DNA from: a virus
IMG/VR virus record: IMGVR_UViG_3300031949_000005
Coordinates: 1-64,000 of that record
Direction: 5' to 3' (one strand)
DNA: 64,000 nucleotides
The notes under the pieces are model-generated. The model was not told where the DNA came from, searched no databases, and saw only the letters and a list, made by a program, of their open reading frames with translations. Made by a program: the position numbers and the translations under genes. Shown here in pieces: positions 1 through 64,000 of this stretch. How positions within the stretch are numbered: position 1 is the stretch's first letter; the number at the start of each line of letters is the position of its first letter.

Positions 1-1
1 A

Positions 2-505
2 CATCCTTTTTCTCATGGACGAATCGGGATGTACATTGTCGATAGTGGGATACCATATATAATGCAAGTTCTTTGGCAATAATTCTAATCCCTTTTGGAA
101 CTTTACCATATCAATATTTTCAGTACCCATCAGAAAGGGCCATTGCGCTGCTTCCATTTCTATAAGAATAGTATTCATCTTTGCTGTGTTGCAGCATCGG
201 GCTATCTCTAGTCTAATTTGCGCCCAACCATCCATGTCATCGAGTCCATTGAGCAATGTATAGGTTTTTATACCTGGTATTATCGTCATTTGCTTGCGAG
301 GAAGCCGTTTCATGATCTCAAAATAGTTTGACTCCCCGCCAGGAATAGTGCTGACAATCGCTGCATTAGTGTGGGGTAGCCAGTTCCGCAGCCCGGTCAC
401 AATATAATCAATCGCACCGAAATGCCCTATGCGGTTTAATTCCACCCATGGAACGATATGTTGATTAGTCCAATTCCCGAATATTTCGCACGAAGTTAGA
501 GACAT
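2..505 (-). CDS. hypothetical protein, runs off window edge (not in ORF track)
   Basis: ATG at 505 after AAGAGG; open frame MSLTSCEIFGNWTNQHIVPW... to the window start. Confidence 0.75.
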   Translation of the reverse strand, partial: MSLTSCEIFGNWTNQHIVPWVELNRIGHFGAIDYIVTGLRNWLPHTNAAIVSTIPGGESNYFEIMKRLPRKQMTIIPGIKTYTLLNGLDDMDGWAQIRLEIARCCNTAKMNTILIEMEAAQWPFLMGTENIDMVKFQKGLELLPKNLHYIWYPTIDNVHPDSSMRKRM

Positions 506-535
506 AATTTTTCCTCTTATGTTTATTTCTTAACA

Positions 536-1354
536 TTAAATTAATCCGTTATGATATAATTCTATCAGTTTATATGGATCTTTATTTAATTGATTATATT
601 TAATTAATATTTTTGGAAATTCACCACTATAAGGTATTATCGGAATATGTCTGTTGTATATATCCCTAAAATGCGGTATTTCCATCCAGTTGTTAGGCCA
701 ATATTTTCCTGGATTGCTAACAGACCATCTCATATGAAAAAATGTCGGTTTCTCGATCCTCATTCCAATACCAGGTATATAAGCTTGTTCAGCATATCTA
801 TTTGGACTACTTATATATCTTACATTATCTTTGATCCTTATTAATCTTTTCTCAAATGAAACCATCTGTTGAGAACCAATCCATGAATCATTAACGATAT
901 CAAATGCCCTATCTTCTACCCAGTTTAATTCATTTTTATTTATTATATTTCTTAAATCATTAAAATTAGACAAAGCTATATTATCTAAATCCCATCTATA
1001 TATCCATTCATAGCTAGACAAGGAAATACAATAATTAGTATAATAGACTATGCTTTTGGTTGATAAATCGCTTATATCTACTTTTCTTGGTCCTGCTTCG
1101 ATTATATCTTCATCGTAATAAAATATTTTCATATTGGGCAATTTTAATGCATTTAATAGTATGGGCGTTTTATCCGTACAATTATTTAATATAACTATTA
1201 TTTCATCGAAGAAGTCTTTAACTGATAATATAGAAGGAATACAAAACTCTTCCTCGTTCTTACATCTACATATAGCAGAAACTCCTGGTTTTCTATTTTT
1301 TGATAGGTCGGCTGGGTAGTAATATTTTTCTATTTTTTCGATATTTTTAATCAT
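536..1354 (-). CDS. GT-A fold glycosyltransferase (GT2/CgtA-like)
   Basis: GVSAICRCKNEE...DEIIVILNNCTDKT start and a DxD motif (WDLD). Confidence 0.75.
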   Translation of the reverse strand: MIKNIEKIEKYYYPADLSKNRKPGVSAICRCKNEEEFCIPSILSVKDFFDEIIVILNNCTDKTPILLNALKLPNMKIFYYDEDIIEAGPRKVDISDLSTKSIVYYTNYCISLSSYEWIYRWDLDNIALSNFNDLRNIINKNELNWVEDRAFDIVNDSWIGSQQMVSFEKRLIRIKDNVRYISSPNRYAEQAYIPGIGMRIEKPTFFHMRWSVSNPGKYWPNNWMEIPHFRDIYNRHIPIIPYSGEFPKILIKYNQLNKDPYKLIELYHNGLI

Positions 1355-1634
1355 TATTTTTTATCCTAAGAAGATATATAACTTCATCATCATTATTCAA
1401 GAACAAAAATTTTGATACTTTATCCAATGTTAATATAATTCTAACATTATTTATAGATATATTTTGATTATTAATCATTTTATATGGTCTCAATTTTGTC
1501 TTAAGCTCTTCGGTAAATTCAACTAATAATCCGTCTATGCCTTCTGGTGTTCGTATAAAACATCCACTACTTAGATTATTTAATTTATTTCTATGAATAG
1601 GAATACTTTGATCCAATAAATCAGAATTAAGCAT
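1347..1634 (-). CDS. hypothetical protein
   Basis: Tiles with neighbours; no motif recognised. Confidence 0.6.
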   Translation of the reverse strand: MLNSDLLDQSIPIHRNKLNNLSSGCFIRTPEGIDGLLVEFTEELKTKLRPYKMINNQNISINNVRIILTLDKVSKFLFLNNDDEVIYLLRIKNND

Positions 1635-2046
1635 CTGTTTCGTCTCTAAGTTTTTCTAAATAATCTTCTATTTTTTCACGTTCTAACATAAATTGTTTTA
1701 TATCCAAATTAGTAAACGGAACTATTATAGAATCTTTGGATAATAATTTATTTATATTTTTTGCCCCAATGGGATTACAGCTATGAATAACGATTATGGG
1801 TTTAACCGAAAAGGTTGTAGAAATAAATTTAGCTACCGTATATCCCGTATTTTCCTCTTTGCTATCAATGTTTTCTTTACCACCTAAGTCATGATCTAAG
1901 AATATTATATCATATAAATTATCATTTAAAAAATCAATAGCTGCATTAGCCGTGGCTGCAAAATCTACTATATGTCCTATCAATTCTTGTTGAAATTTTT
2001 TGATTCTATAGATATTATCTTCCAATACTAAGATTTTCATAACCAA
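1627..2046 (-). CDS. cyclic-phosphate-processing receiver-domain protein
   Basis: Receiver start ILVLED plus family motifs FLDHDLG, TGY and IHSCNP. Confidence 0.75.
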   Translation of the reverse strand: MVMKILVLEDNIYRIKKFQQELIGHIVDFAATANAAIDFLNDNLYDIIFLDHDLGGKENIDSKEENTGYTVAKFISTTFSVKPIIVIHSCNPIGAKNINKLLSKDSIIVPFTNLDIKQFMLEREKIEDYLEKLRDETDA

Positions 2047-2297
2047 TCTCTTAAATCCTTAGAGCATCTTACACATAATGTAAATCTAATTTTAGGTTCC
2101 GATATATCTTTTATATGACCAAATAATAGACATTGAAATTTATACCAATATCGAATAAATTGTTTACAACAACTGGCTCTCAACCATTTTGTTGAAGTTT
2201 TGATAGGTATTTTTATATATCTAATTTTTGGTGGCAAGGGATCTAAGTCAAAATCGGTTAATACCATATATACCTTCCTAATTCCCATTATATTCAT
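2037..2297 (-). CDS. hypothetical protein
   Basis: Tiles with downstream gene; C-terminal CxxC. Confidence 0.5.
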   Translation of the reverse strand: MNIMGIRKVYMVLTDFDLDPLPPKIRYIKIPIKTSTKWLRASCCKQFIRYWYKFQCLLFGHIKDISEPKIRFTLCVRCSKDLRDWL

Positions 2298-2489
2298 CTA
2301 GACATTTTATTAATATTTATTAATTTAATATTACACTTACAACATTGAGACAAAACAAGCCCTATACAATATTCTTCATCTATATTATCCCATTCTTCAT
2401 CAGAAATCAAATCTTGTTTATGTTTTATTATGACGCCACATATCGGACAGCAATAACGGGGATATTTTCCCATACATATCTCCTTAATC

Positions 2490-3308
2490 TCATTTTAGGA
2501 ATTTGCCAATCCAATAATCTAAATTATTTTCGCCAACTGGTATCTGTTTATCAATAAGTGCTGCTAATAATTTTTGTTTATTTCCTTTGTGTTGTTTAAG
2601 CCAACAATTACCGATAGCCTCTGTCGGGACTCCCATAAGCGCACTTTCTAATAATGCTGTTGATGTTTGTCCATACACCAATTTAGCTTCTTGTGCGATA
2701 TCTAGAAAATTCCCCCCGCGTATTATTGAACTATTAGGGCCAACCTTATAGTTCAAATTAGCAAGAACTGGGTGGGTTTTAAACAGTATCATATCATTTG
2801 GAAATTTTTCTTCAACATGGGCTATAAACGATTGCATATTTTTATATGGTGCATTTTTTATTACATTTGTATCTGAATCTATTTGTAAAGGACATAATAT
2901 ATATTTTCCTGGTGATTTCCATGAATAATCATTTAAATATTTTTTGCGGAAAATATCTAATTTATCAAAATGTTCCTGTTTTATCCATGAGAAATCATCA
3001 TTCATAATTGATGCGTCTGCGTTTATTCCTTTTTCATCTATATAATAATAATCCTTTTGTGGGAAAAATCCACATTCAACAAATAGTGTCTTAATATTTT
3101 CTTGTTTTGCTTTATCAAGAATAGATTTATGGATTTCTTCTGCGCCGTTCCATATAAAGAATAGTTTACAATCCTTAAAATTGGGTATTTGTTTTCTATG
3201 ACATAATTCAATATAAAAATTTCTATTTTGAAAATATTGAATAAGCCCACATAACCATCTAGGAATATGATCCGACGGTTCGCGGTCGTAAAATATTATT
3301 TTATCCAT
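2490..3308 (-). CDS. KpsS/KpsC-like capsule biosynthesis glycosyltransferase
   Basis: ECGFFP, IDEKGINA, PLQIDSD, KTHP, STALLESALMG; start moved to MDKIIF. Confidence 0.75.
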   Translation of the reverse strand: MDKIIFYDREPSDHIPRWLCGLIQYFQNRNFYIELCHRKQIPNFKDCKLFFIWNGAEEIHKSILDKAKQENIKTLFVECGFFPQKDYYYIDEKGINADASIMNDDFSWIKQEHFDKLDIFRKKYLNDYSWKSPGKYILCPLQIDSDTNVIKNAPYKNMQSFIAHVEEKFPNDMILFKTHPVLANLNYKVGPNSSIIRGGNFLDIAQEAKLVYGQTSTALLESALMGVPTEAIGNCWLKQHKGNKQKLLAALIDKQIPVGENNLDYWIGKFLK

Positions 3309-4137
3309 ATATAATCTCCGGTATATAATTTGGATCACCTTCGCCCCAATCTAATCCAACATTTCTAATTATAGATCCATTCTTTTTTGAATTATATATT
3401 TCTTTATTTTTATTTTCTCTTTTTATAGCTACTGGATCATTTTTTGTATCCGGCTTTGGATGCCATAAATGAATTGGTTGGCAATTATAATCGAAGTATT
3501 GTTTTATTCCATGTTTCGTTAATCTTTCGTGTAAATCCATATCGGCGTAACAATAGTATTTATATGATTCGTCATAGCCTCCAATATTTCTTAATATTTC
3601 TGTTTTTATACAGTAGCCATAATGGTAGAAAACAAATCTATCTTCCATAATAGGAATTTGACGGGATCTATTTTTAATTTGGTCCATATTTATTTTATTT
3701 TCCATAAATAAATTTGTATTTTTTTCGTCTGCTTGATAAATATATTTGCCACAACGATATAATTCGTCTGGATGTTCTAGACATCCTTTGATAAAATCAC
3801 CAGTATATAAAATTTCTGGATCTTTTTGTGCTAATAGCTTAGATTGACAATATTTAATAGCTACATTACGACTAAATCCATCTCCACGTTCCCATGGATT
3901 ATTGCGTTCGATTGTCAGATAATCAATGTTTGATACTTCTTTTTTCCAATCATCGAAAGATTCATATATACCATCATTTATTATAAGTATCATCCATTTA
4001 TCTTTACAATACCACATATCTGTTATTAATCGAGATAGGAATATATCTATATATTTTTTTCTACCAAAATTTGGTATTAATAATACAAGTTCTCTATTTG
4101 TTTTTGACCAATCGAAATTTTTATCCATCATAAACAC
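3301..4137 (-). CDS. GT2 / galactosyltransferase (GT7C)-like glycosyltransferase
   Basis: IPNFGR, INDG, RNVAIK, GGYDESY..YADMDL, HLWH. Confidence 0.75.
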   Translation of the reverse strand: MFMMDKNFDWSKTNRELVLLIPNFGRKKYIDIFLSRLITDMWYCKDKWMILIINDGIYESFDDWKKEVSNIDYLTIERNNPWERGDGFSRNVAIKYCQSKLLAQKDPEILYTGDFIKGCLEHPDELYRCGKYIYQADEKNTNLFMENKINMDQIKNRSRQIPIMEDRFVFYHYGYCIKTEILRNIGGYDESYKYYCYADMDLHERLTKHGIKQYFDYNCQPIHLWHPKPDTKNDPVAIKRENKNKEIYNSKKNGSIIRNVGLDWGEGDPNYIPEIIYG

Positions 4138-4141
4138 CTAA

Positions 4142-4348
4142 TTATCTTGGTCCTCTTCTTCCGTATGTCCACCCTGGATTATTTTTTTCAAAATCTTTTA
4201 TTCTTTGGGTTCTTTTCATATCTTCTTCAGATTTATGTTTTTTATGTAAATAATATTCCCAGCATTCTTCACATCCATCGTTTTCGAACAATTGATTTGG
4301 TTTAAGTATTCCTTTATATGATAAATGTTTTTTACACCTATCTATCAT
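4142..4348 (-). CDS. hypothetical protein
   Basis: Tiles; CxxH and CxxC. Confidence 0.55.
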   Translation of the reverse strand: MIDRCKKHLSYKGILKPNQLFENDGCEECWEYYLHKKHKSEEDMKRTQRIKDFEKNNPGWTYGRRGPR

Positions 4349-4350
4349 TT

Positions 4351-4833
4351 TTATATATGTCTCCAGTTGATGCCTACTTTAATTTTATATATTACAGGAT
4401 CTTTTACTTTAAAGGATTTTGCTATTTTCGTAGTTGATTCACCATTATTTAATAATTGCTTTATTTTTTTAACCTGTTGTTCATTCAATATTGCTCGTCC
4501 ATTCCTAGAACCACTTAAATCTGTTCCATGTATCTTTTGATCATATCTATTTTCTGATATAGTTCCCCATTTTAGATTATCCAATTTATTATTAGATGGA
4601 TTACCATCCAAGTGTCTACACTCCATTTCATAAGGACATGATCCTACAAAAGTAGATAAAACTATTCTATGAGATCTAAATAATTGTCTTTTACCATTAG
4701 TTCTTGTTAAAAATATTAACATGTAATTATCTTTATCTTTATATTGTTTTAATATTATATTATTTTTTTTAAATCTTCCATAATTAGAAACATAATAATT
4801 ATCAAATCCATTAATTAATTTCCATATTTCCAT
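4351..4833 (-). CDS. NUMOD4-HNH homing endonuclease
   Basis: EIWK..YYVSNYGR; HRIVL..FVG..CRHLDGNPSNN..NLKWGT; C-terminal HTH. Confidence 0.9.
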   Translation of the reverse strand: MEIWKLINGFDNYYVSNYGRFKKNNIILKQYKDKDNYMLIFLTRTNGKRQLFRSHRIVLSTFVGSCPYEMECRHLDGNPSNNKLDNLKWGTISENRYDQKIHGTDLSGSRNGRAILNEQQVKKIKQLLNNGESTTKIAKSFKVKDPVIYKIKVGINWRHI

Positions 4834-4835
4834 GA

Positions 4836-5618
4836 TTATCCTAATCCCCATTCAATATTTTTATTAACGATTGTTTCGTTATTTTTAGTTTTTTCTTTAT
4901 ATAAAGATTCGCTTGAGATAATGGTTTTTTTAAATTTTCTTATCATTGGATGCCATATATGATATGTTTTAATATTTTTGTCTATTATAATATCAATATT
5001 TAACAATCTTAATCTTCTTAATAAATCCCAGTCCTCAAAACCATAGTTATTTTTAAATCTTTCGTCGTAACCATTTATATCCAGAAGTATTTTAACTGGT
5101 ATTGTTGCTCCAGCATGAAAGGCTTGGAACCTATTGTTGTCTATTATCCATTCTCTTAATATGGATAATTTTTTTAAATCTACATATGGGTTTTCTAATA
5201 TTTTTGATGTTTCTTGTTCGCATAATTCCACCATATTTGAAGGTCTGTATATTTCGCTATCTTTTATTTTAATCGCACTAGAGAGAAAATCTCCTTCTAT
5301 AATAATTTCTGGATCTCTAGTGGCCAATAATCTACTTCTGATATTTTTAATAACCTTATTCCTAATCATACATCCATTTCGTTCAACAACTGGATCTCTT
5401 TCGAATGTAAACCACTTTAAATTATATTTTTCTAAATCTGATAGATCTTCATGATGACCATCATTAACAACGAGGAATAACCATTTATCAATAGGAAGTT
5501 CTGTTTTAAACCTTTGTAAAGTCGGAATTAATAAATTTTTCCTTTTCCAATTTGGAATAAAGATAATTATTTCTTTATTCGTATAATCCCAATTAAAATT
5601 ATTCTGATTCGGGTACAT
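4836..5618 (-). CDS. GT2/GT7C-like glycosyltransferase, paralog of 3301..4137
   Basis: Shared NFxWxxTNxE, IPN, NDG, DPEI, GYDE, EDWDL, HIWHP. Confidence 0.75.
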   Translation of the reverse strand: MYPNQNNFNWDYTNKEIIIFIPNWKRKNLLIPTLQRFKTELPIDKWLFLVVNDGHHEDLSDLEKYNLKWFTFERDPVVERNGCMIRNKVIKNIRSRLLATRDPEIIIEGDFLSSAIKIKDSEIYRPSNMVELCEQETSKILENPYVDLKKLSILREWIIDNNRFQAFHAGATIPVKILLDINGYDERFKNNYGFEDWDLLRRLRLLNIDIIIDKNIKTYHIWHPMIRKFKKTIISSESLYKEKTKNNETIVNKNIEWGLG

Positions 5619-5880
5619 ATTTTGTCATCTTTTTAACTTCAATTTGTCTTGTAAGATGTTTTTTATTCTCGAAACAACTATCACAAATACACGATTGTAT
5701 ACGAATATCTCTGTTAGATAAATCTTGAAATTGATCAAATTTACTGAACCATCCAAAATGTATTTCTATGGTTCCGCCTTCTATGCATGGTAATGTTCCA
5801 TCATTATCATCATCCGGAGCCAATGGATCAATAGGAATTTCTTTTTCACATATTATACATCGCCATTTAAATTTTTTCAT
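5599..5880 (-). CDS. hypothetical Zn-binding protein
   Basis: CIIC...ICDSC. Confidence 0.55.
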   Translation of the reverse strand: MKKFKWRCIICEKEIPIDPLAPDDDNDGTLPCIEGGTIEIHFGWFSKFDQFQDLSNRDIRIQSCICDSCFENKKHLTRQIEVKKMTKYVPESE

Positions 5881-6206
5881 TATCTATTATCCCCATATCC
5901 ATGCAATTTATTTCTAGATTTTCTATCTAATAATTTGGTAATATTACCAACGGCTATATCTTCGAGATTCAAATTTAAATCTAGGGCTAAATTAGCTATG
6001 TACCAGAGAACATCTCCAAGTTCTTTTTTTATTTCTTCTCTATCAGCGTCGGTCATTTCATTATTTTTATCTCTAATAATTTTTTTAATTTTTTCTGCTA
6101 CTTCTCCCGACTCCCCACATAGACCGAGACAGGGATATATAATTTTATAATTATCATTATATGTAGCTGTTTGCCTAGCTAATAATTGATATTCATTAAA
6201 TTCCAT
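5880..6206 (-). CDS. mazG: MazG-like NTP pyrophosphohydrolase
   Basis: GLCGESGEVAEKIKK...KELGDVLWY. Confidence 0.9.
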   Translation of the reverse strand: MEFNEYQLLARQTATYNDNYKIIYPCLGLCGESGEVAEKIKKIIRDKNNEMTDADREEIKKELGDVLWYIANLALDLNLNLEDIAVGNITKLLDRKSRNKLHGYGDNR

Positions 6207-8205
6207 TAATGTTCTCCACGTATTCCTCTTTTACCACATCATCGGAATCTTCTTTATTAATTAGTGCTTGTCCATACCATAATTTATCCAATGCTGCCAC
6301 TCCCAAGAGATCAAATTTAACTGCACCTAGAATTTCAGCATTACCCATTTCTACTCCAACAATTCTGGTTTTACTTTTTGGATCGTAGGCCATAGGCACC
6401 AAATCTTCAACTGGAATACTCGATATAACCACACCGGCGGCATGTTTGCTTTGTGATTTTTTAGTTCCTTCGATTCTAATAGCTTGATCAAATAGTGGCT
6501 TATACCAATTATATGCTTCTTTAACTTGTTCTACATTATCTATAGCCCATTGTAATATCCCATAATCATGGTTATCCGTTTCTTCCCTTTTTTGTTGTAA
6601 CTCATCCGCTATCGAAGCTTCGTCTGGAATTCTACTTGTTATTTCATTACATAGATCAAATGGAGATATTGATATTTCTTCAGGATTTTTTCCTTCTTTT
6701 GTAGCTTTTACTTTCATCAAATGTTTAACAGTATCTGGTTGTGCTCTAAATACTTCTTTTAGTGCTGCCTTACCTTGTAATCTTCCAAAAGTAACCATTT
6801 GCGAAATATGTTCCTCTCCCCATTTTTGATTTAAATATTCTAGAACTTCTGATCTAAAATCTACGCCAATATCTAAATCTATATCTGGCAAACTGATATG
6901 TCCAGGTTGATTTCTTCCTTTGTTATAAAATCTGGCGAATAAAAGTCCATATTCTAATGGGTCTATCCCCGTAATGTCTAATAAATAATTTATTAAACAT
7001 CCGGCTCCAGACCCTCTCCCCTTGCCTCTTGGGGCATTTTTGCTATCAATAAATTTACATATATCCCATACTATTAAGAAATAATCAGCAAGACCAGCTT
7101 CTTTTATTACTTTCAATTCTTCTTTAAGTCTTTCCCAGTATTGTTGTTTTTGCTCTTTTGTTTTAGAATCAAGTTTATTCCTTGCTCCTTCGATACATAA
7201 TTCTTTTAATAATTTATCAGACAAATGTTTTTCATTTGATTTTTGAAATACCGGAATACATGGATTTCTACCTATATCTTCGGTAGTAATCATATCTGCA
7301 ATTTCTAATGACATTTCTATTTCTTTTGATGAATAATGTTCACTCATTTCTTCTGGCGAGAATATATAGAATGTATCTCTATAGAAAAACGACATTACAT
7401 CGCCGCCTTCTTTTCTAATTCTATCCTGTTCGTCTGCTGTCGTTCCTAATTGACTATAGAGAAGAATACGATGATCATCTGCATCTTCTTTTTTAGCGTA
7501 GTGGGCGTCAAGCGTACCTACCGATTTGATATTAAGTCCATTAGCAATTTCCCTTAGACATTCTACTACAACCTTTTGCGCCGGCATATTTTCTTCTTGT
7601 AGTTCTATAAAATAATTTTCTTTACCAAAAGCTTTTTGATATTTTTCTATTATTTCACTAGCTACATCCTTCCAGTTATGTTTTAACAATTTTTTTACTT
7701 CTTCTGTATTATCTGTTTGTTCTCCTATTAAACATGCTTGTCCTACATCATCGAATAACGAAGCAGATAACTCTCCTATTATGCATCCCGACAAACAAAT
7801 TAGATTTCCCCTTTTGCCAAAGTTCGATAGATTATTAAGATCAATCCTCGGTTTTCTATAAAACCAATCTGGTCTATTTGTTGTGCTTACTAAAGACATT
7901 AAATCTTTAATACCATCAGGATTTTTGGATAAGATGGTAAGATGCCAGTGCTTTTTATTATCATTATTACGAATTGATGGATCGAATTTGCTTATATATA
8001 ATTCTATTCCCGTTATGGGCTTAATACCAAATTTTTTACATGCCTTTTGATGATCTATCATACCGAAGATGTTTCCATGATCCGTCCCGGCACAAGCAGG
8101 ACAACCTATATCGTGACATCTCTGTGCTATTTGCTTCGGCGAAGATAAACCATCGAGGAGGCTATAAAAACTATGTACGTGAAGTGGAACATATGTATTA
8201 CACAT
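6196..8205 (-). CDS. dnaE: DNA polymerase III alpha, PHP + catalytic core only (truncated or split)
   Basis: LHVHSFYSLLDG, TDHG, DAHY, GRGSGAG, PDIDLD, SKHAAGVVI, KFDLLG; stop about 35 aa later. Confidence 0.92.
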   Translation of the reverse strand: MCNTYVPLHVHSFYSLLDGLSSPKQIAQRCHDIGCPACAGTDHGNIFGMIDHQKACKKFGIKPITGIELYISKFDPSIRNNDNKKHWHLTILSKNPDGIKDLMSLVSTTNRPDWFYRKPRIDLNNLSNFGKRGNLICLSGCIIGELSASLFDDVGQACLIGEQTDNTEEVKKLLKHNWKDVASEIIEKYQKAFGKENYFIELQEENMPAQKVVVECLREIANGLNIKSVGTLDAHYAKKEDADDHRILLYSQLGTTADEQDRIRKEGGDVMSFFYRDTFYIFSPEEMSEHYSSKEIEMSLEIADMITTEDIGRNPCIPVFQKSNEKHLSDKLLKELCIEGARNKLDSKTKEQKQQYWERLKEELKVIKEAGLADYFLIVWDICKFIDSKNAPRGKGRGSGAGCLINYLLDITGIDPLEYGLLFARFYNKGRNQPGHISLPDIDLDIGVDFRSEVLEYLNQKWGEEHISQMVTFGRLQGKAALKEVFRAQPDTVKHLMKVKATKEGKNPEEISISPFDLCNEITSRIPDEASIADELQQKREETDNHDYGILQWAIDNVEQVKEAYNWYKPLFDQAIRIEGTKKSQSKHAAGVVISSIPVEDLVPMAYDPKSKTRIVGVEMGNAEILGAVKFDLLGVAALDKLWYGQALINKEDSDDVVKEEYVENINGI

Positions 8206-9091
8206 TTATATTTTCCAAATTCAATTGATAATATTTTGTTTTGATAAATTCGGTTCCGTATATACTTAAATCTGACCATATTTTATCACATATACCATTT
8301 TTATAAAATTGACATAATTTACATTTCCATGATTTATTTCTTAAAAATAATTTATCCTTTTTAACTTTCTGGAACCAATTCCATAACGACTGCATAGTAT
8401 ATTGGACATCCTCTATATCTAACGAAAAACTAATAGGACCACCATCTAATATATAATAAAATGTAATAATTATATTTTTATATTTTGGAAATAAATTTAT
8501 TGCTGCTATGTGATACATTCTTGCCTGAACATCGTTGATCAGCGAGTATATATCTTTGGGTTTAAATGTATAAAAATCTGATGCCTTCCCGGATTTCCAA
8601 TCTACAATTTCTATTGTATTTTCGTCTATTTCATGTATTAAATCTATTCTACCTCTATATAAAAATGGTTTATTTTGATATGTTAACCATTCATTACCAG
8701 GCATTTCTATATTAAATAAATCCTCTGTTTTTATTATTTTTAAATTATATGGATTATAATATTTATTATTTACTATCAATTCCACTGCCGTTTTACATTT
8801 TTTAAAATCAGCAGATTCCCCACGACTAGTAAATCTTTTTAAGTCTATAGTAGGATTAGCTTTTGTATATAAATCCCATGAACGATTCAATAACCATAGA
8901 GGATCTACATTGGTTTTATTTTTTAATTTTAATCTGGACATCCATTCAAATACTTGATGAATAATTGTCCCCTGTAAGGCCGTTTTACTTCCACCGGATG
9001 TTTTAATTTTTAAAACATCTTCCATATAGAATTTAAATGCGCAGTGATTATAACTTGCAACTGCACTAGGAGATGCTCTGGTTACTTCCAT
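8198..9091 (-). CDS. PD-(D/E)XK nuclease, RecB/Cas4-like
   Basis: GTIIH, GRIDLI, IVDWKSG, QARMY; Cys pattern C...CKLC..C. Confidence 0.85.
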   Translation of the reverse strand: MEVTRASPSAVASYNHCAFKFYMEDVLKIKTSGGSKTALQGTIIHQVFEWMSRLKLKNKTNVDPLWLLNRSWDLYTKANPTIDLKRFTSRGESADFKKCKTAVELIVNNKYYNPYNLKIIKTEDLFNIEMPGNEWLTYQNKPFLYRGRIDLIHEIDENTIEIVDWKSGKASDFYTFKPKDIYSLINDVQARMYHIAAINLFPKYKNIIITFYYILDGGPISFSLDIEDVQYTMQSLWNWFQKVKKDKLFLRNKSWKCKLCQFYKNGICDKIWSDLSIYGTEFIKTKYYQLNLENINV

Positions 9092-9461
9092 TCTTATAAA
9101 CCATTTCTAATAATGGTGTTAAATCATCTAAATCTTTTCTTCCTAATTCTTGAAAATGTATTATTGACATAATATTGAAACATATTGCACTAAGGTGATC
9201 TTCGTCCGTATCTCCTCTTAAAAATGCAAATAAATGTCTCATAGCACTATTCATAAATTCTGAATATGGCATTCCTTTGGCCCAATTCCATGAATCATAT
9301 TTTTTGGCACCTCTTGTGTACAACATACCTATTCTTAAAAGAGAAAGAACTGGCAATAAAGATAATTTTGGTTTATTATCATCCTTATCTCTAACTGCGC
9401 CGGTATCGAAATGTCGTCTTTCGCCGGAGTCTTTGACCATAAAATTATTATCCATATCCAT
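9066..9461 (-). CDS. dATP/dGTP diphosphohydrolase-family protein (DUF5664-like)
   Basis: FDTGAVRD..KPKLSLLP, GAKKY..NWAKG, SAMRH, EDHL. Confidence 0.85.
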   Translation of the reverse strand: MDMDNNFMVKDSGERRHFDTGAVRDKDDNKPKLSLLPVLSLLRIGMLYTRGAKKYDSWNWAKGMPYSEFMNSAMRHLFAFLRGDTDEDHLSAICFNIMSIIHFQELGRKDLDDLTPLLEMVYKNGSNQSIS

Positions 9462-10563
9462 ATCTCCTCAATTGTGGTATAATTTCTTCTTTTATTTCAT
9501 CCTTAGACATATCCCCAATATCCTTATTTTTTTCTGGAGATATAAAATGAATTTTAAAATAACATCCTAATTGCTCATAAATTCTTTCTTGTGCTTCTAC
9601 GCCAGCCCTATCATTATCTAAACTGAAAATTAATGTCAAAGCATTAGCATTTTGTAATAATTTTCTTTGATCTTTGGAGATATTTAATCCCAATATAGCT
9701 AAAGAATTTTTAATATTTGCCATTTCGTATGACCAAACATCGCCTGGACCCTCACAAATAATAGCTGTTTTATTTGCTATTATATGTTGTTTGGCATAAT
9801 TATAATTATATAAACATTTTTCAACTTTTAATCCTCTAGAATGTTTCCATTTACTATAATTTTTCCTTATATTGGGACATTCATATAAATCTTTTTTATG
9901 ATATTGTTTACATTTTTCACATTTATTATATATTGTTCTAGCAGACCAACCAGCAACATATTTTCCTGTTTCATCCAATATTGGAAAAAATGCTCTTTTA
10001 TAAAAAGGTTTTCCTTTTGTATTACAATATGATATATAATATTTATCTATAATTTCTTTAGATATACCGCGAGACGGATAATATATGGTATCCGATTCTA
10101 GATTATTAGTTATGTCTCGAAGTAAGGGATATCGTATATTTAATGTTCTTTTCTTATTTTTGAATTGTTTGATTATTTTATTTATCTCTGTATCTTGTTG
10201 AGTTTGTTTATCTATTTTTATATTATTGAGATTTAATAATTTGATAACGAATTCTATTGTGTCATTAAAAGACCACATCTTATTTTGTCTTGATGACATT
10301 ATCCCCCTAATCAACCCAAGACTACTTGTTGATTTTCCCGTAATTTTATTTTGTTCACAATGACGTGTCATACATCGCCAATGATTTGTCCTAAATGCCC
10401 AATATAATGCTTTTGGATTATCTCCCATATGTATAGGACAAGACATTTGAAGATAATTGTTATTTTCTATATAATCTATTCCTAGAAAATCTAAAATTTC
10501 ACCAATGCGTTCATTACATTTATTTTGAATATAATTAATTTGTGGTTCATCGAATTTTTGCAT
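9448..10563 (-). CDS. dnaG: DNA primase
   Basis: Zn finger CPIH...C..C; TOPRIM CEGPGD and LDNDRAG. Confidence 0.88.
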   Translation of the reverse strand: MQKFDEPQINYIQNKCNERIGEILDFLGIDYIENNNYLQMSCPIHMGDNPKALYWAFRTNHWRCMTRHCEQNKITGKSTSSLGLIRGIMSSRQNKMWSFNDTIEFVIKLLNLNNIKIDKQTQQDTEINKIIKQFKNKKRTLNIRYPLLRDITNNLESDTIYYPSRGISKEIIDKYYISYCNTKGKPFYKRAFFPILDETGKYVAGWSARTIYNKCEKCKQYHKKDLYECPNIRKNYSKWKHSRGLKVEKCLYNYNYAKQHIIANKTAIICEGPGDVWSYEMANIKNSLAILGLNISKDQRKLLQNANALTLIFSLDNDRAGVEAQERIYEQLGCYFKIHFISPEKNKDIGDMSKDEIKEEIIPQLRRYGYG

Positions 10564-10567
10564 ATTA

Positions 10568-12001
10568 TTATATCTTTTTATTCTTAAGTGTTTTTTCAGA
10601 TATATTTTGTGAAAATAATTTACCTTCAGATAATTTTGATACAGATAAGTTCGATTGTATATTGATATATTCGCCTTCTACCATTCCTGGTCCGAATCTT
10701 GTTTCTGTAACTAATAATTTCTTACGTCCATTAGCTGGAGGATCTTCATTTAATTCTTCTTGACTTTTGTTCTTCAGAATAGAAAAACTAGTACAGAACC
10801 ATCCGATTCTATCTGACATAGAAGCAACATGACCGCCTTCTTGTGTTACGCCATCTCTATTTAATTGTACGGTAGCAAGTATAGGAATACCCCACTTGGT
10901 GGCGAAATTATGAAGATTTGTCATAAGAAAACCTATTAATTGAAATTCGGCCATATTATGTTTTATATCCGATGCATCCATTAATTTTATATAATCATAA
11001 ACAACTAAACAAGGATTTGCTTTTCCACTGTTATTGAAACCCACATTTTTAGTTAACCATCTTCTTACGCCAGATAACACGGATGAAATTGATTGTCCTG
11101 CTATCCAATGATGTGTGATAGGCATTTCTTCTATTATTTTCTGACAAGACCACACAAGATCTGATGTTTCCTTGTTTTTACTAAATTGACCAGATTCTAT
11201 ACTAGTTAATTCTACTCCAGAAATCAATGATATTAATCTATGCATTTGTAATTCTCTTGTTAATTCTGTATCTAAATATAATACAGGGATTTTATTTTCA
11301 GCAACATTTCTTGCTATATTTAAGCATATAAATGATTTGCCTCCCTTCATTCTCGAACCTATAACATTAACAGAAGCGGGTCTTAATCCCCCACCTATCA
11401 TTTTATCCCATCTTGGCAAACCGCTCGGTAATCCAACTATATCTTTTGGATCTTCTGACAACGCCTTTATAGATGATTGAAAATCTTGTCCAATAGACAC
11501 TAATCCATTTTCTTGTCCTACTAGCGATCCAGTAAATTCAAAAACCGGGTCCTCTATTATTGAAATTATATCATTTATATTTTCATTACCTTTTAATTCT
11601 AATATCTTTTTATTAGCATTATAGAATAATAAATATGCCTTTCTCGCCAAAGATAATTTGTATACACAGGTAGAGAGTTGTAATGTATTTTCAAATGATA
11701 TTTTTTCTTCAAATAATGCTTCAAGGAATTCATATTCTTTATTTCCGTCAATAATATTATCACCAATAATTGTTTTGGATGTTGCTATAATACTGGGTAT
11801 ATCAAAAGTTTTTGTACTATTTTGATTCACCATATGTTGTAATATTGAAAATATTTTTCTATTAATTTTATGATAAAAATCAGAGTGATTTAATATTTCA
11901 GAAACTTCTAATAAACATTCATATCCATGATTAAGAATACCGGAAAGAACAGATCTCTCTATTCCAGCATCATTCAACACAGGTTTTTTTATATTATTCA
12001 T
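10568..12001 (-). CDS. dnaB: replicative DNA helicase
   Basis: ERSVL start, Walker A GSRMKGGKS, LDTE, VYDY, QLNR, RFGP. Confidence 0.9.
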   Translation of the reverse strand: MNNIKKPVLNDAGIERSVLSGILNHGYECLLEVSEILNHSDFYHKINRKIFSILQHMVNQNSTKTFDIPSIIATSKTIIGDNIIDGNKEYEFLEALFEEKISFENTLQLSTCVYKLSLARKAYLLFYNANKKILELKGNENINDIISIIEDPVFEFTGSLVGQENGLVSIGQDFQSSIKALSEDPKDIVGLPSGLPRWDKMIGGGLRPASVNVIGSRMKGGKSFICLNIARNVAENKIPVLYLDTELTRELQMHRLISLISGVELTSIESGQFSKNKETSDLVWSCQKIIEEMPITHHWIAGQSISSVLSGVRRWLTKNVGFNNSGKANPCLVVYDYIKLMDASDIKHNMAEFQLIGFLMTNLHNFATKWGIPILATVQLNRDGVTQEGGHVASMSDRIGWFCTSFSILKNKSQEELNEDPPANGRKKLLVTETRFGPGMVEGEYINIQSNLSVSKLSEGKLFSQNISEKTLKNKKI

Positions 12002-12557
12002 CGGATCTTGATCTGTTCCCTATTTCTTTAATACATTTAGAACATTTTTGACCTATTTCTACACTTGATTTTACGCTGGATATAAATTCTTTATCACAAT
12101 CTGCGCATTTTATCGTATATTTTACATGTGGAAGTCTCCTAGTCCTTGGATTATCTTTATTTCTTTTTTGTTGTTTCTCAATATTTTTTGTTAATTCATC
12201 TTTATTGGATTCTCCACCTATTAATTTTATGGGATTACCGTATATGCTCTTAGTATTAGTTTCTAATTCCATTAATTTTTCATCTTGATCGGTAGTCTCT
12301 AATATAATTTTTGCATTTTTTGATTTTTTGTTTTTAATATTTTCATCAACTTGTGAATTTGTTAATAATATCATTTGATCAGGTTTAAACCCATCTTCTG
12401 TGTTGCTTTGAATTAATTTCAATGCGAAATTGAATTGTTCTATAGTAAACGATTTAGGGGGTGATAATTTTTCCCCCTTTAATATTTCAAAAGCAGAACA
12501 TATTTTGCTCCAATCGCCATCTTTTATGCCATCTCTTAAAAGACTTACAAAATCCAT
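11994..12557 (-). CDS. hypothetical protein with C-terminal Zn ribbon
   Basis: CADC...CSKC. Confidence 0.6.
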   Translation of the reverse strand: MDFVSLLRDGIKDGDWSKICSAFEILKGEKLSPPKSFTIEQFNFALKLIQSNTEDGFKPDQMILLTNSQVDENIKNKKSKNAKIILETTDQDEKLMELETNTKSIYGNPIKLIGGESNKDELTKNIEKQQKRNKDNPRTRRLPHVKYTIKCADCDKEFISSVKSSVEIGQKCSKCIKEIGNRSRSDE

Positions 12558-12558
12558 T

Positions 12559-12960
12559 TTATTTCTCCTGTTGTCTTATTTTACAAATATTTATTAATGT
12601 TTGTATCATTAGGTCTATTCTTCTTGTTAAGAACAATATTCTAGTAAGTCTTAAATCAATAGTTTTAACCCAATTACATAATTTAACTTTATCGTTATCT
12701 ATAAATCTTCGTTCAGAATTTCTGGCCCATTGTAAAAAAGATTTACATTTATTTTCTTTATTTTGAAGAAAAAATCCATACCTAGCTAACATAAAAGCCC
12801 ATCTAGAAAGAGTAGTATTATCATTACTCATAATATCGTTAGTTGTCATTTCTATTATTTTTTCTATTTCTGATCTTTCTGGTTCTATATCGGATAAACA
12901 AATAGTATTTTCCCATTTCTTTAAGTCATCTTCGTATAATTTATATTCTTCTTTAAGCAT
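12559..12960 (-). CDS. hypothetical helical protein
   Basis: Tiles in recA-dnaB block. Confidence 0.6.
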   Translation of the reverse strand: MLKEEYKLYEDDLKKWENTICLSDIEPERSEIEKIIEMTTNDIMSNDNTTLSRWAFMLARYGFFLQNKENKCKSFLQWARNSERRFIDNDKVKLCNWVKTIDLRLTRILFLTRRIDLMIQTLINICKIRQQEK

Positions 12961-13309
12961 TTATTTCTACCATTCTAAAATTATTTAATTTACAAAAATC
13001 TTTTTTCCTATTATCTCTTTCTATTTGACTATTAAAATCTATCTGAGTTCTATGGAAAAATTTAATCCTTTTCGAATGTTGTTCGCCATTAACTTCTATA
13101 ACTAAGCTTAGACTTGGTAAAAAAAAATCAAGATAAAATTTTTCAATAGGTATGTAAACTTCTTCAAAAATATTATCATTGGGATATTTTTCTATTAATT
13201 GATCTCTAATTGATTTTTGGAACTTAGATTTACACATGTCGTCTTTTTTGACAAGATAATTCTTGAGATTTATTTTGATATCCAAGCCGTTTAATAATTT
13301 AATTATCAT
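12953..13309 (-). CDS. DUF559/Vsr-like endonuclease
   Basis: YLDFFLP..LVIEVNGEQH...RD..K..FC. Confidence 0.8.
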   Translation of the reverse strand: MIIKLLNGLDIKINLKNYLVKKDDMCKSKFQKSIRDQLIEKYPNDNIFEEVYIPIEKFYLDFFLPSLSLVIEVNGEQHSKRIKFFHRTQIDFNSQIERDNRKKDFCKLNNFRMVEINA

Positions 13310-13311
13310 TA

Positions 13312-14349
13312 TTAATTATTTGGTAATAATACTTTTCTCATATTATCATCTATTTCAATTAATTTATCTTTATTATTTTTAAAAAACTCATATAATTTTG
13401 TAAATCCCTGAAATCTTAATGCTTCTTTTTTATCATCAAGAAACATTGGTACAGAATACCATGCGCCAGATCTTTCTATTATACCCATATTTTCGGCATT
13501 TATTAATATATCTTTGGTATAGTCTACTCCTGATCCAAATCTAAGTGGTATACTACATGGTATAAATGGTTTTCCAAGAGCCGAGCATATAATACTCACC
13601 ATCATATCTTGACCATGCGGTGAATTTGTTTCTACATCCTTGTCCCACAATTTTGTCCAATTGACATTTAACCATATACTATTAGCATATTGAACGGCCA
13701 TACCGCCACGTTCTACATACTTCTTGCCCCCCTGCTCTCGATTTGTTATTAACTGGCTTATAAAAATCAATATACAGTCATTATCATCTATTACTTGTTG
13801 TGTTTTTCTAAAAAATGACGCCAAGAGTTTCGGCGTTCCAGCCATATCCCTATTATCACCAACCGCTTCTGACATTTCAGCGAGGGTCGATAGCATTGCT
13901 ATGGAATCTATTACTATGACTGCTCTTTTATTATCCTTGATTGTTCTCTCCAGTATATTAAGCCATGCTTCAGCATTAAGAATTTGTTCTGGTGTAGATT
14001 TAATAATTTTTAATTTGGACGTGTCTAATCCTTGTATTGTTTTTAATAAACTTTGACTACACCTTCTTTCTATATCCATATAAAATGCTGATCTATTATC
14101 TTCTATTGCATTTTTCAATATCTGTAAACATAATGATGTTTTCCCACTTTTTGGTTTTCCAGATAATAGAACCGTTGTTCCAGATGGAATGCCGCCAGTC
14201 AAAGCAAGATCAAGGGATAATACTGTTTTTAATATGTCTCGTTTTCTTTCTATAATAGTATTGGCTGATGTTATTATCCCTTTACCATATTCTCTTTCTA
14301 TGAATTCATCAAATGATTCTTTAGTAATTTTATCTTTTTTTGCCATCAT
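13312..14349 (-). CDS. recA: RecA recombinase
   Basis: SLDLALTGGIP, GKPKSGKT, IVIDSIA, FISQ, GG.A, GAWY. Confidence 0.92.
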   Translation of the reverse strand: MMAKKDKITKESFDEFIEREYGKGIITSANTIIERKRDILKTVLSLDLALTGGIPSGTTVLLSGKPKSGKTSLCLQILKNAIEDNRSAFYMDIERRCSQSLLKTIQGLDTSKLKIIKSTPEQILNAEAWLNILERTIKDNKRAVIVIDSIAMLSTLAEMSEAVGDNRDMAGTPKLLASFFRKTQQVIDDNDCILIFISQLITNREQGGKKYVERGGMAVQYANSIWLNVNWTKLWDKDVETNSPHGQDMMVSIICSALGKPFIPCSIPLRFGSGVDYTKDILINAENMGIIERSGAWYSVPMFLDDKKEALRFQGFTKLYEFFKNNKDKLIEIDDNMRKVLLPNN

Positions 14350-14810
14350 TCTATTCTTCTTATCTTGCTTAATTTGGTTTCTTTTCCAGATTCGGTGAAT
14401 TTTGAATTTCTGCTAATAAAATCTTTATCAATATGCGTATCAATGGGTTGATTTTCAATCATTAATTCTCTTTTACTGACCATATTGTCATATTCATCTT
14501 TTATTTTTTTTGCAAGTTTATTTGTTGTAACTTTTGCTGATAATGATTTGATATTAAGTTTTTTACAACTAGCTATTATAGCATTTTGAACCAATGGTTC
14601 ATCAAAAGAAAAGTCATTTAATAATTTTTGTAAATTCGAAAAACCTCGACATTCTCTTTTAAATTTCGGACCCCAATATTTTGTATCATTCCAAAATCTT
14701 GGTATTAATTTTTTATCTATATTCAAACATATCAATTCTATAATATATGCCCTAAAGATAATAAATAAGCCAGGAGTTGTTGGTGATATAAACGATTTAT
14801 TTTCTGACAT
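14346..14810 (-). CDS. hypothetical protein
   Basis: Tiles upstream of recA. Confidence 0.6.
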   Translation of the reverse strand: MSENKSFISPTTPGLFIIFRAYIIELICLNIDKKLIPRFWNDTKYWGPKFKRECRGFSNLQKLLNDFSFDEPLVQNAIIASCKKLNIKSLSAKVTTNKLAKKIKDEYDNMVSKRELMIENQPIDTHIDKDFISRNSKFTESGKETKLSKIRRIE

Positions 14811-14814
14811 TTCT

Positions 14815-15243
14815 TTATTCCGAATTTTGTATTAAAAAGAAACCAGCCTGATCCTTAGTTCTAGTTTCAAGATATCCATTATTTAATAATGGTAATTGAA
14901 GCCAATGTATATTGACATTATCATTATCTAAATATCCAATACCAATAAGTGAGCATTTTTGCTGAGACGGCCATGTTTTAATTTGTTTTTTACCGAAAAC
15001 GTATCCCTTCTGATTTTCTGGTGTATCGCATATTAATTGATTGCCACGAAACAAATTTAATTTTGTAATTTTAATACCAGGATTTTGTTTAATAAAATCA
15101 GATAATCTTAACCAAGAATTTGGACTACCATTATCTTCAAAAACACATTTACCGTCAGATAATTCTGCTTTAAAATAAATTTCTGGAGTATTATTTTTTT
15201 CAAAACTAAGCATTTGATTGTCTCGCTCTTTTATTTCTGTCAT
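14815..15243 (-). CDS. hypothetical protein
   Basis: Tiles; no motif recognised. Confidence 0.6.
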   Translation of the reverse strand: MTEIKERDNQMLSFEKNNTPEIYFKAELSDGKCVFEDNGSPNSWLRLSDFIKQNPGIKITKLNLFRGNQLICDTPENQKGYVFGKKQIKTWPSQQKCSLIGIGYLDNDNVNIHWLQLPLLNNGYLETRTKDQAGFFLIQNSE

Positions 15244-15553
15244 CGTCAGCTTTCATAGATTCACTTTCTGTCATTGCAAAAGTATTTTTTTGTGATTTCA
15301 TTCTCGATGTAGGCTCTATCCTAATTATTCTATCTTCATATTTATTATTTGTATTTTTATTTTTTTTATCTTTTTTGTCATTACGATGGATAATATATAG
15401 TTCTTGTTGAATAATAAAATCACGAAGATCATTAGATGCCGATTCGGCATGATCATTATTATGGATAATATCATTTATATATTTTTTGAATTCTTTTACA
15501 AAACCCATGGTATTTTTATTTGCTTTCATCAAATATTCTCCTTTGTGCTTCAT
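15206..15553 (-). CDS. hypothetical protein
   Basis: Tiles; start uncertain. Confidence 0.55.
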   Translation of the reverse strand: MKHKGEYLMKANKNTMGFVKEFKKYINDIIHNNDHAESASNDLRDFIIQQELYIIHRNDKKDKKNKNTNNKYEDRIIRIEPTSRMKSQKNTFAMTESESMKADDDRNKRARQSNA

Positions 15554-15782
15554 TTAAAAAAACTTTCTTTTTTGTTTTTAAATATTTAATGTATGCATTA
15601 TAACATTTTTCATTACATTTGAATAATTTTTCTTCTCTGGCATTATTACATTCATTTGGATTAATTATATTTCCATTTTTATCGCAAACAACATAGCATC
15701 TATTCTTGCCTTTAGCAGCAAAAAAATTTTTTATTATTCGTGATGATGGAATCATTTTGCCATTTTTGTCAAAGAACTCCAT
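15516..15782 (-). CDS. hypothetical protein
   Basis: Tiles; no motif recognised. Confidence 0.55.
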   Translation of the reverse strand: MEFFDKNGKMIPSSRIIKNFFAAKGKNRCYVVCDKNGNIINPNECNNAREEKLFKCNEKCYNAYIKYLKTKKKVFLNEAQRRIFDESK

Positions 15783-16069
15783 TAAACTTCTCCTGTATTT
15801 ATATATTTTTCGGGATTTTTTAAGATTTTTTTATTAACCTTTTCACCTTTTCGCCAAAATGGTATAAATTTTTCTTTAGGTTTTTCTATTTTATGCCCAC
15901 CATTACACGGAGTTTTTGTCCCTTTAACTATAATAGCAGGAGCACTAATTAATTTTTCAAGATTTGGTAGATTACAATTTGGGCAGTTTACTAACGGCTT
16001 TTCTTTTATATTATGCATAGTTTCAAATTTGAAGCCACATTTATTGCATTGATAATCATAAGTAGGCAA
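15782..16069 (-). CDS. FmdB-family zinc-ribbon protein
   Basis: PTYDYQCNKCG..FE...CPNC...LIS; TTG start after AGGAG. Confidence 0.85.
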   Translation of the reverse strand: MPTYDYQCNKCGFKFETMHNIKEKPLVNCPNCNLPNLEKLISAPAIIVKGTKTPCNGGHKIEKPKEKFIPFWRKGEKVNKKILKNPEKYINTGEV

Positions 16070-16086
16070 ATAATTTCTCCTTATTC

Positions 16087-16632
16087 TTATTTCGCAAAAG
16101 TGCCGTGACTATTTGTGAACCTAGCCAATTCTTCTTTAATACTAGGAGTAGACCATTTACCAGTTTTAGCTTGTTTTTCAATATTTTTCTTTATTGATGA
16201 CCTAGCCTTAGCCGGTGCATTTAAAACTGATAGCGTGACCAAAAATAATAGTTCTCGATTCTTTTCTGCTCTTGTATACATTCGTTTTATTACTACACCG
16301 GATAATATTGCAAATGTTATTATGGTTATGCCCATCCCAAGCACTACCCATTCTGCACCATCATTATTTATTGTACCGATATTTTTCTCTAATTTAACTA
16401 ACGAGTCTGACAATTGATTTATTTGTTGTACACTATTTGTAAGTTCTTCTATAGTGGATGCCGATATAGTATTTTCTACAGTTTTATTGAAAGCTTCTTT
16501 TAAGCTACTAAGATCTGCTCTGATGCCAGATATCTCGTTATCTTTCACACACCCAACATATAAATATATAAAAGACATTAATAATAATGTAATTATACTT
16601 ATTCTCATTATATTCTCTTCCCTCCGGGACAT
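16087..16632 (-). CDS. membrane protein / possible lipoprotein
   Basis: Hydrophobic N-terminus ending YVGC, coiled coil, second TM segment. Confidence 0.6.
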   Translation of the reverse strand: MSRREENIMRISIITLLLMSFIYLYVGCVKDNEISGIRADLSSLKEAFNKTVENTISASTIEELTNSVQQINQLSDSLVKLEKNIGTINNDGAEWVVLGMGITIITFAILSGVVIKRMYTRAEKNRELLFLVTLSVLNAPAKARSSIKKNIEKQAKTGKWSTPSIKEELARFTNSHGTFAK

Positions 16633-17534
16633 ATTTCTTTAAAGTTACAATATTTACAATTATTTAAATTGTCGGTCATCTTAAAATATTCTTCATCTTC
16701 TTTATGCTCGTGTGATTGTCTTAATATTATGGATTCATTTTTTATAGTTGCTGCATGACTGAGAAGTTTATCTTTCGTTACTGATAGTTCGACTATAGCA
16801 GAATCTCCAATTTCTGCGACCATTATTAAATAAACTGGGACTATGACGATATCTGATAGTTTTTTGGTGAATCCTTTTTTTAAAGCGTACATTGAATAAG
16901 TCGTGAGTTGGTCTAAAACAGAGTCGTTTATCTTACCTGTTTTCCAGTCGAGCAAATATATTTTTCCATTATATTTAAATCCGCAGTCAATCTTCACGCT
17001 GACTTCGCTTCCGTCGTCCATGTTGAAACTTTGAAAATCTTCTAGTGCAACCCAATCGTCTTTTTTAAGACTCCGTATAATTTTTGCCATCCTGCAATTA
17101 TAAAAACCAGTTATACAATCTAAGACTATATCTTTGCACCTATCTGTTTCTTCTTTAGACAATCCCCCGCTATAATAGTGCTCATATAAATTTACACTCT
17201 TGGGATTATTTTTCCATTCTTTTCTAGTAGATGATTTCCATCCTAATTTTAATTGTTTTAATCCTAGCTCTCGTGCTTCTACTAATGGAATCCATTTATC
17301 TGTCGATTTATAAGTTTTAATTACATTTTCAATTACATTATGTACAATACTTCCTGGCCACATGTGGCGAGTACTCAAATGTTTCAATAAATATGCTTGT
17401 TTTTTTCTTGGTGGGGCGTTTTTTAACCATCCTTCCCATGAAGCATAGTAGTTAAACCAGTATTTTCTAGCACATTCTCGGAGTGTTTTCATCCTAGAGT
17501 CAGACCAAGCATATTTCAATTCTATTTTACCCAA
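16608..17534 (-). CDS. second PD-(D/E)XK nuclease (Cas4/AddB-like)
   Basis: ECARKY, GSIVH, KIDC, LLDWKTG, QLTTY, CKYC...C. Confidence 0.85.
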   Translation of the reverse strand: MGKIELKYAWSDSRMKTLRECARKYWFNYYASWEGWLKNAPPRKKQAYLLKHLSTRHMWPGSIVHNVIENVIKTYKSTDKWIPLVEARELGLKQLKLGWKSSTRKEWKNNPKSVNLYEHYYSGGLSKEETDRCKDIVLDCITGFYNCRMAKIIRSLKKDDWVALEDFQSFNMDDGSEVSVKIDCGFKYNGKIYLLDWKTGKINDSVLDQLTTYSMYALKKGFTKKLSDIVIVPVYLIMVAEIGDSAIVELSVTKDKLLSHAATIKNESIILRQSHEHKEDEEYFKMTDNLNNCKYCNFKEICPGGKRI

Positions 17535-18291
17535 TTATTTTCTCTCTTATTATTTTTACTATACCACAATTATAATTCATTAATTTACTTGTAAAATGTA
17601 TGATTTTAATTTTATCAATATTATTTTTTATTTTATCTATCCATTTAGAGACATTCGTTGCAGGATATAAATTGTAAATTTCTTGATCAAGAATATTTAT
17701 TTTAAATTTTTGATCTTTTTGATATTTTTTAATTGTTTCTATTAATGATATTTGGTCGATACTAGGTGTTTTTCTAAATTGTTCATTTTGTAACTTTACC
17801 CATTCTCTAATGAAATCTCTTGTTTTTTCATTATTTTTACAAAATAAGACACCACCGACTAATCCATTTATTTTATGTTTATCTTTTACATTTTTGTTCG
17901 ATGTGATTTGTATGTTAAATTCTTTATCAAAAATATTATTTAAATTTCCAGATATTATACAATCAGCGTCTAATAAAATTTTATTTTTTGTAGCATAAAG
18001 TGCCATAATATCTAACTTTAAATTATGTAGAAGGGATATGGCCTTTCTTTGGCAATGTTCTGTAAAATTATTCGACTTTTTGAAAATAGGTACTAAGAAT
18101 ATATATGGATCATTTTCTGAATGATTAAGTTTTAATATTCTATTTACATTATTATCATTGGTCTCGTATTCTTCTGTGTATATAAAAATTGTTGATACTT
18201 CTTTTCTTTTCCATGTTGATATATTTTTTAATAAGATATTTATATAATCATTAGAAATATAAGTAATTATATCGTACATTAATTTTTCCAT
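17527..18291 (-). CDS. nucleotide-diphospho-sugar transferase-like protein
   Basis: LLDADC, GGVLF, DQISL, YN...IIHF. Confidence 0.65.
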   Translation of the reverse strand: MEKLMYDIITYISNDYINILLKNISTWKRKEVSTIFIYTEEYETNDNNVNRILKLNHSENDPYIFLVPIFKKSNNFTEHCQRKAISLLHNLKLDIMALYATKNKILLDADCIISGNLNNIFDKEFNIQITSNKNVKDKHKINGLVGGVLFCKNNEKTRDFIREWVKLQNEQFRKTPSIDQISLIETIKKYQKDQKFKINILDQEIYNLYPATNVSKWIDKIKNNIDKIKIIHFTSKLMNYNCGIVKIIREKIIG

Positions 18292-18827
18292 GATTTATTA
18301 TTTTTTATTTTTGATATTGTTGTTTGAGTTATATTGAAAATCTTTGCAATTTCTATTTGTGTTAAATTATTAGTTTCTAATAATTTTTTAATAATCCTAA
18401 CTTGTAATTCATTCAATCTAGCTTGACCATTTTTAATTCCTTTTACATCAGGTTGGTATCTTAAATGTTTATTATTTGAAAACCAATGATTACCCTGTTC
18501 GACACTATTTTTCATATTTTCTTTATGTGTTCCATATTTTAAATTATTTAAATTATTATTTTTTGAATTTCCATCAATATGCAAACATTCCATTTTATCT
18601 GGGCGGGGACCGACAAATGTTTCTAAAATTAATCTATGAACTTTAAAATTTTTACGAATATTATTTTTACAAAGTCCTATTTGTAAATATCCATAACCAT
18701 CATTACTTGGGGAAAGAATTCTTTCCTTTTTACATCCAAAATTAAACAATCTTTTAATTCTACCCAAATTGGATGCTTGATATAATCCTTCATATCTTAG
18801 AATATTTTTCCAAAATTCTTTCATCAA
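18279..18827 (-). CDS. NUMOD4-HNH homing endonuclease
   Basis: EFWK..YEGLYQASNLGRIK; VHRLILETFVG..HIDGN..NN. Confidence 0.9.
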   Translation of the reverse strand: MMKEFWKNILRYEGLYQASNLGRIKRLFNFGCKKERILSPSNDGYGYLQIGLCKNNIRKNFKVHRLILETFVGPRPDKMECLHIDGNSKNNNLNNLKYGTHKENMKNSVEQGNHWFSNNKHLRYQPDVKGIKNGQARLNELQVRIIKKLLETNNLTQIEIAKIFNITQTTISKIKNNKSWKN

Positions 18828-18991
18828 TTTTGTACTTTATAATAATAAATAATATCTGGATAACAACAAGGTTCATAGAATCCAAAACCAAGATCATAGG
18901 ATACTATGGTTGATGGGACCTCGTTGAAATTGAAGTCACAGCCAATAATATTTAAACAACTAATAGCTAATATTAACAATAATTTTTTCAT
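18824..18991 (-). CDS. small predicted lipoprotein, 55 aa (not in ORF track)
   Basis: MKKLLLILAISCLNIIGC lipobox-like; fills gap; stop overlaps next start. Confidence 0.65.
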   Translation of the reverse strand: MKKLLLILAISCLNIIGCDFNFNEVPSTIVSYDLGFGFYEPCCYPDIIYYYKVQN

Positions 18992-19007
18992 TATTTTTTC
19001 CCTTTAT

Positions 19008-20186
19008 CTATTCCAAAAAAATCGGGCATTGAACGGTCCTTCCATACTTACTCGACATCAGGAACATAAATTGTTGGGGTTTCTCGAAAGCCGCCTTTAT
19101 AGATACTGCATATGGAGAGTAACCAACAATAGACCCATTTATAATGAACTTATCGCTAGAGATTAATTGATGCCAGTGCCCGAAAATATCTAAGTAGGCG
19201 CGCTGCGCACGATCCCATTGAGCAATTGCCCGATTGACGGGGACGCATACGCCTCCTATACCACCTGCGTAACGAATGTTGTCTCCATGATGAAAACGTA
19301 AGTCATACCCATAAATATTCAACCAATTAAAATAACCTTTTGATAATTTGAAATTAACTATCTCAGATTTTTCATATTTATTAGCCAGAAAATTATAAAT
19401 TAACCACTCATATGAGTTTTCACAAGCTGTAGAAATCCTTCTTTTTTCTGTGGTACGACCATGGTTCCCAATACTTGGGACCACTATTATTTTTTCAAAG
19501 CCTCCATGCTCAACAAGAAAGTCTATAGCAGAAACGCATAATTTGAATACTTCTATGGATGCCTCTATGGCCGAAATTTCATTATTTTCTTTTAGTTCAT
19601 CGTGTATACCACCATTTATGAGATCACCGCCCAACCATACAACGCATTGTTTTATTGTGGTTCCATGTCTATTTATTTCTACAAGCTTAAGTACATTTTG
19701 AAATAATTTTTGGAATCTTTGGGTTGCAATTTTAGGATTATATTCATTTAGGTTGTCTACTTTGTTTGGATCTATTACGTCCTCGTAGTGCAAATCACTG
19801 CACAAAATTACTGCGGTGCTTTCAGATGCTTTTGTGTATTGTGATATTTTAATTTTTTCATATTCTGTCTTTTGTAATCGTTCGTCAAATAATTCTATGG
19901 TATTAAAACGACTAGATTGATTATCAAAAAGACGAAGAAGTTCATCGTATTTTTTTTGTAATTCTCTTTTGTCTTTTACTACTGATTTCAGTTTAGAATC
20001 AAGTCCTATTTCTTGCTCTGGACTTAATTGTGGGGTTCCAGCTATGTATCCACGATCAATTGCTTTATTATATCTTGTACTTAGTGTTTTTCTAGGAATT
20101 TTTAATGCCTTGGCCGCTGCCGCAATAGAGCCATATTTATTTACGCTGTCTATTGATTGTTGTAATATATTATTTTCATTACTCAC
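19008..20186 (-). CDS. HTH + calcineurin-like metallophosphoesterase
   Basis: GSIAAAAKALKIPRKTL; SDLH, GGD, GNHGR, HHGD, GHWH. Confidence 0.82.
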   Translation of the reverse strand: MSNENNILQQSIDSVNKYGSIAAAAKALKIPRKTLSTRYNKAIDRGYIAGTPQLSPEQEIGLDSKLKSVVKDKRELQKKYDELLRLFDNQSSRFNTIELFDERLQKTEYEKIKISQYTKASESTAVILCSDLHYEDVIDPNKVDNLNEYNPKIATQRFQKLFQNVLKLVEINRHGTTIKQCVVWLGGDLINGGIHDELKENNEISAIEASIEVFKLCVSAIDFLVEHGGFEKIIVVPSIGNHGRTTEKRRISTACENSYEWLIYNFLANKYEKSEIVNFKLSKGYFNWLNIYGYDLRFHHGDNIRYAGGIGGVCVPVNRAIAQWDRAQRAYLDIFGHWHQLISSDKFIINGSIVGYSPYAVSIKAAFEKPQQFMFLMSSKYGRTVQCPIFLE

Positions 20187-23125
20187 TATAGATCACACTT
20201 TCCATTTGGACATGAATTATCGGTTGCTTCTAATTTGCATTTATCTATATATTTTTTAGCATCTTTCAATTCTAATGCCATTAATGGGCTTTCTCCCTTG
20301 CTTCCTTCTCTATATACGGTGATTCCCTTTAAATTTTCTATATTTTTTCTTATTAAAGAAGATAATTCTTTTGACTCAAAATCATTCGGCAAATTAATTG
20401 TTTTACTAATAGCATTATCAATATGTTTTTGACATATTATCTGCATTTTTATATGAGATTCTGGTGATATCTCATGAGATCCCTGGAAATGAGATATATT
20501 TTTATTTGCTTTAATAAATTCTGCTAATAAAGGAGCTATAACTATTTCAAAATCTTTTTCTCTTTGATTAGAGTTTATTTTATGTCTATTAAAATTTCTT
20601 CTATATACTGGTGCAAACATCGGTTCTATACCAGAACTACATCCAGCCACGATGGAAGTTGTACCAGTCGGAGGAACATTAAGTAATGCACAATTTCTTA
20701 TACCGTGTTGTAATATTCTTCTTTTTAAGTAAGGTGGCAACGATGATTTACAAAAGCCGCTTTTAATAAAGGCTTCTCTGTCTAGGGATGGAAATTGACC
20801 TTTTTCTAGCGATAGAAATATAGATGCTTCATATGCTCTTTTTTTAATAAACTCCATTATTTTATCAATTATTTGATAAGATTCTTTTGAATCATACTTG
20901 AATCCTAGTTTAAGTACCATATCATGGAGACCCATAATACCTAGTCCTATTCGCCGATGATTATTGCATACCCGTTCTATTTCTTTAAGAGGAAAATGAT
21001 TTTGTGTTAAAACATTATCTAGAAATCTAACTGCTAAATGTATAGTTTCATCAAGCATATCCCAATTTATTTCATTTTCGCTAATATGTGTTGATAAAAT
21101 AATTGATCCTAAACAACAACAATCAAATGGGCTTAACCATATTTCGCCGCAAGGATTTGTGGAAATCAATTCTTCTATATAATAAATATTATTTTGTTTA
21201 TTAGCGAATCCAATATTAAGAATACCAGGATCTCCCGATTTTAAAGAATTGGCTACTATCTTATCCCATAAATCTGTTGATTTAATTTTAGAAAATTCTT
21301 TTCCATGCCATTTAAAAACTATATCTTCTTCTTTGTCTAATAATTTGAGAAAATCATCATCTATGCATACGGAAATATTCGCATTATTTAATTGTCCCTT
21401 GTCTAGCTTTACCTCTAAGAATTCTGGTATATCTGGATGATTCCAATTTAAACAAAACATTAATGCGCTTCTTCTGGAGCCACCGGCTCTTAATTCTTCA
21501 CATGCCGCATTAATCATTCTCATTAACGATACCGAACCAGTAGAATGTCCGCCGGTCCCTCTTATTTCCGCACCTCGTGGTCTTACTTTAGAAAAATTAA
21601 TTCCTACACCACCTTCTGTGCCAGAGATAATAATTACATTTCTAAGAGTTTCTCCCCATCCCTCTCTGTGATCAATTTCATCTTCTATGACAAAACAATT
21701 TTTGCAGACTATTCCCATTACCTGAAGTGTATGATTTTCTTCTACTGATATATCAAAAACTTCATCATTATAATATATTTCTTTTATTCCTTCAACTCTT
21801 TTCCATTTATGGATATCTAAATCAAAAGGTTTAGAGCCATTAAGTATATTAAGAAATTTTTGAAAATTATTGTTAATAGAACATTGTTTGCTAAATAATA
21901 TTGAATACGGAACAGAATAACGATCTTCTCTTGTTTTTGAGGTTTTAAGACTATAGGATATTTCTAACTTATTGCCCATTATAAATAATTGGGTCATTAA
22001 TGTTGGATTACACATAGTTAACAAATTAGAGTTACTTTCTATATTATGGCATCCATCCCCCCTGCATGAATAACCTATTAATGTTAGGAGATATTCTTCT
22101 GGAAGATTTAGAAACCACCAAGGTATTTTTTTAGTATTAAAAGCATCTCCTATCCAATTTAACATAAAATTATGAGCTATTCTGCTGTTTAATCTTACTT
22201 GATACCATCCAGACCAATCAGGATGATCTGGGTTATTAGGAGTATATTCCTTTATATGAACACCTTTGCCAAAAATATTTTCGGCTAATTGTTTACATTC
22301 ATTTACATAATTAATTTCATCTTTCCCAAATGTCCATATCAAAGTATCTCCATGGGATTCGGCGCATCCTTCTGATAAATAATATCCCAATAGTTTCATT
22401 AGATCTATATTTATCTCTATGGTCGCTTTAACAGGAGTAATTGTTTTGTTAATGCCTCTTGGTTTATTTTTTCCATTCTTGATCCATCTTTTCAGAGAAT
22501 TATGTTTGTATATTAAATTATCTTCTATAAATAGATTATCTTTTTCTATTGTCAGAAAATCCATTACATTGATATTTTTTGGTATATTATCTTTATCGTT
22601 GTATCCTGGTGTATATACATAATCCCCTTCTTTAATATCCTCTGCTTTTTTCCATCCATTCTGGGTATAAATTTCATGATCATTAGTGACCATCAAAATA
22701 TCATTTGGCATTCTATCTATTTGAATATTTAATAATTTTTCTTTCTTACCTTGAGAAAAATGATTAACAACTTTTTTAAACGTTCCATCTATAGTTAACA
22801 CCTCGTCTCCTATAATTATATCTTTTATTGGAATAATTCCCCTTCTACATACAACTGGAGTTTCTTTATGAAAACAATTCAATAATTGTCCCTTCGGTCT
22901 ACCACTTCCTCTCCACGTCCTACCCCCTGGGGAAAATCTATTAGTTGATAATATGTTAAAGAATTGTTCATAATATTTATTTCTTTTTTCACCTATTTCT
23001 GCATCCGCAATATATCTAGATACTCTACCACACGCCTCTTCAAAAGTTTCGTCGAGATGGATAGCATATCTATCCTTAAAAATCTGTAGAGCGAATCCTT
23101 CTGGTGTGTATTTTGGCAGCGACAT
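20186..23125 (-). CDS. nrdJ: ribonucleotide reductase, probably class II, with intein
   Basis: PGGR, NCFV, TNPCGEI, PTGT.S, SSGIEP, terminal CPNGKC; no beta subunit in window. Confidence 0.88.
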   Translation of the reverse strand: MSLPKYTPEGFALQIFKDRYAIHLDETFEEACGRVSRYIADAEIGEKRNKYYEQFFNILSTNRFSPGGRTWRGSGRPKGQLLNCFHKETPVVCRRGIIPIKDIIIGDEVLTIDGTFKKVVNHFSQGKKEKLLNIQIDRMPNDILMVTNDHEIYTQNGWKKAEDIKEGDYVYTPGYNDKDNIPKNINVMDFLTIEKDNLFIEDNLIYKHNSLKRWIKNGKNKPRGINKTITPVKATIEINIDLMKLLGYYLSEGCAESHGDTLIWTFGKDEINYVNECKQLAENIFGKGVHIKEYTPNNPDHPDWSGWYQVRLNSRIAHNFMLNWIGDAFNTKKIPWWFLNLPEEYLLTLIGYSCRGDGCHNIESNSNLLTMCNPTLMTQLFIMGNKLEISYSLKTSKTREDRYSVPYSILFSKQCSINNNFQKFLNILNGSKPFDLDIHKWKRVEGIKEIYYNDEVFDISVEENHTLQVMGIVCKNCFVIEDEIDHREGWGETLRNVIIISGTEGGVGINFSKVRPRGAEIRGTGGHSTGSVSLMRMINAACEELRAGGSRRSALMFCLNWNHPDIPEFLEVKLDKGQLNNANISVCIDDDFLKLLDKEEDIVFKWHGKEFSKIKSTDLWDKIVANSLKSGDPGILNIGFANKQNNIYYIEELISTNPCGEIWLSPFDCCCLGSIILSTHISENEINWDMLDETIHLAVRFLDNVLTQNHFPLKEIERVCNNHRRIGLGIMGLHDMVLKLGFKYDSKESYQIIDKIMEFIKKRAYEASIFLSLEKGQFPSLDREAFIKSGFCKSSLPPYLKRRILQHGIRNCALLNVPPTGTTSIVAGCSSGIEPMFAPVYRRNFNRHKINSNQREKDFEIVIAPLLAEFIKANKNISHFQGSHEISPESHIKMQIICQKHIDNAISKTINLPNDFESKELSSLIRKNIENLKGITVYREGSKGESPLMALELKDAKKYIDKCKLEATDNSCPNGKCDL
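21698..22876 (-). mobile_element. intein (393 aa) with LAGLIDADG homing endonuclease
   Basis: CFHKETPV start, VTNDH block B, LLGYYLSEG / LIGYSCRGDG, VFDISV..HT...VCKN|C. Confidence 0.9.
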
Positions 23126-23132
23126 ACTACTC

Positions 23133-23651
23133 CTAATTCTTTATAAAATTTTGTATTACTTTTTTAATTCTATTTTGAACAATATCACTATTTAATATTT
23201 CTAAGTCAGGTTTCCATTCTCTTGCCAATATATTGCTTGATTGTAATAATTTTTTAATTAAATCGCTATTATTATCATTTGTGTGGGGACTATTATTAGC
23301 ACTAGATTTAACTGGACCATAAACAACCTCTTTGATACCACTTTGTATTATACTCAACCAGCATTTTTCGCATGGTGGACCAGTTACATATAATTTCGTT
23401 CCATTTAAACATCTTTTAGAACAGAGAATAGCATTTAATTCGCTGTGGACCATTCCAGAGTATTTCTCTGGTCTAGTCATAGGTATTTGATCATTGTTAA
23501 ATCCTCTTGGCCATCCATTGAATCCCTGGGATACAACAATGTTATCTTTATCAACTATGATCGAACCATGCTGGGTGTCAGGATCGTGACTTCTTAATGA
23601 TATTAGAAGCGCTTCGAACATGAAGTAGTCGTCCCATGTTATTCTGTTCAT
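23133..23651 (-). CDS. dCMP deaminase
   Basis: RSHDP, GFNG, HSELNA, PCEKC. Confidence 0.9.
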   Translation of the reverse strand: MNRITWDDYFMFEALLISLRSHDPDTQHGSIIVDKDNIVVSQGFNGWPRGFNNDQIPMTRPEKYSGMVHSELNAILCSKRCLNGTKLYVTGPPCEKCWLSIIQSGIKEVVYGPVKSSANNSPHTNDNNSDLIKKLLQSSNILAREWKPDLEILNSDIVQNRIKKVIQNFIKN

Positions 23652-24400
23652 ATAATATTATTATTTATAAGAAAAGATAGAAATGATGGGGTTGAAATAA
23701 AATATCCCAAGTGCGGTATAAAAATATCGTTAAATGCTTCGGTCCTAATTACAAGTCCTATCAATTGATATTCCCCATTAATCTTAATAAATAATCCACC
23801 GCCACTACTTCCTGGTGAAACTTTGACATCAGACATTATATACCATCGGTTATTTTTCTTTATAATTTTTGATATTACACCAGATGTTATTGTTGGAGAT
23901 TCCCCCATTTGACAACCGATAGAATAAACATTTTTAAAGACTTTGATCGAATCAAAATTTAATCCTTTATATATTAAGGCCGGTTTCAATTTCAGATCTG
24001 ATATAAAATTCAATATAGAAACATCATTATTAATATCAATATCTACTATTCTAGCTTTTTCTTGTTTAATTTCTTCTGAATGTTCGTCATATATAGTTAT
24101 ATTTATATTAAATTCTGATCCTTCAAAACCCGCCAAAAGACCAAACATAATACCTTCGCCTAAAACAACATGTCCCGCTGTTAAGACATAATAACTATAT
24201 TTATTATTATCGAGTAATTCTTTTTTGACAATTACCCCAGTCCCTATATTATTGTCTGGAGTATTGATTTTAACAGTTTGTTTTATACTCTCTAATCTAT
24301 TATTACTGTAACCTGGATGTAAAATTAAAGCAATGAGAATTATGGAAAGTATACTACCAATAAAACAGAAGCAAATTCCTTTCCAATCTGGTTTATACAT
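23648..24400 (-). CDS. membrane-anchored trypsin-like serine protease
   Basis: N-terminal TM; LTAGHV, D, PGSSGGGLF. Confidence 0.85.
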   Translation of the reverse strand: MYKPDWKGICFCFIGSILSIILIALILHPGYSNNRLESIKQTVKINTPDNNIGTGVIVKKELLDNNKYSYYVLTAGHVVLGEGIMFGLLAGFEGSEFNINITIYDEHSEEIKQEKARIVDIDINNDVSILNFISDLKLKPALIYKGLNFDSIKVFKNVYSIGCQMGESPTITSGVISKIIKKNNRWYIMSDVKVSPGSSGGGLFIKINGEYQLIGLVIRTEAFNDIFIPHLGYFISTPSFLSFLINNNII

Positions 24401-24405
24401 GTCAA

Positions 24406-24723
24406 TTATGGATTATCGTTTGGACAATTGTTGGCCGCTGGATTAGCCGTAATATAAATGTCGGCTTCCACACCTTCCAATTCGATGCCTTCTACTAATT
24501 TGGCCCGTAATGGTCCTAGTCGAGCATGTACAAATGCGGTTACATTATTATCTCTTGCTGCTTTATTAACAACTTCTGTTAAATCTTGTACTGATTTTAT
24601 TTGCTCTGGGGAAAACTTAGCACCATTAACACAACCAGTAGTCAAAGGACATCCAACTAAACTAGCAAGAAGCGCTACAACCATGGAAAAATCTACAACT
24701 CTGAGTGACATAAACTTTTTCAT
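24406..24723 (-). CDS. predicted lipoprotein
   Basis: Signal peptide ending LVGC. Confidence 0.55.
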   Translation of the reverse strand: MKKFMSLRVVDFSMVVALLASLVGCPLTTGCVNGAKFSPEQIKSVQDLTEVVNKAARDNNVTAFVHARLGPLRAKLVEGIELEGVEADIYITANPAANNCPNDNP

Positions 24724-24750
24724 TTTTTTCCTTTCATAAAAGACTCTTAT

Positions 24751-25030
24751 TTATACACCTTGATTACTATCTAAATCATAATCAAAATTTCTTTCTCTTT
24801 TTGTTTTTCTTAGTTTTTTGAAAATATTTTCCTTCTTTTTATTTGTTTTTAATTCTGTCACATCTATTTGATACAATGAGGTACATTTTACTATTTTGGT
24901 TTTTGGGTTAATATGGGTTTCTCTACATATACCAAAACATTTTAAAGTGTGACTTGCACCACATGCGCACAAATCAATTCCCAACAAACTAAATAATTTT
25001 TTATTTTTTTCTTTCTTTTTATTATTTTTC
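24751..25030 (-). CDS. hypothetical basic Cys-containing protein
   Basis: Probable start near MKNNKK; start coordinate approximate. Confidence 0.45.
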
Positions 25031-25576
25031 ATAAAATTCCTTGGACAAATTTGGAAATTTCTTTCTAATTCTAAATATAGCATCATTTTTGATAGAATGA
25101 ACCACTGGTATCTGTATCTGCAATTCTTCTCCAATTTCTCCTAGTGTCTTACATCCTAATATAGAATCTACCAATATTCTTTTTTCTAATTTAGTCAAAA
25201 TTGATAGAACTTCATTGATAAATATTTTATTCCTGAAATCTTGTTTTTCACTTTTGAATAAATTCATATTATCTATAGGATGTATCTTATTATATTTTTT
25301 TCTAAATTTTATACTATTGTTTTTAATCATATTATAGATGAAAATCCAAAGAAAAATTCTAAATGAGGGAGTTTTGGTTTTATTTGGATCAAAAAATATC
25401 ATAGCTTTTAAAAGTTCAAAGTTCGCTAACGATATCATGTCGTCAATACCCATTATATTAATATTATATTTATTATGAGATTTATTATAAATACTTAATA
25501 CAATTTTTTGAATATCATCATGAAGTAATAATAAAAAATGATTATAATAAGATTTTGTTATTCTTCTTTTAAACAA
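25022..25576 (-). CDS. sigma70-like protein
   Basis: DDMIS....LLKA..FDP....F region 2; KTLGEIGEEL region 4 HTH. Confidence 0.7.
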   Translation of the reverse strand: MFKRRITKSYYNHFLLLLHDDIQKIVLSIYNKSHNKYNINIMGIDDMISLANFELLKAMIFFDPNKTKTPSFRIFLWIFIYNMIKNNSIKFRKKYNKIHPIDNMNLFKSEKQDFRNKIFINEVLSILTKLEKRILVDSILGCKTLGEIGEELQIQIPVVHSIKNDAIFRIRKKFPNLSKEFYEK

Positions 25577-26196
25577 TTATTTGTTCCTTTATTAGCATAA
25601 ATCTCTAACCTTTTAGTCCACATATTATCTATTATACCGATTCCTATAGCTTGTTTTGGTGTCATCCAATGATTAATTTCCATTAATTTATACAATTTCT
25701 TATAACCAATTTTTGTTCTTTTAGATAGACTTTTTATCTTCTCTATATAATCGCCTTTCATATAATCAAGTCCAACATTTTGATGAGAAATAGTTTCTGG
25801 ACCCATGGATAGATAAAATGGATGAACCATAACCATCGAATTTTTTGTTATATATCTTAATCCTTTTGTTCCATAAGCTGCGATTATTGCAGCCATAGAA
25901 CTAGCCTGACCACGAATAATGGTATATATTGGGAACGGTGATAATTCCATCTGATCTATTATAGAGTATCCGCATATAACGTCGCCCCCTTGCGAACATA
26001 TATACATATATACTGGATCTTTGGTATCAGAATAAAATTGAAGGCTTGTATTTACATATAGTGCTAGTGATTCATTTATTTCGCCTATTAAAGTTATATG
26101 TCTTTTTTTAATTGTACGATTTAAAACTTCTGGCGGTGGTTGAATTATACACGAGTCTGACTCAGGAATAACATCTTCGTCAAGATTTTGGGGCAC
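25558..26196 (-). CDS. clpP: ClpP-family protease
   Basis: ICSQGGDV, GQASSMAA, MVHP; start moved to GTG after AAGGAG. Confidence 0.85.
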   Translation of the reverse strand: MPQNLDEDVIPESDSCIIQPPPEVLNRTIKKRHITLIGEINESLALYVNTSLQFYSDTKDPVYMYICSQGGDVICGYSIIDQMELSPFPIYTIIRGQASSMAAIIAAYGTKGLRYITKNSMVMVHPFYLSMGPETISHQNVGLDYMKGDYIEKIKSLSKRTKIGYKKLYKLMEINHWMTPKQAIGIGIIDNMWTKRLEIYANKGTNNCLKEE

Positions 26197-26236
26197 ATAT
26201 TGCTCCTTAATTATCTTATATATTATACACTGAATT

Positions 26237-27061
26237 TTATGTTTCTTTAAATTGATTAGTAACGGCTTGTGATCCATCTGGTAAACTAATTAATTCAATT
26301 CCATGCATTATTAGTGGAAATCTTTCTTTCATTATTTTATACATTTTAGCAGCCAAATTCCGAATTTCTCTATCGGCGGCTGCACTAGCCCTCATGGTAA
26401 TAAAATGTCTCAATGATCTTCCATTCATTGTAACGAAAATTCTTGTTTCGGTACAATTTGGCAATATACTTCTAGCAGCTTCTCTAGCCTTTTTTCTTTT
26501 TTCGGTTTTATCTGATAAGTCTTTGTATAATTCCGATAATGATTCGGTTAACTTAGAATATAATTCTAAACTTTCCAAACAAGATTTTTCCCATGATTCA
26601 TAGATATCTTTCTGACTTTCTTTAAGTTCCTGTATAGCTGGTGGTACTACGAAATTGACATCAGAACTATCGACGTATCGTTGGGATAATTGCGAATACG
26701 AGGCAAGTCTATGTCTAACGAGTTCGTGTGTTAAAGAACGGCTTACCTGCCATATAACAAAATTAAAATTAGAATGTTCTATTACGGAAAAATGACCAAC
26801 CTCTATTAAGTGTTTAACATGATCCTCATGGCTCCGTCCCTTACCGGAGTAGCTCATATAACATAAGCGTCCTGCCATTTCCGGTATCCATTCCGGATCA
26901 GAATCACCAAGATCCAAATTATTATCAAACTTTTCTTTTAAACTAGGCCATTCTGTATTATTTAAACTAAGAAAATCATCAATCCCATCAATATCCATAA
27001 TATTATGACCAACTAGACGCACACTCGGTTCTGTTAAGAACTTAGTCATCGCTTTCTCCAA
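26237..27061 (-). CDS. thyX: flavin-dependent thymidylate synthase
   Basis: GHFSVIEH, THELVRHRLASYSQLSQRY. Confidence 0.95.
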   Translation of the reverse strand: MEKAMTKFLTEPSVRLVGHNIMDIDGIDDFLSLNNTEWPSLKEKFDNNLDLGDSDPEWIPEMAGRLCYMSYSGKGRSHEDHVKHLIEVGHFSVIEHSNFNFVIWQVSRSLTHELVRHRLASYSQLSQRYVDSSDVNFVVPPAIQELKESQKDIYESWEKSCLESLELYSKLTESLSELYKDLSDKTEKRKKAREAARSILPNCTETRIFVTMNGRSLRHFITMRASAAADREIRNLAAKMYKIMKERFPLIMHGIELISLPDGSQAVTNQFKET

Positions 27062-27662
27062 AAAGATTGTTCAACAAAACAAATAATTTATCAATATTTT
27101 CTGGACATACCACTTTATCCGGTGATATTTCTAAAAGATTACGATTATATGGTTGCGGGAAGAGTATAGATGTTCCGCCGTTATTGGCAAAATCAAGACA
27201 TTTTTCAATAGTGTCATCTATTAATACTCTATTTGGTCCTGCTAAAATTCCCTTGTCATTACTTATTATGATTCTATTCTCGCTTACTAAATCGTGAAAA
27301 TGTTTCTTTAAAAAGTTTAATTTTCCTGTAGCCGAATAAGTTGCTGTTTTGCTAGGAGAAGTTAATACATATGTTTTATAACTACTAGATAGACATAGTT
27401 TAATTAATCTTTCGGCCCATGGGTACAATTCTAGATTTTCCCAGAATCTTATGTTATTAAAATTTAACCAAAATGTATTTTGATTTGAAAAGTTAAAATC
27501 TTTATATATTTCATTAGGATTTTTTGTATTATGTAAATCTATTGTTGGAGGATAATGATGGGTAGATGATGAAAAATCTACGAAATGATTTTCTATACCT
27601 TTTAAAATATTAACTAACACGCCATCCATATCGAGAAAAATTATTTTTTCAAATTTGATCAT
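27042..27662 (-). CDS. HAD 5'(3')-deoxyribonucleotidase-like
   Basis: FLDMDGVL, LTSP, GK, LIDD. Confidence 0.85.
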   Translation of the reverse strand: MIKFEKIIFLDMDGVLVNILKGIENHFVDFSSSTHHYPPTIDLHNTKNPNEIYKDFNFSNQNTFWLNFNNIRFWENLELYPWAERLIKLCLSSSYKTYVLTSPSKTATYSATGKLNFLKKHFHDLVSENRIIISNDKGILAGPNRVLIDDTIEKCLDFANNGGTSILFPQPYNRNLLEISPDKVVCPENIDKLFVLLNNLFGESDD

Positions 27663-27831
27663 TTAATATTTTTCCTATAGAACAAAGAATTCTTTGAACA
27701 TCTTCTATAGAGTTTGAAGAAACATCTAATCTGTGTATATAGAATTGTTCTTGAATAATGTTCCCCATGTGTCTTAAAGACCTTTCTATTTTGTCTAATC
27801 TATTTTTCATTTCATTTATTTCTTTTGACAT
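27649..27831 (-). CDS. hypothetical protein
   Basis: Tiles. Confidence 0.5.
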   Translation of the reverse strand: MSKEINEMKNRLDKIERSLRHMGNIIQEQFYIHRLDVSSNSIEDVQRILCSIGKILNDQI

Positions 27832-28267
27832 TTTTTACCAACTTTCCATATGAATTTATTAACATACCTTTTAAATGATCATATTCATGTTGACATACTA
27901 TTGCTTTATCCTTTCTTAGTATTTGTTTTTTATTTTTACCCTCAATATCTAAATAATCTATTTCTATATATAAGTATCTAGTAATTTTATATGACTTTTC
28001 AGGAATAGATAAACATGATTCTATTGATTGCACAGTGAAACCATCGTATTTCATAATAGGATTTATAAAAACATCGTCTTTAGTAACAAATAATTTTATA
28101 TTAAAACCGATTTGTGGCGCTGATAGTCCTAATGCTTTATGTTCTTTTATAGTTAATTTCATTCTATCCACTAATTCATAGATATATTTCGGATAAGGAA
28201 TTTGTATATCAACACATGGTTTTTTTAATCTTTTATCTGGATATTTAAGTATTTGCAATATATTCAC
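27812..28267 (-). CDS. def: peptide deformylase
   Basis: GLSAPQIG, ESCLS, QHEYDHLKG. Confidence 0.93.
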   Translation of the reverse strand: MNILQILKYPDKRLKKPCVDIQIPYPKYIYELVDRMKLTIKEHKALGLSAPQIGFNIKLFVTKDDVFINPIMKYDGFTVQSIESCLSIPEKSYKITRYLYIEIDYLDIEGKNKKQILRKDKAIVCQHEYDHLKGMLINSYGKLVKNVKRNK

Positions 28268-28470
28268 TATATTAATCCTATAAGTTTTTTAAGTTCTTTT
28301 GTTTGGATACATAAATACCATTCTTCTAATTCTAGTTTATCTCCGACTTTCAATTCTTTATCATCTTCGTGGTGTGACAAATCAAATAAATAAGTTGTTC
28401 CACCCATTTTAGTTTGCGCTATTCCTATATATGACGTATCTCCATTGACATATCCTTTATATATTTCCAC
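28267..28470 (-). CDS. hypothetical protein
   Basis: GTG start after GGAG; tiles. Confidence 0.5.
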   Translation of the reverse strand: MEIYKGYVNGDTSYIGIAQTKMGGTTYLFDLSHHEDDKELKVGDKLELEEWYLCIQTKELKKLIGLI

Positions 28471-28502
28471 GTTATTTCTCCAAAATAAGTTCTTTTATAT
28501 TA

Positions 28503-28934
28503 CTAGACATATCTATTATTTGATTCTCCCTTTATTATCACTTTCTTATTTGTTGTCTTGGCGTAATCAATAATATGTTCCATATCAGGAGACTTATTAT
28601 AACAAAATACAATTACTATATCGCACAAATCTATAATCTTAAAATTATTTTTAATTTCTGTTAATAATATATTATTATCTTTCGCGTATTCCTGTATATC
28701 TTTGGTCCTATTACTGACTATCCATTTAATTTTATATTTATTTAAATCAGGGATGCATGAACCAATGATAGCATAACATATGGTATTGCAAATCCACGAT
28801 AATAGATGGCCGTGACAGAGAAGTGGGGCACAATAACATCCTAGTGTTTTGTTTATCAATTCTTTTCTTATGTTTATAAGATAATCTACGTTTGAGAACA
28901 CTTTTTGTTTGAATTTTTGTAATTTCTTTTTCAA
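28503..28934 (-). pseudogene. 5'-truncated DUF4326 + degenerate SLOG-like fusion
   Basis: KTLGCYCAPLLCHGHLL without the usual N-terminal half; overlaps 28747..29001 out of frame. Confidence 0.5.
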
Positions 28935-29011
28935 GTTCTTTGATTCTATTTTTTAATACTTCATCCACTTTCTCTTTTGAGATATCTGCTTCTATTTTCA
29001 TATAAAATTCC

Positions 29012-30445
29012 TTATAAGATTTTATAATTAATGTCTACGTTATTAAATTCAGAGGGACTTATAATCGCAAGTTGCTCTAACACTCTCTTTCTTAAAGATA
29101 TTGCTATATCTAATACTAATTTTAATTCCTCTTCATTAATATTTTTTACTGTTTTGCTAGGAAACATAAGTTTTAATAAACCAGATGCCATTCTTGTTAC
29201 TGCTACTTCATTTCTTTGCCCAATATTTTCAAATTTAATTTTACTGGAAATAATATATCCATAATTTCTTGATCTAAGACGATGCATTATCTCGCTGAAA
29301 TAATCAGCCATGAATCCTATTGATTTAGAAATATTCTCTGATTTAATTTGTGGCGCTATCCACCCAGGTATAAACCCATGGATACGATCTAAAAACGCCC
29401 TATCGTTTCTAATAGTTTCTGGCAGTGGTAAGAAAAGATGTCTATAGGTATTTCTAACCGTTTTATCTTCCCTATTACATATTATATTACCAGCGAACAT
29501 TATACTTGATTCAGAAGAAAATTCTCTATTATCTCTACTAAATTTTCCCGTATTTAAATAATCTTTTAATATTGATATTATTTCATCATTTTTAGAAAAG
29601 TTAGCATTTGTTATTTCGTCAAACATAACAACATCACGATTGACTATTATACCAGTTTGTCGTCTTAATTTATTATAAAATAACGAAGCAACAGTTGTCA
29701 TTGAACCAGATATAACGAATCCATACGAACTAAGAGATCTGTACGCAAATGTTTTGCCAGTTTCTGGCGGACCTAATTCTATCATATTAATATTGGATTC
29801 AACAAACGGAATAAGCCTGATTATATATATGAATTTTTCATCCCTAGATAATGAAGATGGATCGAAACCAATCGTTGATATAATTAAATCTATCCATTCT
29901 TCTAAAGAAAATTCTTGGCTTTTCCTGATCCAATCATCTAAATTAATTCTAGTAACTTGGAATGGAATGAAATTAGTAATCAATAATGGATAAGTTGTAT
30001 TTTTTATTTTAAAAGATTGATCATAACAAATAGTTATTGTCCCCCATGCTCCAGTCGTTAAAAGAGCTTCATTATGTTGTTTTAATATATCGTAAGATAT
30101 TCTTGCATTCTTTTCTTCAAGCGCTTCGACATCTACAAAATATTCTTCTTTATTGTTATCGTATCTACATTTAATATGGCCTATTAAATTATATTGACCA
30201 ATTTCTTTTATTCTGCTTTTGATTAATTCCTTTTGATTAGATTCTATATAATGATTATTAATTAAATCATTTATTTTTACTACTCCCTCGGACGGATTAT
30301 TGGTGTTAACTAATATACTTATTAAATAATCTGAAACAAATCTTGGTAACTTTTTAAAATTATCTGATAAATTATTTAAACTTTTGTCAACTATCGTCCC
30401 AGGCATAGTGAAAATATTTCTAACCTTGTTTTCTATGCCTACCAT
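29012..30445 (-). CDS. BrxL-like AAA+ ATPase lacking the Lon protease domain
   Basis: LPRFV..YL, ELGPPETGKT, TVASLFYN, VMFDE, AFLDRIHG.IPGW, GFMADYFSE. Confidence 0.85.
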   Translation of the reverse strand: MVGIENKVRNIFTMPGTIVDKSLNNLSDNFKKLPRFVSDYLISILVNTNNPSEGVVKINDLINNHYIESNQKELIKSRIKEIGQYNLIGHIKCRYDNNKEEYFVDVEALEEKNARISYDILKQHNEALLTTGAWGTITICYDQSFKIKNTTYPLLITNFIPFQVTRINLDDWIRKSQEFSLEEWIDLIISTIGFDPSSLSRDEKFIYIIRLIPFVESNINMIELGPPETGKTFAYRSLSSYGFVISGSMTTVASLFYNKLRRQTGIIVNRDVVMFDEITNANFSKNDEIISILKDYLNTGKFSRDNREFSSESSIMFAGNIICNREDKTVRNTYRHLFLPLPETIRNDRAFLDRIHGFIPGWIAPQIKSENISKSIGFMADYFSEIMHRLRSRNYGYIISSKIKFENIGQRNEVAVTRMASGLLKLMFPSKTVKNINEEELKLVLDIAISLRKRVLEQLAIISPSEFNNVDINYKIL

Positions 30446-30454
30446 TATATCCCT

Positions 30455-30676
30455 TTACTGTTTTAAGAAAAATAAACAATCATTCTTTTCTATAAATTGT
30501 TCTTCCTTAATAATTTGTCTATTATCCAATAAATTAAACAAACATTTAATATGAAAATTATTATCCATCAAATTTTCGAAAGAAAATTCTTCGTTAAATA
30601 TATTTTGACATCTGATTATTTTTGCAACTTGCTCTTCTTTTTGAATTTCGGTTTTACATATTTCGCATTTTATCAT
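30455..30676 (-). CDS. hypothetical Zn-finger protein
   Basis: CEIC...HIKC. Confidence 0.55.
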   Translation of the reverse strand: MIKCEICKTEIQKEEQVAKIIRCQNIFNEEFSFENLMDNNFHIKCLFNLLDNRQIIKEEQFIEKNDCLFFLKQ

Positions 30677-31011
30677 CTATCTTCTGCTAAATAAGATTTG
30701 ACGTTATTATAGATATATTCCCATGTGATTCTAAACATTTTAATAAATACACCTTCTACCATTAATTTAATTTTACAATCTTCGGTTTCTTGTATAGATA
30801 GATTCTTAAATTGAATTTCCTTATCATCAATATAGCCATGATGCTTGTGTATTTTACGAATTAATTCGTAAAAATTTTCTGCCCTACAACTCGTTTCTAT
30901 ATTTTCGGGAGAATTTGATAAAAAATAAATCATCTCATCGTTTCCCTCGTAGACAAATAGACCTTCTGGGTTACTTGTGCATCTTATAAAACTCATACTC
31001 GACCCTTTCAC
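30673..31011 (-). CDS. hypothetical protein
   Basis: Tiles; probable start at MSFIRC. Confidence 0.55.
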   Translation of the reverse strand: MKGSSMSFIRCTSNPEGLFVYEGNDEMIYFLSNSPENIETSCRAENFYELIRKIHKHHGYIDDKEIQFKNLSIQETEDCKIKLMVEGVFIKMFRITWEYIYNNVKSYLAEDR

Positions 31012-31310
31012 AATCCCGTTTGCTTAATTTTTTAAGATTTCTTATTGCGCCTTACGGCGCTAGCAAGACCAAGATTATATCTTAGATTACTTATAATCTT
31101 GAGCTTATTTATAATCTTAAGTTTTATTTATCTTAGTAAGAAATTATAAGTCTTTTTCTTATAATAAAGGTCTGAAAGTGATTATTGGTTGCATATAAAA
31201 TAAAGTTTAATACGTAAATCTACACTTAATAACCGTGTTTACGGTATCAAAAACCGATATATTATCCTAGAGACACATATTTTGTTACAATTCTGTTACA
31301 TAAATAGTAT
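31012..31310. promoter_or_regulatory. about 300 bp non-coding region with palindromes and short repeats
   Basis: GCGCC-TTAC-GGCGC hairpin, TTATAATCTT x2, TGTTACA x2, possible minus-strand TTGTAA-N18-GATAAT promoter. Confidence 0.45.
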
Positions 31311-33095
31311 TTAATCATTAAATTTATTCTCTTTTGGTCTTATTAATTTCATTATATAATTATTTAATTGTTTAATATTTTCTTTTTTAATAGCAAAAAA
31401 CGCAGATTTATGCTCTTCTTTTTCTACCCTTAAAGCGAATTCCTTCATAGTGTGATTTTCTTCTAGACTATTATTAACAAAAGAATAAATTATAATAATA
31501 CGTTCAAATAATTCACGATATTGTTTTTCTAATTGATTGCTTATATTATCAAATTCATTTATATAATCTTGATCTAAATCTTCTTTATATTTTTCCGGAA
31601 CCAAACCATCTTCCATTAATTTATAGATATTTAATGGTGTTATATTTTGAATTAATTTAGACCTTCTTAAATAATCCTTATTTTTTATTTTTACTCTTAA
31701 TCCATTATTAAACCTTATAACAAATCCTTCGAACTTATTTCCTGGTAGCGAGTCAACATAATTAACTATTTCTTCGTAAGACTTAAGATCCTTAGTTTCA
31801 GGGGTATCGAAACCAAATTCCTTACCCCACTCCAACACATGTTCCCATGAATACTCCTCTCCTGTAAATCTATTAAATGCCGCCAACAATATTAATTTTT
31901 CTTGTCCTGCGTAATCGACGACTATTTTGGTAATATTACTAATAATTTCGAATACGAGAGTCACTTCTGGAGGAAGGCTTGATAAATTGTGTTTAGATTT
32001 TAATATATTTGTAGCTTTTTCAGCACCTGGGCTATAAAACGAACCCCTGGAAGCTATTTTAAATTCGTTATTATGCCTATATAAAATTCCAAGCCACCCA
32101 TCTTCTTTTGTGAATATTTTAAATCCATTATTCCACGGTAATATATTTGCTTGTGTTTCTGGCTTTTCATTAATATTGAAGAACTTAGATAATGGTCTAG
32201 CTACACATTCTAGTGTGTCTATATCAAAAATATGTCCACGACTATTTAGTGTTATATCATCCCATTTGTTTTCAAATACACATCTGTCGGTATATGTGTA
32301 TATTTTAAAGCGATCCATTTTATCACAGCGCAATAAACCTTGCACCATTAAATCTTCTCTTGCTTCGATATCGTTTTGATTATTTTTATCTATTTTTATA
32401 CCCTCTGTTTCTATGATTTTTATTTGGTTATTTTCTATAACTGCTGCCCTTAATACTCCACCGAAAACTGCGCCCCCGTCTAAGCAAAATACGTTTGGAT
32501 TTGGGTTTACTGATTTTTCAACTATATGGCCACAAACGACATTGAAAGATCCATCCAAATAATCGTACCAAATACCGCCAAAAGATTCGTCAAAATAATT
32601 CTTGGGGTTAATGCCACGGATATATATACAAGATTCTTTGGTTTGATTTTCTGGTAAAATTCCTGGAGCAAATCCAGCATGGACAACATATAATGGTTTA
32701 TTGTCAATATATGGTAATTTAATTATACACGGAAGATTATCAAGATATTTTATAATATCATTTTTATCCATATCCTTGATTTGATTTATAGTTTTCTTTA
32801 ACCCTGGAGAGATGGATACTTTATTTCCTTTTAAGTATCTTAAAAGTTTCCAACAATGATTACCCATAACAGAATATGTATTTGGGGTATTCATAAAATA
32901 TTTTAGAACTTTATCGCTTAGAGGACCCCTGTCAGTGAGGTCTCCAACTGCTATAACAATATCATTATCTATATCATAATTACATTTTTCTAACAGATTT
33001 AGGAATTGTATATGACATCCGTGTATATCCCCAACTATTATTATTCTTTTGTCTTTCAAGGAAGATATATCTAATATTTTTGCATATTCTTTCAT
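31311..33095 (-). CDS. metallophosphoesterase fused to T4 Rnl1-type RNA ligase
   Basis: GDIHG, GDLTDRGP, GNH, HAG, GH; then KFFN..E, KEDG, ASRGSF, EGFV, RVKIK. Confidence 0.88.
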   Translation of the reverse strand: MKEYAKILDISSLKDKRIIIVGDIHGCHIQFLNLLEKCNYDIDNDIVIAVGDLTDRGPLSDKVLKYFMNTPNTYSVMGNHCWKLLRYLKGNKVSISPGLKKTINQIKDMDKNDIIKYLDNLPCIIKLPYIDNKPLYVVHAGFAPGILPENQTKESCIYIRGINPKNYFDESFGGIWYDYLDGSFNVVCGHIVEKSVNPNPNVFCLDGGAVFGGVLRAAVIENNQIKIIETEGIKIDKNNQNDIEAREDLMVQGLLRCDKMDRFKIYTYTDRCVFENKWDDITLNSRGHIFDIDTLECVARPLSKFFNINEKPETQANILPWNNGFKIFTKEDGWLGILYRHNNEFKIASRGSFYSPGAEKATNILKSKHNLSSLPPEVTLVFEIISNITKIVVDYAGQEKLILLAAFNRFTGEEYSWEHVLEWGKEFGFDTPETKDLKSYEEIVNYVDSLPGNKFEGFVIRFNNGLRVKIKNKDYLRRSKLIQNITPLNIYKLMEDGLVPEKYKEDLDQDYINEFDNISNQLEKQYRELFERIIIIYSFVNNSLEENHTMKEFALRVEKEEHKSAFFAIKKENIKQLNNYIMKLIRPKENKFND

Positions 33096-33625
33096 TGTTT
33101 ATTTTTCCATGTTCGATTTAATCTAATATCTCTTATTGTTTGTCTGTTTACGGAAAATATTTTTCCTATTTGAATATTTGTTAAGCCATCTTTAATCATA
33201 TCTTTTATTAAAATTACTTTTTCTGAATTAAGTTTGGCACTTGGATGATTATCTCTCGTAAAAAGATATCTAGTTTTAATTAACATATTGGTTCCGTGTT
33301 TAACTGTATCCTTGGCATTTTCTGATTTGGAGCCCCATTTTAAATTATTTAAATTATTATTATAAGAGTTACCATCTATATGTAAGGATTCCATATCTAT
33401 TGGACAGATACCAATAAATGTTAATAGGATTATTCTATGAACTCTATATGGTTTTGAAATTCCATTTTTACTAAGATCTACTCTTTTATAACCTTTTCCA
33501 TTGTCGGTTTGTTTTAATAATCTTTCTTTTCTACAAAATTTACCGACTAATCTTTTTATATTACCAAAGTTAGAAGCTATATAAATTCCTTCATATCCAG
33601 GGATATCTTTCCATATTTCTTTCAT
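33092..33625 (-). CDS. NUMOD4-HNH homing endonuclease
   Basis: EIWKDIPGYEG.Y..SN.G; VHRII..F; HIDGN..NN..NLKWG. Confidence 0.9.
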   Translation of the reverse strand: MKEIWKDIPGYEGIYIASNFGNIKRLVGKFCRKERLLKQTDNGKGYKRVDLSKNGISKPYRVHRIILLTFIGICPIDMESLHIDGNSYNNNLNNLKWGSKSENAKDTVKHGTNMLIKTRYLFTRDNHPSAKLNSEKVILIKDMIKDGLTNIQIGKIFSVNRQTIRDIRLNRTWKNKQ

Positions 33626-34659
33626 TTTATCTTTTCTATTTTAATTTTTCCATCTCTTAATGCCTCATATAGATCATATAAAACCATTTTACTACGATCG
33701 TTACTTCGGCAGATAAAACAACCTCTACGATTTCTTTTACAATGAGAATGTTCTAATTTTTCTGTTAGAGCTATGCGAGCATCATAAAAAGCTGATAATA
33801 TATATTCTTTTTTTGGTAATTTTATCATATTATTCTTTTTCTTTTAGGATTAAATTAAAATCTTTTATGTTTCCTATACATTTTCTGTTTCTTCGCCGAG
33901 ATATTTTATTTAACTCATCTTCCGATATATTATTTAGGTTATTTATGAACTTAAACGGTTCTGATAATCTGTTGGCACTATCTTGTAATTCGATTAAGGT
34001 TCCCCAACCAAAACCTGTTTGAGCCAGCATATATATAGTTTCATAATCTTCAAAAGTAAATAAATCTCCACACCTATAACTTGTTAAAGTAATCTTTTTT
34101 TCATAATTTGGCATAAATTTTCCTTTAATATAATATCACACCTAGACCCATTGAATCTTGTTTTAGTGTAAAATTTGAAAAATCCGGAAGTTCAACATAT
34201 TCTTCTGGTTCTAAATTGGGTAAATATCTTAGTATTGCTGATATTATAAGATGTGTTTTTTCTGTTACTACCGCGAAGGTTGTTTTACCATACATACCTC
34301 TTCCAGAATAATCTTCTCTTAATTCTGCCTCTATTCCATTATATTCTAATGCGTTGATGAAAAATTCCGCTTGTTCTTTAGTCATTTTTTTATTTTCCTT
34401 AGTAAGATAATTCTATTTCGTGTTTTTTCTTACATTCTGGACAGTCCATTATTTTTAACTCTATAATATAACTATTATCATAAGACTCATAAGATTGTAA
34501 AAAGTAATCATATGTATATGTTTTTAGTTTAATTTTCGTTCTTTTTTGTGTATTTGGACACAAATAACTTATATATATTTTATAGTCATGATATTTTCTA
34601 CTCATTTTATAAATCTCCTGGCCAAATATATGGTAAATTATCTGGTTCATTCCATCCAA
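33622..34659 (-). other. run of four small hypothetical CDS (33622-33828, 33830-34114, 34125-34385, 34399-34659)
   Basis: Tile on minus strand; 34125 carries a YSGRGMYGK motif I associate with phage hypotheticals. Confidence 0.55.
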
Positions 34660-35023
34660 ATTGACTATAATAATTTCTATCTTTTCTTAAAAGATTACTT
34701 CTATGAGAAGCATGAAATTCGTTATTTCCTAACCATTTAGGATATTTTATGTCTTGAAATGGTGATAAATCATATAATTTCATTGTATTTTTATATCCTC
34801 TTTTAATCCATTCTTTAATCATACAATTCATATAGTAACCTAATGCGTTGTTATATCCAATCCACATCTTAATAATTGGATGATTTTTCCATCTACTATT
34901 GAGATTTGTTCCAGTCAAGATATTTAATATTTGATAAGCTTCTACTCTTTGCTTCCCTAATCTTTGATAGTCAAGTATTTGCGCGGATCTTTTAAAATTC
35001 GGAACTGGTAAAAATGTTTGCAT
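34607..35023 (-). CDS. pyrimidine-dimer glycosylase-like (MSMEG_6728 family)
   Basis: MQTFLP..LD..RLGKQRVEA.QI, HP..MW, SHRSNLLRK. Confidence 0.85.
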   Translation of the reverse strand: MQTFLPVPNFKRSAQILDYQRLGKQRVEAYQILNILTGTNLNSRWKNHPIIKMWIGYNNALGYYMNCMIKEWIKRGYKNTMKLYDLSPFQDIKYPKWLGNNEFHASHRSNLLRKDRNYYSQFGWNEPDNLPYIWPGDL

Positions 35024-35218
35024 TATATTATTTCTTTTTTGTTTTTCTATTATAGTGATTAATTGTCTTAATTGTCGTGTGTATTCTATCTTCTTTGATC
35101 CAATGAGCGATTTGTGAGGCCATACTAGGAGATAAACCTTCTAGTGCATAAAAATCTGGGCAATCTTTTCTAAGTCGATTAAGTATTTCTAATATATCTT
35201 TATTTAACATATTTTCTC

Positions 35219-35407
35219 CTATGGTTTAAATGTAACTCCAATAGATGGATGAGATAATATATCTGATTCGATCATTAAGATTAATTTAATTTCATAGCTA
35301 TCAAGAGCTTCTTTGGAAACTCTCGTCATTGGTGGACCCGCACGCATTGATTTAAATTTTTGTAATATAAATTTTTTTACAGCGCTTTTATTTAATAAAC
35401 TAGACAT
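35219..35407 (-). CDS. candidate histone-fold protein (62 aa)
   Basis: LLNKSAVKKFI - RVSKEAL - long helix - GVTFKP. Confidence 0.55.
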   Translation of the reverse strand: MSSLLNKSAVKKFILQKFKSMRAGPPMTRVSKEALDSYEIKLILMIESDILSHPSIGVTFKP

Positions 35408-35645
35408 TATCTTACTATCCTAAATCTCAAACAGAATAATCCCCATCCGAAAGATAAATCAAATAAACACTTGACATTATTTTTAATTTCTTTGTTGTTA
35501 AAAATAAGTGTGAAAACTGGTAATAACCAAAATGGTAAGCCAAACGAAGTTCCCATACCGAATGTAGTTTTAAAGATATTAAAACCCATCCATCTACATT
35601 TATCTTTTTTGTTATAATTATTAAAGAATTTCATTTTATTTTCTT

Positions 35646-36464
35646 TCAATTATTAAATCCACCCGACATACAATACGGACTACATCCCATTATATTTAAA
35701 CTTACGAATTGATTATTACTGCTTCCAACCCCATTTTTTGAACACAACAAACAAGTCATTCCTTCTTGTAATTTTTCTTCTCTCCATAATATTATTTTAT
35801 GTTTTATTGCTTCGTATATAAATTGTTGAAAATTTTCAATAGGTGAATTACCGAATGGACACCAGTGTATTAAACAGTTTTCGTCTATAAATATGAGTTT
35901 TCTTTGAGCCTCATTTCTACACATTGCGCCGTAATTATTGGTTGAATTATTCCATTGATGGATTTTTATTTTATTATCATATGCTCTTCCCAATGGTGCA
36001 ATTAAATCCAGAAATCCTACTTGTTGTATGAAGATATGTTTATAATTCTTAAATATTGTTTTTAATTTTTGATAAGCTAATATACCATATTCCTCTTTTG
36101 AATGATATTGTGTTTGAGATATTCTTATTGTTATAGATTCATTTTTTAGAGTATTAATTAAATCAATAAATTTGTTCAAAGATTTTTTATTTTTAATGAA
36201 AACCCCATTTGTAATTATACCAATTTGTGTTTTATTTTGCGATATATTATATATTAGATCAGTATAATGGGGTATTAATGTTAACTCACCACCAGTAAAA
36301 CAAATATTTATGTCGTCATTAGGAAGCCATTTATTAATTTCTTTACTTTTTTCTACAAGAAAATGTTCTTTATAATGTGGCGATGATCTAAAAACACAAT
36401 GGTCGCAAGATTCATTGCAAAAATTTGTCAATCTAATTAATATTTCATTTTTCATTTTTAACAA
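35646..36464 (-). CDS. radical SAM protein
   Basis: CNESCDHC, FTGGE, ITNG, GRA; C-terminal Cys cluster. Confidence 0.85.
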   Translation of the reverse strand: MLKMKNEILIRLTNFCNESCDHCVFRSSPHYKEHFLVEKSKEINKWLPNDDINICFTGGELTLIPHYTDLIYNISQNKTQIGIITNGVFIKNKKSLNKFIDLINTLKNESITIRISQTQYHSKEEYGILAYQKLKTIFKNYKHIFIQQVGFLDLIAPLGRAYDNKIKIHQWNNSTNNYGAMCRNEAQRKLIFIDENCLIHWCPFGNSPIENFQQFIYEAIKHKIILWREEKLQEGMTCLLCSKNGVGSSNNQFVSLNIMGCSPYCMSGGFNN

Positions 36465-36519
36465 CTATCCAATAACAATGATTTTTTCTAAGATGTTTAA
36501 AAGAACTACTTTTATCCAT
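36445..36519 (-). other. 24-codon remnant resembling the methyltransferase C-terminus
   Basis: MDKSSSFKHLRKNHCYWIVVKNEK vs ...LHLRKNHSFFIVIKNHG. Confidence 0.6.
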
Positions 36520-36523
36520 AATT

Positions 36524-37062
36524 TTATATATTTATATGTTTCCAAGTTCGGTTTTTATCTATATGGGATATAGCGGATTCTCCTACGTTGAAGATTTTTC
36601 CTATTTGTTTTTTAGTTTTATTATTTTGCCTAAGCATTAATTTTATCTGCATTACTTTATCTTCTGTTAGTTTCGAAAAATGATTATTTGATCCTTTTAT
36701 TATTGGTGGTTTCTTATTAGTTCCGTGTCTTATTTTGTCCTCCCAATTTTCTCTATATGTTCCCCATCTTAAATTTTCGAGATTATTATTTTGACGATTA
36801 CCATCAAGATGACGACAAGAATATCCTTTAGGTTTTGGTCCTACGAAAGACGATAATACAAGACCATGGATTCTGAATGTTTTTCCTATATTTTTTTAAA
36901 TAATTTAACAGAAATATATCCGTGTTTTTCTATATATTGAGCCAATTGTTTTATCAAAGATTTATTATGGTTTGTTTTTAAACTTCTTACTTTTCCGGTA
37001 TTAGATACCTCGTATTGATCCTCATATCCTTGAATTGATTTCCATATTTCTAATTTATCCAT
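36524..37062 (-). pseudogene. frameshifted NUMOD4-HNH endonuclease (not in ORF track)
   Basis: MDKLEIWKSIQGYEDQYEVSNTG...LFKKI*; after the A7 run near 36891-36897 another frame reads IHGLVLSSFVG..CRHLDGNRQNN..LRWGT. Confidence 0.85.
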
Positions 37063-37681
37063 GATTTTTAATCACTATGAAAAATGAATGGTTTTTACGT
37101 AAATGAAGGATATTATTCCATTTAGAAGAATTCATAACGTTGTTTCTTATTTTAATAAACATATCATCTACGTTCATACCAAGTTTAATTGCTTCATTTA
37201 TTAAATCACAATGTTGCCACTGGTATCTTCCGGAATGAATCATATCTCCAATTTTAGCAATGATTATTCCTCGTTTTTTTATTATTCTTTTTGCTTCAAT
37301 TAAGAATGGAATAAATATTTTTGAAATATTCAACCCATCTCTATCCACGTCATTATTTGTTATTCCATAACATTCTTTATATACTTTTGAAGAATACTTC
37401 GAGTCTCCGTCCGAAGTCAGGAATGGTGGATCAAAAACAACAATATCTATACACCTATTCTCTAATGGCATCTTCTTAAAACTCCCAACTATTATTGTAT
37501 TATATTTAGGGTCAATATCTAATGTAATAGTGGGTTTATATTTACATTTCTTCCACATTTTACCTGTATTGTATGTACAATCTAATACAACTGGATTTTC
37601 ACACGGACTATGCATAGGAATTAAAATGTCTAATATCTTATGATCTTGTAAATAACCTGCACTTAATGGTCTATTATTCAT
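37055..37681 (-). CDS. amino (N6-A/N4-C) DNA methyltransferase-like
   Basis: VLDCTYNTG SAM-binding motif; VVFDPPF catalytic motif. Confidence 0.78.
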   Translation of the reverse strand: MNNRPLSAGYLQDHKILDILIPMHSPCENPVVLDCTYNTGKMWKKCKYKPTITLDIDPKYNTIIVGSFKKMPLENRCIDIVVFDPPFLTSDGDSKYSSKVYKECYGITNNDVDRDGLNISKIFIPFLIEAKRIIKKRGIIIAKIGDMIHSGRYQWQHCDLINEAIKLGMNVDDMFIKIRNNVMNSSKWNNILHLRKNHSFFIVIKNHG

Positions 37682-38330
37682 ATATTCTCTTTTTGTATTT
37701 TTTATGTTTTCTAACAGGGGTTATTAGAGTTTTTTCTATTGACCAACCAAGTTTATCTAATCTGTCTCTTATAATATTTCTAGAAAAATTACGTTCTTCT
37801 GCCCATGCGGATCTACATTGTGTTTTATTATTAAAAGTTTCTAATTTATTGTGTCTACTGTTTCTATTTTGTGTTTTCATGGTGGTTAATCTGCAATTTT
37901 CTGGTGAATAATCGCCACCATTATTTGTTCTATCTAGAGTTAGTCCAAATGGTATTTCTCCAATATCTGTATAAAAATTCTCGAATCCTTTAGGATTTTT
38001 ATTTGACCACCTATAACAAACTTTAATTTTTCGTTTTCCGTAATATTTATAATCTTTTCGAGTTGAATCGTTACATCTATTATTCATATTTTGCCATATA
38101 TTATAAGATCTAAGATGTGAATATCCATGCTTTAAATTATTTCCCCTTTTCATTATACATCCACAGCTTCTAGTAGATCCACTTATTAAACTACTTCCTT
38201 GAATTATTTTTTGATTTCCACAGCCACAATCACATAACCACATAGCCGCCCCATAATCACTGTTTTTAACTCTTTTAACAACAGTTAATTTGTCAAATTG
38301 TTGTCCCGTTAAATCTATAAATTTGGGCAT
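37674..38330 (-). CDS. HNH endonuclease (DLTG..F..LTV family)
   Basis: WLCDCGCG, SCGC, W.NM..RC, YYG.R.I.VC, TLDR.NN. Confidence 0.82.
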   Translation of the reverse strand: MPKFIDLTGQQFDKLTVVKRVKNSDYGAAMWLCDCGCGNQKIIQGSSLISGSTRSCGCIMKRGNNLKHGYSHLRSYNIWQNMNNRCNDSTRKDYKYYGKRKIKVCYRWSNKNPKGFENFYTDIGEIPFGLTLDRTNNGGDYSPENCRLTTMKTQNRNSRHNKLETFNNKTQCRSAWAEERNFSRNIIRDRLDKLGWSIEKTLITPVRKHKKYKKRIYE

Positions 38331-38339
38331 ATCATTTTC

Positions 38340-39464
38340 TCATTCACATTCTCTTACTCTTATTCCTATTGGAAAACGTGGCAATCCATCGGTAGTAAAA
38401 TTTTGAAATTTAACAGTTAGTTGTTTACCAATAGCAATTTCCGGATCGGCCAGATATTTTTTAAGATTTTCTAGAGACCCCTCCATTTTACACGAAAATT
38501 CATGCCCATTTTTTGTCCTACACATAAATATTGCGCATGACGACATTCTCCCCCTACCTTCTTTTACACCAATTATTTCAAATTCTTCATCGGAGAACGA
38601 TTTAATTTTTTGTAGACCATAAGATCTTCCGTGCCTGTATAGGCTTTGGCTGTTCCTTACCATGCTTCCTTCATACCCTGTTTTTTTATCTATTATGAAA
38701 TAATCCATCAACTCTTCTGCACTATTTACTTTCCGCGTTTCGACTTTTACGATTTTACTACTATAATTAGATTTACCAGTAAATTTTATTTTTTGAATTT
38801 TTTCGGCTCTTTCTTCAAAAGTTAATTTGTCGTCTATTAGGTCATAAATATGATATTCGACTATCGTATGCCCATCCTTGGGTATTTGAGATCTTATAAA
38901 AGACGTTATTACTTCGAATGAATTTTTATAGTCGTGATTATATAATTCCCCATCAAGAATAATACTCTGGTTCGGGAATGTCTTTTCTATCGCATCAATA
39001 ATATGGGGAACACTGGTTATCGGTTTACGAGCGCGAGACCATAAGGTACACTTCCCATTATTTACAACACAAGCGCATCGGTGTCCATCCAATTTAGGTT
39101 GAGAATAACATGGATAGGTAATTTTAGCCTCGTGATCCCGGAACTTATGGGCAAGCATCACCTCTTCGCCGCCGACTATAAATTGCTTATCCACATTTCC
39201 TTGTCTTGCTTCTTCCTCGGTTTGACAATATCCTGATTTTAATTTTTTTTCCCATTGGGCTTGTGCTTCTAATATTGCTTGTTCTTCTGGCGTAGTTTGA
39301 TTGATTTTCCCTATATTTTTGCCATTTGTAATTGTGTCAGATGTTACTTGTATTTTACCACCTAATTTGCCATATTCTTTTATAATTGTATTTTTTTCAA
39401 CATAAATTGTCCATTGCTGGATAGAACCATCGCTATTTAATGAATATAATGTATTTTTTTTCAT
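38340..39464 (-). CDS. ATP-dependent DNA ligase
   Basis: QPKLDGHR, LDGELY, YEGSMVR, KIK, PRFP. Confidence 0.92.
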   Translation of the reverse strand: MKKNTLYSLNSDGSIQQWTIYVEKNTIIKEYGKLGGKIQVTSDTITNGKNIGKINQTTPEEQAILEAQAQWEKKLKSGYCQTEEEARQGNVDKQFIVGGEEVMLAHKFRDHEAKITYPCYSQPKLDGHRCACVVNNGKCTLWSRARKPITSVPHIIDAIEKTFPNQSIILDGELYNHDYKNSFEVITSFIRSQIPKDGHTIVEYHIYDLIDDKLTFEERAEKIQKIKFTGKSNYSSKIVKVETRKVNSAEELMDYFIIDKKTGYEGSMVRNSQSLYRHGRSYGLQKIKSFSDEEFEIIGVKEGRGRMSSCAIFMCRTKNGHEFSCKMEGSLENLKKYLADPEIAIGKQLTVKFQNFTTDGLPRFPIGIRVRECE

Positions 39465-39469
39465 TTATT

Positions 39470-39676
39470 TCATAATCCTAAAAGGTGTTTACCATCTCTA
39501 AGTTCAAAAGAATTATCTCCAATGAATTCTTCTATACTCATACCAATAAGTGTAGAATCTTTTAAATAAGTTGTTGCCCTCATCTTGAATATAGGAAAAA
39601 TTCCTTCTTCACAAACATCTATTCCACAACAAAAACAATCTTTATCGAATAAAAGTTCTACAGTCCTATTTTTCAT
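39470..39676 (-). CDS. hypothetical protein
   Basis: Tiles. Confidence 0.5.
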   Translation of the reverse strand: MKNRTVELLFDKDCFCCGIDVCEEGIFPIFKMRATTYLKDSTLIGMSIEEFIGDNSFELRDGKHLLGL

Positions 39677-39876
39677 TATTTGTCTCCTATCTTTTGACGG
39701 TTTGCTCTTTTGATTTTTGTGTTATATTCTTTTTTCTTAGAGATGTTTTTAGTATCCCCTAGGGCTTCATTTATTTCTTTAATAAAATTTTCACATTCAC
39801 TGCCAGAAAATTCATGACCATCTATTAAACAATCACCATTTTCATCAATGATAATTTCTATTCTCTTATGATTCAT
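39676..39876 (-). CDS. DUF2997-like protein
   Basis: IEIIIDENG...FSGSEC....EALG.....KKEY. Confidence 0.75.
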   Translation of the reverse strand: MNHKRIEIIIDENGDCLIDGHEFSGSECENFIKEINEALGDTKNISKKKEYNTKIKRANRQKIGDK

Positions 39877-40489
39877 TAGCCTGCTCCTCTAATACCTCAA
39901 GCCATCCAGGCATAGCCTTACTTATGTTATAAGATTCCATTACCCTATTAATTAAATCAAACACTGTTGCAATATCACCTTCATAAAATGCCCTTTCGGC
40001 TATATCATCAGCATTGCCCATACAAATAGAACCATCACCAACGTGTGGGTGTGGGCATGCTTCATCAATTGATTTTAATGCATCAGCCACAAATGCGAAC
40101 TCCGATTCAAGCACTATTCCAGCTCTGAATTTACCTACTTTAATATTATCAAATTCAAGAGATTTTGTTAATATAGTAAGTTCATTAGTTTCTTCATCAA
40201 AATTCAAACTTCTAAATTTACGTTTAGTTTGTTTTAAACTTTTTTCTATATTATCGACGGAAGGTTTATAAAGTTCTTTTGCTAAATTAAGATTATTAAA
40301 TGAGTCACGAATTGATTGAAATCTTATTTGTACATCATTGGGTAATTTTTTCCCAGAACATAAAGTATCTAGTTTTAATAATTTTGGTTTTATAAATGTT
40401 TTATATGAGTTAATAATATTTTTAATATATTCTTGATTATTTGATTCTATTATTTCGTAAATTATCTCAGCAACTTTCTTATTATTCAC
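39866..40489 (-). CDS. stand-alone E2 (UBC-fold)-like protein, paralog of 53332..54540
   Basis: PHPHVGDGSICMGN...AFYEG.I...FD.I. Confidence 0.72.
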   Translation of the reverse strand: MNNKKVAEIIYEIIESNNQEYIKNIINSYKTFIKPKLLKLDTLCSGKKLPNDVQIRFQSIRDSFNNLNLAKELYKPSVDNIEKSLKQTKRKFRSLNFDEETNELTILTKSLEFDNIKVGKFRAGIVLESEFAFVADALKSIDEACPHPHVGDGSICMGNADDIAERAFYEGDIATVFDLINRVMESYNISKAMPGWLEVLEEQANES

Positions 40490-40949
40490 ATATTTCTCCT
40501 AATTTATTATTAACTTCTGTGATTAACATACTTCTTCCTTCATCGCAATCCTCTGAGTAACAACCAACATATGCCTTTCCTTTATTTGTATATAATTTAC
40601 CTCCAAAACCAAGTATACCACCAAATCTGAATTCGTTACACTTATCATAATTTTTTCTATAAAAATCTATGAAACTATATTCAAGAGATTGATGAGCACC
40701 ACATTGGTTTTTAAGGATTCGCCATATTTCTCTCTCTTTACGACTAGTTCTACTATCAAAATATCTTTTAAGATTTTCTAATTCCAATTTCATGTGACAT
40801 AATATTATACTGGACAATATTGATTCTTTATTTTCGAAATATGTTATTATAATCTTAGCCGATTCGATAGCGTCAAATAATTCTTCATCAGAAATAAACA
40901 TCTTAGACGAAGCTTTTGCACCATTTATTATTTGTTCCAATTTAATCAT
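40482..40949 (-). CDS. hypothetical protein
   Basis: EFRFGG.LGFGGK motif; AGGAG upstream. Confidence 0.6.
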   Translation of the reverse strand: MIKLEQIINGAKASSKMFISDEELFDAIESAKIIITYFENKESILSSIILCHMKLELENLKRYFDSRTSRKEREIWRILKNQCGAHQSLEYSFIDFYRKNYDKCNEFRFGGILGFGGKLYTNKGKAYVGCYSEDCDEGRSMLITEVNNKLGEICE

Positions 40950-40990
40950 TTTATTCTCCTTGAGAATTTAATTTTTCTAGTTGGATAGTG

Positions 40991-41353
40991 TTATAAACAC
41001 TCTATTTTCCCGCTATTTGTCGTATAAATAACTTTTACATTATAACGAGAGAGTAGTTTTTGACATTTTAGACATGGTTTTGCTAAACAAATTCCATTCG
41101 ATGATATCCTGAACACAAAAATTGTTATATTATTAAATCTATGAAAAGCTTTTAATTTATTTAATTTTTTTATTATTGCTTGTTCTGCGTGGAGACTCCA
41201 CCTTATATAATCTCCCTGTAGTCTGCGATTATTAGCGGAACATATTACTCTTCCGTTCTTGGTAATAGCAATACAACTCATCCTGGCTTTTATTATATCG
41301 CTTTTTATTGCAATTTTTCTAGCTATTGAAATATGTTTATCCGTTATTATCAT
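40991..41353 (-). CDS. cytidine-deaminase-fold protein
   Basis: LHAE...AKPCLKC. Confidence 0.8.
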   Translation of the reverse strand: MIITDKHISIARKIAIKSDIIKARMSCIAITKNGRVICSANNRRLQGDYIRWSLHAEQAIIKKLNKLKAFHRFNNITIFVFRISSNGICLAKPCLKCQKLLSRYNVKVIYTTNSGKIECL

Positions 41354-41365
41354 TTATTGTTTCCA

Positions 41366-41884
41366 TCAAATATAATACCATGTTCTTTTGGCATGAATAT
41401 CGCATATATTAGATACACTTACGTTGAAAATTTTCGCAATATTTGGCTTTGATATTTCACTATTTTTTAAAAGATATTTTATTATTCTGACTTGTTTTTC
41501 GTTAAGTTTTGCGCGGTTATTATTAGAACCCTTCCTGTTGGAAATAGTGCCATGTCTTATCATATCTTTTATATTTTCTTTATGTGTACCCCACTTTAAA
41601 TTTTTCAAATTATTATTTTGTCTGTTACCATCTAAATGTCTACATTCCATTTTATCTGGGCAGGGACCGACAAATGCTTCTAAAACCAGTCTATGTATCA
41701 TAAAACTTTTACCAATATTATTTCTATGTAGTTTTACGGCTATATATCCATCTGATCTTATGGATTTAGTGTTTCTATTAATTGATTTATTATAATTATC
41801 CTTAATCCTTTTAACATTACCTAAATTAGATACTTGGTAAAATTCTTTGTAGTTGATAATATCTTTCCATATCTCGTTATTCAT
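41366..41884 (-). CDS. NUMOD4-HNH homing endonuclease
   Basis: EIWKDI..YQVSNLG; IHRLVLEAFVG..CRHLDGN..NN. Confidence 0.9.
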   Translation of the reverse strand: MNNEIWKDIINYKEFYQVSNLGNVKRIKDNYNKSINRNTKSIRSDGYIAVKLHRNNIGKSFMIHRLVLEAFVGPCPDKMECRHLDGNRQNNNLKNLKWGTHKENIKDMIRHGTISNRKGSNNNRAKLNEKQVRIIKYLLKNSEISKPNIAKIFNVSVSNICDIHAKRTWYYI

Positions 41885-42558
41885 ATATTTTTTTCTTCTT
41901 ATTAAATTTGCAATTATTCTTATAAGCTTCCCATATTTTGGTTCTTAACTCTTTATTTGCTAATCCAGACACCTTCATTATGCTCAAAACATCAACTAGA
42001 GCCAATTTTCTACCAGTTATCTTACAAAAATTATCAGATGGATTTACTACAGCAATTCCTTCGAATACATCTTCTGGATCTCCAAATTGGTCATTTCTAT
42101 TAAATATTTCTATTTGAGCGATAGAACAAAGTCTACTATCGTCTTGTCTTGACAAATAACCGTATGGAATAATAAAACCATATTGGCCATTTAATTCATC
42201 AATAGGAATATTCTTATGATCGAATTTGATAACAAAATTATGGTCCCCATGTTCTACTTTAATCGCCATTTAATTTCTCCAATTCTTTTTTATAATAATC
42301 GAGTGTTTTTCTATGAAATTTAATTTTATCTTTTACTAATCTTTTATATCGTTTTAAAGCATTGTTATATTTTCTATAGACTAATCCTCTTATCGAATAA
42401 GCATAATAAGTATTAATGTCCTTATAAAAATTACAGCTTTTTTGGGATATTCCAGACCATTCAGACAAATAACGACATTTAGTTTTTACTATTCCGGATT
42501 CACCGACTAAAAAATATACATTTCTTTCCTTCATTTTTATTCCATCACTTGTTTTCAT
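41877..42558 (-). other. two hypothetical CDS (41877-42269, 42259-42558)
   Basis: Tile; first has a P.DNF.K..GRK.AL motif. Confidence 0.55.
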
Positions 42559-42820
42559 TGTAATATTTACCTCCTGGTTGCATGTTTTCTATTTCAAATT
42601 CTATGCATTTTTCTCGACTTTTATGAGAAAATATATCAATAACTAATCCTGGCATAATATTAGGAATTCTCACAACCCATTCTTGATTATCTTCATTGAA
42701 TTCTATATTAGACGCTCTATGTATATTATATATATCGCCCACATCTTGTAAAAATAATTCATCATCATATATTGTTTTTAAATTACCGTCATTATCTATT
42801 TCTATTGTCCTAGTTATCAT
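42545..42820 (-). CDS. small conserved protein
   Basis: IEIDNDG..TIYDD.L.L..VG...I.RASNIEF....EW; start moved to MITRT. Confidence 0.6.
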   Translation of the reverse strand: MITRTIEIDNDGNLKTIYDDELFLQDVGDIYNIHRASNIEFNEDNQEWVVRIPNIMPGLVIDIFSHKSREKCIEFEIENMQPGGKYYNENK

Positions 42821-42995
42821 CTGGACCCTCTTCTTGGATATGATCAAATTGTGGTTCGACAAAATTATTATGGGCATCACACAAATGATCAAAATCTCCG
42901 TTATTAAACTTTTCTTCGGCTTCGTTTTCATTATTTGCTTCAACCAAAAAATCACCTGTTATATTTGAAAACCAAAATATTCTGTAAGCTTTCAT
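42810..42995 (-). CDS. hypothetical protein
   Basis: VEANNENEAEE motif; tiles. Confidence 0.55.
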   Translation of the reverse strand: MKAYRIFWFSNITGDFLVEANNENEAEEKFNNGDFDHLCDAHNNFVEPQFDHIQEEGPDDN

Positions 42996-42997
42996 TT

Positions 42998-43987
42998 TTA
43001 TATCCTTATGAATTCACAATTCTGTTTGAAATCATTTATATTATTGAATCCGGAGTAAGAAATTCCTGAACGCAAAGCACCGGCATATCTTTTTAATAAA
43101 GCTTCTAATGGTTCTCCTATTGGTAATAAAACTGTTCTTCCCTCCGGGCAATCATTGTGAACTTTACCCCTATATTTCTCTTGCACGGCCTTACTACTCA
43201 TACCTTGATAAATTTTCTTTTCTACTCCATTTATTTCAACGATTTCTGCTGCGCTTTCTGGACACCTAGCGAACACTGATCCACACATAGCGCTAGACGC
43301 ACCCGCCCCTATGGCTTTGACGAAATCTGAAGGTTCTTTAATATTACCATCTGATATTAATGGTATATTCATACCTTGATTTTTAAAATCAAATATTGCA
43401 CTCCATTGGTTTTTTGTGCAACCGGCGGTCAATGCAGTCGAACAACCTAATCCACCTCCTATGCCGACCTTAATCGCATCCGGCCATATATTTTTACTTG
43501 CCTTTTCAATATCATCTAAAATACCTGGGTTAACAACATTACCAATAATAACTTTAATATTATCATATTGGCCCTTTATTTGATAACATAGATTCAAAAC
43601 TCTATCACACCAACCATGGGCCACGTCTATATTTATTACATTAACGCCCAATGAAATTAATTTTTGCGCGAAAGAGAATTGATTTTCTGAGATACCTATT
43701 GATGCACCAATCCATTTACAACCATGATTTTTAACCTTTATTATTTCCTCAAATATATATTTATCTGTTCCCGCTCGATGCATTACGCCAAACGCACCGA
43801 TGTCCCAAAGCTTATTAATAAAATCGGCATTAACTACTGTTGACATGTTGCTGGCAATAATCGGTATGGGTCTTATGACACCTTTTATAATTTCTGATTC
43901 TATATTTATTTCCGATCTGGAATTAACTATACATTTTCGTTGTAAAATTGCAATATCTTGAAATCCTAAAGATTTTTCTAAATTCAT
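42998..43987 (-). CDS. GMP reductase / IMP dehydrogenase family
   Basis: SNMSTV, IDVAHG, KVGIGGGLGCST, YQGMSS, LRSGISY. Confidence 0.9.
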   Translation of the reverse strand: MNLEKSLGFQDIAILQRKCIVNSRSEINIESEIIKGVIRPIPIIASNMSTVVNADFINKLWDIGAFGVMHRAGTDKYIFEEIIKVKNHGCKWIGASIGISENQFSFAQKLISLGVNVINIDVAHGWCDRVLNLCYQIKGQYDNIKVIIGNVVNPGILDDIEKASKNIWPDAIKVGIGGGLGCSTALTAGCTKNQWSAIFDFKNQGMNIPLISDGNIKEPSDFVKAIGAGASSAMCGSVFARCPESAAEIVEINGVEKKIYQGMSSKAVQEKYRGKVHNDCPEGRTVLLPIGEPLEALLKRYAGALRSGISYSGFNNINDFKQNCEFIRI

Positions 43988-44595
43988 TTTTTTATTTCTC
44001 TAATTGGTGTATTTAATATCTTTTCTATAGACCAATTTAATTTTATTCGTCTCCAAAATGTTTGAAGATGAATTCCATATTCTCTTGCCCAAAATGATAC
44101 GCACTGGGTGCGATTGTGGAATGTAAATAATTTATTATTTCTTTTATTACTTACTTGTTGCTCTATTGTCGCCCATCGACAATTCTTTTTACAATAATTT
44201 CCATTATTATTTATTCTATCGAGAGATTTCTCTTTGGGTTTTTCTCCCATATCTTTAAGGAAATTTTCAAATTTTAACCATCTTTGACATACTTTAATGC
44301 CACGACCACCGTAATAGTTATATTGATTATTATTTTTATTTTTACATCTTTGAATCATGCTGGCCCATATACCATATACACTAGACATACCATTGTTTTT
44401 ACAATGACCGTGTTTAATGCGTAAACACCCGCATCCAATTTTCCCACCATTGTTCAAATTATTACTTCTTATTATTTTTGTCTTTCCACATTTACATTTA
44501 CATAAATATTGCATATGTCCATCTGAACATTTTTTTGTTGGTTTAATAACAGTGAGATAACCATATATTTTTCCTATTCTTTTATCTTTTTGCAT
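43984..44595 (-). CDS. HNH endonuclease (same family as 37674..38330)
   Basis: CKCKCG, W.SM.QRC, YGGRGIKVC, SLDRINN. Confidence 0.85.
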   Translation of the reverse strand: MQKDKRIGKIYGYLTVIKPTKKCSDGHMQYLCKCKCGKTKIIRSNNLNNGGKIGCGCLRIKHGHCKNNGMSSVYGIWASMIQRCKNKNNNQYNYYGGRGIKVCQRWLKFENFLKDMGEKPKEKSLDRINNNGNYCKKNCRWATIEQQVSNKRNNKLFTFHNRTQCVSFWAREYGIHLQTFWRRIKLNWSIEKILNTPIREIKK

Positions 44596-44596
44596 A

Positions 44597-45025
44597 TTAT
44601 CTTATATCTTGAATTATTATTCTTTGGTTGCCATTATTTAATTTTTCTCTTTTTATTGTTCTACCTTTTTTCCCTTGTCTATTTTTTATAACATAATAAC
44701 AATAATTTTGTTTGAGTTGCCCTACCCACGATTCACTGTAGTAGGATCTATCGTATTCTGATATTATAGCAACGAATTCACCATTTTCATTACGAACAAA
44801 TCCAATATCATTAGAGGCGCTTCCAACGTTTTGTCTACGTATAATTATATTAGCCTTTTCTTTTCTTTTATCTCCTTGATATCCTATCATGTTTTGAGGT
44901 ACTTCATGAATCTCTATATCTTGTAATGTAAAAAATCTACCATTTGCATTTTTACATTCTAGTAGTGCCTTTATTAATGCTTCTTGGTCTTTGAATTTTG
45001 TCTGGACGCTACAATATAAACTCAT
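44597..45025 (-). CDS. DUF1257-like protein
   Basis: TKFKD..ALIKAL, GYQGD.R...A.III.R, SNDIGF, IISEYD. Confidence 0.78.
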   Translation of the reverse strand: MSLYCSVQTKFKDQEALIKALLECKNANGRFFTLQDIEIHEVPQNMIGYQGDKRKEKANIIIRRQNVGSASNDIGFVRNENGEFVAIISEYDRSYYSESWVGQLKQNYCYYVIKNRQGKKGRTIKREKLNNGNQRIIIQDIR

Positions 45026-46306
45026 TAAAGAATCTCCGTTCTTTCTACGGTCAATGATAATGGTTGTACTAATGTACCCAGATTTGTACCAAGTTCTTCG
45101 CCATTTAATAGATTAACAAATCTAATAGGGAAGTACAACTTACATTCTTCGATACAAAATCCTCCATTTGTTCTAATACATACAGAATAATGGTTTCTAT
45201 AATTATTATTAGGCCAATATTTAAAACATTCTCCTATAGATATATCTTCTATTTTTATTAAATTTCCTTCATTGGGCACATTAATTTTCATTTTATCTCC
45301 TATTGTTTTAACGTTCTATTAAACTATTAAACATATCTTTTGGTTTTGGAACATCTTTGTCTGTATATTTATCGAATCTAACCATTAAACCAATAATTCG
45401 ACCTTCTTTATTCTTTTTTATATAAACCGGGTAACATCCATCTCCATATCCAGACGATACAACAAAACCAAGTCCAGGATGACCTAATTTGTAATCTAAT
45501 TGTTTACATGTTGGATAGTCCTCTCCGAGTAATTCGCAAAATTCTTTCCATGTTTTTGCCGGATGAGAATTACAATCTGGGGTTGCATAGTAACATGGGT
45601 CGCCGACCATTACTATGCCAGCATCGACACCTATTTCTCCAACCTTTTGCCATTTCATTTATTTTCCTTCCAACATTCTTAAGAAATTTTCTAAAGTTAT
45701 ATTAACCGCTATATGATCTTGATCTCCACTATGATTAAATCGAATTAATGTTCTGTTGCGTAATGTATGAGACATATCAAAATAAGGAGTACGTTCAATA
45801 TATGTGACATTGCGCATATTTATTATTTTATCGTCAATAATTATATATCTAACATAAGCTGCATTAGCCGTAGCCGCACGGGTTTCTTTTTGTTCGTACA
45901 TATTTTATTCCTCTATAAACCATTTCGGTACTGGACCACTTTTTATTATATCCAATACGGCTTCTATTCTTTGATTTTTCTTTCTGTCCAAACCCGCATA
46001 AATAATTCCCATATCATCTATCTCATCTCCTTTATATAATATAGTACCAATAAGAAAACTTCCTATTGGATTTATTATTTCTTTACAGATATATTCGAGC
46101 CACTCAACGTAATTATAAAATTTTTCACCTTCGTTCCATTCTAATATACTGCCGTCTGAACCCACTACCCAGTTGCAATAATATCCTGGCATACCACTTT
46201 TAAGGTCGTGTCTTTCTACTGATAGTTTATCTAATTTTTCAATAGCGCTTTTAGACAAAGGTGGTTTTATTTGAAATCGACCGTAGAAGTCCGTGTTATA
46301 TCCCAT
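45025..46306 (-). other. four small hypothetical CDS (45025-45291, 45308-45658, 45659-45901, 45905-46306)
   Basis: Tile; 45308 has VDAG..DPCY..SGYGDG.YPV (DUF4241-like). Confidence 0.6.
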
Positions 46307-46318
46307 GATTTTCCTTTC

Positions 46319-47299
46319 TTATATAGTAATCCTTCTTTTCAAGCTATTAATAAATTGACTTTCATTATTTAAATCACTCGCAGCTTTTTCACGGATTGAT
46401 TTTAGAGAATTCGTTACGCTGCTAGCCATATTTGAATTATCAAAATCTTTCACCGCGATTCCAATTGGAAGGAATTGATCCTTAAATTCTGATAACATCT
46501 TCTCAATTTCGTTATCTTCGAATATATTCATTTGCTTAAATTTATTGACATATTTACCGAAATAAGCTAACGATCTAGCCGTTAATTTTTTAGCTTCCGT
46601 TTCATCTCCATACGGACGATTATTTACTCGTGCGCTCATTAGTTCGCAAAATCTTATTGTTTCCGTTCTCATAGAAGAAACGTATTCTTGCACGAAGCTT
46701 TCTACTTCACTTGTTAATTGTTTTCTTAATTCGGTATTTTTAATTTGTTTCTTTTCATCTTCTTCTACTATTTTCATTATATTAGTTTCTTGAATCGAAT
46801 CTATACCAGCTACTTTAAAAATATGCCAGGAGAATCTGAAATTTGATCTTAGTAATCCTGGTGTTCGCGGATAATGATTTTTTAAACAACGATCCCAGAA
46901 TTCAGGATGTGCTTTTTGTACTTCTTTTTTCATATCCTCGAACCTAGCAATGAATGAATCGACCTTCCCAAAGAATTCTTTTTTAATTTCTGTCAAAAAT
47001 TGGTCTACGTTTGGTAACATTTTCATAGGAACAAAGTGTGCTGAAGCCATCCCAAATGGAACCGAATAGCTCGCCAGATAGGCTCTAGCCCTTTGTTCAA
47101 GTTGGCTTATAATTTTAAGCTCTGACTTTGGCACCAAGAGCTTACGGCCTAAATTACATAAATCATTTGGTAATTCATCCGGATTCAAACCGACAAGTTT
47201 AAAATCTTCTCTAGTTAACATTTTGCGACCCGACCAACAACTTATAGAGAGATTAACAAGAGCGCCTACATCGAAAAGATTAATTGTTTTGTCGTTCAT
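46319..47299 (-). CDS. DUF3150-like helical protein
   Basis: V.L.I..WSGRK.L..ED, LG.K.L, RA..L...S.PF. Confidence 0.6.
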   Translation of the reverse strand: MNDKTINLFDVGALVNLSISCWSGRKMLTREDFKLVGLNPDELPNDLCNLGRKLLVPKSELKIISQLEQRARAYLASYSVPFGMASAHFVPMKMLPNVDQFLTEIKKEFFGKVDSFIARFEDMKKEVQKAHPEFWDRCLKNHYPRTPGLLRSNFRFSWHIFKVAGIDSIQETNIMKIVEEDEKKQIKNTELRKQLTSEVESFVQEYVSSMRTETIRFCELMSARVNNRPYGDETEAKKLTARSLAYFGKYVNKFKQMNIFEDNEIEKMLSEFKDQFLPIGIAVKDFDNSNMASSVTNSLKSIREKAASDLNNESQFINSLKRRITI

Positions 47300-47549
47300 T
47301 TAGATTTATCCTATCAAAAAGCGAATTAAATATTACAAATAAACCTATCAATGCCATCACAAAAGTTGGTGCAAAAATAAATATACACCAGATAAGTATT
47401 ATTTTAAATTGGGTTAATTCTGAATATTGTAACATAATATCCTTATGATAATCAAAAGGAAATGGATATATTATAAATAATATCACGTATATAAATAAAG
47501 TTATTATACAACTTTTATCTAACAGATCTAAATTTTTAAAAGTTTTCAT
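47280..47549 (-). CDS. two-TM membrane protein
   Basis: Two hydrophobic segments. Confidence 0.6.
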   Translation of the reverse strand: MKTFKNLDLLDKSCIITLFIYVILFIIYPFPFDYHKDIMLQYSELTQFKIILIWCIFIFAPTFVMALIGLFVIFNSLFDRINLNERQNN

Positions 47550-49091
47550 TTATTTCTCCATTCTAACAGACCTTTTATTTACGGGGACTTTAATCTCTGT
47601 TTGATTCGCCTTTTTTGCTCTTACATCAATCCATTGTTGGATTATTTTAATTCTTTCTGGCTCCGCTTTGGACAAAGGCAGAATTCCATCTACCGCTGTT
47701 AATAGATGATTATTATCCAATTCTTGTGATTGGGCAAAAGCTATTTTTAATCCTAATTTGACAGCTTGCTCTATATCGGCTCCTGTAAATCCTTGGCTAG
47801 CCTTCACCAATTCGTTTAATTTGTATTTCTTAATATCTCTATTTCTTTTCTTTATATGTATTTCCCATATTTGCAACCTTTCTTGTTCATTTGGTAAATC
47901 TAGACCAAAAATTTCATCTAACCTTCCTTTACGACAAAATTCTGGAGGTAAATTTTCCACATTATTTGCTGTGCATACAAAATAAACAGGAGATGTTCTG
48001 TCATTCATCCATGATAGCATCGTTCCTAATACTCTCGCAGATGTACCGCCATCTAAATCTCCTTTAGTAGAAAATCCCTTCTCTATTTCGTCTAGCTGTA
48101 AAACGCATGGAGCTATACTTTCTATAATTTTTATAGCTTCACGAATATTAGCCTCTGAGTCTCCCACGTATTTAGACATTAAACTTCCAACGTCCATAGA
48201 TATTAACGGCATTTCAAATTCAGAAGCTATCGCTAGACTAAGGGCTGTTTTACCTGTTCCTGGAACACCTGCCAACATAATGCCTTTTGGAAAATCTATA
48301 CCGAAATCTTTTGCTTCTTTGGAGAAGCATGGTTTATCTAATTTGATATAATTTTTAACTGGTTCATATCCCCCTATGAGTGATAAACCGCCTGGCGGTG
48401 ATTCAATATATCTTAACAAGCCAGACGATTTGAGAATATTCGCCTTTTCATTTATTATAGTTTTCACTGCATCGTGATCTAATTTCTTATGTTTAGTAAT
48501 AGATAAAGCCACTTTATCTACTATTTGTTGACAAGTCATACCACGACAAGCGCTCACAACTAATGGTAAAATTGATTCGTCTAGAGTAAATTTATCTTTA
48601 TCCACTCCCTCGCAAACGAATCGAATATGATTTTCTATATCTTCGTCAGGAAGAGGAAAATCAATTTCAGTTACATCATATTTAAGAGAATCTGGCAACT
48701 TAGCGCATCCGTCTATAATTATTAGTATATTTTTTGAAGCCGACAAGTTTTCCTTTATTTCATGCATCCACGAAATTATTACATCGGCTGATGTATATTT
48801 TTCTATGTCTAAATAATGGCCAAATTCTTCAAGAACTATAATATTGTTCTCGTCTAGGCCAGATATATATTGTATAGCAGCCTCTGGAGTTTGTTCTATT
48901 TGCTCTCCTATAGGTTTACCGTCTATGGATTTCCATCCGGCTGCAATAGACCAAGATTGGATTTGTGAATTAATTTTTTCTGCGATTTTTGATATTTGGG
49001 ATATACATCTTTTAATTTCATGCGTTCTGATTAATAAAATAGCATGACCGCTTAGTATATAATCTGTTATATTGTCTTTAAAAGAGTTCAT
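47550..49091 (-). CDS. Ycf46-like AAA+ ATPase
   Basis: Degenerate N-terminal AAA; GVPGTGKT, SKYVGDSE, LDEIEK, TAN..LPPE..RKGRLDE. Confidence 0.88.
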   Translation of the reverse strand: MNSFKDNITDYILSGHAILLIRTHEIKRCISQISKIAEKINSQIQSWSIAAGWKSIDGKPIGEQIEQTPEAAIQYISGLDENNIIVLEEFGHYLDIEKYTSADVIISWMHEIKENLSASKNILIIIDGCAKLPDSLKYDVTEIDFPLPDEDIENHIRFVCEGVDKDKFTLDESILPLVVSACRGMTCQQIVDKVALSITKHKKLDHDAVKTIINEKANILKSSGLLRYIESPPGGLSLIGGYEPVKNYIKLDKPCFSKEAKDFGIDFPKGIMLAGVPGTGKTALSLAIASEFEMPLISMDVGSLMSKYVGDSEANIREAIKIIESIAPCVLQLDEIEKGFSTKGDLDGGTSARVLGTMLSWMNDRTSPVYFVCTANNVENLPPEFCRKGRLDEIFGLDLPNEQERLQIWEIHIKKRNRDIKKYKLNELVKASQGFTGADIEQAVKLGLKIAFAQSQELDNNHLLTAVDGILPLSKAEPERIKIIQQWIDVRAKKANQTEIKVPVNKRSVRMEK

Positions 49092-49118
49092 ATATTTCCT
49101 TTATGATATTGATGATGG

Positions 49119-49137
49119 CGGGGAGCTTTCGCCCCCG
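49119..49137. other. GC-rich hairpin (GAAA loop on minus strand)
   Basis: CGGGGGC-GAAA-GCTCCCCG; no minus-strand U tract. Confidence 0.45.
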
Positions 49138-49143
49138 TTTGGG

Positions 49144-49918
49144 CTACTGCTGAATTGCTTCTTCTTTTTTCCCAGCGTACAGCTTATCTCCGCATTCACC
49201 AAGGACAAATCCGAGTTTTCTTAGAATAGAACTACCTTTAATGTTTCCAGGGGTTCTTTTTAAGAGATTCGCTAAACCACCCAATATACCTTTGTTTAAA
49301 TTTACCACAACTAGACCTCTTTCTTCATCCAATTCAAATGTAAATGCTTGGTTCTTTGGTTCTTCCATAAACTTCCTTTCGTAAAATGTTAAACAACTTA
49401 TCAAACACTATTATGAGTTAGTTACTCTTATAGACTCTATTAACATATCAATATGTTCTTTTATATCTATTAGTGAATTCAAAGTTTCTTCTATAGAAAC
49501 AGTCGCGTCGCCGAACAAAGTGTCTACACAATTCTTGGTTTTTGTTTTTAATAATTCATGGCTTTTATTCATCTGTTCTCCATACTCCTGTATTATACAA
49601 TTTGTTATCATCCATCAATATTAACACAATGGGATTTTTGACGGAAAATTGCGTAGCCGTTATATCTACTATACATTTTCTATTTTCATATAAATTCACA
49701 AGAATAAAATAATGATATTTATTGAGTTTAATACTACATTTGATACCATTCTTAGTTAATTCGGAATAGAGATTTTGCGATGCTATTCCACACATACCCG
49801 ACAAATCTGCGTCCCAGAAATTAGTATTTTTATCCCTGAGATCCTCTATGTCTATTCTACATTTTAATGCTATTCTTTTTATCTTCTCGATAAGAGCTTT
49901 ATTTTTAGAAGATATCAT
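49144..49918 (-). other. three small hypothetical CDS (49144-49404, 49411-49611, 49565-49918)
   Basis: Tile; last has C...H...DIT transglutaminase-like spacing. Confidence 0.5.
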
Positions 49919-50646
49919 TATTCCACCAGTCTGTTATTCCTTAATCCTAAAACGATAAATATTATACCCATCAATCCTAGTGATAGTGAGGAAACTGTTG
50001 GTATAGGATTTATTTTTTCTGCCGTAAATAACCAATCTGACGAATTGGTATGTGATTCTCTTCCATTATGAGTTAGCCAACCATGCCCCGAAAACCCATT
50101 AAATCCACGATAACCTTTATCATCATCTTCGTTACCAAATCTGAAAGAAAACGGATTATCACCATTAAAATCAACTAAATCGTAACTATCATTTAATCGA
50201 CTTCCCTCGAATGTTCTTGTTATACTACCGTTGTTCCCAGGATTTTCAGATGAAATTATATCATCATCACCAAGAGCATAACCTACATTATAATTGTATG
50301 TAAAATCAACATCCCACCAACCCACAAAATAATCCCTTCCTTTTGGCCCCTCGTATAAATCAGTATTACTTGGTCTATTTAACCCACCATAAACAGTTCC
50401 GAAAATATGAACGATATTAGTATCACTATTAAAATCAAGGAACATGGCCGCGTCACGAGCTTCGCCGTCAAAATCGAAATCAAAAGTGAATACACGACTA
50501 CTATTTCCGTCTAGCCCATCGAGTATTAATCCGTAGGGAGGTGGTGTTTGTTGGCCATCTGGATGATTATGTAATCTATAAAGGCCATCTGTAATATTTC
50601 CTAACGCGACACTGTTCATAAAAAAGATTAAAGCATACTTTTTCAT
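49918..50646 (-). CDS. exported protein with IPTL/PEP-CTERM-like sorting tail
   Basis: Signal peptide; Asp/Gly/Asn-rich body; PIPTVSS-TM-RNNR. Confidence 0.7.
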   Translation of the reverse strand: MKKYALIFFMNSVALGNITDGLYRLHNHPDGQQTPPPYGLILDGLDGNSSRVFTFDFDFDGEARDAAMFLDFNSDTNIVHIFGTVYGGLNRPSNTDLYEGPKGRDYFVGWWDVDFTYNYNVGYALGDDDIISSENPGNNGSITRTFEGSRLNDSYDLVDFNGDNPFSFRFGNEDDDKGYRGFNGFSGHGWLTHNGRESHTNSSDWLFTAEKINPIPTVSSLSLGLMGIIFIVLGLRNNRLVE

Positions 50647-50658
50647 TTTTCCCCTTTC

Positions 50659-51741
50659 TTATTGTTTCCAAAGATTCCAATAATGCATTTTAATTTTAAT
50701 CAATAATTTGTTTATTTTTTCTATATTTGGATATTTTGGTAGATTTGATTTTTCATATAATTCTTCTAAATATTTATCCATTTTTTCTGCGTAGTCTACC
50801 AGGTAGCCATAAGTATATAAGCCATTTCTAATATTTTTTAATTCTTCTGCATCTGGTCTACGGACTATAACTTTTCCTTCGGTTAATATTTCTTCGCCCA
50901 TCCTTAGAAGGCGGACTAGATGGCAGGCATGTTTCGTGTCATAGTTGAATTTTTCCTCTAACGCTGCACGATCAGGATTTCTATTATTTTTCCAATTCCA
51001 ATATTGATTCCATAATTTATTTGCTTCTTTGAATTTATCTACTTGACAAAAAAGAATTCCAACCAATTGTTTACTCATGTTGATACCGTAACGATTTTCT
51101 GGATCTTCATCTAGATATTTAAGATTATTACCATCGTTAGCTATAATCCCTTGACCATTTCTATATGAATAAAATAATTTGAAAGAATTCCCTCCAAATA
51201 ATTTGACTAAGAAAAAATCATTATTATTATACTGATTTAAGTTTTGTTTCATAAAATCATTGCTAAGTGGAAAATATATACTGCAAAATTGATCAATAGT
51301 TGGTGGTTTTTTTGGCTGAGGATTCATTATCCACTTATTATGTCCTTTTATGCGTTTTAATTGAGCCATAGCATAGCCAGAGAAAGTAAATCTAGCTTTT
51401 TTGGAAAGAAAAAGATGTGCATTTTCTCGTAGAAGTTCAAATGGTTTTGTTATACGTAAAATATTACAATCATCGTTAAAAAGTAATTCTATAATATTTG
51501 GATTACATTCAACACAAAGTTTAATAAATTTATCTATCTCATAATATGTCGCATCTCCATCATCGGACTTAAATAATACCTGTTCTATTTTATTAAAACA
51601 TCCTAAATGATATTCTGGAGGCGCTATAAAAATACCTTGAATATCAGTATCGCTTTGTGGTGTTTCTATCCCATAAGCGCGTGATCCAGTAATACATTTA
51701 AATATTAAATTATTTTCAGCTAATTCTCTTTCGTTTGCCAT
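50659..51741 (-). CDS. Pol-beta nucleotidyltransferase, RlaP/YcgL family
   Basis: GSRAYG....SDTD, NPNIIELLF, F.GYA..Q, YDTKHA.HLVRL. Confidence 0.85.
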   Translation of the reverse strand: MANERELAENNLIFKCITGSRAYGIETPQSDTDIQGIFIAPPEYHLGCFNKIEQVLFKSDDGDATYYEIDKFIKLCVECNPNIIELLFNDDCNILRITKPFELLRENAHLFLSKKARFTFSGYAMAQLKRIKGHNKWIMNPQPKKPPTIDQFCSIYFPLSNDFMKQNLNQYNNNDFFLVKLFGGNSFKLFYSYRNGQGIIANDGNNLKYLDEDPENRYGINMSKQLVGILFCQVDKFKEANKLWNQYWNWKNNRNPDRAALEEKFNYDTKHACHLVRLLRMGEEILTEGKVIVRRPDAEELKNIRNGLYTYGYLVDYAEKMDKYLEELYEKSNLPKYPNIEKINKLLIKIKMHYWNLWKQ

Positions 51742-51743
51742 AA

Positions 51744-52415
51744 TTACGATCCCATTGCCGACATTTCATTGGTAAGTATATTTATAGATATTTCAAAATC
51801 AAGCGGAATTCCGCGAAGCCATTTCGTTAACTGACTTATCATTAGCCCAGCCATCATATTAGAATTATAAATTGTACTCTTTGCAGTGCATGAACCCCTA
51901 AATGCTTCTTCTGGCGGAAAAATCTTTGTTAGATATTTTTCTCTCGACTGGTCGTCAAATGTACTATAAATTCTTCCGGATTCCGCCGCCATCCTGCCAT
52001 CAATAAATAGTTGACATCGTTTTCCTACTGAATTAAAAATTTGCTTACGAGTTTCTATTGAATCTACACAACAAAATATAACAGAAGTATCTATAAATTC
52101 ACTGTTTTTAAATTTCTTATTATTCTTAATGATCTTAACAGAACTATTGATTTTAGAACAAAAATCTGCTACCGCATTTACTTTGGATTTTCCCATATCG
52201 CTTTCTAGAAAACCTTGTGGCGCTAGATTTTCTTCTTCTACGCTATCGAAATCAGTTAGATGAATAATAGGAACACCAATAGCTGCTGCTTGTATTGCTA
52301 CCTGTCTACCTATAGCACCTACTCCTATGATACTAATATCTACTAACTTAATCTTATCCCCTGGCACTAAATCTGATTGTCTTACGAATCTTTTTTCAAA
52401 CATTTCATACTCCAA
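51744..52415 (-). CDS. E1-like (ThiF/MoeB) activating enzyme
   Basis: RFVRQ, IIGVGAIG, DFDSVEEENL..Q, K, CVD...R, DGRM, GSCTAKST. Confidence 0.9.
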   Translation of the reverse strand: MEYEMFEKRFVRQSDLVPGDKIKLVDISIIGVGAIGRQVAIQAAAIGVPIIHLTDFDSVEEENLAPQGFLESDMGKSKVNAVADFCSKINSSVKIIKNNKKFKNSEFIDTSVIFCCVDSIETRKQIFNSVGKRCQLFIDGRMAAESGRIYSTFDDQSREKYLTKIFPPEEAFRGSCTAKSTIYNSNMMAGLMISQLTKWLRGIPLDFEISINILTNEMSAMGS

Positions 52416-53325
52416 TTAAAGACACTGGTTCGTTCTTCTCTATCCATTTATGGATACGTTCTATTATTTCTCCATTAGTATTAGTACAGTCATCTTCTGT
52501 ATCATCATTAATTAAGGTTTGATTTTCGACATCAAATTTATACATGATTCCCAACTCATCGTTCTCGCCATTGTTTTCCCAACAATATATATATTTCCCA
52601 CTACTTGAAGCATATATATCCCCATCATCATCTTCGTCGTCGTTTAGATCATTGATAATATCATCATATCGTTTATTTATGTTTTCTTCCGTATAGCCAC
52701 TTTTCGTGTAATCAAGTATTTCGCCAGTATTTTCGTCAAACCATACAGACGAACCTTTACTGTTCTTATTATTAATTATTATTATTGGCTTGGTTTTTGT
52801 CACCTTGTCTTTATATTCTTTATCCCATTCTTGGTGATTGCTTCCAACAAACGGAATAGAATAATCTACACAATAATCTAATAGAACCTCTGTACCTGGT
52901 CCAACGTTATATCGTAGCCTAGCATAAGTATCACCTTGTTTGGCTAATATAAAAAATATCGCCCAATGTGGATGACTAAAAGCTTTGTCGAAATTTTGTT
53001 CATCTGTACCACTTGGCTTGGCACAATTACCGGGATGGGTATGCCAAAATATATTCTGATGCATCCATGGACTTAATCCCTTATCTGTCATTTTTTCCAT
53101 AAAATCCGCCATATCTTGTTTATCAAAGTCTATGGTACATGGCGTACATTCTTGTTTTATTAAACATATATCTGTGACAAGTAACGGATCTTCGGTTTCG
53201 CATATTCCATAACCGCCAACTTCTGTTGGACCAATATCTCGAAAATACAACATTTTCGCCCATGAGTGGGGCGTAAATCTTAAAACACTATCTCTTGTTA
53301 ATTTCGGTTTAATAAATCCCATCAT
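52405..53325 (-). CDS. JAB/JAMM metallo-isopeptidase with acidic tail
   Basis: TEVGG and HTH-x7-S-x2-D (WHTHPGNCAKPSGTD). Confidence 0.88.
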   Translation of the reverse strand: MMGFIKPKLTRDSVLRFTPHSWAKMLYFRDIGPTEVGGYGICETEDPLLVTDICLIKQECTPCTIDFDKQDMADFMEKMTDKGLSPWMHQNIFWHTHPGNCAKPSGTDEQNFDKAFSHPHWAIFFILAKQGDTYARLRYNVGPGTEVLLDYCVDYSIPFVGSNHQEWDKEYKDKVTKTKPIIIINNKNSKGSSVWFDENTGEILDYTKSGYTEENINKRYDDIINDLNDDEDDDGDIYASSSGKYIYCWENNGENDELGIMYKFDVENQTLINDDTEDDCTNTNGEIIERIHKWIEKNEPVSLIGV

Positions 53326-53331
53326 TTTCTC

Positions 53332-54540
53332 CTATTGTACTGTCTGAGTATACAACGAACAACATTTATCTTTACAATCTAAACAACTTATTCCTTGACA
53401 TTTTTCGCAATATGAAGAACAATCCGAACAAACTTCTTTATCACAATTACATTTAATAGCACAATCTTTATGAATTATTTGTTTACACCCACATTCAAAT
53501 CTACATTTTTCACAAACTATTTCGCTACATTCTAAACACTCGTTACAACATTTCGTACACGAAGATTTACCACACCCACATATTCTTTCGCAATCAGCGC
53601 ATATATCGTGATCGCATCCCGATTCTACCAAACAACTATTACATGTATATTCCCCACACATACTACAATGTGCCGAATTTTCTGAACAACTTTGACAAAC
53701 AATGTCGTCGCAACAATGACAAGACTCTGTACAATCGAGACATATAGTTCTATCACATTTTTGGCATAAATATTCATCCCCATCGACACTGTTTCCACAC
53801 ACATCACAGGTCGATCCTTCCCAGTTGTCGAGTTCAATATGGGCACGACCTTCTGAATAAGTATTTAAGACTGCTAAGATTATATCGAAGCAATCCTCGA
53901 TTCTTCCTTGATAAAATGCTTCTATTGAAGTTTCCAGGCCATTTCCCATACATATGTAATCATTCTTTACGTGTGGATGTGTGACTGACTCATTACCATG
54001 CGCGGGATTACCCCCGTCTATACTTACCGCCTTAAATCCTAACCTTTCACCATCATAAGATTCTGTATCGTAGTATAACGATATACCTGTTTTGAACCTA
54101 CCTAATTCTTTTGATGTGTCGTGATATGATAAGGAAATATTTTTTGTTTCTATATATAAAAATCTTTCATCTTCATTATATTCTAATGAAGGCCATTTCT
54201 TCAACATTACCTCTATTTCTTTTTTAATATCGTCGATTGGTATTACATTATTTTTATATAGTATTTCACGAAGATTTTGAATAGAATTATGAAAATTATC
54301 TATGTTGCGCTTTATTCTATTTTGTATTTCATAATCAAGTTGACCCAACTTATTATCTATAGAATTTTTTCTAGAACACCTTCTAAGAGAACCCATATAT
54401 TTTTTCGATAATCTTAGATCACGAAAGAAAAAATACCATGTTGAAAAAATATCTTTTTTTCTTCCTTCGATATTCTTCTCATTATTTTTTACAAAAAACT
54501 TATAAATTTCTTTTGACACTTTATCAATGTCTAATGACAT
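53332..54540 (-). CDS. E2-like conjugating enzyme fused to tandem Cys-rich repeats
   Basis: THPHVKNDYICMG resembles UBC HPN...IC; about 155 aa of CxxC repeats. Confidence 0.78.
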   Translation of the reverse strand: MSLDIDKVSKEIYKFFVKNNEKNIEGRKKDIFSTWYFFFRDLRLSKKYMGSLRRCSRKNSIDNKLGQLDYEIQNRIKRNIDNFHNSIQNLREILYKNNVIPIDDIKKEIEVMLKKWPSLEYNEDERFLYIETKNISLSYHDTSKELGRFKTGISLYYDTESYDGERLGFKAVSIDGGNPAHGNESVTHPHVKNDYICMGNGLETSIEAFYQGRIEDCFDIILAVLNTYSEGRAHIELDNWEGSTCDVCGNSVDGDEYLCQKCDRTICLDCTESCHCCDDIVCQSCSENSAHCSMCGEYTCNSCLVESGCDHDICADCERICGCGKSSCTKCCNECLECSEIVCEKCRFECGCKQIIHKDCAIKCNCDKEVCSDCSSYCEKCQGISCLDCKDKCCSLYTQTVQ

Positions 54541-54567
54541 ATTATTTCCCTAGCGTTTGTATAATTG

Positions 54568-54612
54568 AAAAAATCTGGGGACCGACCTTTTACTAGCGAT
54601 CGGCCCCCAGAT
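54568..54612 (-). terminator. intrinsic terminator between Ubl and E2
   Basis: ATCTGGGGGCCGATC-10 nt loop-GGTCGGTCCCCAGAT, then a T run; 15-bp stem with 2 G-U pairs. Confidence 0.85.
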
Positions 54613-54631
54613 ATAGATCATACTTTATTAA

Positions 54632-54871
54632 TTAAAGTATGACTGCACCCTCCACCTTAGTTGGCGTGAGACTGATGCGATCCCCATCCTCAAGGACGTA
54701 ATCACAATCTACGACCTCGGAATGTCCATCGCTCGATCGCACCTTGATGTCGAAATCATCGACATTGCCAGTGAAATTGGTGTCGAGGAACGAGCCAACA
54801 GTGATTCCGTTGCGAACGTTCAACGCCTGGGGCATACCACTACCATCATTAGTAACCAGTGTAACTCTCAT
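54632..54871 (-). CDS. ubiquitin-like (beta-grasp) protein, 79 aa
   Basis: AAAGGAG upstream; MRVTLV...DYVLEDGDRISLTPTKVEGA-VIL*. Confidence 0.85.
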   Translation of the reverse strand: MRVTLVTNDGSGMPQALNVRNGITVGSFLDTNFTGNVDDFDIKVRSSDGHSEVVDCDYVLEDGDRISLTPTKVEGAVIL

Positions 54872-54883
54872 ACAACTCTCCTT

Positions 54884-54912
54884 TAAAAAACAAACAAACA
54901 AACAAAAAACAC
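54884..54912 (-). repeat. (TTTG)n U-rich leader before the Ubl ribosome-binding site
   Basis: GTGTTTTTTGTTTGTTTGTTTGTTTTTT directly 5' of AAAGGAG. Confidence 0.6.
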
Positions 54913-54956
54913 ACCCGAACACTTTTACTACCGAATCATCATTATTTTTCCTCCTA

Positions 54957-55115
54957 TTAAAAGTAATCGTCATCAAATCTTTGTTTTTTATTCTTCCTAT
55001 TCTTAGATTCTTCTATTGGTTCCATCGCTATATTACATATACTACAAAGAATATCTTCAAATTCTTCTTCTGTGGCATGAGCAATTCTATTGCAGGTTGG
55101 ACACTGAAACTTCAT
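54957..55115 (-). CDS. small Zn-ribbon protein, 52 aa (not in ORF track)
   Basis: AAGGA upstream; MKFQCPTCNR...ILCSICNIAMEP. Confidence 0.7.
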   Translation of the reverse strand: MKFQCPTCNRIAHATEEEFEDILCSICNIAMEPIEESKNRKNKKQRFDDDYF

Positions 55116-55137
55116 ACGGATAATCCTTATAAAGATC

Positions 55138-55674
55138 TCATGGTATATGCTTCCATATTTTCCCTTTATTTATAGAACATATTGTATGGTTACTTATTTT
55201 GAAAATTTCTGCAATTTGCATTTGGTTTAAAATACCATAATTTAATAATTTTTTAATAATTTTAACTTGATTTTCATTTAATTTAGCATAACCATTTTTT
55301 GATCCTTTTGTATCATTTTTAGGGGGTAGTGTAAAAGTTCCATGACTTTTCTTGTCTAATTGATTTTCGCTTTTAGTTCCCCATTTTAAATTATCTAATT
55401 TATTATTATGTCTATTACCATCTAGGTGTCTGGTTTCCATTCCATATGGTTTTTTACCACAGAATGATTTCAAGACTAACGAATGAACGGTATATATTTT
55501 TTTTATTTTGTTTTTGCATAAATTTACTTGCAAATACCCATTTTTGTTTTTAATATTTTTTAAAATGAATTCTTTGTCTTTTTTATATCTTCCGATTAGA
55601 CTTTTAATGTTCCCTAAATTAGAAACCTTGTATAATTGCTCATATTCAGGAATATCTTTCCATATTTCTTTCAT
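55138..55674 (-). CDS. NUMOD4-HNH homing endonuclease
   Basis: EIWKDIPEYE.LYKVSNLG; VHSLVL; RHLDGN..NN..NLKWGT. Confidence 0.9.
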   Translation of the reverse strand: MKEIWKDIPEYEQLYKVSNLGNIKSLIGRYKKDKEFILKNIKNKNGYLQVNLCKNKIKKIYTVHSLVLKSFCGKKPYGMETRHLDGNRHNNKLDNLKWGTKSENQLDKKSHGTFTLPPKNDTKGSKNGYAKLNENQVKIIKKLLNYGILNQMQIAEIFKISNHTICSINKGKIWKHIP

Positions 55675-55675
55675 A

Positions 55676-56644
55676 TTAACGTTCCAAATAACGCTGACTG
55701 ATTATTTTAAATATGCATCTACCAACTTTTGGATGAATTCTTTCTTGTATTGGTCTAATCACAATTCCCTCTGCTAAATGATTTGCTCCAAATATTTTAC
55801 TATCTTCATTTGCTAATTCACAAGCTAATTCAAAATTGAATGGACCATGGAAAAGTTCTGGAACCCAATCTAATCCTGTCTTTATTTTATCAACTTCGTT
55901 TTTATTAAGAAAATTTCCACCAATCATTAAATCAAAAACTCTAACCATTAACCTGCCTGGCCCTGCTCCATACTTTAAATCCTGGACTTGGCCGAATATT
56001 TCAGAATAGATTACTACATCTTCATTATGTATCGCCCAACTTTCTATCCATGGATTTTGTCTTAATCCGTTCCACCATAAATTATTATAAATATCTTTTT
56101 TCCAATTAGACCTGCTGCCACACCACATTTGTCCTTTGTGGAAGAGATATCTCGCATTGGATCCATGGAGTTTTTCGTGTATTAATACCTCTTCTCCTTC
56201 TTGTATTAAAGAATTATGATAAATACCTTTTGACTTACCTTTAAAATTTTCTACATCATATTTAGGAGACGAGAGAGCTGGACCAGGAATATTGTCGCCC
56301 GTACTTGAGTAATTAATTTCAACTTCATAATGAGTTATTCCTAATAATTCCGCGCAATTATCTCCTTCCTTAACTCCTTCGGGTGCTTTTACGAGCAATC
56401 CTTCCGATAGATGTCCGCAGAATCTACGAATCTTTATTCTCTTATGTTCTCCGAGAAACTTAAATAATTGCGTATCGGGCGCTATACTATCCGGAGGAAG
56501 ATGAACCGCCAACTCGTTCTCTTCCCAGTCCTCTGTTTTAACCACGCATTGATAGCCGCCTATTCGAATCCTACTTAGTTTTTCTGTATCTGGCAATCTT
56601 TCCATTTTTATTACTATACACGGACATTCATTTGAGCTAGGCAT
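55676..56644 (-). CDS. ATP-dependent RNA ligase, DRB0094 family
   Basis: N-terminal OB (LPPDS, SEGL); EKLHGSN, EIFG, FDL, EGIVI, KIIS..YL. Confidence 0.88.
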   Translation of the reverse strand: MPSSNECPCIVIKMERLPDTEKLSRIRIGGYQCVVKTEDWEENELAVHLPPDSIAPDTQLFKFLGEHKRIKIRRFCGHLSEGLLVKAPEGVKEGDNCAELLGITHYEVEINYSSTGDNIPGPALSSPKYDVENFKGKSKGIYHNSLIQEGEEVLIHEKLHGSNARYLFHKGQMWCGSRSNWKKDIYNNLWWNGLRQNPWIESWAIHNEDVVIYSEIFGQVQDLKYGAGPGRLMVRVFDLMIGGNFLNKNEVDKIKTGLDWVPELFHGPFNFELACELANEDSKIFGANHLAEGIVIRPIQERIHPKVGRCIFKIISQRYLER

Positions 56645-59360
56645 CTAAATTCTCCGCATTAGATGTGTCCAAAAGACACAAACATTTGTTCTCGTAGAGA
56701 ATATATCCCTCGTCTAATGCCTGATCAACACAATTTTGTTGAAAATCTGGTATGACTTTAAGAGCTTCTTCTAAAAACCGTTTTTGTGCTTTTAACAAAT
56801 TTTTACTCACCGCAATGATTTCGTCCGGCGTACCGTCCGCAAATGCATACATAACGATAAACATTTTATATCATCCCCTATAAATCATTATACTTATTGG
56901 CCACAGATTAATCATTATTGATCCTTTGTGGCCCAAATCTAATAATACGCCATAATATATAAAATATGGACTAAATAATTCTATACTTAAATTAAACTTA
57001 AAGGGTAAATTTAAATACCATTCACAACAAAATTTCTTAAGCCATTCAATAAACATAATTACCTCCATAACATAGCCATGGGTATTTCTTTATTTTTTGC
57101 CTTTTCTATGACTTTCGCCAAGAATCCCTGTCCAACAGGAGAACCCAACCACTGGATAATCGTTGCTGCAACTTTATGTTGTTCTTTTGTTGCCGGTAAA
57201 GGATCACTTCTCCCAGAAGAATCCATCATATAAGGTAACATATTATGAGTATTTTCTTCTTGCCATACTTCTGCGAATAATTTTTCTAATGGTTCTCTTG
57301 AATATCTATGACTAGAGATACCTTGAAATATTTTTTTAATTCTCATATTGTCTCTGCTCGTATATATGCATTGAGTGGTATTACCATAAGATGGTCCGTA
57401 AAATGATGTAAAGTTCCAGCATCGTTTAAACCGAACCCTACTGAATTTGTTTTACGACTATGGGATGGGTCTGTTTTCATATAGAGTCTCCCGTCATATA
57501 TAAATGCTCTACCAATATCTATATCCTTAAAAAGAATTTGGTTGTCTATAAATTTTATGTGATATCCAATAGGTTCATGATTTCCCATTAACAATCTCCT
57601 TTTTGTATGCTTCCTCAAAAGTATCTAACCAATCAATAATATATCCATTTACCTCGTCCTCGCCGTATGCATGACCGTTTGTGTAGGCTATTTGGGTTAT
57701 GACAGGAATTATCCACCTAGGAAGTGGACTATGTTCTATTTTATATGAAACTTCTTCTTTTAGTTCTTGATTAATACTTCTCATATATGAATCCGTAACT
57801 TATACCCACAGTTATACATAACAAACGAAGCGTCAAATATCTAGTTCTAAATTGAAAATCTACGCCTATCTCCCACATGTTATTTTTCCATTTATCAATA
57901 ATAATTATAAAACGATGTACCCTAATAGTCGTTTCATGGTGTGGATGATTAAACTCTTTTGTAATTTCTATAAACTTATTCATTGAGATATTCCTTATAA
58001 TTCGTGATCAATAACGACACATTTATACAACCCATTAAATCTTTTCCATAATACATCGCTGATGTTTCGCTATGATTATTGCTACATATTACTGTATTCA
58101 ATTCATTCGTTTTAATCTAATCATTCTTCCGCACGATAGACAAATATAATAATTATTTTCAGTATGGTCTCTCAACAAAGATAATCTCCCTTTTCGCTAA
58201 TTCTGGATAAAACTTTTGTAACCAGACTCTTGTATATTTAACTACATCGTCTTTAGTAAAACATTTCTGATTAGTTAGAACAGTATCGTAATCCATCGCA
58301 AACCCATTATCACCCACGACATCACTATAGTTTTGGTCAAGCCAATCAATAAAACCTTTTCTATTATCGCCAAGTTTCAAAAATTCGTCATTGTGACATT
58401 TTTTATTATCAAAATAAAGGGATGTATGAAGATCTTCCAATGAAATATAGTCTATGGTATTGACACTTTCTACGGTAAAAATCCATCTGTAATCAAATCC
58501 GAATGGTATTATATCTTTCCAATTTTTAACCGTATCTTTGAACCAATTAATAAGAGATCTTTCCTTAAACAACCACAAATTAAATATCTGTTTAAGAGAC
58601 CTGAATCCTGGTAATCTAATTTGAACATCGAGATAGCACGGACCATCATATTTGCTTCCATCTGGTTCAAAACTACACCATTCATGTACTTCTATTGGGC
58701 GCGATTTAAAAAATTTTTCTAAAAGTTTAAAACTTTTGTGTATTCTTTTTATCCACCTATAATGATCTTTTGCGTCATTATATTTTATTTTTGCTTCTCT
58801 AATATGATTCATATTATTTCTTTCCTATAATTATCCAAAACCGAATCTCTATCAAAATATCCCCAACATGAATCTAATTCTTCTCCAGCGCTTCCACATT
58901 CGGAGCAATTTTTATCTCTTATGATATATCCATACACTTCTCCTGACAGGTATTGATTATATGATTCTATTTCGCTTGATATCACTTGTTCGGCTCGTTT
59001 TAGATTATTTTTTAGTTCTTGCTCAATATACTCTTTTGGAAGAAAAATGAATCCAATTTGTCCGCTATCCCAGGGACAACCAAAGGGCTGAATACTAATA
59101 GATAATCCAGAATGATCCATTAAATAAAGGGGATGTATTATACACTGAGGATTATCTTCTTCTATTTTTGTTTTGAATTCATCCCAAGATTCATAATCAG
59201 ATTTTTTATAATGATGTGTATCGCCAAGGTCGTATCTTTTATGAAAGCATAAAATATAGCATAAATTATCCCATTCTTTTCTTGGATTTATAGGATCTGG
59301 ATCAATATGAATTTCTAAGATTTTACCATCTTTAAGTTTGAAAATTTCTATTGGCACCAT
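56637..59360 (-). other. run of small hypothetical CDS (56637, 56871, 57059, 57343, 57575, 57771, 58159, 58809)
   Basis: Tile on minus strand; 58809 has YLMDHSG..WDSGQ.G. Confidence 0.55.
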
Positions 59361-60796
59361 AAAGTTCCCCTTATATCACCCAGAGATAATTTTTTGAAAA
59401 ATAGGCCATCACTCCATACAATTTGCAATAAAGAATCTTTTTCTTGTGATCTACCAGCTTTATCAAGCAATCTTATGGTTCCATCTTGATCTTTAAATAC
59501 CATTAATCTTCCAGTGGCAGAAAACTTATCCCCAGTATCTGTGACTGGTTTCTTAAATAAATCTCTCCCGACTCCATTTATACAAGCCCACGTTGCTTTC
59601 ATGGCAAAACCATATACGTCTCTAGTACAGTATTCATATGTATAACTTCCTATGCCAAAAACCATATTTGTTGAAGCGAATCCCTTGTTCTTTAGTCCTT
59701 CACAAATTTCTCGACATCTATCGTAAGTTATTGCGTCGCCATATATACACCCTATATGGGGATCTAATTGTTTATATCCTTTTTCGTTAACTGTTCCGTC
59801 GAATAAATCCCACAAAAGTTCAATAACACCCCTCGACGCAGGACCATCTTTATTCGAATCCCCACATATAATTTTTATGGGATCACCACTATCTGGTCTT
59901 ATCACTAATTTACCATTACGCGACATTATCTTGTCTTTAAGAGTGGGCAAAATTTCCGTAATGACTTTCCATAAATCCCATGTATCACTTACTACAGAAA
60001 CTATACCGGATGGATATAAATTCAATATTCTTTCGAAGGTTTCTAATTCGGATTCGCTGCCGCCAGCGCTCATGACAGAATGTTCTGTTGCTGCAACAGA
60101 ACCACCGACTAATCCATTATTGCCAGGATAATATTTGTCAACAAATTCTATAGCCGGAATAGTATCGGTGCCAGTGAAGCTAAGCAAATGTCCAGCGCCC
60201 GACAACATCGCATCTTCGATTCCACTCATGCCTCTCATTGAGAAATCATGTCCTTGCCAATTTACGAAATCTTTGTCGCCTCCTGTAACTTCGGCGAAAT
60301 TATTCAAAAGTTTTTTATACCTATATGCAGTTGTTGCCGATGTGCATGGCTTCCACAAAATATTAGACATCAATGTTTCTATATAATTGACTAACCAATA
60401 AAATTTTTCATCGGTATTTTCGACTGTAAGCATAGGAACACCAATAGGACAAAGTGTTCCTTCGGGAAGAGCACAAAACATCAATGGGACGCGACCAAGT
60501 TCATGTAATTCACAAATATGTTGAGTACCTATAGAATTGGGTCCGAGGTAATTATTTACTCTAGTTTTATATTCATGTTCTATATTAGATCTCTTTCTAT
60601 CAAAGAAATGTTCGCTCATCAATTCACCGAGATATCTTTTCAAGAAATATTGAAGGCCGAAAAATACTACTTCTTTTTGTTCTTCGATTCTAGATGATCG
60701 TGGAGTCCAGTTAGAATAAACAAATTTTGTTCCCTTCGGATACTGACGCCTATGGTCTAGTTTATAACCGTCGATCAATAACATTGGGTTCATCAA
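59348..60796 (-). CDS. nicotinamide phosphoribosyltransferase-like (Namat candidate)
   Basis: DGYK..H..QYP, HDFSMRG, ATEHSVM, VSDTWD, IRPDSGDP, YGDAI. Confidence 0.92.
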   Translation of the reverse strand: MMNPMLLIDGYKLDHRRQYPKGTKFVYSNWTPRSSRIEEQKEVVFFGLQYFLKRYLGELMSEHFFDRKRSNIEHEYKTRVNNYLGPNSIGTQHICELHELGRVPLMFCALPEGTLCPIGVPMLTVENTDEKFYWLVNYIETLMSNILWKPCTSATTAYRYKKLLNNFAEVTGGDKDFVNWQGHDFSMRGMSGIEDAMLSGAGHLLSFTGTDTIPAIEFVDKYYPGNNGLVGGSVAATEHSVMSAGGSESELETFERILNLYPSGIVSVVSDTWDLWKVITEILPTLKDKIMSRNGKLVIRPDSGDPIKIICGDSNKDGPASRGVIELLWDLFDGTVNEKGYKQLDPHIGCIYGDAITYDRCREICEGLKNKGFASTNMVFGIGSYTYEYCTRDVYGFAMKATWACINGVGRDLFKKPVTDTGDKFSATGRLMVFKDQDGTIRLLDKAGRSQEKDSLLQIVWSDGLFFKKLSLGDIRGTLWCQ

Positions 60797-61653
60797 CTAT
60801 TCTCCTTTAGTAATTCTCTCATTTTATACGCTGCGTGCCAAAATAATGACTTAATTGTGACAAATCTATCTGATTCATACGATATCATCGAATCGGTAGT
60901 AATAATCTTTTCAAATCTTAAAAGTAATTCATTAAATCCTTTAGAAAAAATACCATGAGAAACGAATAAATCTAATTTAATATTATTTTTTCCGTATGTA
61001 TTAAAAAGATGATCGGCTAGACCAATAAATGTTGCACCACCATCACATATATCGTCCACCATTAGAAAATGACCCAAGTTGTTATCAGAAATGCCTACTA
61101 TTTCAAAATGCGATAACTTGCCATCGTTTGTATTTCTCTTTTTGTGACAAAATATTATATTGTCAATTTTGGCTTTCTCGGCAAACTTTCTGACTCTCTT
61201 TTCAGCACCGGCGTCTGGACATATTATACCGTCATATTGTTTTTCTAACGGGATAAAAACTTCTTGTGGCTCTATAGTGTTAATATTTAATAAACCGCCT
61301 AGGACATCAGAGTGCGGATCGAGTACCAATATCTCGTCCAGTTCAAATTTTTCCAATAATTCGGCATAAACTTTTAATGTGTGTGGAGTACCGACCTGCC
61401 TTCTATCTTGACGCGCTCCAGGGAAATACGGAATGAATAATCCCAGTTTGTCGGGTTTAAGAGACCTCAAAGTATCAAGAAAAACCAAAAGCTGCATAAA
61501 CTCAGTACCACTTTTTGGTCTCGCATCAACCCATATTCTTTGATTTCTAACGAAATCTGGATTGATTTTTATATGTGGTTCACCGCCACTAAAAACAAAT
61601 GATTCAAATGGATAATTAGTATTATCTTCATCAACTATATTATATAGTTTCAT
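60793..61653 (-). CDS. ribose-phosphate pyrophosphokinase-like (Adps candidate)
   Basis: FSGGE, PYFPGARQDR, DPHS, PDAGA, VDDICDGGATF, VSHGIFS. Confidence 0.92.
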   Translation of the reverse strand: MKLYNIVDEDNTNYPFESFVFSGGEPHIKINPDFVRNQRIWVDARPKSGTEFMQLLVFLDTLRSLKPDKLGLFIPYFPGARQDRRQVGTPHTLKVYAELLEKFELDEILVLDPHSDVLGGLLNINTIEPQEVFIPLEKQYDGIICPDAGAEKRVRKFAEKAKIDNIIFCHKKRNTNDGKLSHFEIVGISDNNLGHFLMVDDICDGGATFIGLADHLFNTYGKNNIKLDLFVSHGIFSKGFNELLLRFEKIITTDSMISYESDRFVTIKSLFWHAAYKMRELLKENS

Positions 61654-62474
61654 TCTATAACCTCTAATTCTATAATCTTTATTTCGACATGATTCTTATC
61701 TAGGCATATAAGTTTTTTACTATCTGTGCATTTTTCTAAAAATCTTTCTTCATATTCTTGTGCCTTTTCTCTTGTTTTAAAAATACAAGTAGATCTTAAA
61801 GTTTCTATGCCAAAACATTCCGTTGGTCCCCTGGCTATTAATTGATAAAATTTCATTTTATCTTATCCATAACATTTTTCCACTCTTTTTTGGTAATAAT
61901 AACTTTCATAAAAACTGCTTCTGTTTCATCGGCTATGATTAAATCATCAATATGGCATTTAACTTTGATTACAATTTTATTAAAACCAAGTGATTCCTGT
62001 ATGGCCCGATGTCTTTCTGTGTAAACATGAATACCCGACGGATAATATCTATTATAACTTTTGTTTCTTTTTATTCTGCCCTTATAATCAAATAATTCTC
62101 GTTGTCTTGCTTTAATAATACCAGGCCCTTTTATATCATCTGATCTACCATATATAGTATTTAATGTATTTGCAAATTTATAATAAATCTTATATCCCCA
62201 AAATATTTTTTTACGACCCATTCTTTTTTTAAATGCTTCCGTTATTAATCTACTTCCATAACAACACATTCTATATCTCCCACATATTAAGAATACAAGC
62301 TATTAGCTCCGCAAAGTGCTTACGCTTTGATGGATTTTTTATCGCAAGATGAGAAATAGTGATGCAATCGTATGAAGCATCTTTTGACACATCGAACGAA
62401 TCTTCCCATGTTTTATCTACAACAAATGTCGGTTCGTTGTCAAATTCGTGTTGGACCACCCATTTATTTTTCAT
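61650..62474 (-). other. three small hypothetical CDS (61650-61856, 61853-62269, 62271-62474)
   Basis: Tile on minus strand. Confidence 0.55.
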
Positions 62475-62931
62475 TATAAAATTCCTTTAAATCATTATAG
62501 AAGATTATTGCCTTTTTACTTTGTGAATCTATTACTTCATAGTATGGCTCTAGTTTATCTGGAGGTTCAAAGTTATCAAAGAAATTATTTATGGCGTTAT
62601 TTGCGCTTTTTTGATTTTTTATAGTTTGATGGTCTTTCCTTGCAAAACATCTTTCTAAACACAACTGTCTCGTGCCGGGGAATATGACATATATTATACG
62701 ATATTTAAGATATGCTGCTGGTAATGCATATCTACATCTTTGCATTATGTCGAAATTCATTCTATCTACGATGATATTAGAAGCGCCGTTTATTATCGCT
62801 GAGAGAAATATCATATAATGTTCTTTACCATCATTGTCTTGGCTTATACGAGTTAATGTTCCTTTTAATGAATTAACGAATGCTGTTTTCCCAGATCCCG
62901 GCGGACCTATCAATATATAACAATTTTTCAT
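62464..62931 (-). CDS. polynucleotide-kinase-like P-loop protein (AAA_33)
   Basis: IGPPGSGKT, ISQD, IVDRMN....R, CLER...R. Confidence 0.8.
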   Translation of the reverse strand: MKNCYILIGPPGSGKTAFVNSLKGTLTRISQDNDGKEHYMIFLSAIINGASNIIVDRMNFDIMQRCRYALPAAYLKYRIIYVIFPGTRQLCLERCFARKDHQTIKNQKSANNAINNFFDNFEPPDKLEPYYEVIDSQSKKAIIFYNDLKEFYNEK

Positions 62932-62932
62932 A

Positions 62933-63998
62933 TTATCTATTTAACCAATTTAAACAATAATTTAAACCCGCTACCAACCCACAAACCGCACCTATTATGA
63001 TTAGCACCACCGAAGTGGGTTCTTGGTTCAGCGCAATAAATCCGCCTGTAATATCTATAACACTTATGAATGGTAGATAAGAGAATCTTTTTCTGGACAG
63101 AATAGACAACATAAGAAAAGATATTGTCAAGCCTATACAACACGATACAACATATTCCATGATATTTCCTTTCTAAAAATCCCAATTATATCAACTCGGT
63201 AATCAATAATATATCTTTTCTCATAATGACTTCCTGTTTAATATCTTGTTTAGTAACGCCATTTTTAAGTGTTTTAAGTCCGGAACAATATTCGATTCTT
63301 ATAGATTTATCTCCAAAACTTAGAATAGTGCATGGAGAATAAATCGCGTTTTCTGTTCTTACTTCCGCTATAGATCCATTTTTTAGCATTTTATCTATCC
63401 GTTACAATCCAATCTTTGTCATCAAGAGATTTGGGTTTAACTGGTGTCATTTTTATTGACCCCTTATCTTGTTCTACAAGAACCCATCCCTTATTTTTTA
63501 TGTGTTTTACGTAATATAGTTTTCTCCTTTTGTTAGAAGCTGGACGAAGCAATAATGAGTTTTCTTTTGCTATATTCATAGCGCGAGGTAATTCCATTTT
63601 ATATCTCCAATTATATGATTTACCTACGATCCTTAAAGGGGTCGAAACTATCATCATTTTTTGGAATGATTGTTATTAATTGTTCTCGTGGTATTGTAGT
63701 AAAAGAACAATAAAAATCAACTTCCTCTTCGGTCGCTTCTCTTATATCGAATTCGCATTGAGAAACAGCATAATCATAAGCATCTTCTTCTGATTCGGCC
63801 AAGACAATCATATGGTTTTTGTTTTCATCTTTTATGGACCAATATTTCATATTATTCATGACACAAAGCCCTTCCTTTGTATATTAGTTGTTTGGGATTT
63901 TCCCCAGGGGGCCAGTATTTTAGAAAATCTTTTATACTAGAGATATCATAAAATTCTTTATTTATTTCATATTGTGGATCAATTATGCCCTCATAATA
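62933..63998 (-). other. small hypothetical CDS (62933-63160 membrane protein, 63186, 63391, 63620, and a truncated ORF ending at 63852)
   Basis: Tile; last frame is open to the window end. Confidence 0.5.
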
Positions 63999-64000
63999 AG

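Follow-up and report, generated by a model that had tools for sequence, protein, structure and literature searches.

Why should a phage that already encodes an E2-like protein within a compact Ubl conjugation operon carry a second, shorter E2-like gene far from that operon, and does this gene specify a working enzyme or the remains of a duplication? The locus belongs to a 167,640-bp IMG/VR virus record (IMGVR_UViG_3300031949_000005) that CheckV rates as 100% complete, and all coordinates below refer to the window, that is, the whole stretch of 64,000 nucleotides that was analysed. A profile search of the entire record recovered exactly two copies of the E2-like family, the operon copy (E2a, protein P0002) and the isolated copy (E2b, P0001), separated by 12.8 kb, in agreement with a preliminary description that had placed a second E2 paralog about 13 kb from the operon E2.

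The E2b gene and its parent operon

The parent operon reads from a presumed Ubl through E2a and a Prok-JAB peptidase to ThiF. E2a (53332–54540, minus strand; identified by ORF, BLASTP and profile search) is a 402-aa E2-like protein with a Cys-rich tail of ~160 aa that is probably zinc-binding and target-selecting. The presumed Ubl (54632–54871, minus strand), 79 aa long when read from an internal ATG, is assigned from its ORF and its position upstream of E2a and matches no family; the same position, ahead of the E2-like gene, is held by a 74–77-aa gene in loci L004, L006, L010, L011 and L012, and the L012 gene gives a faint ThiS match. Downstream lie the JAB/JAMM peptidase (52405–53325, minus strand; PF14464 at E 3.8e-6, also matched by PADLOC JAB models) and a 223-aa ThiF-type E1 (51744–52415, minus strand; PF00899 at E 2.6e-25), the single such match in the genome, 11.3 kb from E2b. 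Between the operon and E2b, and on the same strand, Pfam assigns an AAA+ gene of the CDC48/PAN-like type (47550–49091, minus strand), a DUF3150 gene (46319–47299, minus strand) and a DUF1257 gene (44597–45025, minus strand) that occurs once in the record.

E2b itself occupies positions 39866–40489 on the minus strand, which carries all genes of this part of the window, and encodes a 207-aa, tail-less paralog of the operon protein, identified by its ORF, BLASTP and an AlphaFold2 model. As read from the sequence, it starts with GTG, 6 nt past an AGGAG ribosome-binding site, and its start is overlapped by 8 bp by the stop of the upstream gene p155 (40482–40949, minus strand; an ORF with no family match). 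At the other end, the TAA stop (39866–39868) falls 8 nt beyond the ATG (39876) of a 66-aa DUF2997 gene (39676–39876, minus strand), producing an overlap of 11 bp (39866–39876, minus strand) with GAGGAG ahead of the downstream start. The DUF2997 assignment rests on PF11211 (E 8.9e-6; 25.9 bits, exceeding the Pfam gathering threshold of 24.1), and the gene scored 25.6 bits in a six-frame genome search as the sole copy in the record. Its stop is in turn overlapped (TAATG) by the ATG of p68 (39470–39676, minus strand), an ORF encoding a 68-aa ORFan with no match in Pfam, PHROG or NCBIfam, after which comes an ATP-dependent DNA ligase gene. We considered p68 as a hidden second Ubl, given its suggestive ...LLGL C-terminus, and rejected it: by BLASTP it shows no resemblance to the Ubl of the operon, and no homolog of p68 follows DUF2997 in related phages. 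A promoter and terminator scan of positions 38000–43200 returned nothing above background. The stretch around E2b appears rearranged, with an HNH homing-endonuclease gene adjacent.

By BLASTP, E2b and E2a share 30% identity over ~190 residues (E 2e-17), in an alignment that begins with E2b residue 5 opposite E2a residue 7 and contains the blocks LTILTK/LYIETK, VGKFRAGI/LGRFKTGI, HPHVGDGSICMGN/HPHVKNDYICMGN and AFYEGDI/AFYQGRI; this comparison makes E2b a genuine paralog of E2a. Because the protein ends 11 residues past the conserved Trp of the family (W196), the ~160-aa Cys-rich tail is absent from it. An origin of the ORF as a chance open frame is excluded, with a probability of ~4e-8 for 207 open codons at 30.3% GC and between 6 and 43 stops in each of the other five frames over the gene. 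Everything that the preliminary description had read from the letters stood up to closer analysis: the alignment with the operon E2, which covers every block it named, the missing Cys-rich tail, the retained catalytic Cys (candidate Cys156, in an invariant column), the 11-bp overlap with a DUF2997-like gene, now above the Pfam cut-off, and the orphan position, since the neighbours are p155, DUF2997, p68 and the DNA ligase and no Ubl, JAB or E1 adjoins the gene.

Predicted fold, active site and the HPH-Cys family

Structurally, the full-length AlphaFold2 model of E2b (pLDDT 85.4, from a 34-row alignment) consists, in order, of a long helical hairpin, a helix, a beta-meander, a loop and three helices. 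The N-terminal hairpin (residues 1–76; 40262–40489, minus strand), common to E2a and the family, is delimited by BLASTP and by DSSP helices at residues 3–43 and 51–68, and the domain model assigns residues 77–207 (39869–40261, minus strand) to a UBC-like core of helix, beta-meander, HPH...Cys loop and three helices. A fold search with the full-length model returned mostly generic helical hairpins, and the core was therefore refolded alone (residues 69–207 with 77 homologs), giving an AlphaFold2 pLDDT of 88.1. With this core, the best match in VIA was UBE2S (Z 7.2, rmsd 4.1 Å, 120 of 139 residues aligned), and 135 chains reached Z≥5, almost all of them E2s among the 50 matches listed. A wide search independent of Foldseek gave a Z of 6.8 and 29 chains at Z≥5, those listed being of E2, UEV or RWD type and including bacterial BubB, while the top Foldseek matches were E2s with probabilities up to 0.94 and E values of only 0.05. 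The core is thus predicted, and since these Z values are moderate not proven, to take a UBC-type fold. In the ESM Atlas, a mostly viral cluster of 335 members, 258 aa in length, matches the E2b core at TM 0.78.

Canonical E2s have a UBC fold with an HPN-type motif ahead of the catalytic Cys. In E2b the corresponding catalytic-site motif, H147-P148-H149-x6-C156-x-G158 (40016–40051, minus strand; read from the DNA and the alignment), lies past the last strand and ahead of the next helix, where E2s carry HPN...Cys, and its HPH-x6-C-x-G pattern is invariant in all 77 aligned family members. The likeness to canonical UBC enzymes (UQ_con; UBE2S, Ubc13, UbcH5) extends to a helix, a meander of four to six strands, an HPx loop with the Cys ~7 residues on, and three helices, with the best structural matches covering 115–124 of 139 residues. 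E2b differs from them in having HPH for HPN, an extra hairpin of ~76 aa and a phage genome as its home, and the resemblance stops at Z of only 6–7 and an rmsd of ~4 Å with no match to UQ_con or Prok-E2 profiles. Neither E2b nor E2a gave a Pfam match at E≤0.1, with UQ_con, Prok-E2_A-E and E2-CBASS all unmatched, and neither matched the PHROG, NCBIfam or PADLOC libraries, and no solved structure was detectable by sequence.

The two proteins belong to a large family that is itself without annotation. An exhaustive profile search (E≤1e-3), queried with the N-terminal 220–240 residues of four relatives, gathered 2,213 clusters at 50% identity, and the family matched none of four profile libraries (Pfam, NCBIfam, PHROG and PADLOC): no relevant Pfam or NCBIfam model matched 34 sampled members, and three further members, like E2a and E2b, gave no PADLOC match. 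E2b joins this family with phmmer scores of 42–52 bits to many members and 91 bits against a 77-sequence profile. In every context with enough flanking sequence the family is part of a recurrent cassette, in which a ~75-aa gene is followed by the E2-like gene, then by JAB, in some cases DUF6573, and finally a ThiF gene of ~220 aa. A motif scan of GTDB yielded at least 120 stretches, and the 80 listed came nearly all from Planctomycetota MAGs, several of them multi-copy. Among these listed matches, a ThiF-type E1 lies 0.35–3 kb downstream in 17 of the 20 copies whose downstream flank extends for at least 3.5 kb, so that the family does not occur mainly in genomes lacking E1 or Ubl, the pattern that the preliminary description had named as telling against a working E2. 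A shape search of the ESM Atlas recovered a cluster of 2,546 members, mostly from Planctomycetota, at TM 0.81. Because contexts, GTDB loci and ESM Atlas agree, we regard the family as supplying the E2 of a mobile and widespread Ubl-E2-JAB-E1 cassette.

Against this background, E2b is both typical and odd. It resembles the other HPH-Cys proteins (phage P0002 and P0003, and those of Planctomycetota mobile elements) in the homology of hairpin and core, in its invariant residues and in grouping with phage sequences. Unlike them, it has no adjoining Ubl, JAB or E1 and no Cys-rich tail. Such a tail is found in 136 of the best 150 of the 2,213 clusters, and among the 71 GTDB copies scored from the matches listed it is present in 66, which have at least eight Cys after the core, with fewer than four Cys in 4 copies. 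The tail is nonetheless probably dispensable for the core reaction, as judged from sequence, because tail-less members (P0174, P0190 and P0198, drawn only from members on long contigs) occupy Ubl-E2-JAB-ThiF operons as the sole E2 of the complete set. Many of the short family members (230–250 aa) break off just past the first CxxC and resemble fragments or frameshifted genes.

Among described systems, BilABCD of Types I and II is comparable to the parent cassette in combining a Ubl, an E2, a JAB peptidase and an E1, and in an E2 with a UBC-related fold and a catalytic Cys. BilB, though, carries a Cys...His (CEHH) signature, with no HPN-like motif and no C-terminal helices (PMC10557695), whereas E2a and E2b have HPH upstream of the Cys rather than Cys then His and leave the PADLOC BilB models unmatched. 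The phage E1, in turn, is of a minimal 223-aa ThiF type, compared with the much larger IAD-AAD-CYS BilD, and its PADLOC match to BilD is weak (E 1.7e-5). An HPx-Cys motif and C-terminal helices seem to bring the HPH-Cys family nearer than BilB to canonical E2s.

Origin, divergence and genomic neighbourhood of E2b

Evolutionarily, 75 core domains were compared in a maximum-likelihood tree, where E2b fell in a 17-row clade (SH-aLRT 97) that also holds E2a and E2s from three related phage records, and E2b, E2a and P0048 formed a triplet (SH-aLRT 91). A tree forcing E2b and E2a to be sisters had a log-likelihood 20.8 units above that of the free quick search (p-AU 0.725). Long-branch attraction is a possible contributor to the grouping, these being the two most divergent rows and the E2b branch being flagged as long. 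Since E2b groups with the E2 of its own operon, and the GC content of its gene (29.2%) matches that of the window (30.3%), duplication within the lineage is the best-supported origin, and we infer from these sequence comparisons that E2b arose by duplication rather than import. That E2b is a true, lineage-specific UBC-like paralog we consider very likely. HNH-mediated duplication was also entertained, as HNH genes (47% identity) lie upstream of both E2 blocks, and was rejected; because this HNH family has ~10 copies genome-wide, its proximity is not specific.

The same grouping bears on whether E2b is aimed at the host. The preliminary description had raised a decoy for host systems, and E2b might indeed inhibit host conjugation systems of the same family by soaking up E1~Ubl or blocking E2 partners. 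The family occurs often, and in multiple copies, on bacterial mobile elements, mainly of Planctomycetota; a copy that has its active site but no tail could hold the thioester in an unproductive state; and the related Bil Ubl systems act against phages (PMC10557695). However, the phage DNA has 30% GC, and E2b clusters with phage E2s, not with bacterial ones. Its score against the family profile is 91 bits, compared with up to 188 for short bacterial members, so mimicry of a host protein is not evident, and an antiphage role of the family is itself hypothetical. On balance, a host decoy seems improbable.

From the perspective of sequence conservation, no other of the 77 aligned members has diverged as far as E2b, which also has the longest branch among its close members. 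Where the median member retains all 15 of the columns with ≥95% conservation, E2b retains 11, and of the 37 with ≥80% conservation it retains 18 (median 35), with E2a second lowest at 26. The conserved PNPA loop ahead of the HPH motif is deleted, R172 (98% conserved) is replaced by D and D175 (92% conserved) by T, changes that could disable E1 or Ubl docking. All eight invariant columns are nevertheless kept (G119, F121, H147, P148, H149, C156, G158 and Y187).

Such divergence invites the view that E2b is a functionless relic of duplication or insertion whose decay is pending. The gene is a singleton: a word search of 5.8 billion proteins returned only E2b itself, no ortholog appeared among the best 150 of the 2,213 clusters of the exhaustive search, and, for E2a as for E2b, tblastn found no match in 50,697 GenBank phage records. 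It is the family's most divergent member, it is absent from related phages, and it lies in a rearranged stretch beside the HNH gene. A decaying gene, though, would fit poorly with zero stops in 207 codons at 30% GC over a terminal branch of 1.62 substitutions per site (median 0.47), with the retention of eight out of eight invariant residues at only ~32% overall identity to the nearest relative, with a confident fold prediction, and with a good ribosome-binding site in a gene that overlaps both neighbours. The open frame, the invariant residues kept on a long branch, the confident fold and the overlapped junctions together argue for maintained function over decay, as far as sequence and model can indicate; E2b appears to be under selection, and we rate the relic as a rather unlikely outcome.

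The neighbourhood of E2b in related phages suggests how local its present arrangement is. Searching with the ligase next to E2b recovered 36 IMG/VR loci, and in the five closest of them (L013–L017, with ligases 59–76% identical) DUF2997 stands upstream of the ligase gene and E2b is not detectable. Upstream of their DUF2997 stand a homolog of p136 (L014, L015), a homolog of p130 (L016) or other ORFs (L017, L013). In L016 the p130 homolog adjoins DUF2997 directly, and in this phage HNH, dCMP deaminase, p155 and E2b lie between p130 and DUF2997; the C-terminal ~85 aa of p155 are homologous to ~90-aa ORFs found downstream of DUF2997 in L016 and L017. Whole-record profile searches of three related phages (G003, G004 and G005; the related records are 49–77% complete) found a single tail-bearing E2 each, plus E1, and no second E2 copy, with the interval from operon to ligase fully covered. 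Co-occurrence across related phages, another check named in the preliminary description, therefore failed to appear: these three phages have the operon without E2b. Apart from L005, pattern scans of IMG/VR for the E2 family recovered the three related phages and nothing else, and the same kind of scan with the DUF2997 protein gave no match.

These comparisons weigh most on the proposal of a joint function of E2b, DUF2997 and the dispersed AAA+/DUF3150/DUF1257 module, such that Ubl tagging would lead to a Cdc48/PAN-like unfoldase. The 11-bp overlap of E2b with DUF2997, and the presence of AAA+, DUF3150 and DUF1257 genes on the same strand between operon and E2b, make the idea attractive, but DUF2997 occurs without E2b, and behind a different upstream gene, in the five related phages, and neither DUF2997 nor DUF1257 was found near the bacterial family members whose contexts were examined. 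A conserved E2b-DUF2997 module was consequently rejected, and the overlap is best seen as a local arrangement, because DUF2997 has other upstream neighbours in the relatives; of the link drawn in the preliminary description, the physical overlap stands and the conserved pairing does not. We hold an unfoldase connection to be very unlikely.

Possible roles of E2b in the conjugation cascade

Functionally, we posit that E2b is an active second E2 served by the phage's single E1 and Ubl, a reading that draws on sequence and structural models and to which we assign a probability of roughly 0.4. Under this proposal, the operon E2-like gene would have duplicated in this phage lineage, and the E2b copy would have shed its C-terminal Cys-rich tail and then diverged very fast, with selection keeping the hairpin, the UBC-like core and the HPH-x6-Cys site. 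The single ThiF-type E1 would activate the JAB-trimmed Ubl and pass it both to Cys156 of E2b and to E2a, and the tail-less E2b would deliver the Ubl to a different set of targets, as one reading in the preliminary description had it, or via a different adaptor. Both the thioester chemistry of E2b and its use of the same E1 and Ubl are presumed here from the retained active site and the gene content of the phage; a prediction of the complex of E1 with E2b scored 0.01, a value that speaks neither for nor against contact.

E2b could also regulate its own cascade, either as a tail-less competitor for E1~Ubl or as a partner of E2a through the hairpin, thereby buffering, timing or capping conjugation, much as a dominant negative or a Ubc13-Mms2-like partner would. 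UEV pseudo-E2s, such as Mms2/Uev1 with Ubc13, and Tsg101, lack the catalytic Cys. They offer a parallel in that there, too, an active E2 is accompanied by a divergent second paralog of UBC fold, and UEV domains are among the fold matches of E2b. Regulation would suit a protein that has the hairpin and core in common with E2a and misses the presumed target-binding tail, along with the PNPA loop and two residues, R172 and D175, that are nearly invariant elsewhere, and pairing between E2s has a precedent in the homodimerisation of bacterial BilB (PMC10557695). However, E2b keeps both Cys156 and the full HPH motif, unlike UEV partners, which argues against a UEV-type role, and related phages manage without E2b. 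We think regulation unlikely.

A more elaborate form of the active second E2 is the branched cascade, in which one E1 and Ubl would supply a zinc-finger-tailed E2a and a minimal E2b that tag different targets, the latter co-translated with DUF2997 and routing tagged proteins to AAA+, DUF1257 and DUF2997. We see this as a decidedly long shot; if true, it would be a prokaryotic-virus analogue of the ubiquitin-dependent segregase and unfoldase pathways.

Taken together, sequence and models indicate that E2b is a real and probably functional paralog of the phage E2-like enzyme, lineage-specific and without a tail, a finding whose weight is limited to one gene in one genome. A limited literature search found no published case of a genome, bacterial or phage, whose Ubl system has two E2s. 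Eukaryotes expand their range of targets through E2 diversification. If the same E1 charges E2b, this phage would provide a case of viral E2 diversification by duplication and domain loss, and E2a and E2b would form a natural pair for probing the role of the Cys-rich tail. Beyond E2b, the phage operon and the unannotated family to which it belongs are the larger story.

Gene neighbourhood of E2b

Directly upstream of E2b, the tail-less 207-aa E2-like paralog (39866..40489, minus strand), the ORF p155 (40482-40949) consists of an N-terminal extension of ~70 aa and a fused domain of ~85 aa, the latter corresponding to a stand-alone ~90-aa ORF that lies downstream of DUF2997 in two related phages (loci L016 and L017). 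In this domain 22 positions are invariant, and the runs FxDFY, LGxGxK and ED are among them. Genes for DUF1257 (44597-45025, E 1.4e-11), DUF3150 (46319-47299, E 2.8e-23) and, at 47550-49091, an AAA+ ATPase similar to CDC48/PAN are found between E2b and the Ubl operon in a shared orientation. Together with DUF2997 they constitute a dispersed Ycf46-type module, split by inserted genes, among them an HNH gene and one of the GMP-reductase/IMPDH family.

Homing endonucleases and a possible intein

The NUMOD4-HNH homing-endonuclease family is present in about 10 copies across the 167.6-kb phage genome, with copies at 41366-41884 and 55138-55674 of the window and in about eight further places. The two copies with coordinates given are 47% identical and sit close upstream of the E2b block and of the Ubl operon, respectively, and a further copy at 36533-37050 is interrupted by a TAA codon. 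Separately, a ribonucleotide-reductase-like ORF of 979 aa (20186-23125) appears, judged from its translation only, to contain a large insertion. This insertion begins at a Cys after ...LLN, finishes near ...VCKNC and looks like an intein that carries a homing-endonuclease domain.

The E2-like family beyond this phage

The best phmmer match of E2b (52 bits) was P0005, a family member of 733 aa, twice the usual length, in which two stretches match the E2 profile; this protein is possibly a tandem double E2. At locus L004 (GCA_964542055.1; 6001-9063), a reverse transcriptase of a group II intron (RVT_N, RVT_1 and GIIM) directly follows a tail-less E2-like gene and separates it from the JAB and ThiF genes, and insertion of the intron may have removed the tail. 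Single Planctomycetota genomes carry multiple family copies, with L069, L075 and L105 on one Gemmatales MAG chromosome in addition to other pairs, consistent with a proliferating mobile element. One match (L088) derives from a Nitrososphaerota archaeal MAG. Structurally, the predicted E2b core matched an ESM Atlas cluster of 335 members (TM 0.78 over 138 residues), made up of 258-aa proteins of mostly viral (Uroviricota) origin. Phages may commonly encode tail-less E2-like proteins.
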